From an uncultured Gemmatimonadales bacterium (GTDB taxonomy: Bacteria; Gemmatimonadota; Gemmatimonadetes; Gemmatimonadales; GWC2-71-9), in the NCBI GenBank assembly GCA_963771275.1, contig CAVYSW010000003.1, positions 640,001 to 704,000 of the forward strand: a stretch of DNA of 64,000 bases. The letters are read 5' to 3'. The translations under genes and the position numbers were made by a program. Positions 1 through 64,000 of the stretch are shown piece after piece (position 1 is the first letter of the stretch; every line of letters begins with the position of its first letter). The notes under the pieces were generated by a model that was not told the DNA's origin, made no database searches, and was given only the letters and a program-made list of their open reading frames with translations.

Positions 1-1
1 C

Positions 2-169
2 ATCGCGTTTGGGGCTCCGGTCCTAGTCGGTACGCGAATCCGAACCGATATCCTTAGCCTGTACGCCTCCGGGAATTCGGAACCGGCCGTCGCCCGTGCC
101 TTCGAGCTATCGGCCGCCCTGGTGAGTGCGGCGATCGCGTTCGAGACTCAACTGGCCCGCGCCGCTTGA
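2..169 (+). CDS. DUF433-type antitoxin, C-terminal part (5' end outside window)
   Basis: Frame 2 reads IAFGAPVLVGTRIRTDILSLYASGNSEPAVARAFELSAALVSAAIAFE, matching the G-x-P...GTRI DUF433 pattern. Its TGA overlaps the TTG of the downstream PIN gene. Confidence 0.8.
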   Translation: MAFGAPVLVGTRIRTDILSLYASGNSEPAVARAFELSAALVSAAIAFETQLARAA

Positions 170-561
170 TCTTCCTGCTGGACGCCAACTTCCCGCCGCA
201 GTTGGCGCGCGCCCTCCAAGACCTCGATCAGGAAGACTGCCAGTTCCGCCATTCGCCGGCCGAGTTTGGGGCCGACGCTTCCGACGAGGAGATCTTCGCA
301 GCCCTCAAGGGACGAGGTTGGTTCCTGGTTACGCTGGACGCCAAGATGTCCCGGCGCCCAGCGCAGCGGCAGGCGATTCTCGATGCGGGGCTCGGCGTGT
401 TCGTGTTCACCGGGCGGGCGCTGCCCCAGCGATCATTCCGTCAGATCGCGGCATTCGTCTTATCGGTGGCTGATGACATGCTGGAGCGTGCGGGATTCAC
501 CGACCGGCCGTTCATCTGGGGGATCTCGGACAAGCGGGGGTTCGAGCGGCTGGACCGGTAG
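166..561 (+). CDS. PIN-like toxin (VapC45/DUF5615-like)
   Basis: N-terminal FLLDANFP, SDEEIF and LVTLD acidic PIN motifs; coupled to the DUF433 gene. Confidence 0.8.
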   Translation: MIFLLDANFPPQLARALQDLDQEDCQFRHSPAEFGADASDEEIFAALKGRGWFLVTLDAKMSRRPAQRQAILDAGLGVFVFTGRALPQRSFRQIAAFVLSVADDMLERAGFTDRPFIWGISDKRGFERLDR

Positions 562-579
562 GACTCTACGGTGGGGGCA

Positions 580-1685
580 TCCTGGAACTTCGAGCGCACC
601 TTGAGCACCTCGAAGTCACAGAGGTACGGCGGATCGTGCCGGGTGGCCTCATCGAACGCGTAGGCGAAGGTAGGCTCCCCCGTCGGGCAATCGAACAGCG
701 CGAACGTGTCGTGGTCCACGTGGTCGCGCGGCGTGGCGGTGAGGCCCAACGTCAGGCCGTGGAAATACCGCACCACCTGCTGGTACATGTTGTAGATGCT
801 GCGATGGCTCTCGTCGGCGACGATCAGGTCGAAGAAGAACGGCGAGATCCAGGTGGCGGGTGTGGCCCCGGCCTCGATCAGGTTGAGCATCGTGGGATAG
901 GTCGTGACGTAGACCCGGCGGTTCCTGTCGAACGCGGTCTCCCCCTGCTCGGGCCACCGCGGCGACGACGGCAGATGCTCTTTGAACGCGCCGAGCGCCT
1001 GCTCCTGGAGCGCGATGCGGTCCACCAGGAACAGGACGCGCTTGACCCAGTGCGCGCGCATCAGCGCATCCACCAAGGCCACGGCGGCGCGCGTCTTCCC
1101 CGTACCGGTCGCCATCACCATCAGGGATTTCCGTCGCTTGGCCTCGATCGCTTCGAGCAACGTCCGGATCGCCTCGATCTGATAGTCGCGGCCGGCGATT
1201 CGGGTGTTGATCAGCTCGACCGACAGCGCGCCCTGGGTTTCACGGCGCTGAGCCAGCCACTCCAGGTCGTCCCGGGTGGGGAATCCCGCGACCTTGGCCG
1301 GGGCCCATCGCTCCGAGTCCCAGAAAAAGGTCTCGTAACCGTTGGTGTACATGACGAAGGGCACCCCGCCGCCGTGGATGGCGTGGAGGGCCTGGGCGTA
1401 CTGGAGGGCCTGCTCTTGCCCCACCTGCGCGTCGCGACTGGTCTTCTTCGCCTCGACCACGGCGCACGGCTTTCCGGCGAGTAGGAGCCCGTAGTCGGCA
1501 AACTGGTGGCCTTCGTAAGGGTGTCGCGGGGCTCGGCGGTCCTTGACCGAACCCGAGGGGTCCAGCACGATGTCCAGCTCCTGAATCACCTGCGTGGGGT
1601 CAGCCACGTTCCAGCCCGCCAGCTTGAGCCTGCGGTCGATCACCTGCTGGCGGGTATCGGCTTCAGAGTAGGGCTCGGGCGTCAT
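580..1685 (-). pseudogene. hsdR: Truncated type I restriction R subunit (EcoEI/HsdR-like); nuclease and first helicase domain only
   Basis: SEADTR start, FADY...VVEAKK nuclease motif, ATGTGKT, DESH and TATP are present. Similarity ends at VRSKFQ (~580), and the ORF then runs antisense into the PIN gene to 441. No helicase C-terminal domain. Confidence 0.75.
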
Positions 1686-1703
1686 GCCACCCCGTCGCGA
1701 AGG

Positions 1704-3164
1704 CTATTGGCTCCCCAGCTGCGGCTTCTTCCCCAGCACGTCCTCCACACTCATGACGCGGACCGGCCCGAGCTTGAGCGCGCGGATTCCGGCCTCGATC
1801 TTGGCGCGGTCGCCGACGACCACGACCACCATCGTGTTGGGGTCGACGTACCGCCGCGCGGCCGCTTCCACCTGGCTGGGAGTGACGCCGAGGATCCGCG
1901 CGACGTAGTGATTGAAGTAGTCTAGCGGCAGGCCGTACTGCACCAGCTCGGCGATGTTCCCCGCGATGTCGTCCACCGACTGGAACCCACCGGGATAGCC
2001 CAGCGCCTCGTAGTTCTCCGCCCGCGTGACGTCCTCGATCGGGATCGGCCGCCGGATGCCGGCGAACTCCTTGAAGAACTCGGCCAGCGCCTTGTCGGTG
2101 ACCTCGGTCTGCACCGCGGATGAGGCGAGGAACGGCCCGGGATCGAGCCGGAACGCGAACGACGAGCTGGCACCGTACGTGTAGCCCTTGTCCTCGCGCA
2201 GATTCTGGTTCAGGCGCGAGGTGAACGACCCGCCGAGGATGGTGTTCATCACCAGGATCGCGTAGTAGTCCTCGCTCTGCCGCGCGGCGCCGATCCGGCC
2301 GATGCGGATCTCGCTCTGCGGGGCCCCGGGCTTGTCCACCAGCAGCACCTCGCGCCGCGTCACCTGCTTCGCGGGGGGCACGACGAGCTTCGGCGGGTTC
2401 CCGGCCGCCCACGTGCCGAACGCCGCCTCGAGCTTGGGCAGCAGGACGGCAGGCGTCACGTCGCCCACGACGATGACCGTCGCGTTGCTCGCCGTGAAGT
2501 ACGTGTCGTGGAATCGCGTGAGGTCAGCCACGGAGACCGCCCGGATCGACGCCTCGTCGCCGACGGCCGGGTACCCGTAGGGGTGCCTGGCGCCGTACAG
2601 CGTGCGGTTGAACAGCACCGACGCCACGATGCGCGGCTCGTCGTAGGCCTGGAGCAGCGACGTGAGCCGGCTGGCGCGTTTCCGCTCGAGCTCGGCACCG
2701 GGGAACGTCGGGTGCAGCACCACATCCGCGAGCAGCGGCAACGCGTCGTCCAGCCGGGACACCGCGGTGTACAGGCTCGCCCCCATCGCGTGCGTGCTGG
2801 CGCTGGTGCTGAGCCGCGCGCCGAGAAAATCGACGGCGTCGGCCAGCTCGAGCGCGTTCCGGCTCCCCGCTCCCTCGTCCATCATGTCGGCCACGAGCGA
2901 CGCGAGGCCGATCCGATCGGCCGGGTCGTTGGCGGAGCCGGCGCGCACCATCACCCCGATCTCCACCACCGGGACCTCGTGCTTCTCCATCAGCAGCACG
3001 CGGAGCCCGTTGGACAGCCGCTGATCGTGGATCGGCGGCAGCGACAGCGTCGGCGGCTCCGTGAGCTGGGGCGGAGCGCTGCGGTCGGGTCGCTGGGCAC
3101 TGAGGGGCGCGACGCACGCGAGCGCCGCCACCGCGAAAAGCATCATCGTCTTCATGGTCGTCAC
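1704..3164 (-). CDS. M16 family peptidase, non-catalytic subunit
   Basis: Signal peptide, LSNGL start and SRLNQNLREDKGYTYG R/Y motif; lacks HxxEH. Confidence 0.9.
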   Translation of the reverse strand: MTTMKTMMLFAVAALACVAPLSAQRPDRSAPPQLTEPPTLSLPPIHDQRLSNGLRVLLMEKHEVPVVEIGVMVRAGSANDPADRIGLASLVADMMDEGAGSRNALELADAVDFLGARLSTSASTHAMGASLYTAVSRLDDALPLLADVVLHPTFPGAELERKRASRLTSLLQAYDEPRIVASVLFNRTLYGARHPYGYPAVGDEASIRAVSVADLTRFHDTYFTASNATVIVVGDVTPAVLLPKLEAAFGTWAAGNPPKLVVPPAKQVTRREVLLVDKPGAPQSEIRIGRIGAARQSEDYYAILVMNTILGGSFTSRLNQNLREDKGYTYGASSSFAFRLDPGPFLASSAVQTEVTDKALAEFFKEFAGIRRPIPIEDVTRAENYEALGYPGGFQSVDDIAGNIAELVQYGLPLDYFNHYVARILGVTPSQVEAAARRYVDPNTMVVVVVGDRAKIEAGIRALKLGPVRVMSVEDVLGKKPQLGSQ

Positions 3165-4525
3165 TCGCTCGCCGGCTTGCCGGCCGCCAGCTCGGGCTTG
3201 CCCTGCGGCACGACGCTCAGGATCACGCGCGCGTCATCCTTGAGCACGGCCTGTACGATCGCCTGCACGTCGTCGGGGCCCAGCGCCCGGTAGCGCGCCA
3301 GATCCTCGTTGAAGTAGTCGGGGTTCCCCGTGCGGAACTGGTAGCTGTCCAGCTGATCCGCCTTCACGAAGATGCTCTCGAGCTGGGAGAGGAATCCGAC
3401 CTCGTTCTGGTTCACCGCGCGCTGCACTTCCCGGGCGGTCGGCCCATCCGCCTTGAGCCGATCCAGCTCCTCGTGGATCACACTCTCGATCTCGCCCAGG
3501 GTGTGACCGCTCCGCGCGGTGGACGTGATGCAGAACCGGGAGCCCAGCTCGGCCGACCCCTGATACGCCGAGACGTCCTGCGCGATCTGCATGTCGTACA
3601 CCAGGCGCTTGTACAGCCGGGCGTTCTTGCCGCCCGCCAGCACGCTGGCCGCGACATCGAGCTCGGCGTCGCCCGGCGCGAAGATCGCCGGCGAGAGCCA
3701 GCACATGTAGAGCCGCGGCAGCTGCACCCGGTCCTCCAGCACGACGCGCTTCTCCGCGGTGAGCCACGCGGCGGGGCCGACCAGCGGCCCCACTGGCTTG
3801 CCGGCCGGCACGTCGCTGAACCAGTGCTCCACCATGCGCCTCGTGGCGGCCGGGTCGATGTCGCCCGCGATCGCGAGGGCGGCGTTGCCGGGCGCGTAGT
3901 AGGTCTTGAAAAAGCTCACCACGTCGTCGTAGCTCGCCGCGGAGAGATCCTCCTGCGAGCCGATCGTGGACCAGTGATACGGGTGGTCCGGCGGGTAGAG
4001 ATGCTCGCCCAGCACGATCGACGCGCGGCCGTACGGGCGGTTCTCGATGCCCTGACGCCGCTCGTTCTTCACGACGTCGCGCTGCCCGTTCACCTTGTCG
4101 GGCGACATCGCGTCGATCAGATAGCCCATCCGGTCCGACTCGAGGAACAGCGCCAGCTCCAGCGCGCTCTTCGGCACGATCTCGAAGTAGTTCGTCCGGT
4201 CGGTGTTGGTCGAGCCGTTGTTGTTGCCGCCCGCCGCCTCGAGCCACTCGTCGAACTTCCCTTCCTGGACGTGGCCCGACCCCTCGAACATGAGGTGCTC
4301 GAACAGGTGCGCGAAGCCGGTACGCCCCGGCGTCTCGCGCGCCGAGCCCGCGTGGTACCACACGTCCACGGCGACCATCGGCGTGGTCGTGTCGCGGTGC
4401 AGCAGCACCGTGAGCCCGTTGGGGAGCGTGAACCGCTCGTAGGGCACCGACAGGCGGCGATCCTGCGCCCCCGCGGGGGACGACAGGACACAAATCAGGA
4501 GGAGGAACGGCAGGCTGCGCTTCAT
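3161..4525 (-). CDS. M16 family zinc peptidase, catalytic subunit
   Basis: Signal peptide, GFAHLFEHLMF (HxxEH), NGSTNTDRTNY and VVKNERR; 4-nt overlap with its partner. Confidence 0.93.
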   Translation of the reverse strand: MKRSLPFLLLICVLSSPAGAQDRRLSVPYERFTLPNGLTVLLHRDTTTPMVAVDVWYHAGSARETPGRTGFAHLFEHLMFEGSGHVQEGKFDEWLEAAGGNNNGSTNTDRTNYFEIVPKSALELALFLESDRMGYLIDAMSPDKVNGQRDVVKNERRQGIENRPYGRASIVLGEHLYPPDHPYHWSTIGSQEDLSAASYDDVVSFFKTYYAPGNAALAIAGDIDPAATRRMVEHWFSDVPAGKPVGPLVGPAAWLTAEKRVVLEDRVQLPRLYMCWLSPAIFAPGDAELDVAASVLAGGKNARLYKRLVYDMQIAQDVSAYQGSAELGSRFCITSTARSGHTLGEIESVIHEELDRLKADGPTAREVQRAVNQNEVGFLSQLESIFVKADQLDSYQFRTGNPDYFNEDLARYRALGPDDVQAIVQAVLKDDARVILSVVPQGKPELAAGKPASE

Positions 4526-4608
4526 GAGGCATCTCCGTGAACAAGCGCGTTTCCGGGAAGCCCCGGCGGACGCAAGCTAATACTGTGGACCGGCGGGAAG
4601 CGGAAGGG

Positions 4609-4672
4609 CTCACCGCAGAGGGCGCAGAGCACGCAGAGATATGCCTCCGCGGGCTCTGTGCACCCTGCGATG
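4609..4672. repeat. REP-like imperfect palindrome (CACCGCAGAG family), copy 1
   Basis: ctcaccgcagagggcgcagagcacgcagag...ctctgtgcaccctgcgatg; related elements at 29573 and 60829. Confidence 0.6.
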
Positions 4673-4696
4673 GACCGACGTCGTCCTGCAGCGCCG

Positions 4697-6106
4697 TCAG
4701 AACGCGAGCCAGAGCAACATGTATAGCGTGTTGTTGTCGCTCGCCGAGCGGCCGCTCCCGTCGTAGTCGGTGCCCGCCCCGTTGAACTTGCTGTACGCCA
4801 CGTACTGCAGCGTGACGTGCGTGTTGAGCCAGGGGGAGTATTCCAGCTCGCCGATGAAGCCCCGGCTGTCGGGCATCCCGACCGCGCTGCCCACGACGGG
4901 ATCGGGCGCGTACAGGGTCGCGTCGCCGTCACCGGTCGTCTGGAAGTAGCCGAGCGTGAGGCCGATGCCGCCATTCAGCAGATACGACCCGTCCGCCCGG
5001 AACGCCCGCAGCGCGTTCGTGGGATTGGCCGATCCGCCGGCGTCGAACGTCGCGTCGAGGGCCTGTTTCTCGTGGATGTAGGTGGCGTGCCCGAGCATCG
5101 TCCCGGGACCGGCGGGCAGCTCGAACTGCCCGTCGACCGCCACGTCGGTGTACGTGTCGCGCAGGCCCTGCACGCCCGTCGGGTAGCGGCTGGCGCGGAG
5201 ACCGTAGGTGCCCGCCATGGCGTAGAGCTTGCCGAAGTTGCGCTGCAGCGCGACGCGCCAGTACGGCGCCACGCCGTTCAGGGTGCCCTCGGCGGTCGCG
5301 TCGGGCGGGTTCGGCCCGCCCTGCGGCGCCGAGCGGTACACGCTGAACTCCGTGTAGAGCAGGTCGGCCCACAGCGCGTACGCGCCCAGCCCGGCCGACG
5401 CCTGGGCCAGCGCGCCGTCGATCTGCAAGCCCGCGGTCGGCGCCGGGGCGACCGGCGACGCGGCGTAGGGGAAGCCCCACGCGGCCGTCGTGTTCCAGAC
5501 GTCCTGGACGGTCGGGTTGTTGTTGAGCGTCAGGCCGTAGAGCACCGACTGCGAGCCCAGGTGTCCCTGGCGCGCGTACCGGATGTCCACGTTGTCGATG
5601 CCGAGCGAGCCGTCCGTCCCGGCATAAGTGAGCTGCACGAACGCGCCGAGGTTCGGGGTCACGGCGCCCCCGAGGAAGACGCTCAGCTGGTCGGGCATCG
5701 CCACGTTCCCGTTCTGCGTGCCCGGCACTTCGTTCTTGAGCGACGTGAACGAGGCCTCGACCATCGCCGACGGCGGCGGCAGCTCCGGCAGGCGGAGCCG
5801 CGGCCGGGATTCTCCAGCCGTGATCGTCTTGCCGGTCGTCAGCGTATAGCCGGCGAGCTTGAACCGTCGCCCGAACGCCGTGAGCCGCGGGAAGCTCGAG
5901 TGGCACACGTTGCAGCCGAGCCCCGTCTGGCGCGCGAAGCTCGGGATCTTCTCGTCGCCCGTCGAGGCGCCGCGCACGTGCCCGTAGTCGCGCACGTAGC
6001 GCCGCGCCGCCTCCCGGACGCTGGTGCCTTCGGCGAACGCCCTGGCGGCGGAGCAGAGGAAGACGGCGAGGAATCCGATGAGGACCAGAGACCGACGCGC
6101 GACCAT
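4697..6106 (-). CDS. cyc2: Cyc2-like fused monoheme cytochrome c/outer-membrane porin
   Basis: Signal peptide, then IPSFARQTGLGCNVCHSSFPRLTAFGRRFKLAGY (single CxxCH), beta-strand-rich body, and C-terminal NNTLYMLLWLAF ending in Phe. Confidence 0.82.
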   Translation of the reverse strand: MVARRSLVLIGFLAVFLCSAARAFAEGTSVREAARRYVRDYGHVRGASTGDEKIPSFARQTGLGCNVCHSSFPRLTAFGRRFKLAGYTLTTGKTITAGESRPRLRLPELPPPSAMVEASFTSLKNEVPGTQNGNVAMPDQLSVFLGGAVTPNLGAFVQLTYAGTDGSLGIDNVDIRYARQGHLGSQSVLYGLTLNNNPTVQDVWNTTAAWGFPYAASPVAPAPTAGLQIDGALAQASAGLGAYALWADLLYTEFSVYRSAPQGGPNPPDATAEGTLNGVAPYWRVALQRNFGKLYAMAGTYGLRASRYPTGVQGLRDTYTDVAVDGQFELPAGPGTMLGHATYIHEKQALDATFDAGGSANPTNALRAFRADGSYLLNGGIGLTLGYFQTTGDGDATLYAPDPVVGSAVGMPDSRGFIGELEYSPWLNTHVTLQYVAYSKFNGAGTDYDGSGRSASDNNTLYMLLWLAF

Positions 6107-6251
6107 AGACGCCTCCTGCGAGGGTCGTCCCGCGCCTGGCGCCGCCCACGCGGCGGGGGCGTTGGGGGGAATGACCGCCCCCTGTACCCAGAGCCGCTCC
6201 TGCAGTTCCCCCGCAGCACTCGGGAGTTCGCCGCGGGAGCCGACCCATCGG

Positions 6252-6620
6252 CTACCGGGAATCCGGCAGCACCATCACCTCCACGTGCGACGGGTAGCGC
6301 CCGGTGCGGTACACCCGGTGCGTTTGCTCCCGGTAGGCCTCGGCCGTCGCCAGGAAGATGTTGTCCACCCACGTCTGCGGGTTGCGGTCGTACAGCGGGA
6401 ACCACGTGCTCTGCACCTGCACCATGATGCGGTGCCCCCGCTGGAAGCGATACAGCTGCTGGTGCAGATCCACCGTGTACGACTCGACGACGCCGGCCGG
6501 GACCGGCTCGGGGCGCTCGAAGCTCTTGCGGTAGCGCCCGCGGAGCACGTCGCCCGCGACCATCAGCTCGTAGCCGCCCATGGCGGGGGGGGCCGGCACG
6601 CTGTCCGACAGACGTCTATC
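6252..6620 (-). pseudogene. Orphan duplicate of the 3' end of the CocE/NonD hydrolase gene
   Basis: PAMGGYELMVAGDVLRGRYRKSFERPE...YPSHVEVMV is near-identical to the C-terminus of 9735..11579; the DNA aligns at a 3480-nt offset. Confidence 0.9.
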
Positions 6621-7186
6621 CATCGCTCAAGCCCGCCTGCCGACGCAAGCGAGCTGCCTCGCCTGAGCAGTCGTCGCAGCTGTCTCAGGTCGCGCGGTCC
6701 AAGCACGCCACCGATGGCAAAGCGCACTATGCCCGCCGTGTCGATCAACAGCGTGGCCGGGATTCCCGTCACGCCCAACTGATCCCTTAGCTTGGTCGCA
6801 TGCACCACCCCAGCATACTCAATGCCTCGTTGGTTCCGAAGAGGATGGCCCGGATGGGTTGGCGTGAGGGACACCGCAAGTACGCGGATACCGCCGCGCA
6901 CATCGTTGGCGAGGGCCAACCACGCTGGCAACTGCTTCGAACACCACGCGCAGCCCTCGCTGAAGATTAGGATCAACGAACCGGTGACAGAGATCCGAGC
7001 CGAGGCACCGCTGGTCGGGTCGGTCCCAAAGAGGGTCAAGGAATCGACCGCGCGCCCGCGAGAGGCCAAGGTCGCCCCGTGTCTCCCAATAGTCCCCGAC
7101 AACTCCAGCGCGGTGAACGCCAAGTATCCGACCACAACCGCAAGGCCAATACCGGCCACGTCGGCGACTATTCGGCGCCGGCTCAT
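6563..7186 (-). CDS. Membrane-anchored TlpA/thioredoxin-like thiol-disulfide oxidoreductase
   Basis: N-terminal TM helix, FSEGCAWC (CxxC) and GIPATLLIDTAGIVR cis-Pro loop. The C-terminal tail runs into the CocE relic. Confidence 0.8.
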   Translation of the reverse strand: MSRRRIVADVAGIGLAVVVGYLAFTALELSGTIGRHGATLASRGRAVDSLTLFGTDPTSGASARISVTGSLILIFSEGCAWCSKQLPAWLALANDVRGGIRVLAVSLTPTHPGHPLRNQRGIEYAGVVHATKLRDQLGVTGIPATLLIDTAGIVRFAIGGVLGPRDLRQLRRLLRRGSSLASAGGLERWIDVCRTACRPPPPWAATS

Positions 7187-8268
7187 CGTTTCGATTCGTC
7201 CAGCTGGCGGCGGAGGTCCAGCACCATTGGTTCCGGATCATGGACTCCGACATACAGGTGGCTACCGTCCTCGGAAGCTGCCACTGCTGAGATCGGACGG
7301 CGGAGATCGATCTCCCGCCTGAACCCGCGGTTCCAGTCATAGAATTGGAGCTTGTGAACCCCAGGTGCGCTAGCGCCGAGTACCTGGGTGCCCTTGCAAC
7401 CGCAGTACCCCACCCACACTCCATCCTCGGTCGCAGCAATGGCAACTGCGAAGGCAAGATCCGAGTTCTGCAGGGCAAACATCGTAACGCCAGCGCCTGT
7501 CAGCGTTCGCGGGAACCCGATTCGGTCGGGCGTTTTGAAGCGGTGGATGGTTCTTAAGGCGTGGATGTCGATCACTTGGAGTTCTGGCGCGTACTTGAAT
7601 GCAAGCGCCAGTTTCGACCGATCCGGTGAAAGCGCGATGAGGTACTCGTTTGCCTGCATGAAGGCTTGGGCTTCTACGTCCTCGCGGCCGTACGGTGGAA
7701 TGCCTGCGAAGCGATTCGGCCCGCGCATTTGAGAATCGGACACCAGCACCAACGCCCTGTCGAATAGGAGCCCACCGGCCACCAGCCCTTGGTCGGTCCA
7801 GAACGGATCTGTGACGATCGCAGTCCGCGCGAGCCTAATGGTCTCCCGGTATGTAGGAGCAGGATCGAGATCGAACCGAGTGAACTGGCGGGGGTTGAAG
7901 TCGTAGACCCAGATGTGAGCCTTGGGGCCAATGCCGCGGATGACCTCGTGAGGTGCGAGGAGTTCACCGGGTCCCCGGCCCGGTTCCCCGAAGACGGCGG
8001 TTACAGAGCCATCGGTCAAGTCGATGAGCGACACGAATGGGGGGCCATAGCCATCCAGGACCACCAAGACCGAATCACCCAATAGCTCGAGATCTGCGAT
8101 CCGACCCCATGTCCGTGGCGTGAGATCTCGGGCGATATCGTAGTCAAAGCTCGTGTCCGACGAGGAAGGCGCACCGGGCTCATGTGAGGCGCGATCCACG
8201 GACTGTTCGCCCGCACATCCCACTAGGAGGATGAACGTCAACACGGAAAACCCAAGGTGATTGCGCAG
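7183..8268 (-). CDS. 6-bladed beta-propeller (TolB-like/BF3164-like) lipoprotein
   Basis: Lipobox LVGC, FGEPGRGPGEL and IWVYD motifs, blade-like repeats. Probable CTG start at 8268 after GAGGT gives MRNHLGFSVLTFILLVGC (ORF track start 8244). Confidence 0.75.
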   Translation of the reverse strand: MRNHLGFSVLTFILLVGCAGEQSVDRASHEPGAPSSSDTSFDYDIARDLTPRTWGRIADLELLGDSVLVVLDGYGPPFVSLIDLTDGSVTAVFGEPGRGPGELLAPHEVIRGIGPKAHIWVYDFNPRQFTRFDLDPAPTYRETIRLARTAIVTDPFWTDQGLVAGGLLFDRALVLVSDSQMRGPNRFAGIPPYGREDVEAQAFMQANEYLIALSPDRSKLALAFKYAPELQVIDIHALRTIHRFKTPDRIGFPRTLTGAGVTMFALQNSDLAFAVAIAATEDGVWVGYCGCKGTQVLGASAPGVHKLQFYDWNRGFRREIDLRRPISAVAASEDGSHLYVGVHDPEPMVLDLRRQLDESKR

Positions 8269-8343
8269 AACGCACCTCGTGTGCGGGAATCGAGTTGTGC
8301 GGACAGCTCTGGCGGCGTCCCGGGAGGGACGCCGCCCGTGGGA

Positions 8344-8556
8344 CTAGCCACCGTCGGGAATGAAGATCCATGCTGAGTTGTCTATGTGGCACCATTGCGT
8401 CGTTCCAGGACCGCCCGGGCCGCCGGTCTCGCAGTCGTACCAGCACTTCTCCGTGCTGCTCGAGCACTGCCACCCGCCGTCGGCGTACACTGGGACGGCG
8501 GCCAGACTGAAGCCGCCAGCCAGGGCGAGACAGAGCACTCCAGTTCGCTTCCACAC
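8344..8556 (-). CDS. Small secreted Cys/Trp-rich peptide, copy A (70 aa)
   Basis: Signal peptide ending VPVYA; mature DGGWQCSSSTEKCWYDCETGGPGGPGTTQWCHIDNSAWIFIPDGG; AGGGGG RBS; paralog upstream. Confidence 0.85.
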   Translation of the reverse strand: MWKRTGVLCLALAGGFSLAAVPVYADGGWQCSSSTEKCWYDCETGGPGGPGTTQWCHIDNSAWIFIPDGG

Positions 8557-8595
8557 TGAAACACCCCCTGGGCGTGATAAGTCGTAGATCTTCCG

Positions 8596-8877
8596 TCAGC
8601 TGTCGCTGAAGCGTTCCAAACTAATGGCAGGCCACAGCTGCTGAGCCGCTGGCCTGGCAACTAAACCGCCATCGGGAATGAACTCCCAGGACATGTTTCC
8701 CAACCAGCACCAATCTGTTGTTCCCGGTCCACCCGGGCCCCCGGTCTGGCAGTCGAACCAGCACTTCTCCGTGCTGGATCGGCACTCCCAACCGCCGCCA
8801 TCGGCGTACGCCGGGACGGCAGCTACTGTGAAGCCAGCAAGCAGGGCAAGACAGAGCACTCCGATTCGGGTCCGCAT
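8596..8877 (-). CDS. Small secreted Cys/Trp-rich peptide, copy B (93 aa, C-terminally extended)
   Basis: MRTRIGVLCLALLAGFTVAAVPAYA-DGGGWECRSSTEKCWFDCQTGGPGGPGTTDWCWLGNMSWEFIPDGG plus a 22-aa tail; same Cys spacing as copy A. Confidence 0.85.
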   Translation of the reverse strand: MRTRIGVLCLALLAGFTVAAVPAYADGGGWECRSSTEKCWFDCQTGGPGGPGTTDWCWLGNMSWEFIPDGGLVARPAAQQLWPAISLERFSDS

Positions 8878-9048
8878 CGAGACGCCCCCCCCGCGATTCG
8901 GTTGCCGAGTTCCAAACTGGGCCGCTCGGCCTCGAAGGTCCCACCGCCCGCAACGTCGCGGCGGCCGCATGGCGCTGACTGCCCGAAGACTGTGGATCGC
9001 ATCGCCGCCGCACAAGCGCCCTTGTTGTCGACTTTCGGGCGAATCGTG

Positions 9049-9459
9049 TCATTCTTCGGGCACGCTTCTACCTCCAGACGTGCCGTTCCTTGGCTCCACC
9101 CGCCGGCGGTACTGGACTGGACTCATCCCCAGCAAGCGGTGGAACCAGCGTCGGCAGCTCCACTCGCTGCCGAAGCCCGCTTCCGTCACGATCTCCGCGA
9201 TCGCGTGCTCTTTCTCGCGCAGGAGGCGTGCGGCGTGCGCGACTCGGCGCCGGGCGAGCCACACGGAGAACGGCTCCCCAACCCGCTCCCCGAAGAAGCG
9301 CGAGAAGTACCGGGGCTCGAGATGCGCGAGCCCGGCGGCGGTCTCGAGCGGGATCTGTTCCGCAAGATGGGCGTCCACGTAGTCCCGCACCTTGTGGAGG
9401 CGGTCGTAGTAGTCGAAGGCGCGTTCGCCCTCGTGGACATAGTGCCGGGCGGAGTCCAT
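9049..9459 (-). CDS. Stand-alone AraC-family HTH regulator
   Basis: YVDAHLAEQIPLETAAGLAHLEPRYFSRFF...AGFGSE...GMSPVQYRR double HTH; GGAGA RBS. Confidence 0.88.
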   Translation of the reverse strand: MDSARHYVHEGERAFDYYDRLHKVRDYVDAHLAEQIPLETAAGLAHLEPRYFSRFFGERVGEPFSVWLARRRVAHAARLLREKEHAIAEIVTEAGFGSEWSCRRWFHRLLGMSPVQYRRRVEPRNGTSGGRSVPEE

Positions 9460-9734
9460 GCTCGGTCTCTCCTTGGCCCAGGGGGCTCACGGGGCCGGAA
9501 CCTACCCCGCAGACTGAAGATGCCGCGGACCGGGCCATGGTTACATCTGGCACGGTGGGTCCTGAGCGTTGTCTTGGCCGAGTAACGATGGGGACTCTCT
9601 CTCCTTGCGCGCACCACAGCATCCCCTTCGCGGCCGAGCGGTCTCCGCGCTCGCCCCGGCCAGAGGCGTGATCGAAACCTGTGGCCACGCTTCGTATCGG
9701 CCATCGGCTGTCGGCCTGTGGTGCGGCGCGGGGC

Positions 9735-11579
9735 TCAGGAGTTGCCCACCACCATGACCTCCACCCGCGACGGATACCGCGCCGTTCGATACACCCGGTG
9801 GGTCTGCGCCCGATACGCCTCTGGCGTGGCGAGGAAGATGTTGTCCACCCAGGTCTGCGGGTTCCGGTCGTAGAGCGGGAACCAGGTGCTCTGCACCTGC
9901 ACCATGATCCGGTGGCCCCGTTGGAAGCGGTAGAGCTGCTGGTGCAGGTCTACGGTGTACGATTCGACGGCGCCGGCCGGGATCCACTCGGGGCGCTCGA
10001 AGCTCTTCCGGTAGCGCCCTCGCAGCACGTCGCCGGCGACCATCAATTCGTAGCCGCCCATGGCCGGCCGGTCGGGCAGGCTGTCCGGGTAGACGTCGAT
10101 GAGCTTCACGACCCAATCGGCGTCGCTGCCGGTGGTCGAGGCAAACAGCCGGCCGGTGATGTCCCCGGCCACCGTGACCTCCTCGTCGAGCGGCGCGGTC
10201 TGCCAGGTCAATACGTCGGGCCGGTCGTCCACGAAGCGCTGGTCCTCGGTCATCCACGGCGCCCAGCGCGAGCCCGGACCGTAGGTCAGCTCGACCGGAC
10301 GCGGCCGGTACGGCACCGGATGGGCCGGATCCGACACGTACTGGTCGAAGCCCGCCGTATCGGTGGGCGGGTCGAACGCCAGCCGACCACCGGAAAGCAG
10401 GTACAGGTCGTGCCGCACGGCGTCCCGGGGCGGCCACGCGTCGAAGCTCCGCCAGCGGTTGTCGCCCGACTCGAACAGCTCAGCCTCCGCGAACTTCCCA
10501 TCGCCCTTTCCTTTAAGCCAATAGGCGAACCACGCCCCCTGGATGCGCGCGCGGAACTCGTCCGCCGTGTTGCTGTCGAACCGCACGTTCCCGAGCTGGT
10601 CGCCGCCGGCCTGCGCCCACTGCCCGTGGCTCCATGGACCCATCACGAAGTAATTGATCCCGGCGGTGTCGTGCCGCTCGAGCGCGGCATAGGTCGCCAT
10701 CGGGCCATACAGGTCCTCCTGGTCCCACCAGCCGCCCACCGTGAGCGTCGGGACGCGGACGCTCGTGAGGTACGTGGTGAGCGCCTGGCGCTGCCAGAAC
10801 GCGTCGTACGCCGGGTGCGCCACGAAGTTGCGCCACGTCGGGAAGCGCATCGCGCCCACCGCCTCGGCGAGGGCACCGAGCGTCGGGTAGGAGAGGTACC
10901 AGTCGAACGTATCGTACCGGGTGGTACGCGGGCCCGTGCTCTCGTCCGCCGTCTCTTCCATCATCCACGTGTACTCCAGCCCGTAGGCGAGCCGGAACGC
11001 GCCCTGATGGAAGAAGTCGTCGCCCATCCAGGTATCGGTCATCGGCGCCTGCGGCGAGATCGCCCTGAGCGCGGGATGCGGGTCGATGCCGGCCATCGCG
11101 GTGAGCCAGCCGGGATACGAGATCCCCACCACGCCGACCCGCCCGTTGTTGCGCGGCACGTGTTTGACCAGCCAGTCGATCGTGTCGTACGTGTCGGTGC
11201 TCTCGTCCACTCCCCTGGGGTCGGCCGGGTCGTGCGGCGGCCGGTTCATGACGAACTCACCTTCAGACCGGTAGCGGCCGCGGATGTCCTGGATCACGAA
11301 CACGTACCCGTCCGCAATCAGCTCCTTGAACGCGACCAGGAAGCGCGGCGTCCCCGCCCACCCCCGCGTGCCGTACGGCGTGCGGAGCATCAGAATGGGA
11401 AGCGGCTCGGTGGCGCCCTTGGGCGCGAGGATCACCGTGAAGAGCTGCGCGCCGTCGCGCATCGGGATCATCGCCTCCGTGACGTTGAACGCGGCGGACG
11501 GCGCCTGGGCGGCTCCGTAGCCCGGTGGCAGGCCAAGACCGAGGACGAGGAACAGCACGAGCGAAACCGAGCGGGACAT
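9735..11579 (-). CDS. CocE/NonD family hydrolase (alpha-amino acid ester hydrolase-like)
   Basis: Signal peptide, MRDGAQL, RTPYG, QDIRGRYRSEG, GISYPG nucleophile and GPWSHG. Confidence 0.93.
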   Translation of the reverse strand: MSRSVSLVLFLVLGLGLPPGYGAAQAPSAAFNVTEAMIPMRDGAQLFTVILAPKGATEPLPILMLRTPYGTRGWAGTPRFLVAFKELIADGYVFVIQDIRGRYRSEGEFVMNRPPHDPADPRGVDESTDTYDTIDWLVKHVPRNNGRVGVVGISYPGWLTAMAGIDPHPALRAISPQAPMTDTWMGDDFFHQGAFRLAYGLEYTWMMEETADESTGPRTTRYDTFDWYLSYPTLGALAEAVGAMRFPTWRNFVAHPAYDAFWQRQALTTYLTSVRVPTLTVGGWWDQEDLYGPMATYAALERHDTAGINYFVMGPWSHGQWAQAGGDQLGNVRFDSNTADEFRARIQGAWFAYWLKGKGDGKFAEAELFESGDNRWRSFDAWPPRDAVRHDLYLLSGGRLAFDPPTDTAGFDQYVSDPAHPVPYRPRPVELTYGPGSRWAPWMTEDQRFVDDRPDVLTWQTAPLDEEVTVAGDITGRLFASTTGSDADWVVKLIDVYPDSLPDRPAMGGYELMVAGDVLRGRYRKSFERPEWIPAGAVESYTVDLHQQLYRFQRGHRIMVQVQSTWFPLYDRNPQTWVDNIFLATPEAYRAQTHRVYRTARYPSRVEVMVVGNS

Positions 11580-11757
11580 GTCACGACTCCATGGCGCAGC
11601 GAGCGCACCTGATTCCACCGGAGCGCAGCCGGGGTATGCGGGAACGGTCGAGATTGGTTGGGCAAGGTACGGCGCCCGGGCCCGGGACGCCACGTGCCGC
11701 GGGCTCGGTGCCGGCGGGTATCTTTGGACGAGGAGAGGATGAGGCCCTCCACACCGC

Positions 11758-12615
11758 ATGAGACGTCGAACGCGCGTATTCCTGTATCTGGTGCTCGCCA
11801 TCGGCGCGCTGCTCGCGGCCGCGGGTGTCTGGCAGTGGCTCACGTGGCCAGACGTCGCCGCGTTGGCTGAGCACCCGCCCAAGACCACCGCGTTCATCGA
11901 GGCCTACAAGGCGCGCCAGCGTGCGGCCGGCAAGTCCACGGGCGTGTCCTGGCAATGGGTGCCGTGGTCGAGCATCTCGCCCCACTTGAAGCGCGCCGCG
12001 GTCTCGGGCGAGGACATGGAGTTCTTCTTCCACCGGGGCTTCTCGACCGCCGAGCTGAAGGCGGCGCTCAAAGCCGCCGTGGAGGAAGGGAAGCCGCTCC
12101 GCGGCGCGTCCACCATCACGCAGCAGCTCGCCAAGAACCTGTGGCTCTCGCCGTCCCGCAATCCGTGGCGCAAGGTCAAGGAGGCGCTGCTCACCCGCTC
12201 GCTGGAGCGGCACCTCACAAAGCGGCGGATTCTCGAGCTGTACCTCAACGTGGTCGAGTTCGGGCCGGGCGTGTACGGCGCCGAAGCCGCCGCGCGCACG
12301 TTCTTCGGCGAGCCGGCGAGCGCGCTCACGGACCATGAAGCCGCGATGTTGGCCGCGGGACTGCCGCGCCCGTCCACGTGGCATCCGGGCCGGACGACGA
12401 GCGGCTATCTCGCTTACGTATCCGAAATCGAACGTCGCATGGCCATGGCCACGTTCATCTGGCGCTACATCGGCGAGACCGCGCCCGTGCTCGACTCGCT
12501 GCGGGCGCTGGACTCGCTGCGGGTGGTGGACTCGCTGCGGGTGGTGGACTCGCTGCGGGTGCAGGATTCGCTGCGGGTGCAGGATTCGCTGGTGATTCAC
12601 GATTCGGTGATGTAG
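11758..12615 (+). CDS. mtgA: Monofunctional peptidoglycan transglycosylase
   Basis: TM anchor, GEDMEFFFHRG, RGASTITQQLAKNL, RKVKE and KRRILELYLNVVEFG GT51 motifs. Confidence 0.92.
   Translation: MRRRTRVFLYLVLAIGALLAAAGVWQWLTWPDVAALAEHPPKTTAFIEAYKARQRAAGKSTGVSWQWVPWSSISPHLKRAAVSGEDMEFFFHRGFSTAELKAALKAAVEEGKPLRGASTITQQLAKNLWLSPSRNPWRKVKEALLTRSLERHLTKRRILELYLNVVEFGPGVYGAEAAARTFFGEPASALTDHEAAMLAAGLPRPSTWHPGRTTSGYLAYVSEIERRMAMATFIWRYIGETAPVLDSLRALDSLRVVDSLRVVDSLRVQDSLRVQDSLVIHDSVM
12487..12612 (+). repeat. 18-bp coding tandem repeat (about 7 units, xxDSLR)
   Basis: gtggtggactcgctgcgg-like units encode VLDSLRALDSLRVVDSLRVVDSLRVQDSLRVQDSLVIHDSVM. Confidence 0.95.
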
Positions 12616-12685
12616 GAGGCCGCTGAAGCGGCCACTCGGCGCGTTCTATCGCCAAGGCGACGGCTGTTCCTAAGGAGGTTGTGTC

Positions 12686-13357
12686 ATGCGATACGTTCCG
12701 ACCGCACTCATGGCCATCCCGCTGTTGATCATTCCGATGAAAACCGCGCGCACACAAGCTGCCCCGATCGAGCTCCCGGCCCCGGTGACACGTGGGACCG
12801 TATCGGTCGAGGAAGCGCTGCAGGCCCGGCGCTCGGTGCGCGCCTACGCCGACACGCCACTCACGCTCGCGCAGCTCGGCCAGATCCTGTGGGCGGCGCA
12901 GGGCATCACCTCGGCCGACGGGCACCGCACGGCGCCCTCGGCGGGCGCCACCTATCCGTTGGAGCTCTACGTCGTGGTCGGGAACGTGACCGGCCTGCCG
13001 GCGGGCGTGTACAAGTACCGCCCGCAGGGACACGAGCTGGTACCGCATCTCGATGGAGACGTGCGCGCCACGCTCGCCCGGGCGGCCGTGCGCCAGGGCT
13101 GGGTCACTCAGGCGCCGGTCACGCTGGCGATCACCGCGGTGCCGGAGCGCACCCGCGCGCGCTACGCCGACCGCACCGATCGGTTCGTGGCGATCGAGGT
13201 GGGGCACGTCGGGCAGAACGTGTATCTCGAGGCGGTCGCGCTCGGCCTCGGCACCGTCATGGCGGGTGCGATCGTGGACGACAGCGTCGCGGCCGTGCTG
13301 AAGCTCGACCCAGCCGAGCGACCGCTCGCGGTGATGCCATTGGGGAAGGCGAAATAG
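12686..13357 (+). CDS. SagB/ThcOx-type nitroreductase family protein
   Basis: RRSVRAY, LWAAQG, RTAPSAGATYPLE and EVGHVGQNVYL; AAGGAGG RBS. Confidence 0.9.
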   Translation: MRYVPTALMAIPLLIIPMKTARTQAAPIELPAPVTRGTVSVEEALQARRSVRAYADTPLTLAQLGQILWAAQGITSADGHRTAPSAGATYPLELYVVVGNVTGLPAGVYKYRPQGHELVPHLDGDVRATLARAAVRQGWVTQAPVTLAITAVPERTRARYADRTDRFVAIEVGHVGQNVYLEAVALGLGTVMAGAIVDDSVAAVLKLDPAERPLAVMPLGKAK

Positions 13358-13395
13358 AGGGGGAGAGGGGGCAGAGGGGGAGAGGGGGAGAGAGA
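13358..13395 (+). repeat. Purine-rich (C)AGAGGGGG repeat with four G5 tracts
   Basis: GGGGG-AGA-GGGGG-CAGA-GGGGG-AGA-GGGGG fills the intergenic gap; the same unit forms the palindrome at 60002-60080. Confidence 0.85.
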
Positions 13396-13397
13396 AG

Positions 13398-14030
13398 ATG
13401 AAGAAGCTCGATCTCAAGAAGGAGCTGAAGCAGTTCTACGCGCCGCGCGCCAACAAGGTCGAGATCGTTGAGGTGCCGGCGTTCCAGTTCGCCATGATCG
13501 ATGGGCGCCTCGAGCCGGGGGTCGGTCCCGACTTGTCGCCTGCCTTCGAGGAGGCGATCGGAGCGCTGTACGGTGTCGCCTACACGCTCAAGTTCATGTC
13601 CAAGCTCCGGGAGAAGAGCGCGATTGACTATCCCGTGATGGCGCTGGAGGGGCTCTGGTGGGGCGACAAAGAGACCTTCGATCTGGCGCACGGGGAGCCC
13701 GCGAGCTGGACCTTGATGATCCTCCAGCCCGATCACGTTACCGCGGCGATGTTTCGCGCCGCCGTGGAGAAGGCCGCAGAGAAGCGGCCCAACTCGTCAC
13801 TCGCCAAGCTCCGGCTGGAGCGGTTCCGCGAGGGGCGGTGCGTGCAGGCGCTGCACGTCGGCCCGTACGCCGACGAGCCGCGGACCGTAGCGCTCATGGA
13901 GGCGTTCGCCACGGAGCAAGGCTACACCTTCCACGGCAAGCATCACGAGATCTACCTCAGCGATCCGCGGCGCTCGAAGCCGGAGAAGCTCAAGACGGTA
14001 CTCAGGCATCCGGTGACAGGGGCGGGATAG
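13398..14030 (+). CDS. GyrI-like small-molecule binding protein
   Basis: KLDLKKELKQFY, LEGLWW, HVGPYADE and HHEIYLSDPRR motifs. Confidence 0.88.
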   Translation: MKKLDLKKELKQFYAPRANKVEIVEVPAFQFAMIDGRLEPGVGPDLSPAFEEAIGALYGVAYTLKFMSKLREKSAIDYPVMALEGLWWGDKETFDLAHGEPASWTLMILQPDHVTAAMFRAAVEKAAEKRPNSSLAKLRLERFREGRCVQALHVGPYADEPRTVALMEAFATEQGYTFHGKHHEIYLSDPRRSKPEKLKTVLRHPVTGAG

Positions 14031-14180
14031 CGGACGCGGGGAAGGAGTCGTCGCGCAATCCCCGGTCGAACCCGGTGTGCTGGGAGTTGGTAGTGCGTCC
14101 ACCTGTCGCGGCCGCGCCAGATCTGCCGCCTCACCTCACCGAAACGCGGCAAGGGTCGACACCGACGTGCCTCGCCGGAC

Positions 14181-14756
14181 CTACCGCTCGCGGTGCGCTT
14201 GGAACCCGATGCGCGCACGCTCCGGCGACTCCGGGGGCTGCATGAGCCGCCGGATCGCATCGAACACGACCTGAAACCGGCGGTCGTACGCGCGTTCCAA
14301 CTCGTCGAGTCGAAGGGCGAGATCGGCATGGGTGGCCAGCAGGCTCCGAAGTTGCACGAACGCCCGTACGACCTGGATGCTCGCGTGCACCGCCACCGAA
14401 CTGCTCAGCACACTAGCCAACATCACCGCGCCATGCTCTGTGAAGGCCATCGGCGCGTACCGACGACCGCCGTGGCCCGTTCTTGAGGTCGCAATTTGCG
14501 ACCTCAAACCGCGGGCCTCATCTGCAGTCAGCCGAAAGGCGAAGTCATCCGGAAACCGCAGTCGGTTGCGCCGGACCTGCTCATTGAGACGCTTCGTCGA
14601 CACGCCATAGAGCGTGGCGAGGTCGGCGTCCAGCATCACACGCTGGCCGCGAACCACGTGGATGGCGCTTGCGATCTGCGCGATGGGCGGCGAAGCGAGG
14701 GAGCGAGCCGAGCGCACGGCGTCCGTAGCCGGCTGCCTGCGGGGTTTGAGCGGCAT
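14181..14756 (-). CDS. ORF6N domain (KilA-N-like) DNA-binding protein
   Basis: RGQRVMLDADLATLYGV, RFPDDFAFRLT, GGRRYAPMAFTEHGAVMLASVL, C-terminal RIGF. Confidence 0.92.
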   Translation of the reverse strand: MPLKPRRQPATDAVRSARSLASPPIAQIASAIHVVRGQRVMLDADLATLYGVSTKRLNEQVRRNRLRFPDDFAFRLTADEARGLRSQIATSRTGHGGRRYAPMAFTEHGAVMLASVLSSSVAVHASIQVVRAFVQLRSLLATHADLALRLDELERAYDRRFQVVFDAIRRLMQPPESPERARIGFQAHRER

Positions 14757-14973
14757 GTCCCGACTGTACGGCCGTGAGCGCAGCTCCCAGTAACCGTACA
14801 GACGCAGGGCGGTGCGATCACATGCACGGCGTCAATCCTAGCCGAGGCTCAGGGAGAGGGGCCGTGCACGATCCCCGTCGCCTCCAGGACCGCGAGGGGG
14901 AATGGCGCAGGAAAGTCCTACCATGACGAGAGTGCGCGAGCCGCTGCCTCACCGCCCCGGCCGATACTCCGTT

Positions 14974-15030
14974 GCCGACGAGCCGCGCACCGTCGCACGG
15001 ATGGAGGCGCACGCCGCGGAGCAGGGCTAC
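14974..15030 (+). pseudogene. 57-bp diverged duplicate of GyrI-gene segment 13869-13925
   Basis: Encodes ADEPRTVARMEAHAAEQGY versus ADEPRTVALMEAFATEQGY in the intact gene. Confidence 0.8.
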
Positions 15031-15373
15031 CGGCTCCGACGACTGGCGGGTGCACGCCGCACGCGGCCTGGCGCTCGCCGGCCTGGGACGGGGCCGGGAG
15101 GCGCAGCGCGAAGCGCGCTGGCTCCAGCAGTCCAGGACCTACCGTGAGGACGCCTTAGCTCAGGCATCCATCGGCGAGGACCGGGCGCGGATTCTGGCTG
15201 GGATTGGCGATACGGATGCGGCTCTCGCCGAGATCAAGCGGTTGCTGGCGGGACCCTCCTATAATCTCAGCGTCCACACGCTGCGCCTCGACCCGCGCTG
15301 GGACCCGATCCGCAGCGATCCGCGGTTCCAGGCGCTGCTGGTGAAGTACGCGAACGTGGACCCGGTGCGCTGA
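15031..15373 (+). pseudogene. C-terminal TPR remnant of a kinase/TolB-TPR-type signalling protein
   Basis: ARGLALAGLGR...DAALAEIKRLL...LRLDPRWDPIRSDPRFQALL tail; no start codon or N-terminal domains. Confidence 0.75.
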
Positions 15374-15679
15374 GCCCGCTGCGAGATCGAGAATCTCAGT
15401 GCGCCAGTAGTGTGCCAACTCAGGCAAACACGGCCAGGCTCGCGTGTCCCGTAACTACCCGGTTCGCAAGCCGTAGCAGTACACAGCCGAACGAAGCACA
15501 ACTCAGCCAGACTCGCGTTGCACAAGTGGGGGTCGATGGTCTCCTGCTTGGCTGCGGCCCGGCGCTGAGGGAATCCCGGTTCCGAGGCCGCGCCATAGGT
15601 CAGCGCGGAATCACGAGCGTTCGCCTTGCTGTTTCTGCCGCCTGATGTTCGGGTCAGTGAGGTGAGACCGGAGCGCCGT

Positions 15680-15750
15680 TGGACGCGACACCGACGCTGC
15701 GCTGACAGGCCGTTCCATGGATCCGACGCGACACCGACGCCGCGCTGAGG
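15680..15750 (+). promoter_or_regulatory. Direct hexamer repeats at 11-bp period upstream of a lipoprotein gene
   Basis: TGGACG/CCGACG/CTGACA at 15680, 15691, 15702 and CCGACG/CCGACG/CTGAGG at 15723, 15734, 15745. Confidence 0.6.
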
Positions 15751-15891
15751 GGGGCATTCTATCATCGGGCTATTGGTTCGGGGTGCCGCTTCACCCGGCC
15801 TGCCCGAAGGACGCCCTCCCAGCCAGGCGCCCCTCCCGACGACGGGACCGCGCCACCCAAGCGCAGGACTACTCGTGTGCGGAGGTGTGTC

Positions 15892-16395
15892 ATGCGGAAG
15901 ATCACATTCTTACTCGTCCCGTTGTTGCTGCTCGCGTGCGACCGGCAGCCGGTTGCGCCGGTTACGTCACCGGAGCTTGCCGCCGCCGACGTTGGATGGA
16001 CGGAAACGACCTTCAACGAAGACTACATCTACTACTGCCCGTGCCTCGGCGAGGACATGCGTTTCGTGGGCACGACCACAGTCAGAGAGCACGTCGTGAC
16101 GAAGCCTGATGGCACCGCGAGGAGCCACCACCTCTCTTGGTACGCCTCCGACTGGCAGATGATCGGGCAGGTTTCCGGCGATGTGTGGGAAACGGTCAAG
16201 GGCAATCACTGTGAAGGTGTCTGGGAGGTGCCTGCATACTCGGGATTCTTCAGCGACAACATGCGCTGGGTTTTCCGCAACGTGGCGACGGGTGTCGTGT
16301 TGGATTGGCCATTCAAGGCCCACTTCTCGTACAATGCCGCCGGTGAACTCAAGGTAGGCTTCATTGCCGAACCCTGCAGGTTCCGCCACGACTGA
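15892..16395 (+). CDS. Hypothetical lipoprotein
   Basis: GGAGGT RBS; MRKITFLLVPLLLLAC lipobox; beta-rich mature part. Confidence 0.8.
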   Translation: MRKITFLLVPLLLLACDRQPVAPVTSPELAAADVGWTETTFNEDYIYYCPCLGEDMRFVGTTTVREHVVTKPDGTARSHHLSWYASDWQMIGQVSGDVWETVKGNHCEGVWEVPAYSGFFSDNMRWVFRNVATGVVLDWPFKAHFSYNAAGELKVGFIAEPCRFRHD

Positions 16396-16479
16396 GCACG
16401 CTGGGCCAAGATTGTCAGGTCCACCGCCCGGCCCCGCGCCGGGCGGTGCTGTGTCAGACCCTCAGCGCCCCTAGTCTTC

Positions 16480-16600
16480 GGTCCCGACCGGTTCCTGTTC
16501 GAGATCGAGTTCGCCGCTAAGCTCACGCATCCCGCACATCCTCCCGGTCCACGACAGCGGCCGAACCGGCGGGCCGGCCGATGAGTCTGCGGAGTCATCG
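16480..16600 (+). pseudogene. Frameshifted fragment of a Ser/Thr kinase N-lobe
   Basis: Reads GPDRFLFEIEFAAKLTHP/(+1)HILPVHDSG, matching the RFLREI...L.HPHILP.HDSG pattern of subdomains III-IV. Confidence 0.65.
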
Positions 16601-16663
16601 CAACTCGTCGATGCACCGGCAGAGCCGAGTGGGGGATCAGCCGGAGCAGGCACGCGGATGACC

Positions 16664-17029
16664 TCATGACGCCGCGCGTCGCAGGAACACCACTTGGTTC
16701 TTCAGCGCATCCGAGGCAGGGCGGCTGGTCAGCAGCGCCGCGAGCGCACCGATAAGCCCGCCCATGTCGGATGGTGGAATGTGCCGGTCGTTGACCAGCA
16801 CCAGCCCCCAGTAGTCGCGACCAGCCGTCGTCGCGGCGCGGGCGAGGATCGCGAAGTCCCGAACGTTGTACGTCACCAGCGCCCGCCGTTCGTGGATGGC
16901 TCGGGCGAACTGGGCGGGGTCAGACACGCCCAGCGCATCGCGCTCCACCGCCGCAACGACGTCGTGCCCCTGCGCCCGCAGCCCCGATGCCACCTCAGGA
17001 CTGATCATCTCGTCGAGATAGAGCCTCAC
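16664..17029 (-). CDS. DUF5615 family PIN-like toxin
   Basis: RLYLDEMI, GHDVVA, SDPAQF and ALVTYNVRDF. Confidence 0.88.
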   Translation of the reverse strand: MRLYLDEMISPEVASGLRAQGHDVVAAVERDALGVSDPAQFARAIHERRALVTYNVRDFAILARAATTAGRDYWGLVLVNDRHIPPSDMGGLIGALAALLTSRPASDALKNQVVFLRRAAS

Positions 17030-17430
17030 GCGCCGAGCGCGTCGAGTTCCCGCTCCAGCTGATCGGCGGCCTGCGCGTTCTCCGCGATCCGCGCTTCGAT
17101 CTCACTGGGGTACGCATCCGCGTAGCGGCGCGCGGCGTCAAGCCGATCCGCCGTGAGCCAGGGATAGGCCGCGGCGAGCCGCTGCACGTCGAAGTCGAAC
17201 GCCCGGGCGATCAGCACTACCTCCCAGACGTCCGGACCGCCCACGAGAACCGCCCGGCGGCCTCCCGGCCCGTCCGCGAACCGGATCTGGGGATGCTCCT
17301 GCATGCGCAGCCACTCATCGATCACGCGCCGATACACATCGCTGCCGCTCCCAGCGGCGAGCGATGCGGCCCGCTCGGCCACCCGCTTGGCGACATCGTC
17401 CGGGATTCGGAAGGAGACAGTACGAGCCAC
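17026..17430 (-). CDS. Antitoxin, RHH-like N-terminus plus DUF433-like domain
   Basis: TVSFRIPDDV, HPQIRFADGPGGRRAVLVGGPDVWEVV and YPSEIEARI; 4-nt overlap with the PIN gene. Confidence 0.82.
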   Translation of the reverse strand: MARTVSFRIPDDVAKRVAERAASLAAGSGSDVYRRVIDEWLRMQEHPQIRFADGPGGRRAVLVGGPDVWEVVLIARAFDFDVQRLAAAYPWLTADRLDAARRYADAYPSEIEARIAENAQAADQLERELDALGA

Positions 17431-17452
17431 CGCTTTCCTCTCAGTTCGCCAC

Positions 17453-17478
17453 TATGCAAACATCGCATGCATTGCATA
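17453..17478. promoter_or_regulatory. Inverted repeat, probable TA operator
   Basis: TATGCAA-N12-TTGCATA in the AT-richer region just upstream of the antitoxin. Confidence 0.55.
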
Positions 17479-17582
17479 CATCGTCAATGGCACCTAGACC
17501 ACAAGCTGTCAACAAATTGTGGTAATGAGAGTTACGGCTGTCACAGCATCGCGCGCGCATGCTCTCGCCGCTGCCCGCCGCT

Positions 17583-19763
17583 TTAGCTCCCCGGCCGATA
17601 CTTCGCCACCAGCTGCGCCGCGATGTCCACCTCCGTGAACGCCACCTTCTTGGTCTGCCCGTTCACGAACATCGCCGTCTGGTCGGTGTGGTGCGGCGAG
17701 TCCGGCCGATTGCTCTCACCGTAGGCCAACACGGAATACGCCCGCGGGCCGTCCTTGCCGAACTCGACCGCGAGCACCCAGCCGTCGCCGCCTGAGACCA
17801 CGCGCTTGCCGTCCGGCGCGTCCTCGAACCAGAACACCCGGAAGCAGCCGTCCCCGCCGGCGCAGCCGTTGGCGGGAAGGTCGACGTCGCCCACCCGCAC
17901 GCGGTGCGCGTCACCCCAGGTGACGTCCCAGCCCCCGAACCGGCGCTTGGTCTCGTCCATCGCCCAGGTGAACAGCCGCGCGGCGCGGTCCGGATCGGCC
18001 AGCCCGTCCGGCGTGGTGGTGGGCTCCGCGGAAGTCCATGGCTTCGCGTACAGCGCACTCGCGCGGGCGGCGCTCGAGCGGCGCGGGCCGGGATCATCGG
18101 GCCGGAGATAGCGCTCGAACCACGTCTCGAACAGCGTGCTCCCGCGCGTCTCAGACGCCACCGTGTTGTCCCACTGCTCGAGCGACTGGACGGCATCCGG
18201 CACTTCGCCCGTGGGGTTGGTGGCCTTGACCGCCGTGAGGAGATCGTCCTTGAACCGCTCGGCCGCCATCATCCGCGGGCTGAACTTGAGCCGGATGACG
18301 TCTTCCAGGCTCATCTTCTTCATCTCGGTCACGAGCGAGAGACTCAGCTGGCTGCGCAAACCCAGCGCCGGGCGGGAGAAGGTGGCGGGGAACCTGGTCG
18401 AGTCGAAGATCGCGTTGAGATTGGTATAGTAGAACGGGTCATTGGCGTTCTGGAGATAGCCGCCCTTGGGGTTCAGCAGCTGGGGCAATTGCTCGAACGG
18501 CACGATCTCCGTCCAGATGTCCGCCGAGCGGTGGGCAGGGATCGCGGCGGTGTCTCCGCCGGACGGTCCGGGAAGCTTGGGGATCGTCCCGTTCCACACA
18601 TAGAAGATGTTCCCGGCGCGATCGGCGTACGTGAGGTTCTGCTCCACGTGCGCCCGCATCCGCATGGCGGCTTTCCATTCGTCGAGGTTGTGCGCCTGCA
18701 TCATCCGCAGGAACTGCTCCGTCTTGCGGTACTCGCCCCACTCGGCCGAGCGGATGACGTAGATCTTCCCTTTCCCGCGCTCGATCACGGGCCCGAGCGG
18801 CGTGCGCCAGAACTCGCGCGTCTCGGTGGACAGCCCGTCGCCGTTCTTCCACGCGACCGTCACCTCGACCCGCTCCAGTGGCACCGAGCCGCCGTCGAAC
18901 AGGTAGTGATCGGACTGGTCGGGATCCACGTCGAGCGCGTAGATCTCTTCCACGTCCACGTAGTTGTTCGTGGTGGCCCAGCCGAGGTTCTCGTTGAAGC
19001 CGCCGTTGAAGTAGAGCGGATAGCCGATCCGGAAATCGCCGTAGAAGTTGATCACGCCGGGAACCGTGAGGTGCGCCTCGTAGTAGCCCGCCTGCCAGTT
19101 GAGGTGCGGGTTGCGCATCAGGATCGCCCGGCCCGACGTCGTGCGGCTCGGCGCGAACGCCCAGGCGTTGGAGCCGGCCCCGAGCGCGCGCAGCGAGTCG
19201 GCCCGCGCGCGGCGCTCTGCCGTGAGCCGGCGCAGGAAGCCGCGCGATGCCGGCTCGACCGTCTCGTCGGTCCATGCCGCCGCGACGTCCTGCGGCGTGA
19301 ACTGCGGGAGCTTCCAGCCGGCGAACTCGTCGGGATGTGTTGCGACGTAGCGGTTCGTTCCCGCCGCGAACCCCTCGCACAGATCGCGCGTGTCCTGGTG
19401 CAGCAGCTGGTAGGTCTCCACCACGCGCTGATGCGTCTGCCGGAACGAGAAGTCCGACTCAATCGAGTCGCGGCCGAACACGGTCGCCAGCTCGCCGCGG
19501 CCGCGCAGCAGGTTCACCACCAGCCGCGAGCCGTAGTCCTCGAGCTGCACCCAGGCGAGCCCGTAGCCCACAGCCGCGAGATCTTGGGCGAGGATGTGCG
19601 GGATGCCGTACGCCGTGCGCCGGATCTCCACGCGCTCGGGGTAGGGCTTGGTCTCCTGAGCCCCCGCGGAGGAGGCCGCGAGAAGAACCACGGCGATCGC
19701 GAGTGTCGTGCGATCCCAGGGGCTATTGCCAACCGAGCGATGTATGAGCCGGATGCGAGGCAT
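17583..19763 (-). CDS. Penicillin acylase family Ntn-hydrolase (S45)
   Basis: YGIPHI, GSNAWA nucleophile site, NPHL, WATTNN, YADRAGNI and QNAND. Confidence 0.93.
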   Translation of the reverse strand: MPRIRLIHRSVGNSPWDRTTLAIAVVLLAASSAGAQETKPYPERVEIRRTAYGIPHILAQDLAAVGYGLAWVQLEDYGSRLVVNLLRGRGELATVFGRDSIESDFSFRQTHQRVVETYQLLHQDTRDLCEGFAAGTNRYVATHPDEFAGWKLPQFTPQDVAAAWTDETVEPASRGFLRRLTAERRARADSLRALGAGSNAWAFAPSRTTSGRAILMRNPHLNWQAGYYEAHLTVPGVINFYGDFRIGYPLYFNGGFNENLGWATTNNYVDVEEIYALDVDPDQSDHYLFDGGSVPLERVEVTVAWKNGDGLSTETREFWRTPLGPVIERGKGKIYVIRSAEWGEYRKTEQFLRMMQAHNLDEWKAAMRMRAHVEQNLTYADRAGNIFYVWNGTIPKLPGPSGGDTAAIPAHRSADIWTEIVPFEQLPQLLNPKGGYLQNANDPFYYTNLNAIFDSTRFPATFSRPALGLRSQLSLSLVTEMKKMSLEDVIRLKFSPRMMAAERFKDDLLTAVKATNPTGEVPDAVQSLEQWDNTVASETRGSTLFETWFERYLRPDDPGPRRSSAARASALYAKPWTSAEPTTTPDGLADPDRAARLFTWAMDETKRRFGGWDVTWGDAHRVRVGDVDLPANGCAGGDGCFRVFWFEDAPDGKRVVSGGDGWVLAVEFGKDGPRAYSVLAYGESNRPDSPHHTDQTAMFVNGQTKKVAFTEVDIAAQLVAKYRPGS

Positions 19764-19844
19764 CGGGAGTCTCCGAGTCGGACATGACGCCGCGGCGCAC
19801 GTGCGCGGCGGCGATCACAATCTCGCCCCGCGGACACGGAACCC

Positions 19845-20240
19845 TCAAGCCACGCCAGCGATCCGCACGCTCGGATGATGGGTCGCCTGGTCGCGCACGT
19901 AGTCGCTCACCCCTTCCACCACAGCGCTGCTCACCGAGTGGACCATGCATCCGGGCGCCCATTCGAGCTCCGCGCCGCGCCCCGGCTGCCGCTCGCGGTT
20001 CACGCATCTGGCACTGCCGGCTTTGAGATGGTGCAGCAAGCGCGGCAGGAACGTGGTCGGGTGGAGCCGCAGCAGCAGGTGCACGTGGGTGGTGGTGAGC
20101 CCGGCCGCCACGACTCGGCAGCGCTCCCGCCGGGAGACCGCCCGCAGAAAGCGATCGAGCAGCTCAGCTCTGGCGGCATCGATCAGCGGGCGCGCGGCGC
20201 GCGTCCCCCAGGTGACGTGGACATAGAGAAAGTGGCTCAC
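19845..20240 (-). mobile_element. tnpA: IS200-like Y1 (HUH) transposase, stand-alone, possibly degenerate
   Basis: YVHVTWGTR, THVHLL (HUH), LKAGSA and DYVRDQATHH catalytic Tyr; no tnpB; element ends not identified. Confidence 0.75.
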
Positions 20241-20410
20241 GCGATCACGATGGCACCCAGCCTGCCGCCCGCGGCAACCCTTTCCGCGCCCTGCCCGTCA
20301 TTCGAACGCGCCGACGGGCTCTGGCTCGTCGGCCAGGGACGCGGTACCTTCGCGGACACCCAGCGATCCCATGGTTGCGCGTTTCCGGACGAACGATGCA
20401 GGAGACCGCC

Positions 20411-21004
20411 ATGTCCGACCCGCTTCACCCGCAACTCGCCCAACTCGCGGCCGAGCTCCGCACCGCCACCGACCATGCCCGCGCGCTGGCGGCCGGCCTC
20501 GACGAGGAGGGGTTCGCGCGGCGCCCGACGCCGGAGCGCTGGTCCCCGGCGGAATGCCTGGCGCATCTCAACCTCACGACCCGCGCGTTCCTCCCGCTGA
20601 TCGACGAGGCGCTCGAGCGCGCCCGCGCGTCCGGCCGCCAGGCGAGCGGCCGTTATCGCCGCGACCTGGTGGGGTTCCTGCTCGGGCGGAGCCTCGAGCC
20701 GCCGGCACGGTTCCGCATGGCGACCACCGCGCCCTTCGTACCATCGAGCATCGGTGCCCGGGACGCGGTGGTGGGAGAGCTCGTGGTGCTGCAGGAGGAG
20801 CTGATCCGCCGCGTGCAGATGGCATCCGGGCTCGATCTCAACCGGCTGCGTCTCGCCTCGGCGTTCAACCCGCGGATCAAGTACAACCTGTTCTCGTGTT
20901 TCCACGTGCTGGCGGCGCACGAGCGGCGGCATTTGTGGCAGGCGGAAGGAGCCGCAGACGCCGCTGATGCGGACACCGCTGAATTGGGCACCGCTTTCGC
21001 CTAA
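20411..21004 (+). CDS. DinB family protein
   Basis: WSPAECLAHL and AHERRHLWQA His motifs; AGGAG RBS. Confidence 0.88.
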   Translation: MSDPLHPQLAQLAAELRTATDHARALAAGLDEEGFARRPTPERWSPAECLAHLNLTTRAFLPLIDEALERARASGRQASGRYRRDLVGFLLGRSLEPPARFRMATTAPFVPSSIGARDAVVGELVVLQEELIRRVQMASGLDLNRLRLASAFNPRIKYNLFSCFHVLAAHERRHLWQAEGAADAADADTAELGTAFA

Positions 21005-23442
21005 TGCTCCCGCGCGAGCCGCCGTGCCTCACGCCGCAGCTCGCGCGCGAGGTCGCGGATCAGGTCGCGGGCATCGCCTACGTTCGCCTCATCCAGCAGC
21101 TCGCGCACGCCGCTCCAGTTCAGATCCTGGAATTGATCGAGCCGGGCAAGCCAGCGCGCGGGCCCCCAGGACGCTTCGCACTGCTCGGTGGGCGCCGTCC
21201 CCTCGAGGAACACCTCCTGCTCGCCGCCGCAGCCCCAGCCGGCGCGCAGGCCGGAGGTCGGATCCACTTCCGCGACCTCGATCCCGTCGGGAACCGGGAA
21301 TTCCTCGCCGCCCTCGTCGCCCAGCGCGGTGCGGAGCAACCGCGCCACGATCGGCAGCGCGACCCGCGAGCCGGTGAGCCCGATGCTCTGCGCATCGTCG
21401 TAGCCGACCCACACACCCACCACGAGCGCCGGCGTGTAGGCGATGAACCAGCCGTCCCGCCAGTCGCTCGACGTGCCGGACTTGCCCGCGATGGAGCCCC
21501 AGACTCCCTGCGCGTGAAGCCCCCGCCCCGTCCCCCGCTCCACCGCCCCCTCGAGCGCCGAGGTGACCAGGTAGGTCTCCGCCGGATCGAACACGCGAGT
21601 CGCGGGGCGGGCCGACGCCGGGCTGACCCGGCCGCGCGCATCCACGACCGCAAGCAGCGCGCGCGCGTCGGCGCGCAGCCCACCCGCGGCGAGTACGCCG
21701 TACGCGCGCGTGAGCTCGAGTGGCGTCACCTCGGATGCGCCGAGCGCCAGGCTCGGCACGGCGTGGAGCGGGCTCGTGATGCCGAGCGCCTTGGCCGTCG
21801 CGACGATCCGCTCCGGTCCCACCGCAAGCCCGATCCGGGCGAACGGCACGTTGAGCGACTGCTCGAGCGCCTCCCGCACCGTGACCTGGCCGCGGAACCC
21901 GTTGTCGTAATTGTCCGGCTCCCAGACGCCCGCGGGCGTCTCAACCGCAAGCGGCTCGTCCTCGACCACCGACGCGAGCGTGAACGCCGGCCCGTCGGGC
22001 GTCGTGGAGCGCGCCAGCGCCGTCAGCGCCACGATCGGCTTGAACGCGCTCCCCGGCTGGCGCCGCGCCTGCGTGGCGCGATTGAACTGCGACGCGCCGT
22101 ACTCGCGGCCGCCCACCATCGCGAGGATCTCCCCCGACCGCGGGTCGAGCGCCACCAGCGCCGCCTGGAGCGCCGCCGTGCGTCCCCGCCGCCGAATCCC
22201 GCGCTCGACGCTCGACAGCCCATCCCGCACCGCGCGCTCGGCGGCACGCTGGAGATCGGCATCCAGCGTCGTGAAGACCGCGAAGCCGCGATCGGCCGTC
22301 GCCCACAGCCCTTCCTCACGCATTCGCTCGAGCGCGTAATCCTGGAAGTAGCGCCCCGTCGGCGCCGGTCGCGGGTGCGGGGCCGCGCGCAGCGGGGAAC
22401 GGGCCGCATTCTCCGCCGCGCGCCGGTCGATCCGCCCCTGCTCCGCCATGAGCCGCAGCACGAGATCGCGCCGTTCCCGCGCGGTGTCCGGGTTTCGCAC
22501 CGGCGAGTAGAGGTTCGGTCCGCGGATCATGCCTGCGAGCAGCGCCGCCTCGGCGACGCTCAGGTCGCCTACATTCTTCCCGAAGTAGAACTGCGCCGCG
22601 CGGCCCACCCCCTTGATCGCGAGCGCGCCGTCCTGGCCGAGATAGATCTCGTTGAGGTAGGCCTCGAGGATCTGCGTCTTGGAGTAGCGCGCCTCGAGCG
22701 CCAGGGCGCTCGCCGCTTCGCGCAACTTGCGCAGCGGCGAGCGCCGCGCCGAGAGGTACAGGTTCCGGGCGAGCTGCTGGGTGATGGTGCTGCCGCCCTC
22801 GGCCACCCGGCGCGCCCGCACGTTGGCGAGCGCCGCGCCGGCAACCCGCCGGAAATCGATGCCGCCGTGCGCGAAGAAGCGCTGGTCCTCGACCGCGAGT
22901 ACCGCCTGGACCAGGCGATCCGGCACGTCGGCCAGCCGGACGGGAACCCGGTCCTCGGCGTCGCCATCCAGCGCCGTACCGATCGGCTCGGGCTCGAGCA
23001 CCACCCGATCGAGTCGATCGCCCTTGGCGTCCGTAAGGCGCCGCACGGCACCGTTCCAATCCAGCCGGATCACGACCAGGCCGCCGGGCTCGGGCCCATC
23101 GGGCCCGACGAACGGCCGCCGCCCGATGCGCCACTCGTCGTCGCCCAGCCGATACTCGCCGGGATCGATTTCACCGCGCGCAGCCCGATAGCCCAGCCGG
23201 TCGAGGGCGCCTCGCACCCGGTCCGCGCTCACCGTAGCCCCCGGCTCCAGCACCAGCGGTCGCGCGAAGAGCCGTGTCGGCGCGCGGGCCGCGGGCGGGT
23301 CGAGCCGGGCGCGGAGCAGCGCCTCGCCGATCACGGCGGCACCCGCGAGCGTCGCCGCCGCGACGAGCACGCCGGCGAGCCGCCACCACGGGATGCGCCA
23401 TCCGGCTGATCGGCGCGCCGGAGCTGGATTCGGAAGGTCCAT
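21001..23442 (-). CDS. mrcB: Class A penicillin-binding protein (PBP1B-like)
   Basis: TM anchor, UB2H-like insert, EDQRFFAHGG, GGSTITQQL, RQPGSAFKP (SxxK), SLN and KSG. Confidence 0.88.
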   Translation of the reverse strand: MDLPNPAPARRSAGWRIPWWRLAGVLVAAATLAGAAVIGEALLRARLDPPAARAPTRLFARPLVLEPGATVSADRVRGALDRLGYRAARGEIDPGEYRLGDDEWRIGRRPFVGPDGPEPGGLVVIRLDWNGAVRRLTDAKGDRLDRVVLEPEPIGTALDGDAEDRVPVRLADVPDRLVQAVLAVEDQRFFAHGGIDFRRVAGAALANVRARRVAEGGSTITQQLARNLYLSARRSPLRKLREAASALALEARYSKTQILEAYLNEIYLGQDGALAIKGVGRAAQFYFGKNVGDLSVAEAALLAGMIRGPNLYSPVRNPDTARERRDLVLRLMAEQGRIDRRAAENAARSPLRAAPHPRPAPTGRYFQDYALERMREEGLWATADRGFAVFTTLDADLQRAAERAVRDGLSSVERGIRRRGRTAALQAALVALDPRSGEILAMVGGREYGASQFNRATQARRQPGSAFKPIVALTALARSTTPDGPAFTLASVVEDEPLAVETPAGVWEPDNYDNGFRGQVTVREALEQSLNVPFARIGLAVGPERIVATAKALGITSPLHAVPSLALGASEVTPLELTRAYGVLAAGGLRADARALLAVVDARGRVSPASARPATRVFDPAETYLVTSALEGAVERGTGRGLHAQGVWGSIAGKSGTSSDWRDGWFIAYTPALVVGVWVGYDDAQSIGLTGSRVALPIVARLLRTALGDEGGEEFPVPDGIEVAEVDPTSGLRAGWGCGGEQEVFLEGTAPTEQCEASWGPARWLARLDQFQDLNWSGVRELLDEANVGDARDLIRDLARELRREARRLAREH

Positions 23443-23755
23443 CGGTCGTTACCCCTTCTTGCCTAGACGCGCGAGCCCGCCGAATGGTTTCGCGGGCCCG
23501 TACTTCCGCTTCTTGTCGCCCTCGCGCGACAGCACGCGCCGAGTAGCCGCTCTCAGCGGCTTCCTGGAAGCGAAGCTGTCGCGCACAGCCCCCGATGATC
23601 GGGTCGCCTGTCGCGTCCCTAAAATGCTGCCAAGGCAGCCACTCGGCCCGAGCTGCCCGGTGAGACGGGCCTCGCCCCCCTGGACCTCCGCGGCGCGACC
23701 CGGCATGTTGCACGCAGCGCTCATCGCACGTGATCCCGCTTGAGGAGGCGCAGGG

Positions 23756-23929
23756 ATGTCCAAGAGTGACGACAAGAAGCTCGCAGCGCTGGTGCGGAAG
23801 AACGCCGCCAAGGCGGCGAAGGCCAAAGCCAAGACCCGCCGAAGGTACGACGAGACGCTGCCGCCCGCCACCGACGACGACGAGGAGCGGCATCGGTTCT
23901 TTGCGGAGATGAAGAAGCGCGAGTTCTGA
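23756..23929 (+). CDS. Small charged hypothetical protein (57 aa; not in ORF track)
   Basis: GAGGAGG RBS; MSKSDDKKLAALVRKNAAKAAKAKAKTRRRYDETLPPATDDDEERHRFFAEMKKREF; host-like codon usage; stop 15 nt before the next gene. Confidence 0.75.
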   Translation: MSKSDDKKLAALVRKNAAKAAKAKAKTRRRYDETLPPATDDDEERHRFFAEMKKREF

Positions 23930-23944
23930 CCCACGGAGATTGTC

Positions 23945-24238
23945 ATGCCGGCGTACGTGATCGCGGACATCCGGGTCGCCGACCCCGTCCGCTTCGAGGA
24001 GTACAGGCGGCTCGCGGCCGCGTCCATCGCCCAGTACGGCGGCAAGTACATCGCCCGGGGCGGCAAGTCCGCCAAGCTCGAAGGTGAGTGGACGCCGAAC
24101 CGGCTGGTGATTCTCCAGTTCGAGAGCTACGAGCGGGTGAAGCAGTGGTACGACTCGCCGGAATACCGGCCCGCCATGGAGCTGCGCCGCACGATCGCGA
24201 GCTCGAACCTCGTTCTACTGGACGGAATGCCGGCCTGA
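23945..24238 (+). CDS. DUF1330 domain protein
   Basis: MPAYVIA, YGGKYIARGG, LEGEW and WYDSPEY. Confidence 0.92.
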   Translation: MPAYVIADIRVADPVRFEEYRRLAAASIAQYGGKYIARGGKSAKLEGEWTPNRLVILQFESYERVKQWYDSPEYRPAMELRRTIASSNLVLLDGMPA

Positions 24239-25290
24239 CGTCCGCCACCACCCGGGCCATCCGGATCGAGCGCCACGGTCCGCCCGAGGCGCTCGTGGAG
24301 CGCGGGATCCCGCTTGCCGAGCCCGGCCCCGGCGAAGTTGGGATCCGGGTCCTGGCCGCGGGCATCAACTTCGCCGACCTGCTCATGCGGGTCGGCCTCT
24401 ACGACACCGTCCCACCACGCCCGTTCAGCCCCGGCTTCGAGATCGCCGGCGAGATCTCCCGGGTCGGTCCGGGCGCGGATGGCTGGCGCGAAGGCGACCG
24501 CGTGGTCGCCCTGCTGCGCTACGGCGGCTACGCGCGCGACGTGGTCGTGCCGGTGCGTCAGGTGTTCCGCTACCCCGCGTCGCTCACGCCCGTGCAGGCG
24601 GCGGCCGTTCCCGTCGTGTTTCTCACCGCCCGCATCTGCCTCATCGAAATGGGCAACGCGCGGCCCGGCGAGGTGGTGCTGATCCTCAACGCCGGCGGCG
24701 GCGTGGGCACCGCCGCGGTGCAGCTCGCGGTGCGCCGCGGCCTCCGCGTGATCGGGACGGCGGGCGACGCACGCAAGCGGACCTTCGTCACCGAGCAGCT
24801 CGGCGCCGCAGCCTGCTTCGACTCGCGGGTGGACTTCGAGGGCCCGGTCCGCGCGCTCGTGGGACCGCGGGGCGTGGACCTGGCGCTCGATGCCGTCGGC
24901 GGCCACGCCACCGCCGCGTGCCGCCGGCTACTCGCACCGCTCGGGCGGCTCGTGTTTTACGGGCTGAGCGACGCGCTGCCGAAGCGCACGCGCAGCTGGC
25001 GGCGGGCTGCGTGGGCCTGGCTCCGCACGCCGCGGTTCCATCCCCTGTCGCTGATCCAACCGAGCATCGGCGTGCTCGGCGTGCACCTGCTGCATCTCGC
25101 CGCCAAGGAAGCGATCCTCCGGCCTGCGCTGGAGGACATCTTTCGCGCCGTGGTCGCCGGCGAGATCCGTCCCGTCGTGGACCGCACGTTCCCGCTGGAC
25201 GGGCCCGGCGCGGTCGCGGCTCACCGCTATCTCCACGAGCGGCGCAACCTCGGCAAGGTGGTGCTGGCCGCCGGCGCGCCGGCGGCGTGA
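24235..25290 (+). CDS. MDR-family NADPH:quinone oxidoreductase (VAT-1-like); start uncertain
   Basis: GINFADL, PGFEIAG, AGGGVGTAAVQL and RNLGKVVL. Homology begins at a CTG overlapping the upstream TGA. Confidence 0.88.
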   Translation: MTSATTRAIRIERHGPPEALVERGIPLAEPGPGEVGIRVLAAGINFADLLMRVGLYDTVPPRPFSPGFEIAGEISRVGPGADGWREGDRVVALLRYGGYARDVVVPVRQVFRYPASLTPVQAAAVPVVFLTARICLIEMGNARPGEVVLILNAGGGVGTAAVQLAVRRGLRVIGTAGDARKRTFVTEQLGAAACFDSRVDFEGPVRALVGPRGVDLALDAVGGHATAACRRLLAPLGRLVFYGLSDALPKRTRSWRRAAWAWLRTPRFHPLSLIQPSIGVLGVHLLHLAAKEAILRPALEDIFRAVVAGEIRPVVDRTFPLDGPGAVAAHRYLHERRNLGKVVLAAGAPAA

Positions 25291-25353
25291 TCCCGAGGGC
25301 TGGCGGACCGCGGGCCGCGGCAGGATGTTGATGGGGTCGGACAGGGAGGCACC

Positions 25354-25569
25354 ATGACGCACCCGGCGACCCACGTACTCGGCATCGCGAGTCATTCTTT
25401 CCGCACGAGGCTGATCCGCGTCTTCGATCGAGTCCGGCTCCGGGTCGCGCGCGCGCGCGCGGCGCTCCGCAGGATGGATCAGCCGACCGCGATGCTGATC
25501 TTCGCCGTCGCGGTAGCGCTGCTGGTCGCCTATTTCCTGAGCGTCACACCCATCTCCCGGCGTCACTGA
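25354..25569 (+). CDS. Small hypothetical membrane protein
   Basis: GGGAGG RBS; one C-terminal hydrophobic helix; fits between co-oriented genes. Confidence 0.55.
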   Translation: MTHPATHVLGIASHSFRTRLIRVFDRVRLRVARARAALRRMDQPTAMLIFAVAVALLVAYFLSVTPISRRH

Positions 25570-25600
25570 TCTTGAGCGGTGCGCGGCGAGGAGATCCGCC

Positions 25601-26176
25601 ATGTCTACCGATTTCCTGAACGGTCGCGTCCACGTCGTCGTCGGCGACATCACGCACGAGCCGGTGGACGCGATCGTGAACGCCGCGAACTCGTCGCTGA
25701 TGGGCGGGGGCGGCGTGGACGGGGCCATTCACCACGCCGGGGGCCCGGAGATTCTCGCCGCCTGCAGACGGATCCGGCAGGAGGAGCTCCCGAACGGCCT
25801 GCCGACCGGCGAGGCCGTCATCACGACCGGCGGCTGGCTGCCGGCGAAGCACGTGATCCACACGGTGGGCCCAGTCTACGGACGAAACGCCGGCCGCGAT
25901 GCCGAGCTGCTCGCCTCCTGCTATCGGCGGTCGCTCGAGGTGGCCGTCGAGCACGGGCTCGAGACCATCGCGTTCCCCGCCATCTCGACCGGGATCTACG
26001 GCTACCCGCCCGAAGAGGCGGCGGGGGTCGCGTCGCAGACGATCGAGGCGTTTCTCAATCGTCGGCGCACGATCCGCGAGGTGCGGCTCGTGTTCTTCTC
26101 CACGCGGGATGCGCAGGTCTTCCGGGCCCACCAGCGGTTTGCCGGCTCCTGGAGCCGACATTCATCCAGACCTTAA
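25601..26176 (+). CDS. Macro domain O-acetyl-ADP-ribose deacetylase (YmdB-like)
   Basis: GDIT, AIVNAANSSLMGGGGVDGAIH, VIHTVGP and AFPAISTGIYGYP. Confidence 0.93.
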   Translation: MSTDFLNGRVHVVVGDITHEPVDAIVNAANSSLMGGGGVDGAIHHAGGPEILAACRRIRQEELPNGLPTGEAVITTGGWLPAKHVIHTVGPVYGRNAGRDAELLASCYRRSLEVAVEHGLETIAFPAISTGIYGYPPEEAAGVASQTIEAFLNRRRTIREVRLVFFSTRDAQVFRAHQRFAGSWSRHSSRP

Positions 26177-26229
26177 GGAATCCTGAACGAACCCGTCGCA
26201 GAATATGGGCTGACGCACCGGGAGGGATT

Positions 26230-27183
26230 CTGCAGGCTGGGACGCTCACCACCGGCGTGGTGTTCGACATCCGCCGGTTCTCGATCCACGACGGACCGGG
26301 CATCCGCACCACGGTCTTCCTCAAGGGCTGCCCGCTGCGCTGCTGGTGGTGCCACAATCCCGAGGGCCTGTCGGCGGCGCCCGAGGTCGTGTGGCGCGCC
26401 GAGCGCTGCTCGCGTTGCGGCACGTGCATCGCGATTTGCCCGGAAGGCGCGCTCTCCTGGGATGGTGAGACCCCGCTGCTCGACCAGACCCGCTGCACGC
26501 TGTGCGGTCTGTGCGCCGACCAGTGCTACGCCGAGGCGCGGGAGCTGCTCGGCCGCGCGATGACCCCCGAGCAGGTGCTCGCGGAGCTCGAGCGCGACCG
26601 GATGTTCTACGACGAGTCGGGCGGCGGCGTGACGTTCTCCGGCGGCGAGCCGCTTGCTCAACCCGAGTTTCTCCTGGAGCTGCTGCGCGGCTGCCGCGAG
26701 CGCGGGATGCACACGGCCGTGGATACGTGCGGCCACGCGTCCCGCGAGACCGTGGACCGGATCCGGCCGCATGTGAGCCTGTTTCTCTACGATCTCAAGC
26801 TGCTGGACGACGACCGGCACCGGCGGTACACGGGCGTCTCCAATGCGCTGGGGCTCGCGAACCTCCGTGCGCTGGTAGCCGCGGGACACGCCATCGTGGT
26901 GCGGGTGCCGCTGATCCCCGGCGTGAACGATGGTGACGAGAGCGTGCGGCGCATCGGCGCCTTCCTCACGGAGCTGGGGCGCCCGTTCCCCGTCGTGATT
27001 CTCCCGTATCATTCATTGGGCGCGGCCAAGTACGGCAGGCTCGGCCGGGAGTACCGGATGGCGGAAACGCGGATCAGCGAGGAGCGAGTCGCCGCCGCGA
27101 CGATCGTGCTGCGCGGGTTCGGGTTGCAGGTGGATGTGATGGGAAACGGTAGCACGGCACGGAACCACGGGATGGCATCATGA
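26230..27183 (+). CDS. Glycyl-radical enzyme activating protein (radical SAM with ferredoxin insert); start uncertain
   Basis: HDGPGIRTTVFLKGCPLRCWWCHNPE, two CxxCxxCxxxC clusters and GGVTFSGGEP. Start is CTG 26230 after GGAGG, or GTG 26257. Confidence 0.93.
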   Translation: MQAGTLTTGVVFDIRRFSIHDGPGIRTTVFLKGCPLRCWWCHNPEGLSAAPEVVWRAERCSRCGTCIAICPEGALSWDGETPLLDQTRCTLCGLCADQCYAEARELLGRAMTPEQVLAELERDRMFYDESGGGVTFSGGEPLAQPEFLLELLRGCRERGMHTAVDTCGHASRETVDRIRPHVSLFLYDLKLLDDDRHRRYTGVSNALGLANLRALVAAGHAIVVRVPLIPGVNDGDESVRRIGAFLTELGRPFPVVILPYHSLGAAKYGRLGREYRMAETRISEERVAAATIVLRGFGLQVDVMGNGSTARNHGMAS

Positions 27184-29552
27184 CGATGACCGAGCGAGTC
27201 CGACGGCTGCGCGCCCAGAGCCTCGAGGCGCGGCCGGCGATCGCCTCCGAGCGGGCGGACCTCATCACGGACTTCTATCGCGCCAGCGCCGGCGATGCGG
27301 TGTCCGCGCCCATGCAACGCGCGCTGTGGTTCCAGGCGCTGCTGGAGCGCTGCACCATCCACCTGGGCGAGGGCGAGCTGATCGTGGGCGAGAAGGGCCC
27401 CAAGCCCAAGGAGGCGCCCACCTACCCCGAGCTCTGCTGCCACTCGCTCGAGGACCTCGATCTCCTCAACAGCCGCGAGAAGATCCCGTTCGACGTGAGC
27501 CCAACCACGCGCCGGGTGTACGCCGAAACCGTGATCCCGTTTTGGCACGGCCGCTCGATGCGGGACCTGATCTTCCGCGAGATGACCGACGAGTGGAAGG
27601 CCGCCTACGAGGCCGGCGTCTTCACCGAGTTCATGGAGCAGCGCGCGCCCGGCCACACGGTGCTGGACGACAAGATCTACGGCACCGGCATGCTCGACTT
27701 CATCGGCGAGATCGACGCGCGTCTGGCCGCGCTCGACTTCTTCGACGATCCCGAGGCGTACGCCAAGCAGCAACAGCTCCGCGCAATGCGGATCGGCGCG
27801 GAAGCCGTCATCCGGTTCGCCGAGCGCCACGCGGAGCGCGCGCGGGCGATCGCGGCCCACGTGGAAGACCCTGCCCGGCGCGAGGAGCTCGAGCGGATCG
27901 CGCAAGTCTGCACGTGGGTGCCGGCGCACGCGCCGCGCGACTTCTGGGAGGCGTTGCAGTACTACTGGTTCGTGCACCTGGGCGTCACCATGGAGCTCAA
28001 CACGTGGGACGCCTTCTCGCCGGGCCATCTCGACCAGCATCTCTATCCGTTCTACCGCCAGGGACTCGACGACGGCACGCTCACGCGGGAGCGCGCCGAA
28101 GAGCTGCTCCAGTGCCTCTGGATCAAGTTCAACAACCAGCCCGCGCCGCCCAAGGTGGGCGTCACCGCCGAAGAGAGCGGGACCTACACCGACTTCGCGC
28201 AGATCAACCTGGGCGGGCTCCGTCCCGACGGCTCGGACGCCGTGAACGACGTGACGTTCCTGCTGCTCGACGTGGTCGAGGAGATGCGGCTGCTGCAGCC
28301 GAGCGCGTCGATCCAGGTCAGCAAGAAGAGCCCCGACCGGTTCGTGAAGCGCGCGGCGCGCATCATCCGGACCGGGTTCGGGCAGCCGTCGGTGTTCAAC
28401 AGCGACCTCATCGTCGAGGAGTTGGTGCGGCAGGGGAAGTCGATCGTCGACGCCCGGGCAGGCGGCTCGAGCGGCTGCGTTGAGGTCGGGGCGTTCGGCA
28501 AGGAGGCCTACATCCTGACCGGCTACTTCAATATGCCCAAGGTGCTCGAGATCACGCTCCACAACGGCGTGGACCCCCGCACCGGCCGCACGATCGGCAT
28601 TCCGACCGGCGACCCCAGGACGTTCACGACGTTCGACGACCTCTTCGCGGCGTATCAGCGGCAGCTGCGGCATTTCGTGGACATCAAGATCCGCGGCAAC
28701 AACGTGATCGAGCGGCTGTACGCCGCCCACATGCCCGCGCCGTTCCTGTCGCTGCTGACCGCCGACTGCGTCGCGAACGCGAAGGACTACAACGCCGGCG
28801 GCGCGCGCTACAACACGTCGTACATCCAGGGTGTGGGCCTTGGCACCATGACGGACGCGATGACCGCGCTCCAGTACCAGGTGTTCGACCGCAGGACGCT
28901 CACCATGGATCAGCTGCTCGAAGCCTTGGGCGCGGACTTCGCCGGGCGGGAGCGCGTGCAGCAGCTCCTGCGGAACAAGACCCCCAAGTTCGGCAACGAC
29001 GACGACTGCGCGGACGGCGTGATGCGCCGCCTGTTCGACGCGTACTTCGACGCGATCGACGGGCGGCCCAACACCAAGGGCGGCCGCTACCGCATCAACC
29101 TGCTCCCCACGACCGTGCACGTGTACTTCGGCTCCGTGGTGGGGGCGACGCCCGACGGGCGCCGGGCCGCGACCCCGCTGTCGGAGGGGATCTCGCCGGT
29201 GCAGGGGGCGGACCGGCACGGGCCCACGGCGGTGCTCAAGTCGGCGGCCAAGATGGATCACGTGCGGACCGGCGGCACGCTGCTCAATCAGAAGCTCACC
29301 CCCCGGCTGCTCGACGGTGACGAGGGGCTTGACCGGCTCGTGCAGCTGGTGCGCACCTACTTTCGGCTCGACGGCCACCACGTCCAGTTCAACGTGGTGG
29401 ACGCCGCGACGCTCCGGGCGGCGCAGGAGCATCCGGAGGAGCACCGCGACCTGATCGTGCGGGTGGCGGGCTACAGCGACTATTTTTGCGACCTAGGCCG
29501 CGCGCTCCAGGACGAGATCATCGCCCGCACCGAGCACCAGGCGGTGGCGTAG
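27180..29552 (+). CDS. hypD: Glycyl radical enzyme, trans-4-hydroxy-L-proline dehydratase-like
   Basis: PTYPELCCH, TEFMEQRAPGHTV, NQPAPPKVG, ESGTYTDF, SGCVE, EAYILTGY, LPTT and RVAGYS match HypD motifs as recalled. Confidence 0.88.
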   Translation: MTMTERVRRLRAQSLEARPAIASERADLITDFYRASAGDAVSAPMQRALWFQALLERCTIHLGEGELIVGEKGPKPKEAPTYPELCCHSLEDLDLLNSREKIPFDVSPTTRRVYAETVIPFWHGRSMRDLIFREMTDEWKAAYEAGVFTEFMEQRAPGHTVLDDKIYGTGMLDFIGEIDARLAALDFFDDPEAYAKQQQLRAMRIGAEAVIRFAERHAERARAIAAHVEDPARREELERIAQVCTWVPAHAPRDFWEALQYYWFVHLGVTMELNTWDAFSPGHLDQHLYPFYRQGLDDGTLTRERAEELLQCLWIKFNNQPAPPKVGVTAEESGTYTDFAQINLGGLRPDGSDAVNDVTFLLLDVVEEMRLLQPSASIQVSKKSPDRFVKRAARIIRTGFGQPSVFNSDLIVEELVRQGKSIVDARAGGSSGCVEVGAFGKEAYILTGYFNMPKVLEITLHNGVDPRTGRTIGIPTGDPRTFTTFDDLFAAYQRQLRHFVDIKIRGNNVIERLYAAHMPAPFLSLLTADCVANAKDYNAGGARYNTSYIQGVGLGTMTDAMTALQYQVFDRRTLTMDQLLEALGADFAGRERVQQLLRNKTPKFGNDDDCADGVMRRLFDAYFDAIDGRPNTKGGRYRINLLPTTVHVYFGSVVGATPDGRRAATPLSEGISPVQGADRHGPTAVLKSAAKMDHVRTGGTLLNQKLTPRLLDGDEGLDRLVQLVRTYFRLDGHHVQFNVVDAATLRAAQEHPEEHRDLIVRVAGYSDYFCDLGRALQDEIIARTEHQAVA

Positions 29553-29572
29553 GATTTCGGCCCGCGGGCGTA

Positions 29573-29644
29573 TTCACCGCAGAGATCACGGAGAACACGG
29601 AGAAGGACTGAGCTGCAGTAGTCCCTCTCTGCGCTCTCTGTGGT
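29573..29644. repeat. REP-like imperfect palindrome (CACCGCAGAG family), copy 2
   Basis: ttcaccgcagagatcacggagaacacggag...ctctctgcgctctctgtggt, just after the hypD stop. Confidence 0.6.
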
Positions 29645-29661
29645 AGACCCGCGGAGCTGAC

Positions 29662-30366
29662 ATGTACGACACCGGCCTGACGTCGCGCGTCGCGCGCGCC
29701 GACGGCCCCATCCGCGCCGTGCTGTTCGACCTGGACGGGACGCTCGTCAACACGTGGGCGTTGTATCTCGAGTCCTATCTCAGGACACTCGAGCCGTATG
29801 CGGGCCGGCGGCTGTCGCTCGACGAGCTTCGCGCGCTGCACCCCAGCTCGGAGATGCGCGCGCTGCACAGTCTGGTGCCGGCCGAGGAGGTCCCACAGGC
29901 CCACGCCACCCTGCTCGAGCACTACCGGACGCTGCACGACGAGCTGTTCGCCGGCGTGTACCCGGGGGTCGCCGCCATGCTGGACGGCCTGCGCCAGAAG
30001 GGACTCCCGCTCGGCATCGTGACGGGGAAGAGCCGCGGCGCGTGGGACATCACCCGCGAGCAGTCGGGACTGGGCGATTTCGCGGTGTTCGTGGGCGACG
30101 ACGACGTGGCGGAGGCGAAGCCGTCCCCTGAGGGGCTGCGCCTGGCGCTCCGCCGACTCAACCTGCCGGCTGACGACGCGCTCTACGTGGGCGATGCGAT
30201 CCCGGATGCCACCGCCGCGCGCGATGCCGGCGTGCGCTTTGCCGCGGCGCTCTGGGCCAAGCGCTCGGGCGACGTCCCCGAGTTTCTGCGGCGGGTGCGC
30301 GAGGTGGGCGCGTGGGCCGAGCTACCCGAGCCCGGGAGCCTGTTGGAGGTGCTGGAAACGGAGTAA
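29662..30366 (+). CDS. HAD superfamily hydrolase
   Basis: FDLDGTL, IVTGK, KPSPEG and YVGD. Confidence 0.9.
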   Translation: MYDTGLTSRVARADGPIRAVLFDLDGTLVNTWALYLESYLRTLEPYAGRRLSLDELRALHPSSEMRALHSLVPAEEVPQAHATLLEHYRTLHDELFAGVYPGVAAMLDGLRQKGLPLGIVTGKSRGAWDITREQSGLGDFAVFVGDDDVAEAKPSPEGLRLALRRLNLPADDALYVGDAIPDATAARDAGVRFAAALWAKRSGDVPEFLRRVREVGAWAELPEPGSLLEVLETE

Positions 30367-30483
30367 GAGGCCGCGAGTACACTCGCGGCCGGCCGTCGTC
30401 CTCGGCACCCGTTGCGCCCACCGGGCCGCGCAGTAACGTCTCTCGAGGCAGGCGATCGGCACGTTTCTCACCGGGGCGGCACC

Positions 30484-30846
30484 ATGATCGAGAAGGTCAA
30501 CCTCGCCGCGAAGTTCGCCCAGATCAGTGAGCATTGGCGCCCCAAGGTGGTGGGCGCTCTGAACGGCCAGGAGGTGAAGCTCGTCAAGTTCCGAGGCGAG
30601 TTCATCTGGCACCACCACGAGCACGAGGACGAGCTGTTCCTCGGCGTGCGCGGCCGGTTCCGCGTGGAGTTTCGCGACCACGTGGTGCAGGTCGGCCCCG
30701 GTGAGCTGGTGATCGTGCCGCGCGGCCTCGAGCATCGGACCGCCGCTGACGAGGAGGTCGAGGTCCTCCTCTTCGAGCCGGCCGCGACCCGCAACACCGG
30801 CAACGTGGAGCATCCGACGTTCACCGCGCCCGTCGACTATCTCTGA
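30484..30846 (+). CDS. Cupin domain protein
   Basis: GEFIWHHHEHEDELF and VPRGLEH. Confidence 0.9.
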   Translation: MIEKVNLAAKFAQISEHWRPKVVGALNGQEVKLVKFRGEFIWHHHEHEDELFLGVRGRFRVEFRDHVVQVGPGELVIVPRGLEHRTAADEEVEVLLFEPAATRNTGNVEHPTFTAPVDYL

Positions 30847-30939
30847 GCGACGGCGTGCGCCGCCCGCCGGACCGGGAGCTGGGGGCACCAAGGACACGGT
30901 GCCCCCCGCCGACGGGCGACCCCAAGAGGAGGACCGCCC

Positions 30940-31266
30940 ATGACCCATCTTCCCCGGCACCACATGGCGTGGCGGATGCTCCGTCACGCCGCCCCGCTGT
31001 TCCCGCTCATGCTCGCGTTCCTGGGACTCGGCGTCGCGATCTACCGGTTCGCCGACCACCGCACGTGGGCGGACGCGTTCCTCAACGCCGCCATGCTGAT
31101 GGGCGGCATGGGTCCGGTGGGCGACATGCACTCCACCGGGGCCAAGTACCTCGCGGGGATCTACGCGCTGCTCGCCGGCATCGTGTTCCTGGTCATGGCC
31201 GGCGTCATGCTCGCCCCGGTGATTCACGAGGGGCTGCGGCTGTTTCACTTGGAGAAGGAGCGGTGA
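30940..31266 (+). CDS. Small two-TM membrane protein (ion-channel pore-like)
   Basis: TM-DAFLNAAMLMGGMGPV-TM topology; GAGGAGG RBS. Confidence 0.7.
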   Translation: MTHLPRHHMAWRMLRHAAPLFPLMLAFLGLGVAIYRFADHRTWADAFLNAAMLMGGMGPVGDMHSTGAKYLAGIYALLAGIVFLVMAGVMLAPVIHEGLRLFHLEKER

Positions 31267-31781
31267 GCGCCGCGGGGGCAGTCGCGGTGGCTGAGAGGAT
31301 GGCAGACGCGTGGAACGCGCGGGACCTGCCGAGCTTCTTCAGCCTGGTCACCGAGGACGTCTGGTGGGATGACCCCGCCATGCCCGCGCCGGCTGCGGGG
31401 GCCGCTGCCGTACGCCGGTTCGCCGAGGCGGTGCTGCGCGCGTTCCCCGATTTTCACTACGCGATCCGCCCGCCGATCTGCGTGGCGCCCGACGGCAGCC
31501 GCTGCGCCGTGCCGTGGCGCATCTCCGGAACGCACGTCGCGCCGCTCGATCCGCCAGGCTATGCTCCGACCAACCGGCGCGCGGAGTTCGACGGCGTAGA
31601 TGTACTCGAGTTTCGCGGCGAAAAGGTCTGCCGCATCATGACGCTGTTCAACCCGCTCGAACCCGCCGGTCAACTCCTCGGCCTCACCCTCCGACCCCGG
31701 CCGGATTCCTTGCAGGAGCGGCTCGTCGTCGGACTGCAGCGGCTCCTTGCAGCATGGACAAGAGCCGCTCGTGCAGGGTAG
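31263..31781 (+). CDS. SnoaL-like/NTF2 ester cyclase family protein
   Basis: AWNARD, AFPDFHY, WRISGTH and PTNRRAEFDGVD; GTGA overlap with the upstream gene. Confidence 0.85.
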   Translation: MSAAGAVAVAERMADAWNARDLPSFFSLVTEDVWWDDPAMPAPAAGAAAVRRFAEAVLRAFPDFHYAIRPPICVAPDGSRCAVPWRISGTHVAPLDPPGYAPTNRRAEFDGVDVLEFRGEKVCRIMTLFNPLEPAGQLLGLTLRPRPDSLQERLVVGLQRLLAAWTRAARAG

Positions 31782-31853
31782 ATGGCGAGTGAACTCGCGG
31801 CTGGGGTAGAGCTGCCCGTCGCCGGCTTCCGCGGCGCGAGCTGCGATGCCCCG

Positions 31854-32555
31854 CTACCCGTACCGGACGCCAGGATAGAGCAGATTGACGAAGAACAGAA
31901 AGATGGGATTGAAGATCACGTCGAACACGCGCCACGCGACCAGGATCCCGATCCACACCAGCGCCGGCTGGCCCCAGAGGAACTGCTGGTAGCGCGCGGT
32001 CGCGCCCTCGCTCAGCACCAGTGGCACGGCGGCGCTGCCGTCCAAGGGCGGCAGCGGGATCATGTTGAACGCGAACAGCACCAGATTGAGCGAGAAGAAC
32101 ACGCTCACCACGAACGCGACCGCGCCCCACAGGCTTCCGTCGGTTGCCGCGGTGACGGAGCCAAACCGGATGGAGGCGGGCGCGTGGAACACGCCCGTCG
32201 CGGAGCCAACGCGGATCGCGACCGCGGCGAGCACCATCAGCAGGAGGTTCCCCGCCGGCCCCGCCAGCGCCATCACCGCCGCGCGCTTGGGGTATTGGAA
32301 CGCCCAGCGTCGATCGTACGGCGCGCTGGCGTAGCCCATGGGCCAGCCCGACAGCAGGACCGAGAGCAGCGGCAGCACCACCATGCCGAACGGCTCGCGG
32401 CGAATGTGCGGGCGCGGGTCGAGCGAGACCTGACCGCCGTGATACGCCGTGCGGTCGCCGCCCAGGAGCGCGGCCAGCGCATGCCCGGCCTCGTGCAAGA
32501 CGGTCGAGAACAGGAAGACCGCGTAGAACGTGAGCGCGCTGGGTATGTCCGGCAT
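31854..32555 (-). CDS. Site-2 protease (M50)
   Basis: HEAGH, ALAGPAGN and FNMIPLPPLDG. Confidence 0.92.
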   Translation of the reverse strand: MPDIPSALTFYAVFLFSTVLHEAGHALAALLGGDRTAYHGGQVSLDPRPHIRREPFGMVVLPLLSVLLSGWPMGYASAPYDRRWAFQYPKRAAVMALAGPAGNLLLMVLAAVAIRVGSATGVFHAPASIRFGSVTAATDGSLWGAVAFVVSVFFSLNLVLFAFNMIPLPPLDGSAAVPLVLSEGATARYQQFLWGQPALVWIGILVAWRVFDVIFNPIFLFFVNLLYPGVRYG

Positions 32556-33168
32556 GATCGCGCCAAGCTACAGCGGTGAACGGGCGCCCGGAAGCCGGAG
32601 CCCCCGGCCGCGGGCGCTCCGGATCCTCGCCGCGGGCGCCGTGCTCGGCGCGGGGCTGTGGTGGTCGGTCGCAAGCCTCGGTTTCCGGAGCCCCGCCTTC
32701 GCGCTGGCTGCCAACTGGCTCATCGTGGCCTGGGTCGCGGTCATCGGCTCGGCCATCCGCTGGCGCCTGCCGGACGCGTACCTCCGGCTCCGTGCCTGGG
32801 AGCGCGATGGGAGGCTCTATCGCCGTCTGGGCGTGCCGCTCTTCGGCACGCTCGTCCGGCACACGCCGCTCCGCACCCTCACCCCCGACGCCTATCTCAG
32901 CGGTCGGCCCGGCCGGATCGGGATCGTGCTCGAGCGGTCCGCCCACGCGGAGGCGGTGCACGTGTGGATCTTCCTGCTGGTGCTGCCGCTCGTGCTCTAC
33001 GGCGTCGTGCGCGGATGGTTCGATGCCGCGGGGTGGTTGCTGCTCGTGAACGGGGTCCTCAATCTCTATCCCGTGCTGCAGCAGCGTATGATCCGTGGCC
33101 GGCTCGAGCGCGCGCTGGCGCGGCGCTCTACGAGCCCCTCGGACTCCCCCACAAGTCCCCGACCGTGA
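32554..33168 (+). CDS. Membrane protein resembling the CrtO-like acyltransferase family; start uncertain
   Basis: WERDGRLYRRLGV, AEAVH and NLYPVLQQR..R.RL pattern; several TM helices. Confidence 0.6.
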   Translation: MIAPSYSGERAPGSRSPRPRALRILAAGAVLGAGLWWSVASLGFRSPAFALAANWLIVAWVAVIGSAIRWRLPDAYLRLRAWERDGRLYRRLGVPLFGTLVRHTPLRTLTPDAYLSGRPGRIGIVLERSAHAEAVHVWIFLLVLPLVLYGVVRGWFDAAGWLLLVNGVLNLYPVLQQRMIRGRLERALARRSTSPSDSPTSPRP

Positions 33169-34198
33169 ATCCTTCGGGGAACGGATCGTCGGCGTCGACC
33201 ACGTACTGGCTCATCCCGGTGATCCACGCGCGGCCGGTGATGGCGGGCACCACCGCGCGGTAGGGCCCCACCGTCGTCTCGCGCAGCAGCCGGCCCGTGA
33301 ATGTGGTGCCGAGGATGCCCTCGTGCACGAAGTCCTGGCCGAGCGGCAGCGCGCCGCGCGCATGGAGCACCGCCATCTGCGCGCAGGTGCCCGTGCCGCA
33401 CGGCGACCGGTCGAGCACGCCGCCCACCGTGTCCGGGCGGCTCCAGTCCACCCGGCCGGTCGAGACCGTCACCGCGTTCTTGCGGTGGGCGCTCGCGACG
33501 GTGGGCGGCCCGGAGAGCAGCGAGATGCTCGGGCCGGTCACGCTCGGCGCCTCCGGATGCCGCACCGGGTACTGCTCGGCCGCCGCCGCGCGCAGCAACT
33601 CCCCCACGCGCGCGATCTCGCGGCCGTTCTCGGCCACGAGATCGACGCCCAGCCGCGCCGCGTCCGCCAGCACGTAGAACATCCCGCCGTAGGCGATGTC
33701 GGCGCGCACGGCCCCCAGCGTCGGCACCTCGAGCGTCACGTCGAGCTGCACCACGAAGGCCGGCACGTTCTCGAACGTGACGCCGGTGACCTTGCCGTCG
33801 GCCACGTCGCAGCGCACGCGGATCAGTCCGGCGGGGGCTTCGAGCACGAGCTCCGTCACAGGTTCCCGCGCGGCCACCATGCCCGTCTCGAGCAGCACGG
33901 TCGCCACGCAGATCGTGTTGCTGCCCGACATCGCGGGGTACTCGGTCTGCTCCATGATCACGAAGCCGGCATCGGCATCCGGATGGGCCGACGGGAGGAT
34001 CAGGTTGCAGCACATGGCGGGATAACCGCGCGGCTCGCGCAACAGCATCCGGCGCACGCCGTCGCCGTGGCGTTGCAGCCAGTCGCGCTTCTCGAGCATC
34101 GAGCGGCCCGGCACGTCGAGCACGCCACCGGTCACGACGCGGCCGGGCTCACCCGCCGCGTGGGCGTCGACGGCGGTGAGGACGCGAGAGAGGCGCAT
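33128..34198 (-). CDS. Proline racemase superfamily protein (Ser/Cys pair)
   Basis: DAHAAGEPGR, EPRG, MSGSNT and DRSPCGTGT. Confidence 0.92.
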   Translation of the reverse strand: MRLSRVLTAVDAHAAGEPGRVVTGGVLDVPGRSMLEKRDWLQRHGDGVRRMLLREPRGYPAMCCNLILPSAHPDADAGFVIMEQTEYPAMSGSNTICVATVLLETGMVAAREPVTELVLEAPAGLIRVRCDVADGKVTGVTFENVPAFVVQLDVTLEVPTLGAVRADIAYGGMFYVLADAARLGVDLVAENGREIARVGELLRAAAAEQYPVRHPEAPSVTGPSISLLSGPPTVASAHRKNAVTVSTGRVDWSRPDTVGGVLDRSPCGTGTCAQMAVLHARGALPLGQDFVHEGILGTTFTGRLLRETTVGPYRAVVPAITGRAWITGMSQYVVDADDPFPEGFTVGDLWGSPRGS

Positions 34199-34243
34199 GC
34201 GGGAGACTACTCTCGGACGGCCCCGCCGCTCAAGTCCCGGCGG

Positions 34244-34582
34244 TTAGGAGGGGCGAAGGGCGGCGAGGACGGCGAGCACCACGAGCGCGGCGCCGCAGAC
34301 CGCGACGGTCCGCGCGACCAGCTTGGCCGCCTGTGTCGCCGCCCGGCGCCGGACGGCGAAGCCGAGGCCTGCGGCGATCGCGGGGGACACCACCATCGCT
34401 GCGACCCTGAGCTGCGGCGACAGCCCCTCCAGCAGCACATCGGCCGGACTCCCGGCCCGGTAAACCAAATGGAGCAGCTGGCCCGCCCAGCACACCACCG
34501 GCGGCACGAGCAGCGCGAGGGCCAAGAGCGTCCAACGGCCCGTGCGGGCCGGCATGTGACCGGTCGGGAGGAGGATGTCCAT
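34244..34582 (-). CDS. Hypothetical three-TM membrane protein
   Basis: Three hydrophobic segments; an AT-rich CTTT-N8-AAAG operator-like site lies upstream. Confidence 0.5.
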   Translation of the reverse strand: MDILLPTGHMPARTGRWTLLALALLVPPVVCWAGQLLHLVYRAGSPADVLLEGLSPQLRVAAMVVSPAIAAGLGFAVRRRAATQAAKLVARTVAVCGAALVVLAVLAALRPS

Positions 34583-34985
34583 CTAGCGGAGAAATGTAGA
34601 GTACTTTGCCATGTAAAGCAAACGCGGCCCTTGGCACTTGCGGTGCAGCCCGGCGGGCGCGGCGCGCGGTGCCGCGAGCCTCAAGAGCGAAGCGAGTGGA
34701 AGGTGCGGAGCGCCGAAGCCTACGGAATCGTGGCGAACAGTGTGCGGCGCGAGCCCGGTCGAACCGTCGTCCCGATCCTAGGTTTCGGGCGTGACGTCGT
34801 TCCGCAGCAGATTGGCCGCTGAAGGCTCAGCTGGTTCGGTTGGCTCTGCGGCGCTCCGCTTGTGATAAGCTACGGCCCGTCCGGGGCGGGTCAAGATGCT
34901 GGTAGTGCCGGCCACGCCCTCGTAAGTTCACCACCGCAGGAAGAAGTCCACGATGACCCGCGCACCGTCCGGCAAGGAAGCTCCC

Positions 34986-35681
34986 ATGCCCACCGTCCCA
35001 CACGTCGAAACCCATTTCACCGGCAGCCAGCTCGTCCGCGACCTCGTGATCGGGATGTCCGACGGGCTCACCGTGCCGTTCGCCCTTGCGGCCGGACTCT
35101 CCGGCGCCGTGAGCGCCACGAAGATCGTGATCACCGCCGGGTTCGCCGAGATCGCCGCCGGCTCGATCGCCATGGGCCTCGGCGGGTATCTCGCGGGACG
35201 GAGCGACGCCGAGCACTACGCCGCGGAGCTGGCGCGCGAGGAGCGCGAGGTCGTCGAGCTGCCCGAGGCGGAGGCGGCCGAGGTCGAAGCGGTCTTCGCG
35301 GAGTATGGGCTCCAGGCAGAGCAGGTTGCCCCGATCGTGCGCGCATTCCGCGCGCGCCCGCGGGCGTGGGTCGATTTCATGATGCGGTTCGAGCTGGGTC
35401 TCGAGCGGCCCGACCCATCGCAGGCGGTGAAGACCGCCGGTACGATTGCCGCGGCGTACATCGCGGGCGGCCTGGTGCCGCTCGCCCCGTACTTCTTTGC
35501 GCAGACGACGGCCAGCGCGCTCGGCCCCTCCGTGCTCGTCACCGCCGTGGCGCTCGCGCTGTTCGGGTTCGTGAAGGGGCGGTTCACGACCGGGAAGCCG
35601 CTGCGCGGCGCGCTCCAGACCACCGCCATCGGTGGCGCCGCCGCGGCGGTCGCGTTTGGCCTGGCCCGGCTGCTCAGCTGA
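34986..35681 (+). CDS. VIT1/CCC1 family Fe/Mn transporter
   Basis: RDLVIGMSDGLTVPFALAAG, AGSIAMGLGGYL and FMMRFELGL. Confidence 0.93.
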   Translation: MPTVPHVETHFTGSQLVRDLVIGMSDGLTVPFALAAGLSGAVSATKIVITAGFAEIAAGSIAMGLGGYLAGRSDAEHYAAELAREEREVVELPEAEAAEVEAVFAEYGLQAEQVAPIVRAFRARPRAWVDFMMRFELGLERPDPSQAVKTAGTIAAAYIAGGLVPLAPYFFAQTTASALGPSVLVTAVALALFGFVKGRFTTGKPLRGALQTTAIGGAAAAVAFGLARLLS

Positions 35682-35772
35682 GCTCCCGCGGCGTGGTTGC
35701 GGCAGCCGCGACGGCTCGTGACATTTCGCGCGGCCGACACCCCGTTCTTCTGTGCAGGAGCCCCGCACACTC

Positions 35773-36576
35773 ATGCGCCGTCCCGCCGTCCTCTGGACCC
35801 TGGCTGTCATCATTACGCTCGCTTCCGCCGTCTGGCAGCGGCTCACCGGCCCCACGTATGCCGTGCGGGGAACCGTGACGGTCGGACAGGCGCCCGTCAG
35901 CTTCAGGCTCGAGCGCTCGCACGGGGGCCCGGGCGACCAGGAGATCCGGATCGCCGTCCCCGACACCGCGGTCACGGGAACGCTGCGGTTTCGGCGCTAC
36001 CCGACCGACGACCCGTGGCAGACGATCCCGATGACGCGGGCCGGCGACACGCTGGTCGCGGCCCTGCCCCACCAGCCGCCCGCGGGCAAGCTGTCCTTCG
36101 AGGTGCACCTGGCGCGCGCCGGTGTGGATACGCCGCTCACCAAGCAGCCGGTCATCACGCGCTTCAAGGGGAGCGTGCCGGCGTTCGTGCTGGCCCCGCA
36201 CATCCTCGCCATGTTCCTCACCCTGCTGTTCTCGGCGCGCGCCGGGCTCGGTGCGCTCGCGCATGACCCGGCGACCCGGCGCCACGCCTACACGGCCGTT
36301 GGCGCGATCCTGGTCGGCGGCTTCGTGCTCGGTCCGCTCACGCTGCACTACGCGTTCGGGCAGTGGTGGGAGGGCATTCCCCTGGGCTTCGATCTCACCG
36401 ACAACAAGACGCTGATCGCCGGGTTGGCCTGGCTCTGGGCGGTCTATCGCATGCGCGGGGGGCGCCCCGCGGGCGGCGCGATCCTGACTGCGGCGGTCGT
36501 GACGCTCGCCGTGTTCGCCATTCCGCACAGCATGTTCGGCTCGGAGATCGACTGGAAGTCCGTCGCGCGGGGCTAG
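35773..36576 (+). CDS. Conserved hypothetical membrane protein
   Basis: QRLTGPTY, LPHQPPAGKL, RFKG, DLTDNKTL and IPHS motifs; multiple TM helices. Confidence 0.75.
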   Translation: MRRPAVLWTLAVIITLASAVWQRLTGPTYAVRGTVTVGQAPVSFRLERSHGGPGDQEIRIAVPDTAVTGTLRFRRYPTDDPWQTIPMTRAGDTLVAALPHQPPAGKLSFEVHLARAGVDTPLTKQPVITRFKGSVPAFVLAPHILAMFLTLLFSARAGLGALAHDPATRRHAYTAVGAILVGGFVLGPLTLHYAFGQWWEGIPLGFDLTDNKTLIAGLAWLWAVYRMRGGRPAGGAILTAAVVTLAVFAIPHSMFGSEIDWKSVARG

Positions 36577-36680
36577 CGTGGTTTCGCGACCCCGGCTTCT
36601 CTTCCGGGACTCGGTCCGGCCGAGCGTAAGGCGTGTCCCGGCGGCCGGCCCGGCCGGGCGCAGAGGTTGACCCGCCCCCC

Positions 36681-36742
36681 CTAACGCCGCCCTAACGGCC
36701 CCGTTCTCTGCCCGTCCGACGCTTTTCTAACACCCTCTGACC
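36681..36742 (+). promoter_or_regulatory. Direct repeats (CTAACG) at 10-11 bp spacing upstream of the PP2C gene
   Basis: CTAACG at 36681 and 36692, CTAACA at 36727, CTGACC at 36737. Confidence 0.55.
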
Positions 36743-36804
36743 ATTGCTTCCCGCAGGCGTGGCGCGATGTGAGCGCCTGTCCAGCATGGAAAGGAGGCAC
36801 GGCC

Positions 36805-37716
36805 ATGCAGACCGCTCAGCGCAGCTCCGAGAGAGGGAGCGGCCAATTCGTCAGCCCCAAGGGGGCCACCTGGCGCCTCGCGGGCCGGCTGCACCTCGAG
36901 GTGTACGGCATGAGTGAGACGGGGCCCGTCCGGCCCGCCAACGAGGATGCGTTCGTCATCGCGGACGTCGCGCCGGCCGCCGCGGACGGGCCATCCGACG
37001 CCGAACCCACGCCGCTGGTTGCCGTGGCGGACGGGGTCGGCGGTGAACCCGGCGGGGCCCAGGCCAGCCGGCTGGTCATCCGCACGGCGATTCTCGAAGC
37101 GCTGCGGCGCGGCCGGAGGGAGGAGTGGGCCCCTGCCCGCCACGCGGCGGCGGTCGACGCGTCGCTGACCGACCTGGTCCAGGCGTGCCAGGACGCGGTG
37201 GTCCGGTGCGGAGCGAGCGACCCGCTGCTGGCCCGAATGGCCACGACACTGACCGCCGGGCTGATTCGCGGCCGGACGCTCCACCTCGCGCATGTGGGGG
37301 ATACCCGCTGCTACCTGGCCCGGCGGGGCCGGTTGGCGCAGCTGACCGGGGACCAGACCATGGCGCGAGCGCTGGAAGCCGGCGGCGTAGACGCGCTGCC
37401 CGCCTCCAGCGCGCTGCACCACGTGCTCACCAACGTGCTCTCCGCCACGCGTGGGTCCGTCGGGGCGGAGATCCGGGGCGTGGAGCTGTGCGCCGGCGAC
37501 ACCCTGGTGTTGTGCAGCGACGGGCTGAGCAATGCCGTCTCCGGCGACGTCATCCTCGCGGCACTCGCCGCCGCGCCGTCGGCCCCGGCGGCCTGTCGTG
37601 AGCTGGTGCGGCGCGCCCTCGACGCGGACGGGTCCGACAACGTGACCGTCATCGTCGGGCGGCTGCGATCCGGTGGGTCCCAAGAGGGGCTCACGAACGT
37701 GAGACCTCAACCCTGA
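36805..37716 (+). CDS. PP2C-family Ser/Thr phosphatase
   Basis: RPANEDA, VADGVGG, AHVGDTRCY, LCSDGL and GSDNVT; AAGGAGG RBS. Confidence 0.92.
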   Translation: MQTAQRSSERGSGQFVSPKGATWRLAGRLHLEVYGMSETGPVRPANEDAFVIADVAPAAADGPSDAEPTPLVAVADGVGGEPGGAQASRLVIRTAILEALRRGRREEWAPARHAAAVDASLTDLVQACQDAVVRCGASDPLLARMATTLTAGLIRGRTLHLAHVGDTRCYLARRGRLAQLTGDQTMARALEAGGVDALPASSALHHVLTNVLSATRGSVGAEIRGVELCAGDTLVLCSDGLSNAVSGDVILAALAAAPSAPAACRELVRRALDADGSDNVTVIVGRLRSGGSQEGLTNVRPQP

Positions 37717-37726
37717 GGAGGAGACC

Positions 37727-38188
37727 ATGCGAACCATCACGCGAATCGCCATGTGCGCGGCACTGGCAAGCTGCGTCGGGTTCGGCGTCGCGCGGGCGCA
37801 GGACGCCAATGCGGCGCGCGTGGGCTCGCGCATGTCCTACAACTTCGACGTGCGGGATCCCGGTATCGGCGCCCAGATCGACGTTCCCGTCGCGTCACGC
37901 ATTGCCCTGTATCCGTCGGGCGCGGTCTATTTCGTCGATCAGGGGTCGCTCTACGGGCTCAACGCCGACGTGAAGGTCCGGGTGGCGCGGGCCCTGTACG
38001 TGGGGGGCGGCCTGAACCTCCTGCACCGCTCGGTCGCGGACGTCGGGAACACCGATGCCGGCGTCAACCTGTTGGGTGGTCTGGAGGGCCACGTGGGACG
38101 CCGCGTGCGTCCTTTCGCGGAAGGCCGCGTGATTCTCAACGACGGCAGCGCCTTCGAGCTCGGCGCGGGTCTCAGCATCATCCTCTGA
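37727..38188 (+). CDS. Small outer-membrane beta-barrel protein
   Basis: Signal peptide ending ARA-Q; about 8 amphipathic strands (LYVGGGL, RPFAEGR); GAGGAGG RBS. Confidence 0.78.
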   Translation: MRTITRIAMCAALASCVGFGVARAQDANAARVGSRMSYNFDVRDPGIGAQIDVPVASRIALYPSGAVYFVDQGSLYGLNADVKVRVARALYVGGGLNLLHRSVADVGNTDAGVNLLGGLEGHVGRRVRPFAEGRVILNDGSAFELGAGLSIIL

Positions 38189-38302
38189 CCACACGCGACC
38201 CTCGAAGGCCTGGTGGCCGGCGGATCCCACGGGTCCGCCGGTCCGCCGTCGCGCGTCGCCCCACGGCCTTGCGCGCGTCTCCTGATCTTGCAGGTTACAC
38301 CG

Positions 38303-39070
38303 ATGGCACCGCCCGACCGAGTCGCGACGCGCCCGGCGCCGCCACCGCTCAACGTTCACTGGCTCCAGCACGTCCCGTTCGAGGACCTGGGCGCGATCGG
38401 CCCGTGGCTCGCGGGGCGTGGCGCTCGCGTGACCGCCACGCGCTGCTACGCCAACCCGTCATTCCCGAGTCTCGACGGATTCGACTGGCTCATCGTGATG
38501 GGCGGCCCGATGAGCGTGCACGACCGCGACCGCCATGCCTGGCTGGTGCAGGAGGAGCGGCTCATCGGCCGCGCGATCGCCGCGGGCAAGACCGTGCTCG
38601 GCATCTGCCTCGGCGCGCAGCTCATCGCGCAGGCGCTCGGCGCGCGCGTATTCCACGCTCCCGAGCGTGAGATCGGCTGGTTCCCGATCGAGCCGCTGGC
38701 CGCGCCCGCCGGTCACCCGTTCGCGGGCCTGCTGCCCGACTCGGCCACCGTGTTCCACTGGCACGGCGAGACGTTCGATCTGCCGGCGGGCGCCGTCTCG
38801 CTCGCGAGCAGCGCGGCCTGCGCCAAGCAGGCGTTCGCCGTGGGGGACTGCGTGCTGGCGCTCCAGTTCCACCTCGAGATGACGCCCGACGGCGCGCGGG
38901 CCCTGATCGACCACTGCCCCGGCGATCTCGGGCCCGGCCCGTGGGTCCAGTCCCCGGCGGCGATGCTGGCGGACGCGCGCCGCTTCCACCGCGCGCACGC
39001 TCTGATGCACCGCCTGTTGGACGGGCTGGAGCGTGGCGCGCGCCCGTCCGCCCAGGACGTGACGTCGTGA
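38303..39070 (+). CDS. Type 1 glutamine amidotransferase-like protein
   Basis: QHVPFE, MGGPMS, GICLGAQ and QFHLE. Confidence 0.92.
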   Translation: MAPPDRVATRPAPPPLNVHWLQHVPFEDLGAIGPWLAGRGARVTATRCYANPSFPSLDGFDWLIVMGGPMSVHDRDRHAWLVQEERLIGRAIAAGKTVLGICLGAQLIAQALGARVFHAPEREIGWFPIEPLAAPAGHPFAGLLPDSATVFHWHGETFDLPAGAVSLASSAACAKQAFAVGDCVLALQFHLEMTPDGARALIDHCPGDLGPGPWVQSPAAMLADARRFHRAHALMHRLLDGLERGARPSAQDVTS

Positions 39071-39234
39071 GCCCGATCGACCGCGATCTCCTGGTCTCCC
39101 GCGTGCTCCTCGCCGTCGCGGCGCTCGGCCTCATGCTGGGCGTCATCCGGCGGGAGCTCTTGTGGATCGCGTTCGTCGCCATGGTGGGACTCATCATCCG
39201 ACATGTCACCGCACGGCGAGGGAACAGACCATGA
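39067..39234 (+). CDS. Small two-TM protein (55 aa)
   Basis: GTGA and ATGA overlaps with both neighbours; two hydrophobic helices. Confidence 0.6.
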   Translation: MSPIDRDLLVSRVLLAVAALGLMLGVIRRELLWIAFVAMVGLIIRHVTARRGNRP

Positions 39235-39779
39235 CGACGACGCACGAGAAGGCCACGCTGGCGGGCGGGTGCTTCTGGTGCCTCGAGGCGGTGTTCCTGG
39301 AGCTGAAGGGGGTGGAGCGCGTCGAGTCCGGCTACGCCGGCGGCAGGGTGGCGCACCCGTCGTACGAGCTGGTGTGCAGCGGCACCACCGGGCATGCGGA
39401 GGTGGTGCAGGTCACGTTCGATCCGGACGTGATTGCGTATCGAGAGCTGCTCGAGGTGTTCTTCACGATCCACGACCCCACGCAGCTCAACCGCCAGGGT
39501 CCGGACAGCGGCACGCAGTACCGTTCCGCGATCTTCTACGCGTCACCCGAGCAAAAGGCGACCGCCGAGGCGGTGATCGCCGACCTCACCCGCGCCAAGG
39601 TCTGGGACGCGCCGATCGTCACACAGGTCACGCCGCTCGACGCGTTCTATCCCGCCGAGCGGTACCATCAGGAGTACTACCGCAGGAACCCCAACCAGGG
39701 GTACTGCCAGATCGTGATCGCGCCGAAGGTGGCCAAGGCGCGGCGCGTGTTTCTCTCCAAGCTCAAGCACGATAGCTGA
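39231..39779 (+). CDS. msrA: Peptide-methionine (S)-S-oxide reductase
   Basis: GGCFWC, GHAEVVQ, HDPT and YHQEYY. Confidence 0.96.
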   Translation: MTTTHEKATLAGGCFWCLEAVFLELKGVERVESGYAGGRVAHPSYELVCSGTTGHAEVVQVTFDPDVIAYRELLEVFFTIHDPTQLNRQGPDSGTQYRSAIFYASPEQKATAEAVIADLTRAKVWDAPIVTQVTPLDAFYPAERYHQEYYRRNPNQGYCQIVIAPKVAKARRVFLSKLKHDS

Positions 39780-39812
39780 GCGGGCGCGCTCACGCCTGCT
39801 TGGCCAGCCCTC

Positions 39813-40330
39813 TCAGTACGGCCCGGCACTAACCTCGTGCGGGAGCGGCGCAGTCTGGGAGGGAGCTTTCGGCTGGGACGCGGCCTCCGCGCTGCGAGGC
39901 GGAGTGGAGGGAGCAGCGGCGCGGACCTCTTCCATCGCTTCGAGGATGCCGGGCCCTGTATCCATCCCCAGCTCGGCACGGAGCAGCACGCGGTGTCCGA
40001 CCAGGATCTGCATCGCGTTCGCACGGTCGCCCGTGACCGTCAGCGCTCGTGCGAGACCGATCGCCGCAGGCGAGCTGAGTGGGTCCGCCGCCAGCAGCCT
40101 CCGCCACCACTGCGCCGCCGCCGGATGGTCCCCTGCTGCCACCGCGGCGTGGGCCAGACCCTCCATCCGGCGCCTCCGCGACGTGGAACCCCTCGAGAAA
40201 CGGGCCGCGGTACAGCGCCACGGCCGCCGTCCGATCCCCCGTCCGCAGCCCGGCGAGGAACTCGGCCACGTCGGTCGAGACTACGTTCCCGTTGAGATAG
40301 AGGACCTGCCCGATCGCGGTGACCGCCTCG
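39813..40330 (-). pseudogene. SARP/BTAD transcriptional activator remnant
   Basis: DVAEFL...AVALYRGPFLEGFH and WRRLLAADPLS...LRAELG lie in different frames with an internal deletion; no intact wHTH. Confidence 0.75.
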
Positions 40331-40526
40331 CGTCGCTGCGCGGCGTCTCATGCAGAGGTCGCCGGAGCAGACATGACGTGCGTTTCGGCGTAGATATGGT
40401 GCCGCCGTCAGGGCAGCGTCAACTGCGTTTGGGCTGGCAGGACGATACCGTCACGCTGGGGGGAGGAAACGAAGAGAGCGGGCTGCCGGGCCCGCTCCCC
40501 TCGTATCGATGATGTCATCGCGGCGC

Positions 40527-41186
40527 TCAGTCGCGGTGGCTACTCCCTTGCCCGTGCACCTGCAGGTCCAGCCGCCACGCCCAGTCCACCGGGGTCAGCG
40601 TGCCATCCGGCCCGAGGACGGGCGTTGGGAAGAGCGGTGCGTCCGGTGTGCCGGACGGCCCGGGACACACCGACTTGAACCTGGTCGCGGCCACGAGCTT
40701 CTCGCCGTTGAAGCGCCCGTGGTACGTCGGGAAATCGCCTGAGGTGATGGTGCAGCCGCTGTGCCACTGCACCATCCCGACGAGGAAGGGGACGCCGGGT
40801 GCCCACTCAGGCATCGGCATTCCTCGCAGACCCACGTAGTCCAGTGTCAGTTGGCCGTTGCGCTCGAGCGTGCCCTCGAGCGTGGTCCAACGGTCCCCCT
40901 CGCCGGCGGCCGAGTGGTCTTCATGCAGCTGCAGTCTCACCCGGTTGCCCTCGAGGGACTCCAACGTGGTGGTCGTCCCCGATGTCGGCACCGCGAACGG
41001 AGCATCCTGCAGCACCGTCTTGATCCTGGGTGCGTAGGTCCAGTACGTCAGCGTGCCGCTCAGGACGACGGGGTTCGCCTCATGGCGGCGCGAGAGCAGC
41101 AGTTCGCTCTCCGGTGAAGTGGGGGGATTGTCGCACGCGGTTGCGGCGACCAGCAGCGTCGTGAGTATCCAGGTCGGCTTGGCCAT
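40527..41186 (-). CDS. Hypothetical lipoprotein
   Basis: GGAGG RBS; MAKPTWILTTLLVAATAC lipobox followed by DNPPTSP. Confidence 0.75.
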   Translation of the reverse strand: MAKPTWILTTLLVAATACDNPPTSPESELLLSRRHEANPVVLSGTLTYWTYAPRIKTVLQDAPFAVPTSGTTTTLESLEGNRVRLQLHEDHSAAGEGDRWTTLEGTLERNGQLTLDYVGLRGMPMPEWAPGVPFLVGMVQWHSGCTITSGDFPTYHGRFNGEKLVAATRFKSVCPGPSGTPDAPLFPTPVLGPDGTLTPVDWAWRLDLQVHGQGSSHRD

Positions 41187-41603
41187 GGCTTCCTCCAGTA
41201 GGGGCTTCGAGTCCTTGGCGGGCGTCGAGCGATGAGGGACGTTCGCACGAGGCGGAGATGGTCGGCTCAAGCTCCGCTCGGGGCATCCGAAGGGTCTCGG
41301 GCGCTGTCGGCGAAATGTCGGAACGGGCCGGATCGGCACCGGAACGGCGGGCGGGAGGAAGCCGGAAATCACGACTTTGTTGTTGTGAATTGCCGTTCGG
41401 GGTGAGGTCACGCTCGTCCCCTATCGTGCCTCCAGACCGTCACCTCGGAGGACACGATGGCACCGCAGAAGCGCAGCTCGATCGCGATCGCCGGGACTCG
41501 AAGTCCCGCATTTGGCCATGCCCCCGCGGTCCAGCTCGCGCTGGAGCGTCCAGCGGTCCGCGAGGGCGGCCACAAGACGATCAGGTGCCGGCGCGGTCAC
41601 CCC

Positions 41604-41996
41604 CTACCACGCGCAGACCTCTACATCGGTCTTCGTGAAGTCCTCGCCGACGAACAACAGGGGCTCCCCCCGCGCCACCGCGAGCGCGTAGCTGAAGCAG
41701 TCACCGAAGTTCAGGCCCGCCGGATGACGCCCCCGCCCGAACCGTAGCGCCGCGTCGCGCGCCAGCGTCACCTGCTCCTCACCGACCGGCACCACCTCCG
41801 CGCCAATGCCTCGCAGGAGGCGGTCGAGTTGGGGTTCCCCCACTTCGCCATAGCGGCCGAGCAGCACCAACGAGGTCTCCACCACCGTGGCCGCGGACAC
41901 GAGGCGTGTGCGGTCGGCGTCCACCGCCTGCACCAGGCGGTCGGCCACCGGCTCGCGGATCAGGATGGCCATGATGGCCGAAGTGTCGATGACCAT
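41604..41996 (-). CDS. vapC: VapC PIN toxin
   Basis: MVIDTSA, GRHPAGLNFGDCFSYALA and LLFVGEDF. Confidence 0.95.
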   Translation of the reverse strand: MVIDTSAIMAILIREPVADRLVQAVDADRTRLVSAATVVETSLVLLGRYGEVGEPQLDRLLRGIGAEVVPVGEEQVTLARDAALRFGRGRHPAGLNFGDCFSYALAVARGEPLLFVGEDFTKTDVEVCAW

Positions 41997-41999
41997 CGG

Positions 42000-42251
42000 T
42001 CAGCGCGGGACGCCGTGGTCGTCGTAGCCTACGAGGTCATCGGGGGACCGCGGATCGAGCACGGGCAGCCTGGCCAGCCGCTCCTGGATGCGTCGCACTT
42101 CGACGCCGATCCCTCGCCGAGCGCGCTGGGATTCGCGGTCCAGCCGATCCCGTAGCGCGCGGCGGATGGCCTCCGTCAACGACTCGCCCGTGGCGGCCGC
42201 GAGGGCCCGAGCGAGGCGATCGGTTTCGGGGTCCTTGATGCTGATAGCCAT
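42000..42251 (-). CDS. vapB: VapB antitoxin (Rv0623-like)
   Basis: MAISIKDPETDRLARALAAATGESLTEAI...GYDDHGVP. Confidence 0.93.
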   Translation of the reverse strand: MAISIKDPETDRLARALAAATGESLTEAIRRALRDRLDRESQRARRGIGVEVRRIQERLARLPVLDPRSPDDLVGYDDHGVPR

Positions 42252-42264
42252 GCTTCTACCTATC

Positions 42265-42286
42265 TAGACTCTGATATAGCAGTCTA
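42265..42286. promoter_or_regulatory. Inverted repeat, probable vapBC operator
   Basis: TAGACT-N10-AGTCTA directly upstream of vapB. Confidence 0.55.
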
Positions 42287-42394
42287 TACTCCCCGCTCGA
42301 CGTCCGCAAGTGCCGGCGCAGGAGCCGCTCCGGCCAGAGCGCGGCCGGCTGATGCGGTCGCTGGGCTGCCCCGATTCGATCCCCCGGTCGGCCT

Positions 42395-42424
42395 TGCTGT
42401 CGCTCCGAGCGCGGAGCGACAGCA
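42395..42424. terminator. 13-bp perfect hairpin downstream of the nrfD-like gene
   Basis: TGCTGTCGCTCCG-agcg-CGGAGCGACAGCA; no clear U tract. Confidence 0.45.
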
Positions 42425-42559
42425 TCGCTTGGCTCGATCGATACAACTCGACCGGTTCGTGAGGGTCGGTTCGCTAGGAACGGTCCGGGGCAGACGAAGG
42501 CCAGCAGGGGGTGTTGACTACGGCTGCACGCTCAGACGCGACCCGCTGAGCGGCCGCGC

Positions 42560-43750
42560 TCACGCCTCCTTGGCCGGCGCCGCGTGCGCGCCGTCTGACC
42601 AGGGCGGCAGCAGCTTGGCCAGCACCCAGAGGATCACGAACGGCAGCACCAGGAGCGCCATCGTCATCCCCAGCCCCTCGATCCCGAAGAACTGGATCTT
42701 GTAGACCGTGAGGCCGCGCAGGCTCTTGGAGAACAGCTGGCCGCCGATCACCACGTTCCACCGGATGCTGAAGATGCCGATCTGGACGAGCACCGCGGCA
42801 ACAAGGTAGAGCAGCCGGCGCAGCTCATCCGGCACGCGGACCAGCGGCTTGGGTCGGAGCGCCGGGGACGTGAGCCCGAGCGCCACCAGCGGCACCAGCG
42901 TGCCGAGCAGCAGCTGGAGCACGATCAGGCTGATGAACAGCCGGGTCTCGATCAGCTGCGAGAGGATGTCGATCGACTCCTCGGACTCGTACAGCCGGTG
43001 CACGAAATCGAGGATCTCGAGCGAGAAATCCACGATCATCGCGTAGAACAAGAACTGCGCCAGCTTGTCGAGGCACCGCATGTCCACCGGCTTCCAGCGG
43101 GCGAGGCTCGTCACCAGGTACAGCACCAGCACGAGCGCGATACCGGAAACCATCGCGGAGAACAGGAACACGACCGGCATCAGCACGCTGCTCCACCACG
43201 GATTGGCCTTGATCGAGCCGAAGATGAAGCCCACGTAGCCGTGGAGCAGGAACGCCGACGGGATCCCGATGATCGTGATCCACCGGCCGGCGCTGTCGTC
43301 GAACCGCAGCGCCTTCGCCGACGTGTCGGTGGCGCCGAGCGTCAACACCCAGTACACCCACCGCTTGACACCGTGCGTGGTCTGCGCCCACCCCACGATA
43401 TCCTTGCGGTAGTCGAGCCAGATCTCGAGCAAGAGGACGACCGCGAGGTACCACGCGTAGACGAACCCGAACATCGCCATGGCCGACTGGCGGTTGGGCG
43501 TGAGGAAGATCTCGTACGAGCGCTCGGGGTGACCGAGATGGGCAAGCAGCGGCAGCGGCGCCACGAGCAGGAACGCCAGCGCGGTGAGCAGCGCGAGCCG
43601 GTAGGTCGGCTGCACCTCCTTCACGTTGAACACGCGCTCGAGCGACGCCAGGATGAAGGCTCCGGCCACGAGCCCGGTGAGGTACGGATACAGGACGACG
43701 AGCAAGCCCCAGTGGAGCTCGAACTCGTTGGGATAGATGTAGCCCTGCAT
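42560..43750 (-). CDS. NrfD/PsrC family membrane quinol-interacting subunit
   Basis: WGLLVVLYPYLTGLVAG, HLGHPER, HGYVGFIF and RWNVVIGGQ; about 10 TM helices. Confidence 0.9.
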   Translation of the reverse strand: MQGYIYPNEFELHWGLLVVLYPYLTGLVAGAFILASLERVFNVKEVQPTYRLALLTALAFLLVAPLPLLAHLGHPERSYEIFLTPNRQSAMAMFGFVYAWYLAVVLLLEIWLDYRKDIVGWAQTTHGVKRWVYWVLTLGATDTSAKALRFDDSAGRWITIIGIPSAFLLHGYVGFIFGSIKANPWWSSVLMPVVFLFSAMVSGIALVLVLYLVTSLARWKPVDMRCLDKLAQFLFYAMIVDFSLEILDFVHRLYESEESIDILSQLIETRLFISLIVLQLLLGTLVPLVALGLTSPALRPKPLVRVPDELRRLLYLVAAVLVQIGIFSIRWNVVIGGQLFSKSLRGLTVYKIQFFGIEGLGMTMALLVLPFVILWVLAKLLPPWSDGAHAAPAKEA

Positions 43751-43753
43751 GGT

Positions 43754-44575
43754 CTACCGCACCTCCATGTCCAGGCTCGCGTAGTACACCTTCGGCTTGG
43801 TGTTCAGGTTCGGCTTCAGCACCTGGACGTCGTTGAACCGGATGAACTGCGCGAGCGGCGTCGCCCGCCCGCGGAGCTCGCCGAACACGCGGGCACCCGT
43901 CGGGCACACCTCCACACAGGCCGGACGGAGTCCCTTCCTGATGCGGTGGTAGCAGAAGGTGCACTTCTGGGCGACGTGCTTCTCCGGATGGAACCACCGC
44001 GCGCCGTACGGGCACGCCTGAATGCAGTAGCGGCAGCCGATGCAGTACTGCTCGTCCACCAGCACCACGCCGTCGGGCGTAATGAACGTGGCCCCTACCG
44101 GGCATACCTGCACGCAGGGCGGCTTGGCGCAGTGGTTGCAGAGCTTCGGGACGAAGAACGCCTTGAGCACATCGGGGCCGAGCTCCTCGGGCGGGAAGCC
44201 CTCGATGCCGCCGTCCGGGCTGTCCACCGTCGCCTCGCCGTTCGCATCGATCACGTAGCGCTCGACCCAGGTATTGAAGCAGCCCGGCTCCCGCGGGACG
44301 CCGTTCTCCTCCTTGCAGGCGTTGGCGCACCGGCCGCAGCCGATGCACTTTTCGATGTCCACGCCCATCCCGTACCAGTGATCGGTCGCGTCGTAGGCAC
44401 CCTCGCCCCCGGTCCCCTGCAGGTCGGTCGCCGCGACCCGGATCGTGCCGACCAGCAGCGGCACGCCGGCCGTGCAGGCCGCCGCGAGCGCGCGCACGAA
44501 CGCGCGCCGGTCCACGGCGCTCTCGTCGGTCACGTCGGGCGACGTCGTCTCCGGACGTGCTCGGTCGTCTGTCAT
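43754..44575 (-). CDS. NrfC-like 4x[4Fe-4S] subunit with Tat signal
   Basis: DRRAFVR; CIGCGRCANAC, CNHCAKPPCVQVCP, CIGCRYCIQACP and KCTFC. Confidence 0.92.
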   Translation of the reverse strand: MTDDRARPETTSPDVTDESAVDRRAFVRALAAACTAGVPLLVGTIRVAATDLQGTGGEGAYDATDHWYGMGVDIEKCIGCGRCANACKEENGVPREPGCFNTWVERYVIDANGEATVDSPDGGIEGFPPEELGPDVLKAFFVPKLCNHCAKPPCVQVCPVGATFITPDGVVLVDEQYCIGCRYCIQACPYGARWFHPEKHVAQKCTFCYHRIRKGLRPACVEVCPTGARVFGELRGRATPLAQFIRFNDVQVLKPNLNTKPKVYYASLDMEVR

Positions 44576-45297
44576 CCCCGCGTCTCCGGATAGTGGGGGT
44601 AGTGGCACTGCCAGCACATGTACGGCGCGCCGTGCTGCTTGATGTCGATCTGCGGGATCGACCCCTGGATCCCGGAGGCGTGGCACGCGCCGCAGAATTC
44701 GCGAGTGCCCGGCTTGGTGGGCCGGACGGCGCGCGGGTTGGTCTTATGCTCGTCCGGCGCCTGGTGACAGACCGTGCACTGCAGCCCCGCGTGGCGCGAC
44801 AGCGCCTTCTGCCGCGCGATCTGGCCGTGGCACGCGCCGCACTGCTCCGGTACCACCGGCGGCACGGGCGCGTGCGGATCGTGGCACACCTTGCACTCGA
44901 TCATCGGGTTGTGCGTCACCGGGTCGATCTGCGGGAAGCCCGTGGGGCGCGACGGATTGTAGGCGTGGCACGTCACGCAGAACTCCCGGGTCTTCGGGAC
45001 GATCGGCTTGGTATCGAGCGGCGCCGCCACGTGCGCTTCCGCCGGCCCGTGACACGTCTCGCAGGCCACGCCGCGGTGGTTCCCGTTGAGCCGCTTCTCG
45101 GCCATCGGCCGGTGGCACGCCTCACAGGCCTGATAGCCGGCGTACCGCACGCGGCGGGCGGCGATCGAATCCACCGCCGCCGCGCGATAGTGGCCCACCT
45201 CGCCGAACGTCGGCGGAATGAGCAGCCGCCGCGCTACCAGGAGCGCGACCACCGCGACCGAGAAGACGATCAAGAGTCGGGATACTTGCTGGGGCAT
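44572..45297 (-). CDS. Membrane-anchored octaheme cytochrome c
   Basis: N-terminal TM and eight CxxCH: CEACH, CETCH, CVTCH, CKVCH, CGACH, CTVCH, CGACH, CWQCH. Confidence 0.92.
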   Translation of the reverse strand: MPQQVSRLLIVFSVAVVALLVARRLLIPPTFGEVGHYRAAAVDSIAARRVRYAGYQACEACHRPMAEKRLNGNHRGVACETCHGPAEAHVAAPLDTKPIVPKTREFCVTCHAYNPSRPTGFPQIDPVTHNPMIECKVCHDPHAPVPPVVPEQCGACHGQIARQKALSRHAGLQCTVCHQAPDEHKTNPRAVRPTKPGTREFCGACHASGIQGSIPQIDIKQHGAPYMCWQCHYPHYPETRG

Positions 45298-45497
45298 CTC
45301 CGCCGCGGGCGCTCTGGGGAGCCGGCCCGCGCCTCCGTGACTCGCACGCTCTCGTGAATGGCCGCCGTCGGGGATGGACAAACGCCCGCCCGGCGCGAGA
45401 TTGCTGGCGAAGAAAAGCAGGGTTTCCGTGAAAACAGTGTTAAGGGAAAATGAGGATCATTAATGAACCCTATGGGGCCAGCCGCCACCTGGGGCCG

Positions 45498-45951
45498 ATG
45501 ACACTCGCCGTCTTCGAGCTCACCGGCCCCGCACCGGCCTGGCCCTCGCTGAGGCCGCCCGGGCCCCCTGCATCGCCGTGCAGGGCCTGACCCGTGAGTC
45601 CCGGCAGCTCGCCCACCTCCCGGAGATCCGGCTCGTGCGCGGCACGTTCGCGGATGCCGACCGCGTGGCCGAGGTCGTGGCCGGGGCAAGTGCGGTGTGC
45701 TGCGTGATCGGACCACGACCCCCGTCGCGCGAGGCGTTCTGCGCCGCGGCGACGGCCGCGATCATCGCGGCGATGCCATCGTGAAGCCGCCGCGGCTCAC
45801 CGACGGTCCGGCGGCCGGGCGCGTGCGGGCCCCGGCCGGCGTGCGCGTGGGCCTGCTATCAAGGATCAGCCGCGCCGACCTCGCGGCGTTCATGCTGGAC
45901 GAGATCGAGCGCGGCACCTTCGTGCGCCAGCGGGTGTTCGTCCGCGGCTGA
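45498..45951 (+). pseudogene. Degraded NAD(P)H-binding (flavin reductase/SDR-like) gene
   Basis: MTLAVF..TG start, LVRGTFAD...CCVIGP and KPPRLTDG...ISRADLAAFML lie in different frames with the centre deleted. Confidence 0.7.
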
Positions 45952-46001
45952 GCAAGCGCCGCCTGACGCTGGCGGGCGCCGCAGCGGCAACACAGCTTCC
46001 T

Positions 46002-47387
<1,386 letters not shown>

Positions 47388-47452
47388 CCCGCCCGCTCGC
47401 CCTTCGGGATCGCTCGCTCGACGGACCCTCACCGGCCGGCTAGTATCCCCCC

Positions 47453-48058
47453 ATGGACGTGCTCGCCGCCCTGGCGGCCGCGATCGGCCTTGCAGCCTGC
47501 GCGGGAATGCGCGCCGCCTTTCCTCTGTTTGCGATCGGTGTGGCCGGCCGGCTGCTCGACTGGCCGGTGTCGCCGTCGCTGGCATGGCTCGCCTCCAACC
47601 CGGCGCTCGCGATCTTCGGCGTCGCCGCGCTCAGCGAGATCGTCGCCGACAAGCTGCCGGCCACCCATCGCGTGTTCGACCCGATCGAGACCGTGGGCGC
47701 CCCGGTCGCGGGCTACCTCGCGGCGTTCGGGGCGATCGCCAGTCTCCGCATCCCCTACCTGCTCGTCGTCGCGATCGCGCTGCCGATCGGCCTCGGCGTC
47801 GGCGGTGGTCTCCACATTCTCGCCGCCAGCGCGCGCATCGCCAGCCGCCGGACGCCGGGCGGACTCGGCAACCCGTTCCTCAGCGTGGCGGAAGACCTGT
47901 TCGCCGGCTCGGCGGCCGTGTTCGCCATCGCGGCCCCGCTGCTCGCCCTGGTCGCGGTGCTGGTGCCCACCACCCTCTGGCTCCGCCGGCTGCGGCACGA
48001 CGCGGCGCGCGCCGACGTCGGCCCGCCGGTGGCGCTCATGCGGGACGAGCTGCCGTGA
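47453..48058 (+). CDS. DUF4126 membrane protein
   Basis: GLAACAGMRA, EIVADK and NPFLSVAED. Confidence 0.85.
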   Translation: MDVLAALAAAIGLAACAGMRAAFPLFAIGVAGRLLDWPVSPSLAWLASNPALAIFGVAALSEIVADKLPATHRVFDPIETVGAPVAGYLAAFGAIASLRIPYLLVVAIALPIGLGVGGGLHILAASARIASRRTPGGLGNPFLSVAEDLFAGSAAVFAIAAPLLALVAVLVPTTLWLRRLRHDAARADVGPPVALMRDELP

Positions 48059-49938
48059 GCCCGACGTCCACCGTCGAGAGCGCCCGCGACCGCGAGCGGG
48101 TCCGCACCGTGGTCGTCACCGACCACGACGCGCTGGAGCGCCTGATCGCCGAGCGCATCGTGGACGTCATCGCCCGGCGGGTCGCCGAGCGCGGGCGCTG
48201 CGTGCTGGGCCTCGCCACCGGCAGCACGCCGCTCGGCGTCTACCGCGAGCTGATTCGGCGGCACCAGGCGGGCGGCGTGGACTTCTCGAACGTCGTGACC
48301 TTCAACCTCGACGAGTACTACCCGATGGCTCCGGACAGCCCGCTCAGCTACCGGCGGTACATGTGGGAGAACCTGTTCGCGCACGTGAACGTCCGGCCCG
48401 AGCAGGTGCACATCCCCGACGGGAGCACGCCGCGCGAGCGGCTCGCGGAGCATTGCGCCGCCTACGAGCGGGCGATCCGCGACGCGGGCGGGATCGATCT
48501 CCAGCTGCTCGGCATCGGCAAGAGTGGGCACATCGGGTTCAACGAGCCCGGCTCCCCGCCCGATTCCCGGACGCGGCTCGTGACCCTCGACACGATCACG
48601 CGGAAGGATGCCGCCGCCGATTTCTTCGGTGAGGACAACGTGCCGCGCGAGGCGATCACGGTGGGCGTGGCGACGATTCTCGAGGCCCGGGAGATCGCGC
48701 TGATCGCCACGGGCGAGCACAAGGCGGCGATCGTGCGGCGCGCCGTGGAAGGCGACGTCTCGCCCGAGGTCGCGGCCAGTTACCTCCAGCGCCACCCCGG
48801 CGCCACCATCTACCTCGATCTCGCCGCGTCGGCCGAGCTCACCCGGATCGCGACGCCCTGGCTGCTCCAAGCCGTGGACTGGACCCCGGAGATGGCGGAG
48901 CGCGCGGTCGTCTGGCTTGCCGAGCGAGCCGGGAAAGCGATCCTCAAGCTCACGGCGCGGGACTACACCGAGAACCACTTGAGCCCGTTGCTCGCCCTGC
49001 ACGGGCAGCCGGGGGTGCTGAACGGCGAGATCTTCAACCGGCTGCGCGAGAAGATCCGCGGGCGGGCGCGGCTGCCACGGGCGCGGCGGGTGCTGGTCTT
49101 CTCACCTCATCCCGACGACGACGTCATCTCGATGGGGGGCATCCTCCGTAAGCTCAACGAGAACGGCAACGCCATCACGATCGCCTACATGACCAGCGGC
49201 AACATCGCCGTGTTCGATCACGACGTCCGGCGCCACCTCGACTTCATCGAGCGCGGGGCGGCGGTGCTGGGCCTCGATCCGGCGCGCGCCCGCGCGGCGC
49301 GTGCTCAGGCAGAGGACAGCTTCGCAGCGAAGGCCCCGGGGGAGATCGACATCCCGCTGGTCCAGGAGCTCAAGCGCATGATCCGCGAATCCGAGGCGAT
49401 CTCGGCGCTGGAGGCCGTCGGGCTCCCGCGCGGCGCCGGCCGGTTCCTCAACCTCCCGTTCTACCGGACCGGGGAAGTGCAAAAGCGGCCCATCGGCGAG
49501 GAGGACGTGGCGATCGTGGCGCGGCTATTGGACGAGCTCGCGCCCGACCTCGTGTTCGCGGCGGGGGACCTGTCGGATCCGCACGGCACGCACCGCATGT
49601 GCAAGGCGGCGATCGAGCGGGCGCTGGAGCGCTATCGCGGGCCCGCGCCCGAGGTCTGGTACTATCGCGGCGCGTGGCAGGAATGGCCCATCGCCGAGGC
49701 GGACGTGCTGGTGCCGCTGTCGCAGGACGAGCTCCGCGCCAAGATCTTCGCCATCTTCAAGCACCAGTCGCAGAAGGACACCGCGCCCTTCCCGGGCGGG
49801 CACGACGACCGCGAGTTCTGGCAGCGGGTCGAGGCGCGCAACGTGGACACCGCCGCCCGGGCGGACCGCCTGGGGCTGCCGGAGTACTACGCGATGGAGG
49901 CCTACGTCGTGCGCCGCCCTCAGAACCCCAGCCAGTAG
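48055..49938 (+). CDS. nagB: Glucosamine-6-phosphate deaminase fused to a PIG-L-like domain
   Basis: LGLATGSTP, FNLDEY and GHIGFNEPG, then FSPHPDDDVISMGG and DPHGTH. Confidence 0.93.
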   Translation: MSPTSTVESARDRERVRTVVVTDHDALERLIAERIVDVIARRVAERGRCVLGLATGSTPLGVYRELIRRHQAGGVDFSNVVTFNLDEYYPMAPDSPLSYRRYMWENLFAHVNVRPEQVHIPDGSTPRERLAEHCAAYERAIRDAGGIDLQLLGIGKSGHIGFNEPGSPPDSRTRLVTLDTITRKDAAADFFGEDNVPREAITVGVATILEAREIALIATGEHKAAIVRRAVEGDVSPEVAASYLQRHPGATIYLDLAASAELTRIATPWLLQAVDWTPEMAERAVVWLAERAGKAILKLTARDYTENHLSPLLALHGQPGVLNGEIFNRLREKIRGRARLPRARRVLVFSPHPDDDVISMGGILRKLNENGNAITIAYMTSGNIAVFDHDVRRHLDFIERGAAVLGLDPARARAARAQAEDSFAAKAPGEIDIPLVQELKRMIRESEAISALEAVGLPRGAGRFLNLPFYRTGEVQKRPIGEEDVAIVARLLDELAPDLVFAAGDLSDPHGTHRMCKAAIERALERYRGPAPEVWYYRGAWQEWPIAEADVLVPLSQDELRAKIFAIFKHQSQKDTAPFPGGHDDREFWQRVEARNVDTAARADRLGLPEYYAMEAYVVRRPQNPSQ

Positions 49939-52625
49939 TTCAGCTTCACCAGAAAGATGTTCTCGCCGGCGCCGGTGAACACCGGGCCCACGTCTCTCCC
50001 GAGGTCCAGCAAGCCGTCATTGAGCTCGTTCGATCGGCTCTGGGTCCATACCAGGAACAGGGTCGAGCCGGGATGGTACTCCCACCGCAGCACGGCGTTG
50101 CCGCGGAGCGAGCGCAGCGTGAAGCTCGGGTCCGTGACCGCGAACTCGGCCGCCGGCCCGCCGCCGTCCGGGTCCACCACGAACACCCGCGGATCGGTCG
50201 CCCGCACGGTGAGCGTCCCCACGTCCTTGCCATAGACCAGCTTGTCGAGGGCCCGGGGGGCGGCGAACTCCTTGAGATGGGCGTACTGCGCGCTCGAGAT
50301 GAACGGCTGGGCGTAGAGCTCCAGGGTGAGCGTCGGCGTGAAGGTGATGTTGAGCCGCGTGTCCATCCCCAGGTCGCGGCGGTACAGGTCGGAGAACACG
50401 TACCGCGCGCCGCCGAACGCCGTCGCCGTGGGGTCGCTGATCCTGGTCACGTACTGGGCGCGCGATTCGCCGTAGCTGTAGGCCGGGCCCACGGTCACCG
50501 CGACGTTCGACGCCGGGTGCCACGTGACCCCGAGGTTCACCTCGTACTGGCGGGCGCCTTCCACGGTCCGGAGCGTGGTCGAGTTGGTCTCGAGCACCAG
50601 CGCTTTCCGCTGGTCGGTCGAGACGTTGAGCTGGAAGAAGTTGAACCCCGGCCGCCCCACCACGGGACCGCCGCGCGTCTGCCGATCGTCGAGCGCCGAG
50701 AACCGGTGGATCCAGAACGTGCTCAGATTCCAGTAGTTGTGCGGCTGGACCTGGGCGTAGAGCTGCACCTGCCGGTCGGTGAGGTCGCCGTCGAAGTTGT
50801 ACTGCTGCTGGCCGCCCGCGATGAAGAACATCTGGCGGAACAGCCGGTTGGGCCGGGTGAACTGGCGGAACACGTTGCCGCTCATCCACCAGTAGTCGGC
50901 CTGGGTGAGGAACGCGATGTCGTTGTTCTCGAAGCCGGGCGACCGGATGTTGGTGGAGGCCTCCCACAGCCAGTCGCCCGACTCCTTGGCGAACCGGGCG
51001 TACGCCGCCCAGCCGCGCATCACCGTGAGTGACGAATCGAGCCGGTCGGTGAACAGCCCGTTCCCGCCGGGCTCGCGGTCGGGGCGCTGGAAGTAGCGGG
51101 CGCTGGAGCGCTGGAGGCCCAGCATGGCGGTGCTGTCCGCCGTCACCTGCGTCATGCTCACCTGGGCCATCAGCCGGTACTCGCGCTTCCCGAACCAGCT
51201 TTCCGTCGAGAACCCGAGCGCCTCCGAGTGGCGGGACAGCCGGTCGGCCAGGGCCGGCGTGCTCAGGTCGCGCACCACCGACGTCGCCATGCCGCGGAGC
51301 ACCGTGCTCCCGTCGCCCAGGTCCTTGGCGATCCGGGCCACGAAGTAGTTGGTGAACGGCTCCACGGCCACCGAGGTCCGCGTACTGTCGGCGCGTTCCA
51401 CGGTCGCTTGCTCGCGGGCCGTCGCCGCGTCGAGAATGCCGAGCGACCAGCCCGATCCGGTCCGTCCGGTCACCTTGGCGGCGCCCAAAATCGTGGTGTT
51501 GTCCGGCGCGTGCGCGTACGGCCCTTCGTCGTAGGCAGCACCCAGGACCTGCGGCGTCCGGCCGATGCGGCGCGAGTAGAACATCGAGAGGCTGGAGACG
51601 TTCGAGCAGAAGAAGCAGCTGAGCCCGCCGAAGCTGAACAGGCCCGACCCCTCGACGAAGAATGGCCGCCGCTCCTCGAAGAACGTCTCGAACGCGCTCA
51701 GGTTCACCACCGCGGGGTCCACTTCCACCTGGCCGAAATCCGGATTGACCGTGGCCGACAGTGTGAGATTGGAGGTGAGCAGCACCTTGGCGTCGGCGCC
51801 GATGCGCCCGTCCATGGTGTGCGGGTCGGCGAACGGGTCCTTGGGATCTCCGGGTGGCTGGTTGTTGGACCGCCCGACGACGTACGGGAGGATCTCCGCC
51901 CGCTGTGGCGGGCGGGTGATCTCGAGGCCCGTGAGGTGGCCGAACCGCGGGGGACCGCCCACCTCGTTCCTGAGCCAGAACGACCACTGGGACAGCTCGT
52001 TCAGCCGGTTCACCTGTCGCCAGATCTGGAGCCCCCACGTCTGGTCGGGCGCCCGCGGGTAGCGCAGCTGCGAGAAGGGAATGCGCGCTTCCGCGGTCCA
52101 GCCCAGCGAGTCGATCGTGGTCTTGACCTCCCAGACGGGATCCCAGGAGGCGTCCTCCCCACTGCCCCCCGGCGCGTAGGAATCGCCCTTCACGCCGGAC
52201 GGGTTGATCAGGAAGAACACCCGCCCCAGGTGATCGTGGAACGTGTCGAAGATGAGCTCTATGTAGTCGGAGCTGACGTCGCCATCGCGCCGCACCAGCC
52301 GCGTGCGCACGCCCGCCGCCCCCTGATCGTCGAACATCCGGGCGCCGACGTAGAGCGCGTCGTGGTCGTACGCGAACCGCACTTCGGTCCGCTGGGTCGC
52401 CGGTTCGCCCTCCCTGGGCTCGCTTTGGCGGAAGCCGGTGGCGGCAGGAGCGGTCCGCCACACGTCTTCGATCAGGCGCCCGTCGAGGGTGATCGGGCCC
52501 GGCAGCGGGACCGCCTGCGCCACGGGTGGCGGGTCGGGATGGATGGCTTGGGCTCGGGCCGACGCCGGGGCGCTCACGGCGGCGAGTCCCAGAATGCAAC
52601 GCACGACGACAAGCGGTCGAGGCAT
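49920..52625 (-). CDS. DUF5916 outer-membrane protein with N-terminal CBM9-like domain
   Basis: ITLDGRL, TVNPDFGQVEVD, FFEERRPFFVEG, YSRRIG, LRWEY and C-terminal KLNYWLGF. Confidence 0.88.
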   Translation of the reverse strand: MPRPLVVVRCILGLAAVSAPASARAQAIHPDPPPVAQAVPLPGPITLDGRLIEDVWRTAPAATGFRQSEPREGEPATQRTEVRFAYDHDALYVGARMFDDQGAAGVRTRLVRRDGDVSSDYIELIFDTFHDHLGRVFFLINPSGVKGDSYAPGGSGEDASWDPVWEVKTTIDSLGWTAEARIPFSQLRYPRAPDQTWGLQIWRQVNRLNELSQWSFWLRNEVGGPPRFGHLTGLEITRPPQRAEILPYVVGRSNNQPPGDPKDPFADPHTMDGRIGADAKVLLTSNLTLSATVNPDFGQVEVDPAVVNLSAFETFFEERRPFFVEGSGLFSFGGLSCFFCSNVSSLSMFYSRRIGRTPQVLGAAYDEGPYAHAPDNTTILGAAKVTGRTGSGWSLGILDAATAREQATVERADSTRTSVAVEPFTNYFVARIAKDLGDGSTVLRGMATSVVRDLSTPALADRLSRHSEALGFSTESWFGKREYRLMAQVSMTQVTADSTAMLGLQRSSARYFQRPDREPGGNGLFTDRLDSSLTVMRGWAAYARFAKESGDWLWEASTNIRSPGFENNDIAFLTQADYWWMSGNVFRQFTRPNRLFRQMFFIAGGQQQYNFDGDLTDRQVQLYAQVQPHNYWNLSTFWIHRFSALDDRQTRGGPVVGRPGFNFFQLNVSTDQRKALVLETNSTTLRTVEGARQYEVNLGVTWHPASNVAVTVGPAYSYGESRAQYVTRISDPTATAFGGARYVFSDLYRRDLGMDTRLNITFTPTLTLELYAQPFISSAQYAHLKEFAAPRALDKLVYGKDVGTLTVRATDPRVFVVDPDGGGPAAEFAVTDPSFTLRSLRGNAVLRWEYHPGSTLFLVWTQSRSNELNDGLLDLGRDVGPVFTGAGENIFLVKLNYWLGF

Positions 52626-52771
52626 CGGCGGCCGTGGGCAAAGGAGGTCTCTTGGATCAGACGCTCCGCGAGACTGAAAGGTTGCACCCACCATGGCCAA
52701 CTGGCGCCCAGCCGACCGCCGGTGAACCATTACGCATTCCGAATTCGCCTTTCGCCGCGGAGTCTCTCACC

Positions 52772-54355
52772 ATGCGCCCACGCAACCTGTTGCCGTCCCT
52801 CACGCTCGCTTTCACGATCGTCGCGCAGCTCGCCGCCCAGCAGGCCGGGCCGGCCGCTCCTCCCCGGGACCTCGATCGCTACGTCGCCGCCGTCCTGCGG
52901 GCCTTCGAGGTGCCCGGCGTCGCCGTGACCATCGTGAAGGACGGGAAGGTCGTGCTCGCCAAGGGCTACGGGGTGCGGAAGCTCGGCGACCCCGCGCCGG
53001 TCAACGCCTACACGCGGTTCGGGATCGCCTCGAACACCAAGGCGTTCACGGCCACCGCGCTGGGTTTGCTCGTGGAGGCGGGCAAGGTCCGGTGGGACGC
53101 CCCGGTGATCGACTATCTGCCGGGCTTCCAGATGTGGGACCCGTACGTCACCCGCGAGCTCACGGTGCGCGACCTGCTGGTGCACCGGAGCGGGCTCGGT
53201 CTGGGGGCGGGCGACCTGCTGTGGTGGCCACCCTCCACCTACGATCGCCAGGAGATCATGCGCCGGCTGCGGTACATCAAGCCGGCGACGAGCTTCCGCT
53301 ACGCCTATGCGTACGACAACGTGCTCTACACGGTGGCGGGCGAGCTGATCGGCGCGGTGTCGAGCCAGAGTTGGGAAGACTTCGTCGTGTCGCGCATCCT
53401 CAAGCCCGTGGGCATGGACTCGAGCGACGTGCTGCACTCCCAGGCCGGCGTGAGCGGCAACTCGGCGACCCCGCACGCGCGGATCGACGGGGTGGTGCGG
53501 CCCGTGGCGCCGTTCACCAACGACAACACCAACCCCGCGGGCGGCATCAATACGGGCGCCGCCGACATCGCGAAGTGGCTGATCGTCCAGCTCGATTCGG
53601 GGCTCCTCGCGGGCGGCGCGCGGCTGTTTTCGCCTGCCACCACGCGCCAACTCTGGAGCCTGGTGACGCCGATCCCGTTCGGCAACCCGCCGCCCGAGCT
53701 GGCGCCCCTCCGGCGGAACTTCAACGGCTACGCCCTGGGCTTCAACGTGACCGACTATCGCGGCCGGAAGATCGTGACCCACACCGGCGGACTCCCCGGC
53801 TACGTCTCGCGACTGCTGATGGTCCCCGATCTCCGCCTCGGCATCGCGGTGCTCACCAACCAGGAATCCGGCGCCGCATTCGACGCGATCGCCTACCGCA
53901 TCCTCGATCACTACCTCGGCGCCCCGCCGTTTGACTGGGTCGCGGGCTACCAGGCGCTCAACGCGCGCATCGATTCGATCACCGCCGCCGCGCTGGCCAA
54001 AGCCACCGCGGAGCGGGACACGGCGTCGCGCCCGTCGCTGCCGCTGGCCCGCTACGCCGGCACGTACACCGACCCATGGTATGGCGACATCACGATCGCG
54101 CTCGAGGACGGAAAGCTGGTGATGCGCTTCTCGCACACGCCGTCCCTCGTGGGCGATCTCGACCACTGGCAGTACGACACGTTCATCGCGCGGTGGCGGG
54201 ATCGGGAGCTCAGGGCCGACGCGTACGTGTCGTTCGCGCTCTACCCGGACGGGACCGCGGCGCAGGCGACCATGATGGCCGTGTCGCCGGAGACGGATTT
54301 CAGCTTCGACTTCCAGGACCTGGTGCTCCGGCCGGCCCGGCCGCGGGAGCCGTAA
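52772..54355 (+). CDS. Serine hydrolase (beta-lactamase family) with DUF3471
   Basis: Signal peptide, IASNTK (SxxK), YDN, HTGG and YAGTYTDPWYG. Confidence 0.92.
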   Translation: MRPRNLLPSLTLAFTIVAQLAAQQAGPAAPPRDLDRYVAAVLRAFEVPGVAVTIVKDGKVVLAKGYGVRKLGDPAPVNAYTRFGIASNTKAFTATALGLLVEAGKVRWDAPVIDYLPGFQMWDPYVTRELTVRDLLVHRSGLGLGAGDLLWWPPSTYDRQEIMRRLRYIKPATSFRYAYAYDNVLYTVAGELIGAVSSQSWEDFVVSRILKPVGMDSSDVLHSQAGVSGNSATPHARIDGVVRPVAPFTNDNTNPAGGINTGAADIAKWLIVQLDSGLLAGGARLFSPATTRQLWSLVTPIPFGNPPPELAPLRRNFNGYALGFNVTDYRGRKIVTHTGGLPGYVSRLLMVPDLRLGIAVLTNQESGAAFDAIAYRILDHYLGAPPFDWVAGYQALNARIDSITAAALAKATAERDTASRPSLPLARYAGTYTDPWYGDITIALEDGKLVMRFSHTPSLVGDLDHWQYDTFIARWRDRELRADAYVSFALYPDGTAAQATMMAVSPETDFSFDFQDLVLRPARPREP

Positions 54356-54482
54356 TGCCCGACGTCGGAACGCGGAGCGCGCACCACCGGGTGGCGGGGT
54401 CCGGTCGGCACGCCATCCGGGCGAAACGCCATTGCGCGTGGTAGAATCAGGTGGGGGCGGGACGATCAATCGGGAGCGATTC

Positions 54483-54896
54483 ATGGCGCACACAATCCGA
54501 CGTGTCGAGTACTTCAACGCCACCGTGAAGGACGAGCCGGGCCAGGGTTACAAGCTCCTCTCGCAGCTCGCCGAGATGGGGTTCAACCTGCTGGCGTTCA
54601 CCGCGGTGCCGGTGGGCCTCCTCCAGACGCAGCTCACGATCTTCCCCGACGATCCGGGGAAGCTCGCGCAGGCGGCCCGGACCGCCGGGTTGCCGTTGAT
54701 CGGACCGTTCCCGGCGTTTCTGGTGCAGGGGGACGACGAGCTGGGCGCGTTCGCCGAGATTCACGCGAAGCTCTACCGGGCGACCGTGAACGTGTACGCC
54801 TCGAGCGGCGTGACGGACGGGCACGGGAGCTACGGCTACGTGCTGTACGTGCGTCCCGAGGAGTACGACCGAGCAGCCCGGGCACTCGGCGTCTGA
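54483..54896 (+). CDS. Conserved hypothetical protein, tandem ACT-like fold
   Basis: VKDEPGQG...NLLAF and GDDELGA...VNVYA repeats; GGAG RBS. Confidence 0.75.
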   Translation: MAHTIRRVEYFNATVKDEPGQGYKLLSQLAEMGFNLLAFTAVPVGLLQTQLTIFPDDPGKLAQAARTAGLPLIGPFPAFLVQGDDELGAFAEIHAKLYRATVNVYASSGVTDGHGSYGYVLYVRPEEYDRAARALGV

Positions 54897-54977
54897 CCCG
54901 ATGACGCTGAACCACCCCTTCCCGCGGCGCGCGGGAGGGGGCGGCGGCTCGACCGTCCCGCCGGCCCACCCCCTGTT

Positions 54978-57533
54978 GTGACGACGCACGGCGGGAGGAT
55001 CGGGCGGCGGCTCACGCCCCTGGTCGCGATTCCGCTGTTCGGCTTCGCGGCCTGGGTGATCCGCGGGGAGCTCACCCGCTTCCACTACCGCGACATCGTC
55101 CACGCGCTCCACACGATGCCGGGGAGCGCCGTCGGGCTCGCGGCGGCGCTCACGGCCGTGAGCTTCCTGGCCCTCACCGCGTACGACCTGCTCGCGCTGC
55201 GCTTCGTCGGCCAGTCGCTTCCCTACCGGCGCACGGCGCTCGCGTCGTTCATCGGCTACGCCTTCAGCAACGCGCTCGGCTTCCCACTGCTCACCGGCAT
55301 GCCGCTCCGCTTCCGGCTCTACTCCGGCTGGGGGCTCTCGAGCGTCGAGATCGGCCAGCTCGTCGGGTTCAACGCCGCGACCCTGTGGCTGGGGTTCTTC
55401 GCGCTCGGCGGGCTCGTCTTCCTGCTGGAGCCGCTGCGACTTCCCGCGCTGCTTCACCTGCCCTTCGCGACCGCCCGCCCGCTGGGGGTGCTGCTGCTGC
55501 TCATCGTCGCGTCCTACATCGCGGCAACCGCTGTCGCACGCGGACCGCTTCGGATTCGCGACCTGGAGCTCGGGCTGCCGCGGCCACGGCTCGCCGTCGC
55601 GCAGCTCGCCGTGGGTGCGTTCGACTGGGCGGTCGCCAGCGCCGTGCTCTACGCGCTGCTGCCGCCCGGGGGGAGCATCAGCTGGCCGGCATTCCTCGGC
55701 GTGTTTCTGCTCGCGCAGATCGCCGGCCTGGTGAGCCACATCCCCGGCGGACTCGGTGTCTTCGAGGCCGTCACGCTGCTGCTGCTGCCGATCCCGGAAA
55801 GCCAGCTCGTCGCCTCGCTGCTCGCCTACCGCGCCGTCTACTACCTCGCGCCGCTGCTCGCCGCCACGGTCGCCCTGGGCGCCTACGAGTACCAGCGCGG
55901 CCGCGAGCGGTTCGAGCGGCTCGGCGCCCTGCTGGGCCGCGGCCTGTCGAGCGTCGTCCCCCAGGCGCTCGCGATCACCACGTTCCTCGCCGGCGTCATT
56001 CTGCTGTTCTCGGGCGCGACGCCGGCCGTGGGCACGCGGCTTGGCTGGCTGCACGCGGTCCTGCCCCTGCCGGTGATCGAGCTGTCGCACTTCCTCGGCA
56101 GCGTGGCCGGAGCGGCGCTGCTGATTCTCGCCTGGGGGCTCCAGCGCCGGCTGGACGGCGCGTTCTATCTCGCCGCCGGGGTGCTCGCGGCAGGGATCGC
56201 GTTCTCGCTGCTCAAGGGCCTCGACTACGAAGAGGCGACGATCCTGGTGGTCATGCTCGCGGCCCTGGTCGCCTCGCACCGGGAGTTCTACCGCAAGGCG
56301 TCGTTGCTCAGCGAGCCCCTTTCCCTCCAGTGGATCGCGGCGATCGTTGTGGTGCTCGGGGCCGCGGTTGGGCTGGGGCTGTTCTCGTACAAGCGGGTCG
56401 AGTACTCGCACGATCTGTGGTGGCGCTTCGCCACCAACGCGGAAGCCCCGCGCTTCCTCCGGGCAACCGTGGGGGCGCTCGCCCTGACCCTGGCCTTCGC
56501 GACCATGCGCCTGCTGCGCCCGCCGCGCCGCGCGCCTACCGAATTGGGCGCCGCGGACCTCGAGCGCGTCGCGGCCGCCGCCGCCACCTCACCCTACACC
56601 TACGCCTACCTCGCCCTGCTCGGCGACAAGACGATCCTGTTCGGCGGCGAGCGCTCGTTCCTGATGTACGGCGTCGAGCACAAGAGCTGGGTGGCCCTCG
56701 GCGATCCGATCGGCCCGGAGGAGGAGCGGGTCGAGCTCGCCTGGCGGTTTCGCGAGCTCGCCGACGAGCACGACGGGTGGACCGTCTTCTACCAGGTACG
56801 GCCCGACAGTCTGCCGCTCTACCTCGATCTCGGCCTGAGCCTGCTCAAGCTCGGCGAAGTGGCGCGGGTCCCGCTGACCAACTTCTCGCTCGATGGCGGC
56901 CATTGGAAGACGGTGCGCCATTCGCTCCGTGCGCTCGAGAAGGAAGGATGCAGCTTCGCGCTCGTCCCCCCGGCGGACGTCCCGCCGCTGCTCCCCGAGC
57001 TCGCCCACGTTTCGACCGAGTGGCTGGGGTCGAAGCAGACCCGCGAGAAGGGGTTCTCGCTGGGATTCTTCGACCCGGCGTACCTCGCCCGCCTGCCGGT
57101 GGCCGTGGTGCGGCGCGGCGGCGCCGTCGTCGGGTTCGCCAACGTGCTGCCAGGCGCCGAGCATGAGGAGCTGTCGGTGGATCTGATGCGGTTCGCCGCC
57201 GACGCGCCGCGCGGCACGATGGATCTCCTGTTCGTCGAGTTGATGCAATGGGGCAGGGCCGAAGGGTACCGCTGGTTCGATCTCGGGATGGCGCCGCTCG
57301 CGGGGCTCGAGCCGCGGCCGTTGGCACCACTGTGGAATCGGGTCGGCGCGGCCGTGTTCCGCTTGGGCGAGCACTTCTACAACTTCCAGGGCCTGCGCGA
57401 GTACAAGGACAAGTTCCAGCCGGTCTGGGAGCCCCGCTATCTCGCCGGCCCGGGTGGGCTGGCTCTGCCGCGCGTGCTGACGCACATCGCGACGCTGGTG
57501 GGGGGCGGGCTCAAGGGGGTGATCGCGCGGTGA
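54978..57533 (+). CDS. mprF: Bifunctional aminoacyl-phosphatidylglycerol flippase/synthase
   Basis: About 14 TM helices, PGGLGVFE, LGDK, ALGDP, EKGFSLG, DLMR, LGMAPL and YNFQGLREYKDKF. Confidence 0.95.
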   Translation: MTTHGGRIGRRLTPLVAIPLFGFAAWVIRGELTRFHYRDIVHALHTMPGSAVGLAAALTAVSFLALTAYDLLALRFVGQSLPYRRTALASFIGYAFSNALGFPLLTGMPLRFRLYSGWGLSSVEIGQLVGFNAATLWLGFFALGGLVFLLEPLRLPALLHLPFATARPLGVLLLLIVASYIAATAVARGPLRIRDLELGLPRPRLAVAQLAVGAFDWAVASAVLYALLPPGGSISWPAFLGVFLLAQIAGLVSHIPGGLGVFEAVTLLLLPIPESQLVASLLAYRAVYYLAPLLAATVALGAYEYQRGRERFERLGALLGRGLSSVVPQALAITTFLAGVILLFSGATPAVGTRLGWLHAVLPLPVIELSHFLGSVAGAALLILAWGLQRRLDGAFYLAAGVLAAGIAFSLLKGLDYEEATILVVMLAALVASHREFYRKASLLSEPLSLQWIAAIVVVLGAAVGLGLFSYKRVEYSHDLWWRFATNAEAPRFLRATVGALALTLAFATMRLLRPPRRAPTELGAADLERVAAAAATSPYTYAYLALLGDKTILFGGERSFLMYGVEHKSWVALGDPIGPEEERVELAWRFRELADEHDGWTVFYQVRPDSLPLYLDLGLSLLKLGEVARVPLTNFSLDGGHWKTVRHSLRALEKEGCSFALVPPADVPPLLPELAHVSTEWLGSKQTREKGFSLGFFDPAYLARLPVAVVRRGGAVVGFANVLPGAEHEELSVDLMRFAADAPRGTMDLLFVELMQWGRAEGYRWFDLGMAPLAGLEPRPLAPLWNRVGAAVFRLGEHFYNFQGLREYKDKFQPVWEPRYLAGPGGLALPRVLTHIATLVGGGLKGVIAR

Positions 57534-57558
57534 CGAGCGGTTTCCGCCTCGGACGGCC

Positions 57559-58773
57559 CTACCCCGGCGCGCTGACGCTCCCCACCTCCTCGCGCTCACG
57601 CTCGCCAGCCGGTCGGTCCTTGCGGATCCGCGTCGCCACACCCCACGCAACGAGCATCACCGCCGCCGACGCGACGAACGCGGCCCGCGGCCCGAAGCGG
57701 TCGTAGATCCCGCCCCACAGCAGCGGGCCGCTGAACCGCCCCGCGGCGCTCAGCGCCTGCGCGGCCCCGAGCATCGCGCCCTGTTCCGACGCGCCGGCGA
57801 GCATCGAGACGAGTCCCGTGATCGCCGGGACCGCGATGCCGTTGCTCGCCGCGAGCAGCACCACCCACGGGTACAGCAGCACGGCGCGCGGCGCGAACGG
57901 CATCCCCGCCGTCGCCAGCGCCATGCCCAGCGTGCCCGCAAGGATCAGCACCCGGTTCCCGGTGCGTCGCACGAGCTTGCCGAGCAGATACCCCTGCACG
58001 ACCGCGGCCACGATGCCGATCACGGAGAAGAGCCAGCCCAGCTCCCGGCTCCCCCAGCCGAACGCCTCCTTGGCGTACAGCGGCAGCGCGATCATGTAGC
58101 CGGTGAACGCGAACGGCAGCAGCCCGAACACGAGAAACGCCGGCCGCAGCGCTGGATCGCTCAGTCCCTGGCGGAGATGCTGCGTGTCGATCAGGGAACG
58201 CGCGGCGCGGTACTCCGTGCCGAGTGACTCGGCCAGGATGATCCAGGCGGACACGAAATTCACCAACCCGAGCCCAGCCGCGGCGAGTCCCGCGGCCTCA
58301 GGCCCGCCGTAATGCGCCGCGATGCCGCCCAGGGCCGGCCCGATCACGAACCCCAACCCGAACGCCGCGCCCACCAGTCCCATACCCTTCGACCGCTCGG
58401 CCGGCGACGTGACGTCGGCGATGTAGGCCTGCGCGACCGAGATGTTGCCGCCCGCGAACCCCGAGATGGCGCGCGCCACGAACAACATCCAGTAGCTGCC
58501 GGCGAACGCGAACAGCGTGTAGCCAAGCGTGCCGACCAGGATCGTCGTGAGCAGCACGGGACGCCGCCCCACCCGGTCGGACAGCCGGCCGAGCACCACC
58601 GTCGCGATGAACTGCATGACCGAGTAGATCCCGAGCAGCGCGCCGAAGCCGAGCCCGCCGGCGCCGAACCGCTGGGAGTAGTAGGGCAGGATCGGGAGGA
58701 TGAACCCGAACCCCACGAGATCGATGAAGACCGTGAGGAAGATGACGCCGAGCTTGGATCGGCCAGTGGGCAT
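57559..58773 (-). CDS. MFS transporter (TetA/DHA1-like)
   Basis: DLVGFG, GRLSDRVGRRPVL, AQAYIAD and GFVIGPALGG. Confidence 0.93.
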   Translation of the reverse strand: MPTGRSKLGVIFLTVFIDLVGFGFILPILPYYSQRFGAGGLGFGALLGIYSVMQFIATVVLGRLSDRVGRRPVLLTTILVGTLGYTLFAFAGSYWMLFVARAISGFAGGNISVAQAYIADVTSPAERSKGMGLVGAAFGLGFVIGPALGGIAAHYGGPEAAGLAAAGLGLVNFVSAWIILAESLGTEYRAARSLIDTQHLRQGLSDPALRPAFLVFGLLPFAFTGYMIALPLYAKEAFGWGSRELGWLFSVIGIVAAVVQGYLLGKLVRRTGNRVLILAGTLGMALATAGMPFAPRAVLLYPWVVLLAASNGIAVPAITGLVSMLAGASEQGAMLGAAQALSAAGRFSGPLLWGGIYDRFGPRAAFVASAAVMLVAWGVATRIRKDRPAGEREREEVGSVSAPG

Positions 58774-58871
58774 GGAGCACGCAATCTAAGCGGTTGACCC
58801 ACTCCGTCCCGTCCCCCACTGTTCTACCACCGCCCCTGGCGGGCGGCAGCCCTGATAGGAGCGAATTCCCC

Positions 58872-60002
58872 ATGGAACGGCGAGACATGCTGAAGACGGT
58901 GGGCACGATGGTCGCCGCCGCGGCCACGCTGCCCCCGAGACGGATGGCGACGGAGGCGTCGATGCCGAACCCTGGCGGACCGGCGACGATCGAGACCGAG
59001 ATCGTGCGGCTCAGACTGCGACATACGTGGACCACCACGATGTCGTCGAGTGACTACCGCGACACCCTCGAGCTGCGCTACACCAAGGACGGGATCACGG
59101 GCGTCGGCGCGGGCGCGCCCATCATCCGCTACCACGAGGACGCCGAGAGCGCCAAGCGGACGGTCGACGGCCTGAAGGACTTTCTCGCGACCGCCGACCC
59201 GCAGCAGTTCGACAAGCTGCTGGACGAGGTGCTTAGGCGCGTCGACGGCGAGTGGGCCGCGAAGGCCGCGATCGACATCGCGGTCCTCGACTGGGTGGGC
59301 CAGCAGCGCGGGCTCCCGATCTACGCCATGTTCGGGCTCGATCCGAAGGACGCGCCGTTCACCGACTTCTCGATCGGCATCGACACGCCGGAGGTGACGC
59401 GCCAGAAGGTGCGCGAAGCGGAGCCCTACCAGGTGCTCAAGATCAAGGTCGGGCTCGACACCGACGAGGCGACCATGGAGGCCGTGCGGAGCGTCACCAA
59501 CAAGCCGCTGCGCGTGGACGCCAACGAGGGCTGGACGAACAAGGAAGAGGCGCTGCGCAAGATCAAGTGGCTCGAGTCGCAGAACGTCCAGTTCATCGAG
59601 CAGCCGATGCCCGCCGCGATGCTCGAGGAGCAGCGCTGGCTCCGGGGCAAGGTGAACCTCCCGATCTTCGCGGACGAGGCCTGTCTCCGCCCCACCGACA
59701 TCCCCAAGCTCGCCGACGCCTTCGACGGCGTGAACGTCAAGATCGACAAGGCGGGCGGCATCTTGCAGGGCTACCGGATGATCCAGATCGCGCGCTCGCT
59801 CGGCCTCAAGACCATGCTCGGCTGCATGATCTCGAGCTCGGTGAGCGTCACCGCGGCGGCGCACCTGTCGCCGCTGGTGGACTACGCCGACCTCGACTGC
59901 GCACTGCTGGTGGCGAACGACCCCTACACCGGCGTCACCGTGGAGCAGAACGGTCAGCTGGTACTGCCGGACCGGCCGGGCCTCGGACTGAAGAAAGCCT
60001 AG
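58872..60002 (+). CDS. Dipeptide epimerase (enolase superfamily) with Tat-like leader
   Basis: MERRDMLK; KIKVG, VDANEGW, IEQP, ADE, NVKIDKAGG and DLD. Confidence 0.9.
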   Translation: MERRDMLKTVGTMVAAAATLPPRRMATEASMPNPGGPATIETEIVRLRLRHTWTTTMSSSDYRDTLELRYTKDGITGVGAGAPIIRYHEDAESAKRTVDGLKDFLATADPQQFDKLLDEVLRRVDGEWAAKAAIDIAVLDWVGQQRGLPIYAMFGLDPKDAPFTDFSIGIDTPEVTRQKVREAEPYQVLKIKVGLDTDEATMEAVRSVTNKPLRVDANEGWTNKEEALRKIKWLESQNVQFIEQPMPAAMLEEQRWLRGKVNLPIFADEACLRPTDIPKLADAFDGVNVKIDKAGGILQGYRMIQIARSLGLKTMLGCMISSSVSVTAAAHLSPLVDYADLDCALLVANDPYTGVTVEQNGQLVLPDRPGLGLKKA

Positions 60003-60080
60003 AGGGTGAGGGGGGGAGGGGGGAGAGGGGCAGAGATTGAGCTCATCTCTCCCCCTCTGCCCCCTCTGCCGCTCCTCCCC
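60002..60080. repeat. Purine/pyrimidine imperfect palindrome between convergent genes
   Basis: G-rich arm (gagggggggaggggggagaggggcagag) and C-rich arm (ctctccccctctgccccctctgcc); same unit as 13358-13395. Confidence 0.75.
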
Positions 60081-60658
60081 TACATCTTCCCCACCACCAC
60101 CGGGACTCTGATCCTCGTCGTCTGCCACTCGAGAACCAGCTGCGCGCCGCCGTCGGGCTGCGGCTCCGCACGAATCGTGAACTGCTCGACCGGCTGCGCC
60201 AGGGTCTCGACCTTCGCCTTGGCGCGGCCCACTTCCTGGGCCTTGACCGAGTCGGTGTAGGTGTTCTCCCGCCCCCATTGCTGATACGAGCGGTTGACGA
60301 TCACGTCCCACTCGGTCTCGCCGGGCACCGTGTACAGGGCGTACATCCCGGCGGGGACCTGGATGCCGCCCACCGAGAGCGGCGCGGTGGCGATCAGCTT
60401 CGTCGTCTCGTTGGCCCCTGTGCGCCACACCTTGCCGTAGGGCACCGCGTCGCCGCCGATCATCGGGCGGCCGTTGAGCGAGGGCCTGCCGTAGCAGATC
60501 CTCACGACGTGGCCCCCGACCTCGAACGATACGGAATCGAGCGGGCTGGGTCTGGTGGCGAGCGCCATGGATTGGCGGTACGGACAGGACAGGTCCTGCG
60601 CGGCGGCGGGCGCCGCAGCCAGGCCGAGCGTGACAATCACCAGCACCAACCGCGTCAT
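60080..60658 (-). CDS. DUF2911 domain secreted protein
   Basis: PSP, YGRPS, VPYGKVWRTGANE and YALYTVP; GGAGGAGG RBS. Confidence 0.92.
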   Translation of the reverse strand: MTRLVLVIVTLGLAAAPAAAQDLSCPYRQSMALATRPSPLDSVSFEVGGHVVRICYGRPSLNGRPMIGGDAVPYGKVWRTGANETTKLIATAPLSVGGIQVPAGMYALYTVPGETEWDVIVNRSYQQWGRENTYTDSVKAQEVGRAKAKVETLAQPVEQFTIRAEPQPDGGAQLVLEWQTTRIRVPVVVGKM

Positions 60659-60828
60659 ACGACCTCCTCCACGTGACAGGACCCGACGCCCGCAATCGTA
60701 GCACGAGCCGGCCTGCAGCGCGACCCCACCCCGGCCCCTCCCCATAACGCTCCCGCCGTCGCAGCTTTCGGCGTCCGGCCCGGCGGACTGCCTCGGGCGG
60801 CTCCGACCACGGCGTCAAGGATGGCGCG

Positions 60829-60907
60829 TCAACCGCAGAGCGTGCGGAGACGTCGTAGGTGGAACAACCCCCATCCACCTCTGCGATCTCCGCGTTCTCC
60901 GCGGTGA
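60829..60907. repeat. REP-like imperfect palindrome (CACCGCAGAG family), copy 3
   Basis: tcaaccgcagagcgtgcggag...ctctgcgatctccgcgttctccgcggtga. Confidence 0.62.
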
Positions 60908-60957
60908 TCATCACTTGGGCGGGTATTGTTGGAACGACACTAGCCGAGGGTCTCCGC

Positions 60958-63900
60958 ATGCAACGGTATCTCCGTCGTTACGTCTGCACGGTCATGCTGC
61001 TGTTCGCAGCCGCCATCACCCCGCGCGCCGGCACCGCTCAGGACGCGAAGCCGGCCAGCACCGTCGGCGCCCAGGGCTTCTATCGGTTCCCCGCGCTGCA
61101 TGGCGACACGATCGTGTTCGCCGCCGAGGGCGACCTCTGGCTGGTGACCGCGGCGGGCGGCGCGGCGCGCCGGCTCACGTCGCACCCAGGGGAAGAGACC
61201 GACCCCGTGATCTCGCCCGACGGGAAGACGCTCGCCTTCACCGCCCGCTACGAGGGCCCGGCGGAGCTGTATACCATGCCGCTCGCGGGCGGCGTCCCCA
61301 CCCGCTGGACCTACGATGCCGAACCCTCGATCGCCAACGCGTGGACGCGCGACGGCGACCTGGTCTACGCGACCTCACGCTACTCGGGGTTCCCCACGAT
61401 CCAGCTCGTAAGGCTTGACCTGGCCGACGGGACGCGCGAGGTGATTCCCCTCTCCGACGCGAGCGAGGCCACGTTCGACGGCACCGGCCGTACGGTCTAC
61501 TTCGTCCGACCCTCGTTCCACAACAACGTGACCAAGCGCTACACCGGCGGCACCGCGCGCGATGTCTGGAAGTTCGCCATGGGCTCGGATGCCGAAGCCG
61601 TCGAGCTCACGGGCGACTACAAGGGCGAGAGCCACACCCCCATGTGGTGGGGCGGGCGCGTGTACTTCGTCTCGGACCGCGACGGGACGATGAACCTGTG
61701 GTCGATGAACGAGACCGGCGGTGACCTGCGCCAGCACACGCACTACAGCGGCTGGGACGTGCGGACGCCCAGCCTGTCGGGCGGGAAAGTCGTCTACCAG
61801 CTGGGCGCGGACCTCCAGCTGTACGACATCGCCTCCGGGCAGGATCGCACGATTCCCGTCACGCTCCCCTCCGATTTCGACCAGCTGCGCGAGAAGTGGG
61901 TGAGCGATCCGATGGAGAATCTCACGGCCGCCCACCTCCACCCGGAGGGCAAGAGCGTCGTGCTCACGACGCGTGGCCGGGTGTTCGTCGCCCCCGCCGG
62001 CCAGGGCCGGCTCGTCCGGGCGTCGCGCGCCGAGGGGGTTCGCTACCGCGACGTGGTGTTCATGCCCGACGGCAAGGCGCTGCTCGGGCTGTCGGATCAC
62101 ACCGGGGAGCTGGAGTTCGTCAGCATCCCCGCCAACGGCGTCGGCGCCGAGACGCGGCTCACGAACGACGGCAAGATCCTCAGGTTCCAGGGTCATCCGT
62201 CGCCCGACGGCAAGTGGATCGCCTATCGCGACAACAACGAGGATCTCTGGGTGCTCGAGACCGCAACCGGGCGCCAGCGCAAGATCTCGGCGCTCCGGGA
62301 GGGGATCGGCGACATGGCCTGGTCGCCCGACAGCCGCTGGCTCGCCTACACCGCCGTGGCGCTCAACACGTTCGCCCAGATCCAGCTGTACGACGCGCAG
62401 TCCGACAAGACCGTGCCCGTCACGAGCGACCGGGTCAACAGTTTCACCCCGGCGTGGTCGCCGGACGGCACGTTCCTCTACTTCCTGTCGGACCGCGACC
62501 TCCAGTCACTGGTCGGCGCCCCGTGGGGCCCACGCCAGCCGGAGCCGTACTTCGACCGGTCGATCGAGATCTTCCACGTGGCACTCGAGCCCGGGAAGCG
62601 CTCGCCGTTCGCGCCCGGCGACGAGCTGGCCACCGCCGACAGCGCGGCGCCCAAGGGTCCAACGCGACAGGGTACGTCCACCGGGCCGGCGCCGAAGCCG
62701 GCGGTGGACGTCGCCGCGATCGCCGGGCGGGTGAAGCGAGTGCCGGTGCCCGCGGGCAACTTCAGCGACCTCGCCGTTGCGGGAGACGCCCTGTACCTCA
62801 CCGCGACCGAATCCGGCCCCGATGCCAAGACGCACCTGGTGGCGGTGAAGGTCGGGAGCGAGCCGAAGGTGCAGACGGTGGTCGAAGACATCCGCTCCTA
62901 CGAGCTGTCGGCGAACGGCAAGAAGCTCCTCGTGCGGAAGGGCAGCGCATTCTACGTCGTGGACGCCAAGCCGGCCCGGATCGCGGACCTGAGCGACGCG
63001 CGTGTCGACCTGAGCGGGCTGACGTTCCCGATCGACGTGCGCGACGACTGGCGACAGATCTTCGTGGACGCGTGGCGGCTCGAGCGCGACTACTTCTACG
63101 ATCCCGGCATGCATGGCGTGGACTGGAACGCGACGCTGAAGAAATACCTGCCGCTGGTGGATCGCACCACCACCCGCGACGAGCTGTCCGACCTGATCGG
63201 CTGGTTCGTGGGCGAGCTGTCGGCGTTGCATACCAGCGTCCGGGGCGGCGACCTGCGCACCGGGCAGGACAACGTCCGGGTCGCGACGCTGGGCGCGCGC
63301 CTGACGCGCGACGCGGCCGCCGGCGGCTATCGGATCGACCACGTCTACCAGTCCGACCCCGACTACCCCGACGAGCTGTCGCCGCTCGCCAACCCCGACC
63401 TCGACGTCCACGCGGGCGACGTGATCGAGGCGGTGAACGGGGTCGCGAGTTTGAGCGTGCCCGACATTGGGGCGCTGCTCCGGAACCAAGCCGGGAAGCA
63501 GGTGCTCCTCTCCGTCCGCTCGGGCGGCGCCGGCGCCACGTCCGCAGGGAAGTCCCGCGAACTCATCGTCGTGCCGGGCACGAACGAATTCGATCTGCGC
63601 TACGGCGACTGGGAGTACGGCCGCCGCCTCAAGGTGGAGGAGGCTGGGGGAGGACAGATCGGCTACGTCCACCTCCGTGCGATGGGCCCGAACGACATCA
63701 CCACGTGGTATCGCAACTTCTACCCCGTGTTCAACCGGCAGGGCTTGATCGTGGACGTGCGGCGGAACGGCGGCGGGAACATCGACAGCGTCATCCTCGA
63801 GAAGCTGATCCGGCGGGCCTGGATGTACTGGAAGGGGCGCGTCGGCGAGCCGTACTGGAACATGCAGTACGCCTTCCGGGGCCACATGGTCGTGCTGGTG

Positions 63901-64000
63901 GACCAGAACACGGCGTCCGACGGCGAAGCGTTCGCCGAGGGGTTCCGGCGCCTCGACCTCGGTGTCGTGATCGGCATGCGCACCTGGGGCGGCGAGATCT
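60958..64000 (+). CDS. Tricorn protease homolog (S41), runs off the window end
   Basis: Signal peptide, YRFPALHGDTIVFAAEGDLW, PD40 repeats, FYDPGMHGVDW, PDZ region, DVRRNGGG, TASDGE and GMRTWGG; absent from the ORF track because there is no stop. Confidence 0.95.
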   Translation, partial: MQRYLRRYVCTVMLLFAAAITPRAGTAQDAKPASTVGAQGFYRFPALHGDTIVFAAEGDLWLVTAAGGAARRLTSHPGEETDPVISPDGKTLAFTARYEGPAELYTMPLAGGVPTRWTYDAEPSIANAWTRDGDLVYATSRYSGFPTIQLVRLDLADGTREVIPLSDASEATFDGTGRTVYFVRPSFHNNVTKRYTGGTARDVWKFAMGSDAEAVELTGDYKGESHTPMWWGGRVYFVSDRDGTMNLWSMNETGGDLRQHTHYSGWDVRTPSLSGGKVVYQLGADLQLYDIASGQDRTIPVTLPSDFDQLREKWVSDPMENLTAAHLHPEGKSVVLTTRGRVFVAPAGQGRLVRASRAEGVRYRDVVFMPDGKALLGLSDHTGELEFVSIPANGVGAETRLTNDGKILRFQGHPSPDGKWIAYRDNNEDLWVLETATGRQRKISALREGIGDMAWSPDSRWLAYTAVALNTFAQIQLYDAQSDKTVPVTSDRVNSFTPAWSPDGTFLYFLSDRDLQSLVGAPWGPRQPEPYFDRSIEIFHVALEPGKRSPFAPGDELATADSAAPKGPTRQGTSTGPAPKPAVDVAAIAGRVKRVPVPAGNFSDLAVAGDALYLTATESGPDAKTHLVAVKVGSEPKVQTVVEDIRSYELSANGKKLLVRKGSAFYVVDAKPARIADLSDARVDLSGLTFPIDVRDDWRQIFVDAWRLERDYFYDPGMHGVDWNATLKKYLPLVDRTTTRDELSDLIGWFVGELSALHTSVRGGDLRTGQDNVRVATLGARLTRDAAAGGYRIDHVYQSDPDYPDELSPLANPDLDVHAGDVIEAVNGVASLSVPDIGALLRNQAGKQVLLSVRSGGAGATSAGKSRELIVVPGTNEFDLRYGDWEYGRRLKVEEAGGGQIGYVHLRAMGPNDITTWYRNFYPVFNRQGLIVDVRRNGGGNIDSVILEKLIRRAWMYWKGRVGEPYWNMQYAFRGHMVVLVDQNTASDGEAFAEGFRRLDLGVVIGMRTWGGEI

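Follow-up and report, generated by a model that had tools for sequence, protein, structure and literature searches.

The sequence analysed here, hereafter called the window, is a stretch of 64,000 nt from an uncultured Gemmatimonadales bacterium (GCA_963771275.1, contig CAVYSW010000003.1, positions 640,001 to 704,000). Between 6563 and 9459 of the window the ORF list contains five genes, encoding in this order an AraC-type helix-turn-helix (HTH) protein, two small peptide precursors (peptides 1 and 2), a beta-propeller protein and a thioredoxin-like protein (Table 1), all of them co-oriented, as a preliminary description of this DNA had stated, and lying on the minus strand. The stop codon of the propeller gene is overlapped by the ATG of the thioredoxin gene, the two sharing the sequence ATGA at 7183-7186.

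Table 1. Features of the cassette and of the repeats that bracket it (window coordinates).
Feature	Position	Strand	Basis
CocE/NonD hydrolase fragment ORF, carrying repeat copy 1	6252-6623	-	
Direct-repeat copy 1, displaced 3'-end fragment of CocE/NonD hydrolase gene	6267..6619		Pfam PepX_C and NCBIfam CocE_NonD matches
Membrane-anchored, probably periplasm-facing thioredoxin-fold protein, 207 aa, CAWC 79-82, cis-Pro 143	6563..7186	-	profile, alignment, sequence
NHL-type six-bladed beta-propeller, probable lipoprotein (LLVGC), 353 aa	7183..8244	-	model, fold comparison, profile
Peptide precursor 2, 70 aa, GTG start: 25-aa signal (..VYA), 45-aa mature core	8344..8556	-	sequence
Peptide precursor 1, 93 aa from ATG: 25-aa Sec-type signal (..AYA), 46-aa four-Cys core, 22-aa tail	8596..8877	-	sequence
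Stand-alone AraC/XylS-type HTH regulator, 136 aa, DNA-binding domain only, MarA/SoxS-like architecture	9049..9459	-	Pfam HTH_18
Intact CocE/NonD hydrolase gene	9735-11897	-	Pfam and NCBIfam
Direct-repeat copy 2, 3' end of intact CocE/NonD hydrolase gene	9747..10100		repeat comparison; Pfam and NCBIfam

The cassette is an island of foreign-looking base composition. The GC content, which had been described as lower than that of the flanks, is indeed 0.61-0.66 over 6501-9000 versus 0.67-0.74 around it, and GC3 is 0.67-0.77 in both peptide genes, the propeller gene and the thioredoxin gene versus 0.88-0.96 in the neighbours, with the AraC gene lying between the two (0.84). The cassette is bracketed by the two copies of a direct repeat of 353 nt with 85.6% identity, and a near-identical island is present in contigs that come from three other studies. 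A search for consensus sites resembling promoters or terminators gave none that fits the operon.

Pfam and NCBIfam searches of the five proteins returned only HTH_18, TolB_like and weak thioredoxin-fold matches and no RiPP enzyme or transporter domain, in agreement with the earlier statement that no classical RiPP enzyme or transporter is encoded. A RiPP pathway was accordingly set aside, the leader-dependent modifying enzyme being absent from the cluster in these searches, and an anti-phage defence system was set aside as well, with none of the five proteins matching PADLOC at E<=0.01. Class II bacteriocins have a double-glycine leader, an ABC transporter and a small immunity protein; this class was also rejected, the peptides here having a Sec-type signal and the five proteins giving no transporter or bacteriocin family match in Pfam and NCBIfam.

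At the N-terminus of each peptide, a basic n-region and a hydrophobic core precede AVPAYA (peptide 1) or AVPVYA (peptide 2), and both mature parts contain C-x6-C-x3-C-x13-C together with GGPGGPG, with four Trp in peptide 2 and five in the core of peptide 1. The Sec-like signals ending in V/A-Y-A, the Cys spacing, the glycine-proline turn and the Trp content that the preliminary description had assigned to these paralogues are thus all recovered. It had also claimed that the core both starts and ends with DGG, which does not stand: peptide 1 reads on for 22 residues past DGG, having TTA where peptide 2 has the stop codon TAG, the extension is found in none of the homologues, and the DGG ends are not conserved in the family, leaving cyclisation or another role of these ends without support. 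The two peptides share 73% identity, and comparison of the paralogues over the mature region gives dN/dS of 0.23 at dS of about 1.0, by which measure both are under purifying selection. The structure model of peptide 2 has four beta strands, with pLDDT of 80-86 over residues 31-60, and no fold match was found for it; nor did the peptides give any match in Pfam, NCBIfam or the PDB, consistent with the earlier remark that the peptide family is not a recognised one. The exact sequence of peptide 1 is absent from a collection of 15 billion proteins. It is noted that an antimicrobial or signalling role for the peptides is a guess, because the mature peptides are anionic (net charge -5) and no outer-membrane export gene is present.

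For the propeller, the structure model (pLDDT 81.3, pTM 0.82) gives as best fold matches (VIA) the NHL domain of Brat (Z 23.8, rmsd 3.5, 266 residues aligned) and also Mei-P26 and TRIM2, and the profile of the propeller alignment matches the NHL regions of Thin, TRIM2 and TRIM71 with E from 7e-14 to 1e-7, a GxGPGEF motif being invariant or nearly so in the alignment. On the model and these comparisons, the protein belongs to the NHL-repeat six-bladed beta-propellers. Against Pfam TolB_like (PF15869) it scores 28.8 bits at a cut-off of 29.2, and of its 23 aligned relatives, TolB_like is matched by 21 (best E 1e-29) and DUF5128 (PF17170) by 10. A fold match to peptidyl-alpha-hydroxyglycine alpha-amidating lyase (PAL; Z 23.2) was also obtained. 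PAL has a conserved set of metal-binding His in the propeller centre, and identity with PAL was rejected on the 23-row alignment, where no His occupies an invariant or near-invariant column and no catalytic-looking residue set is seen. Apart from the Cys of LLVGC, the propeller has Cys only in CGC (residues 281-283), a lone pair. If translation starts at the listed GTG, the signal before the lipobox Cys is just 9 residues long and lacks a basic residue; a normal lipoprotein signal would result from a start at the in-frame CTG at 8268. Of the earlier claim of a six-bladed propeller lipoprotein with a CGC motif, the blades and the motif hold, and the lipoprotein status is probable, by way of this CTG.

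The thioredoxin-like protein has, as read from the sequence, an N-terminal hydrophobic anchor before CAWC, so that its earlier description as a membrane-anchored CAWC thioredoxin is borne out. Its first active-site Cys and Pro143 are invariant in five homologues (alignment A6), while its C-terminal ~25 aa are not in the homologues and extend into the repeat junction. It gives weak TraF, DsbE and TlpA matches in Pfam and NCBIfam, and the profile of the five homologues matches solved TlpA-, ResA- and CcmG-like proteins with E from 1e-6 to 1e-3, the range over the solved TlpA/ResA/CcmG/StoA family being 1e-6 to 8e-3; StoA- and Etrx-like proteins are likewise among the nearest solved relatives. 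With a thioredoxin fold, CxxC, a cis-Pro loop and an N-terminal anchor, the protein is TlpA/ResA/DsbE-like, sharing these features with TlpA, ResA, CcmG (DsbE) and StoA. It differs from them in that all curated models score far below their cut-offs, the named equivalogs DsbE (19.6 bits versus 123.15) and TlpA (16.9 versus 230) being rejected by the NCBIfam cut-offs, in that its CxxC dipeptide differs from the x-Pro type, and in that its partner is a Cys-rich peptide and not cytochrome c or Sco/Cox genes. The CxxC dipeptides of this subfamily are AW, QY, PY, GF and AY, which we take to be closer to the DsbC/DsbG type than to TlpA/ResA.

A profile of the mature peptide cores, searched against 1.84 billion representatives at E<=1e-3, gave six matches, of which one is an unrelated repeat protein that was set aside and five are signal-bearing peptides of 63-74 aa with all four Cys, keeping C-x6/7-C-x3-C-x7-13-C. 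By these matches the four-Cys peptide family is real but very rare. The order peptide, propeller, TM-anchored thioredoxin-like gene is found in all four loci with readable flanks (the window, G094, L044 and L045), which represent three lineages, L044 and L045 being near-copies of each other. In these two loci start and stop codons overlap between the cassette genes, IS3 transposases flank the cassette, and the thioredoxin-like partner has CPWS, which has one Cys and because of this could not donate a disulfide alone. The propellers of the four peptide-family loci and P0002 form one clade (SH-aLRT 100 in a quick tree of 28 rows), and the mature propellers of this clade have their sole Cys at the CGC columns. 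Because the mature peptide region has the low dN/dS given above and the homologues have the same neighbours, the gene set goes beyond chance.

The AraC protein matches Pfam HTH_18 with 67.7 bits (cut-off 33.6) and has the AraC/XylS double HTH, its AraC-family matches in NCBIfam all being sub-threshold; because it is so short, it has no ligand or dimerisation domain. No AraC gene lies upstream of the homologous cassettes in G094 and L044, and in L045 the nearest one, ~4 kb off, encodes a distant relative of 287 aa, so that AraC is no conserved part of the module. The idea of a module stands for the trio, whose co-occurrence across homologues had been suggested as a check, and not for AraC as a constant member.

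The association was also seen at the level of the phylum by counting flagged ORFs, i.e., small ORFs with a hydrophobic signal and at least 3 Cys. Of the best 15 other thioredoxin-homologue loci of the phylum, 9 carry a flagged ORF on the same strand at a distance of up to 1.5 kb; the 7 loci with the best HMM E-values are all among these 9. Their gene order is variable, and a propeller may be present or not. Among 25 propeller loci, 17 have a flagged ORF <=1 kb upstream or <=0.8 kb downstream, with 20 flagged ORFs observed versus 0.54 expected; for background, the genome of the window has 101 flagged ORFs over 7.72 Mb of strand (0.013 per kb). By these counts, a link of the thioredoxin subfamily to Cys-rich exported peptides across the phylum is strongly indicated. 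The peptides beside homologous thioredoxins have 5 to 12 Cys with widely different spacing, and peptides are far more variable than the adjacent propellers. In L060 and L062 a Big_1+Kelch propeller lipoprotein takes the place of the NHL propeller. The three parts are separable, since for most propeller-peptide pairs no thioredoxin lies within 1.5 kb, and in L058 and L064 thioredoxin and peptides occur with no propeller.

We propose a tentative model, to which we give somewhat less than an even chance, starting from what is directly seen, namely the gene order, the signal-like N-termini, the four conserved Cys, both folds, the base composition and the recurrence of the trio. In the model, two mini-proteins of ~45 residues with two disulfides each would be exported by Sec and cleaved by signal peptidase I after AYA or VYA. 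The thioredoxin domain, on the periplasmic side, would serve as oxidase or isomerase for the peptide disulfides, and the propeller would bind and hold the peptide as a platform; together with the thioredoxin it would work like NHLRC2 and SOQ1, which are fused Trx-NHL proteins, but in split form. The CGC pair of this clade's propeller may serve as a disulfide shuttle, an idea that cannot be general because the mature part of propellers L059 and L066, which also lie next to a thioredoxin, is free of Cys. The folded peptide would then act outside the cytoplasm, and the stand-alone AraC regulator would be the probable driver of the operon in the window genome only. Note that the host has DsbA-like, VKOR, DsbB-like and DsbD/CcdA-like genes elsewhere, because of which a dedicated enzyme is not obviously needed. 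Also counted against the model were the single-Cys partner of L044/L045, the separability of the three parts, and the ~16 of ~20 propeller paralogues in the window genome that have no flagged peptide alongside.

NHLRC2 of animals and SOQ1 of the plant thylakoid lumen combine a Trx-like domain and a six-bladed NHL propeller in one chain. The likeness to the present pair is that a TlpA/DsbE-like thioredoxin fold is placed beside an NHL propeller in an oxidising compartment; the window propeller matches SOQ1 7djl with Z 20.2 and NHLRC2 6gc1 with Z 19.1. According to PMC6107167, the Trx and NHL domains of NHLRC2 build one conserved cleft around the active-site Cys, the defining motif of NHLRC2/SOQ1 is CC(I/V)NC, and a look at 7 bacterial genomes showed no conserved neighbours. 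By contrast, the window parts are two separate, translationally coupled ORFs with CAWC, and they have a third, constant partner in a Cys-rich peptide gene. Membership of NHLRC2/SOQ1 was rejected, there being neither a single Trx-NHL chain nor CC(I/V)NC.

The same arrangement can be read differently, with a chance that we consider small but the largest among the rivals: the peptides would be released Sec-dependent, unmodified mini-proteins of the bacteriocin type, the propeller lipoprotein would sequester the peptide at the membrane and protect the producer, as LanI-type lipoproteins do, and the thioredoxin would only secure the disulfides. This would fit the partner gene lying directly behind the structural gene (with the codon overlap in L044/L045), the hypervariable peptides next to a more conserved partner, the co-inheritance of peptide family and propeller clade, the mobile context (the IS3 transposases; low GC3 and flanking repeats at the window copy) and the many peptide-less propeller paralogues, which resemble orphan immunity genes. 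PedC secures the disulfides of pediocin PA-1 and BdbA/BdbB those of sublancin 168, a small exported disulfide peptide being encoded there, too, with a dedicated thioredoxin-like accessory. Bacteriocin clusters with their own thiol-disulfide oxidoreductase are published (PMC4919988, PMC6391423). However, the cassette lacks a double-glycine leader, an ABC transporter, a glycosyltransferase and a small membrane immunity protein, having instead a Sec-type signal in a diderm and an extra propeller; the mature peptides are anionic, no outer-membrane export or lysis gene is seen in the cassette by Pfam and NCBIfam, no PADLOC or bacteriocin family is matched, and L058 and L064 are propeller-less.

A little less probable still is that the peptide stays in the periplasm, permanently attached to the propeller lipoprotein as its small subunit or plug, the two-chain envelope protein having its job (binding, sensing or envelope maintenance) in the propeller and the thioredoxin being an assembly factor. 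Sec alone would bring the peptide only to the diderm periplasm, and by Pfam and NCBIfam the cassette encodes nothing for a further export step; in addition, the coupling of the genes is tight, and a Kelch propeller stands in place of the NHL propeller in L060 and L062. But there are two peptide genes to one propeller in the window, the peptides vary much more than the propellers, and some peptide loci lack a propeller while most propeller paralogues of the genome lack a flagged peptide.

TlpA reduces ScoI and CoxB, and ResA reduces apocytochrome c; TlpA-, ResA-, CcmG-, StoA- and Etrx-like thioredoxins are mostly reductants and not oxidases. That the nearest solved relatives of the thioredoxin are mostly of this reductant type was counted against the proposed model, and together with the C-x3-C pair of the peptide and the three DsbD/CcdA-like electron importers of the host (the best ~9 kb off, C3:636974-637600) it would fit a thioredoxin that keeps the peptide Cys reduced, with the CxxxC peptide binding a metal or cofactor and the propeller as carrier or receptor. 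This is improbable, since the peptide family has no conserved His or Met, the 5 to 12 Cys with variable spacing suit disulfide-rich mini-proteins better than a defined metal site, and the CxxC dipeptides lack the x-Pro form of TlpA/ResA. Least probable is that unexpressed or decaying small ORFs and unrelated envelope genes were joined by insertion, to which the lost stop codon of peptide 1, the thioredoxin tail running into the junction and the lack of fitting promoter-like or terminator-like sites would point, against the purifying selection on the peptides, the trio kept in three lineages, the strong enrichment of Cys-rich signal-bearing ORFs beside both partner families and the near-identical island in three other studies.

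Going beyond the proposed model of Sec-exported disulfide mini-proteins, it is conceivable, though rather unlikely, that the locus belongs to a widespread unpublished envelope system, in which thioredoxin and NHL propeller would form a split NHLRC2/SOQ1-like machine maturing hypervariable, Sec-exported, enzyme-free disulfide mini-proteins, with a lone-CGC relay in this clade. If this is true, it would be a new bacterial route to secreted peptides, invisible to genome miners, and would make the client chemistry of NHLRC2 and SOQ1 accessible in a bacterial model. Our literature search found no publication describing the peptide/propeller/thioredoxin cassette.

Finally, we note the relation to Bacteroidales, where small Cys-rich NVEALA (PF14055) proteins occur beside TolB_like/DUF5128 propeller lipoproteins and thioredoxin-fold proteins, neighbourhoods at the database level on which no paper was found in the literature. 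The preliminary description had drawn on such loci for comparison, but the peptides are not NVEALA members: neither window peptide matches PF14055 at E<=0.01, the peptides of 8 relatives do not at E<=1, and the whole genome does not at E<=0.1; the window peptides also differ in having a classical AxA signal instead of an NVEALA-type segment, and they come from another phylum. What is alike is the combination of a small exported Cys-rich ORF, a propeller and an optional CxxC protein, as well as, probably, the propeller superfamily itself, as judged by the TolB_like and DUF5128 matches of the aligned relatives and by fold matches to the Bacteroides structural-genomics propellers 3s9j (Z 20.0, 306 residues aligned) and 4raa (Z 18.9, 283 aligned).

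The cassette consists of five open reading frames arranged head to tail, all on the minus strand (table). The two peptide genes arose by tandem duplication, with the DNA repeats D2 and D3 being 74-77% identical and the two proteins 73% identical; no third copy was found in the window's genome. Both N-termini open with a basic n-region that leads into a hydrophobic core and then AVPAYA or AVPVYA, an ending that, as read from the sequence, agrees with the -3/-1 rule of signal peptidase I, and the mature peptides carry C-x6-C-x3-C-x13-C, GGPGGPG and four to five Trp, with a net charge of -5. At the position where peptide 2 has its TAG stop, peptide 1 has TTA and continues for 22 residues, and because this tail is common to no homologue it is regarded as a derived read-through. 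Over the mature region the comparison of peptide 1 with peptide 2 gives dN/dS 0.23 at dS of about 1.0, which implies that both peptides are kept as coding genes. It is noted that no sigma-70-like promoter was found for the operon, that the sole terminator-like match there lies on the wrong strand, and that Rfam has no match for the cassette region.

Features of the cassette, of its surroundings and of related loci (coordinates are those of the window unless a locus or genome is named)
Feature	Location	Strand	Remarks
AraC-type protein, 136 aa	9049-9459	-	double HTH domain only (HTH_18, 67.7 bits)
Peptide 1, 93 aa from its ATG	8596-8877	-	
Peptide 2, 70 aa, GTG start	8344-8556	-	
Propeller, 353 aa	7183-8244	-	
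Thioredoxin-fold protein, 207 aa	6563-7186	-	ATG overlaps propeller stop
353-nt direct repeat, two copies	6267-6619 and 9747-10100		85.6% identity
Exported protein, 469 aa	4697-6106	-	no Pfam or NCBIfam match
ORF ending in tandem repeats	11758-12615	+	DSLRV(V/Q)
ORF reading the same DNA	11581-12600	-	HPQR(I/V)
Thioredoxin-like partner, L044	7310-7804		CPWS, single active-site Cys
Thioredoxin-like partner, L045	7310-7804		CPWS, single active-site Cys
Big_1+Kelch propeller lipoprotein, L060	4424-6427	+	
Big_1+Kelch propeller lipoprotein, L062	1045-2988	-	
Propeller cluster, window's genome (G000)	C3:751383-771710		seven HMM hits
Propeller cluster, window's genome (G000)	C3:1801442-1808594		four HMM hits
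Split propeller match, window's genome (G000)	C9:14044-15335		E 7e-26, three overlapping frames

Neither peptide matches Pfam or NCBIfam, the exact sequences of both are absent from a collection of 15 billion proteins, and a word-index protein search with peptide 2 gave no candidate among proteins of 38-123 aa. With a profile built from three mature cores and searched against 1.84 billion representatives, six matches at E<=1e-3 were obtained, five of which are 63-74-aa peptides with a signal-like N-terminus; the sixth is an unrelated repeat protein. The cysteine spacing that the preliminary description had singled out recurs with some variation in these homologues, all five of which keep the four Cys as C-x6/7-C-x3-C-x7/12/13-C; the family core reads C[WYQ]Y[DN]C[DE]TGxP, and an acidic tail ends most members. 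By contrast, the earlier statement that the core starts and ends with DGG does not hold as a family trait, DGG being conserved at neither the N- nor the C-terminal end, so that head-to-tail cyclisation is rejected, as is C-terminal amidation, for which a PAL-like His set is also lacking. In its AlphaFold model, peptide 2 forms four short strands, and pLDDT is 80-86 at residues 31-60. No solved look-alike was found for it by Foldseek at E<=0.001 or by VIA-wide at Z>=2, which is not proof of a new fold, and the best ESM Atlas score, 0.84, is to unnamed clusters and is taken as a lead only. From the sequence alone, too, the family had not been recognised.

The family is present in only 2 of the 401 sampled genomes of the phylum, the window's genome and that of G094. 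Scanning the 401 genomes with a single peptide gave three further matches at E<=1e-3 of which only G094 is real, L008 having two internal stops and L009 being a chance match, and four weak extra matches from the profile scan are wrong-frame artefacts. Two further Gemmatimonadota MAGs, L044 and L045, come from a scan of GTDB species genomes, and each is a near-copy of the other. Four loci from a metagenome pattern scan were rejected as chance matches in an unrelated frame, without signal or Cys pattern.

In G094 the gene order is a 63-aa homologue, a propeller and a membrane-anchored CQYC thioredoxin, and in L044 and L045, where the cassettes lie among IS3-type transposase genes, the peptide, the propeller and the membrane-anchored thioredoxin-like gene each overlap by four bases; the active-site motif in the window is CAWC (for L044 and L045 see the table). 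The trio is therefore kept in all four loci with readable context, from three lineages, in agreement with the co-occurrence anticipated earlier. In a quick IQ-TREE tree of 28 propellers, those of the window, G094, L044/L045 and P0002, a metagenomic relative 77% identical to the window propeller, form one clade with SH-aLRT 100. The AraC gene, which had been counted as a member of the module, has no such constancy: upstream of the cassette there is a DUF6624 gene in G094 and transposase remnants in L044, and in L045 a 287-aa AraC-family gene is found only about 4 kb off. Judged from gene context, AraC is outside the conserved module.

The association extends beyond this rare family. Propeller homologues occur in 64 of the 401 genomes at E<=1e-5; 30 propeller loci were taken, of which tblastn re-found the propeller in 25, with L028, L029, L032, L036 and L038 left out. 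Peptides were called by a fixed rule: the ORF had to lie on the same strand, encode 45-149 aa, and show an uncharged hydrophobic window of 14 residues followed by three or more Cys. A rule-positive ORF is present at 17 of the 25 loci, over a search range of 1 kb on the upstream and 0.8 kb on the downstream side, and altogether 20 such ORFs are observed versus 0.54 expected, the expectation being taken from the window's own genome (101 rule-positive ORFs over 7.72 Mb of strand, a density of 0.013 per kb). Among the eight rule-negative loci, two lie at the end of a contig, and at two others peptides are seen by eye that fail the rule. Eight of the peptides beside propeller relatives were compared with NVEALA, and none matches.

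The same rule was applied around the 15 best thioredoxin-homologue loci by E-value, with the known trios left out, and a rule-positive ORF lies within 1.5 kb on the same strand at nine of them, including all seven with the best HMM E-values. The gene order varies: the thioredoxin comes last in L066, after a propeller and two peptides, and first in the others, followed by two peptides in L058 and L064, by a peptide and an NHL propeller in L059, by a propeller and then a peptide in L063, and by a peptide and a Big_1+Kelch propeller lipoprotein in L060 and L062, where the Big_1+Kelch propeller appears to have replaced the NHL propeller, or vice versa. From these varied orders the peptide emerges as the hub. 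The thioredoxin and propeller families are both drawn to Cys-rich exported mini-proteins, and either occurs without the other. In the window's genome there are about 20 NHL-type paralogues, with a rule-positive peptide at four and a thioredoxin only at the window copy. Note also that these paralogues, seen as 24 fragments in total, include two clusters (table) with a rule-positive Cys-rich ORF beside only one of them, and that the genome's second-best propeller match, at C9, is probably a frameshifted propeller copy.

For the propeller, the model has pLDDT 81.3 and pTM 0.82. As the Foldseek result was swamped by seven-bladed WD40 chains (TM about 0.5), the fold was ranked independently with VIA-wide, which places the Brat NHL domain (Z 23.8) and PAL (3fw0, Z 23.2) highest, with Mei-P26 and TRIM2 beside them, followed by SOQ1 (7djl, Z 20.2), Bacteroides DUF4221 (3s9j, Z 20.0, 306 residues aligned), NHLRC2 (6gc1, Z 19.1) and Bacteroides BF0058 (4raa, Z 18.9, 283 residues aligned). 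Likewise, a profile of 23 propeller relatives matches the NHL repeats of Thin, TRIM2 and TRIM71 (E 7e-14 to 1e-7). Pfam TolB_like is matched by 21 of the 23 and DUF5128 by 10, the window propeller being 0.4 bits short of the TolB_like cut-off. Columns conserved in the 23-relative alignment comprise G-x-x-G-x-G-P-x-E, two Asp and two Trp, along with Gly and Pro residues; they include no His, which makes a PAL-like metal site unlikely. Beyond the lipobox Cys, the window propeller has exactly two cysteines, C281 and C283 (CGC), which in the model come just after strand 275-280 and before the low-confidence stretch 289-292. Eight alignment rows, the wider clade of the window propeller, have their only Cys at the CGC columns, where the other fifteen have none. 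With translation from the listed GTG, the signal ahead of the lipobox Cys has only nine residues, none of them basic; starting from the in-frame CTG at 8268 would supply a normal signal, and the propeller of P0002 has a conventional one.

The thioredoxin gives only weak single-sequence matches to TraF, DsbE and TlpA, all far under the cut-off, while a profile of five homologues matches solved TlpA-, ResA-, CcmG-, StoA- and Etrx-like proteins (E 1e-6 to 8e-3), with the first Cys and the cis-Pro invariant among the homologues. The host genome has two VKOR, one DsbB-like, three DsbA-like and three DsbD/CcdA-like genes, so that the cassette thioredoxin is an addition to a complete general machinery.

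Based on these data we propose the following pathway. Sec would export the peptides, cleavage would follow AYA or VYA, and the periplasm-facing thioredoxin would form or correct both disulfides. The propeller would bind the peptide, and by analogy thioredoxin and propeller might then act like the fused Trx-NHL proteins, split into two chains. In NHLRC2, one of these fused proteins, the two domains make one cleft around the active Cys (PMC6107167). The lone CGC of the window propeller clade could be a disulfide shuttle, which we offer as a lead only: within the visible context, flanks of only about 1.5 kb, a thioredoxin-like neighbour is present at five of eight CxC propellers versus none of fifteen Cys-free ones (Fisher p 0.0017, for groups set after looking and rows that are kin), and L059 and L066, where Cys-free propellers adjoin thioredoxins, are counter-examples. 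Three points stand against the proposed pathway, namely that the nearest solved relatives of the thioredoxin are mostly reductants, that the CPWS of L044/L045 cannot donate a disulfide, and that the host has its own Dsb system.

Alternatively, the peptides could be a toxin and the propeller the immunity lipoprotein. Dedicated oxidoreductases in bacteriocin clusters have already been published; however, the peptides here are anionic, the cassette has no outer-membrane export gene, and there are peptide loci with no propeller to confer immunity, and we consider this reading unlikely. The same propeller-free loci weaken the proposal that peptide and propeller form a permanent periplasmic two-chain complex, to which we give rather little credence. 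That the thioredoxin is reductive, or the cassette has a metal-handling role, we regard as very improbable.

In at least two phyla it is common for small exported Cys-rich ORFs to lie next to propeller lipoproteins and thioredoxin-fold proteins. In our literature search, no paper was found describing such Cys-rich peptide/propeller/thioredoxin cassettes, none on NVEALA, and none relevant for DUF5128, DUF4221, DUF4934, BF3164 or TolB-like 6-blade. What is new here is the very rare peptide family, the clean co-inheritance of peptide, propeller clade and thioredoxin in three lineages, the phylum-wide link of thioredoxin to peptide with a measured background, and the lone CGC pair on the propeller. 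If thioredoxin and propeller jointly act on the peptide, there would be a class of secreted disulfide mini-proteins that require neither a RiPP enzyme nor a transporter of their own, many DUF propellers would be explained, and a tractable bacterial analogue of NHLRC2 and SOQ1 would be at hand. NHLRC2 is a human disease gene, and to our knowledge the clients of both proteins are poorly understood. The window cassette is a compact five-gene test case, with two synthesizable paralogous 45-residue peptides and a propeller with exactly two cysteines.

Finally, the region is indeed less GC-biased than its flanks, as first described: GC is 0.61-0.66 over 6501-9000 versus 0.67-0.74 around, and the peptide, propeller and thioredoxin genes have GC3 of 0.67-0.77, compared with 0.84 in AraC and 0.88-0.96 in the neighbours. 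The cassette is bracketed by a direct repeat (table) of the 3' end of a CocE/NonD hydrolase gene, one copy lying in the intact gene and the other being a displaced fragment, and the last 25 or so thioredoxin residues, not common to homologues, extend into the repeat junction. Between the copies there is neither an integrase nor a transposase, and no empty site was found among 20 relatives, whose CocE/NonD orthologues are at most 69% identical and have no downstream gene in common. The two copies are about equally far from the orthologues. Three further studies contribute four public DNA runs whose contigs contain the island nearly unchanged, one such contig having 2985 nt and 6 differences; joints skipping the island have sides of only 22-52 nt, probably from paralogues, and none is credible.

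Beside the cassette, the gene at 4697-6106 is native in view of its GC3 of 0.95. Close to its N-terminus the product carries CNVCH, a haem-c-like CxxCH motif, and its last residues are ...LLWLAF, a sequence feature typical of an outer-membrane beta-barrel end; the protein may be a haem-bearing barrel. On the other side, a gene ends in a short tandem DNA repeat, read as DSLRV(V/Q) on one strand and HPQR(I/V) on the other.
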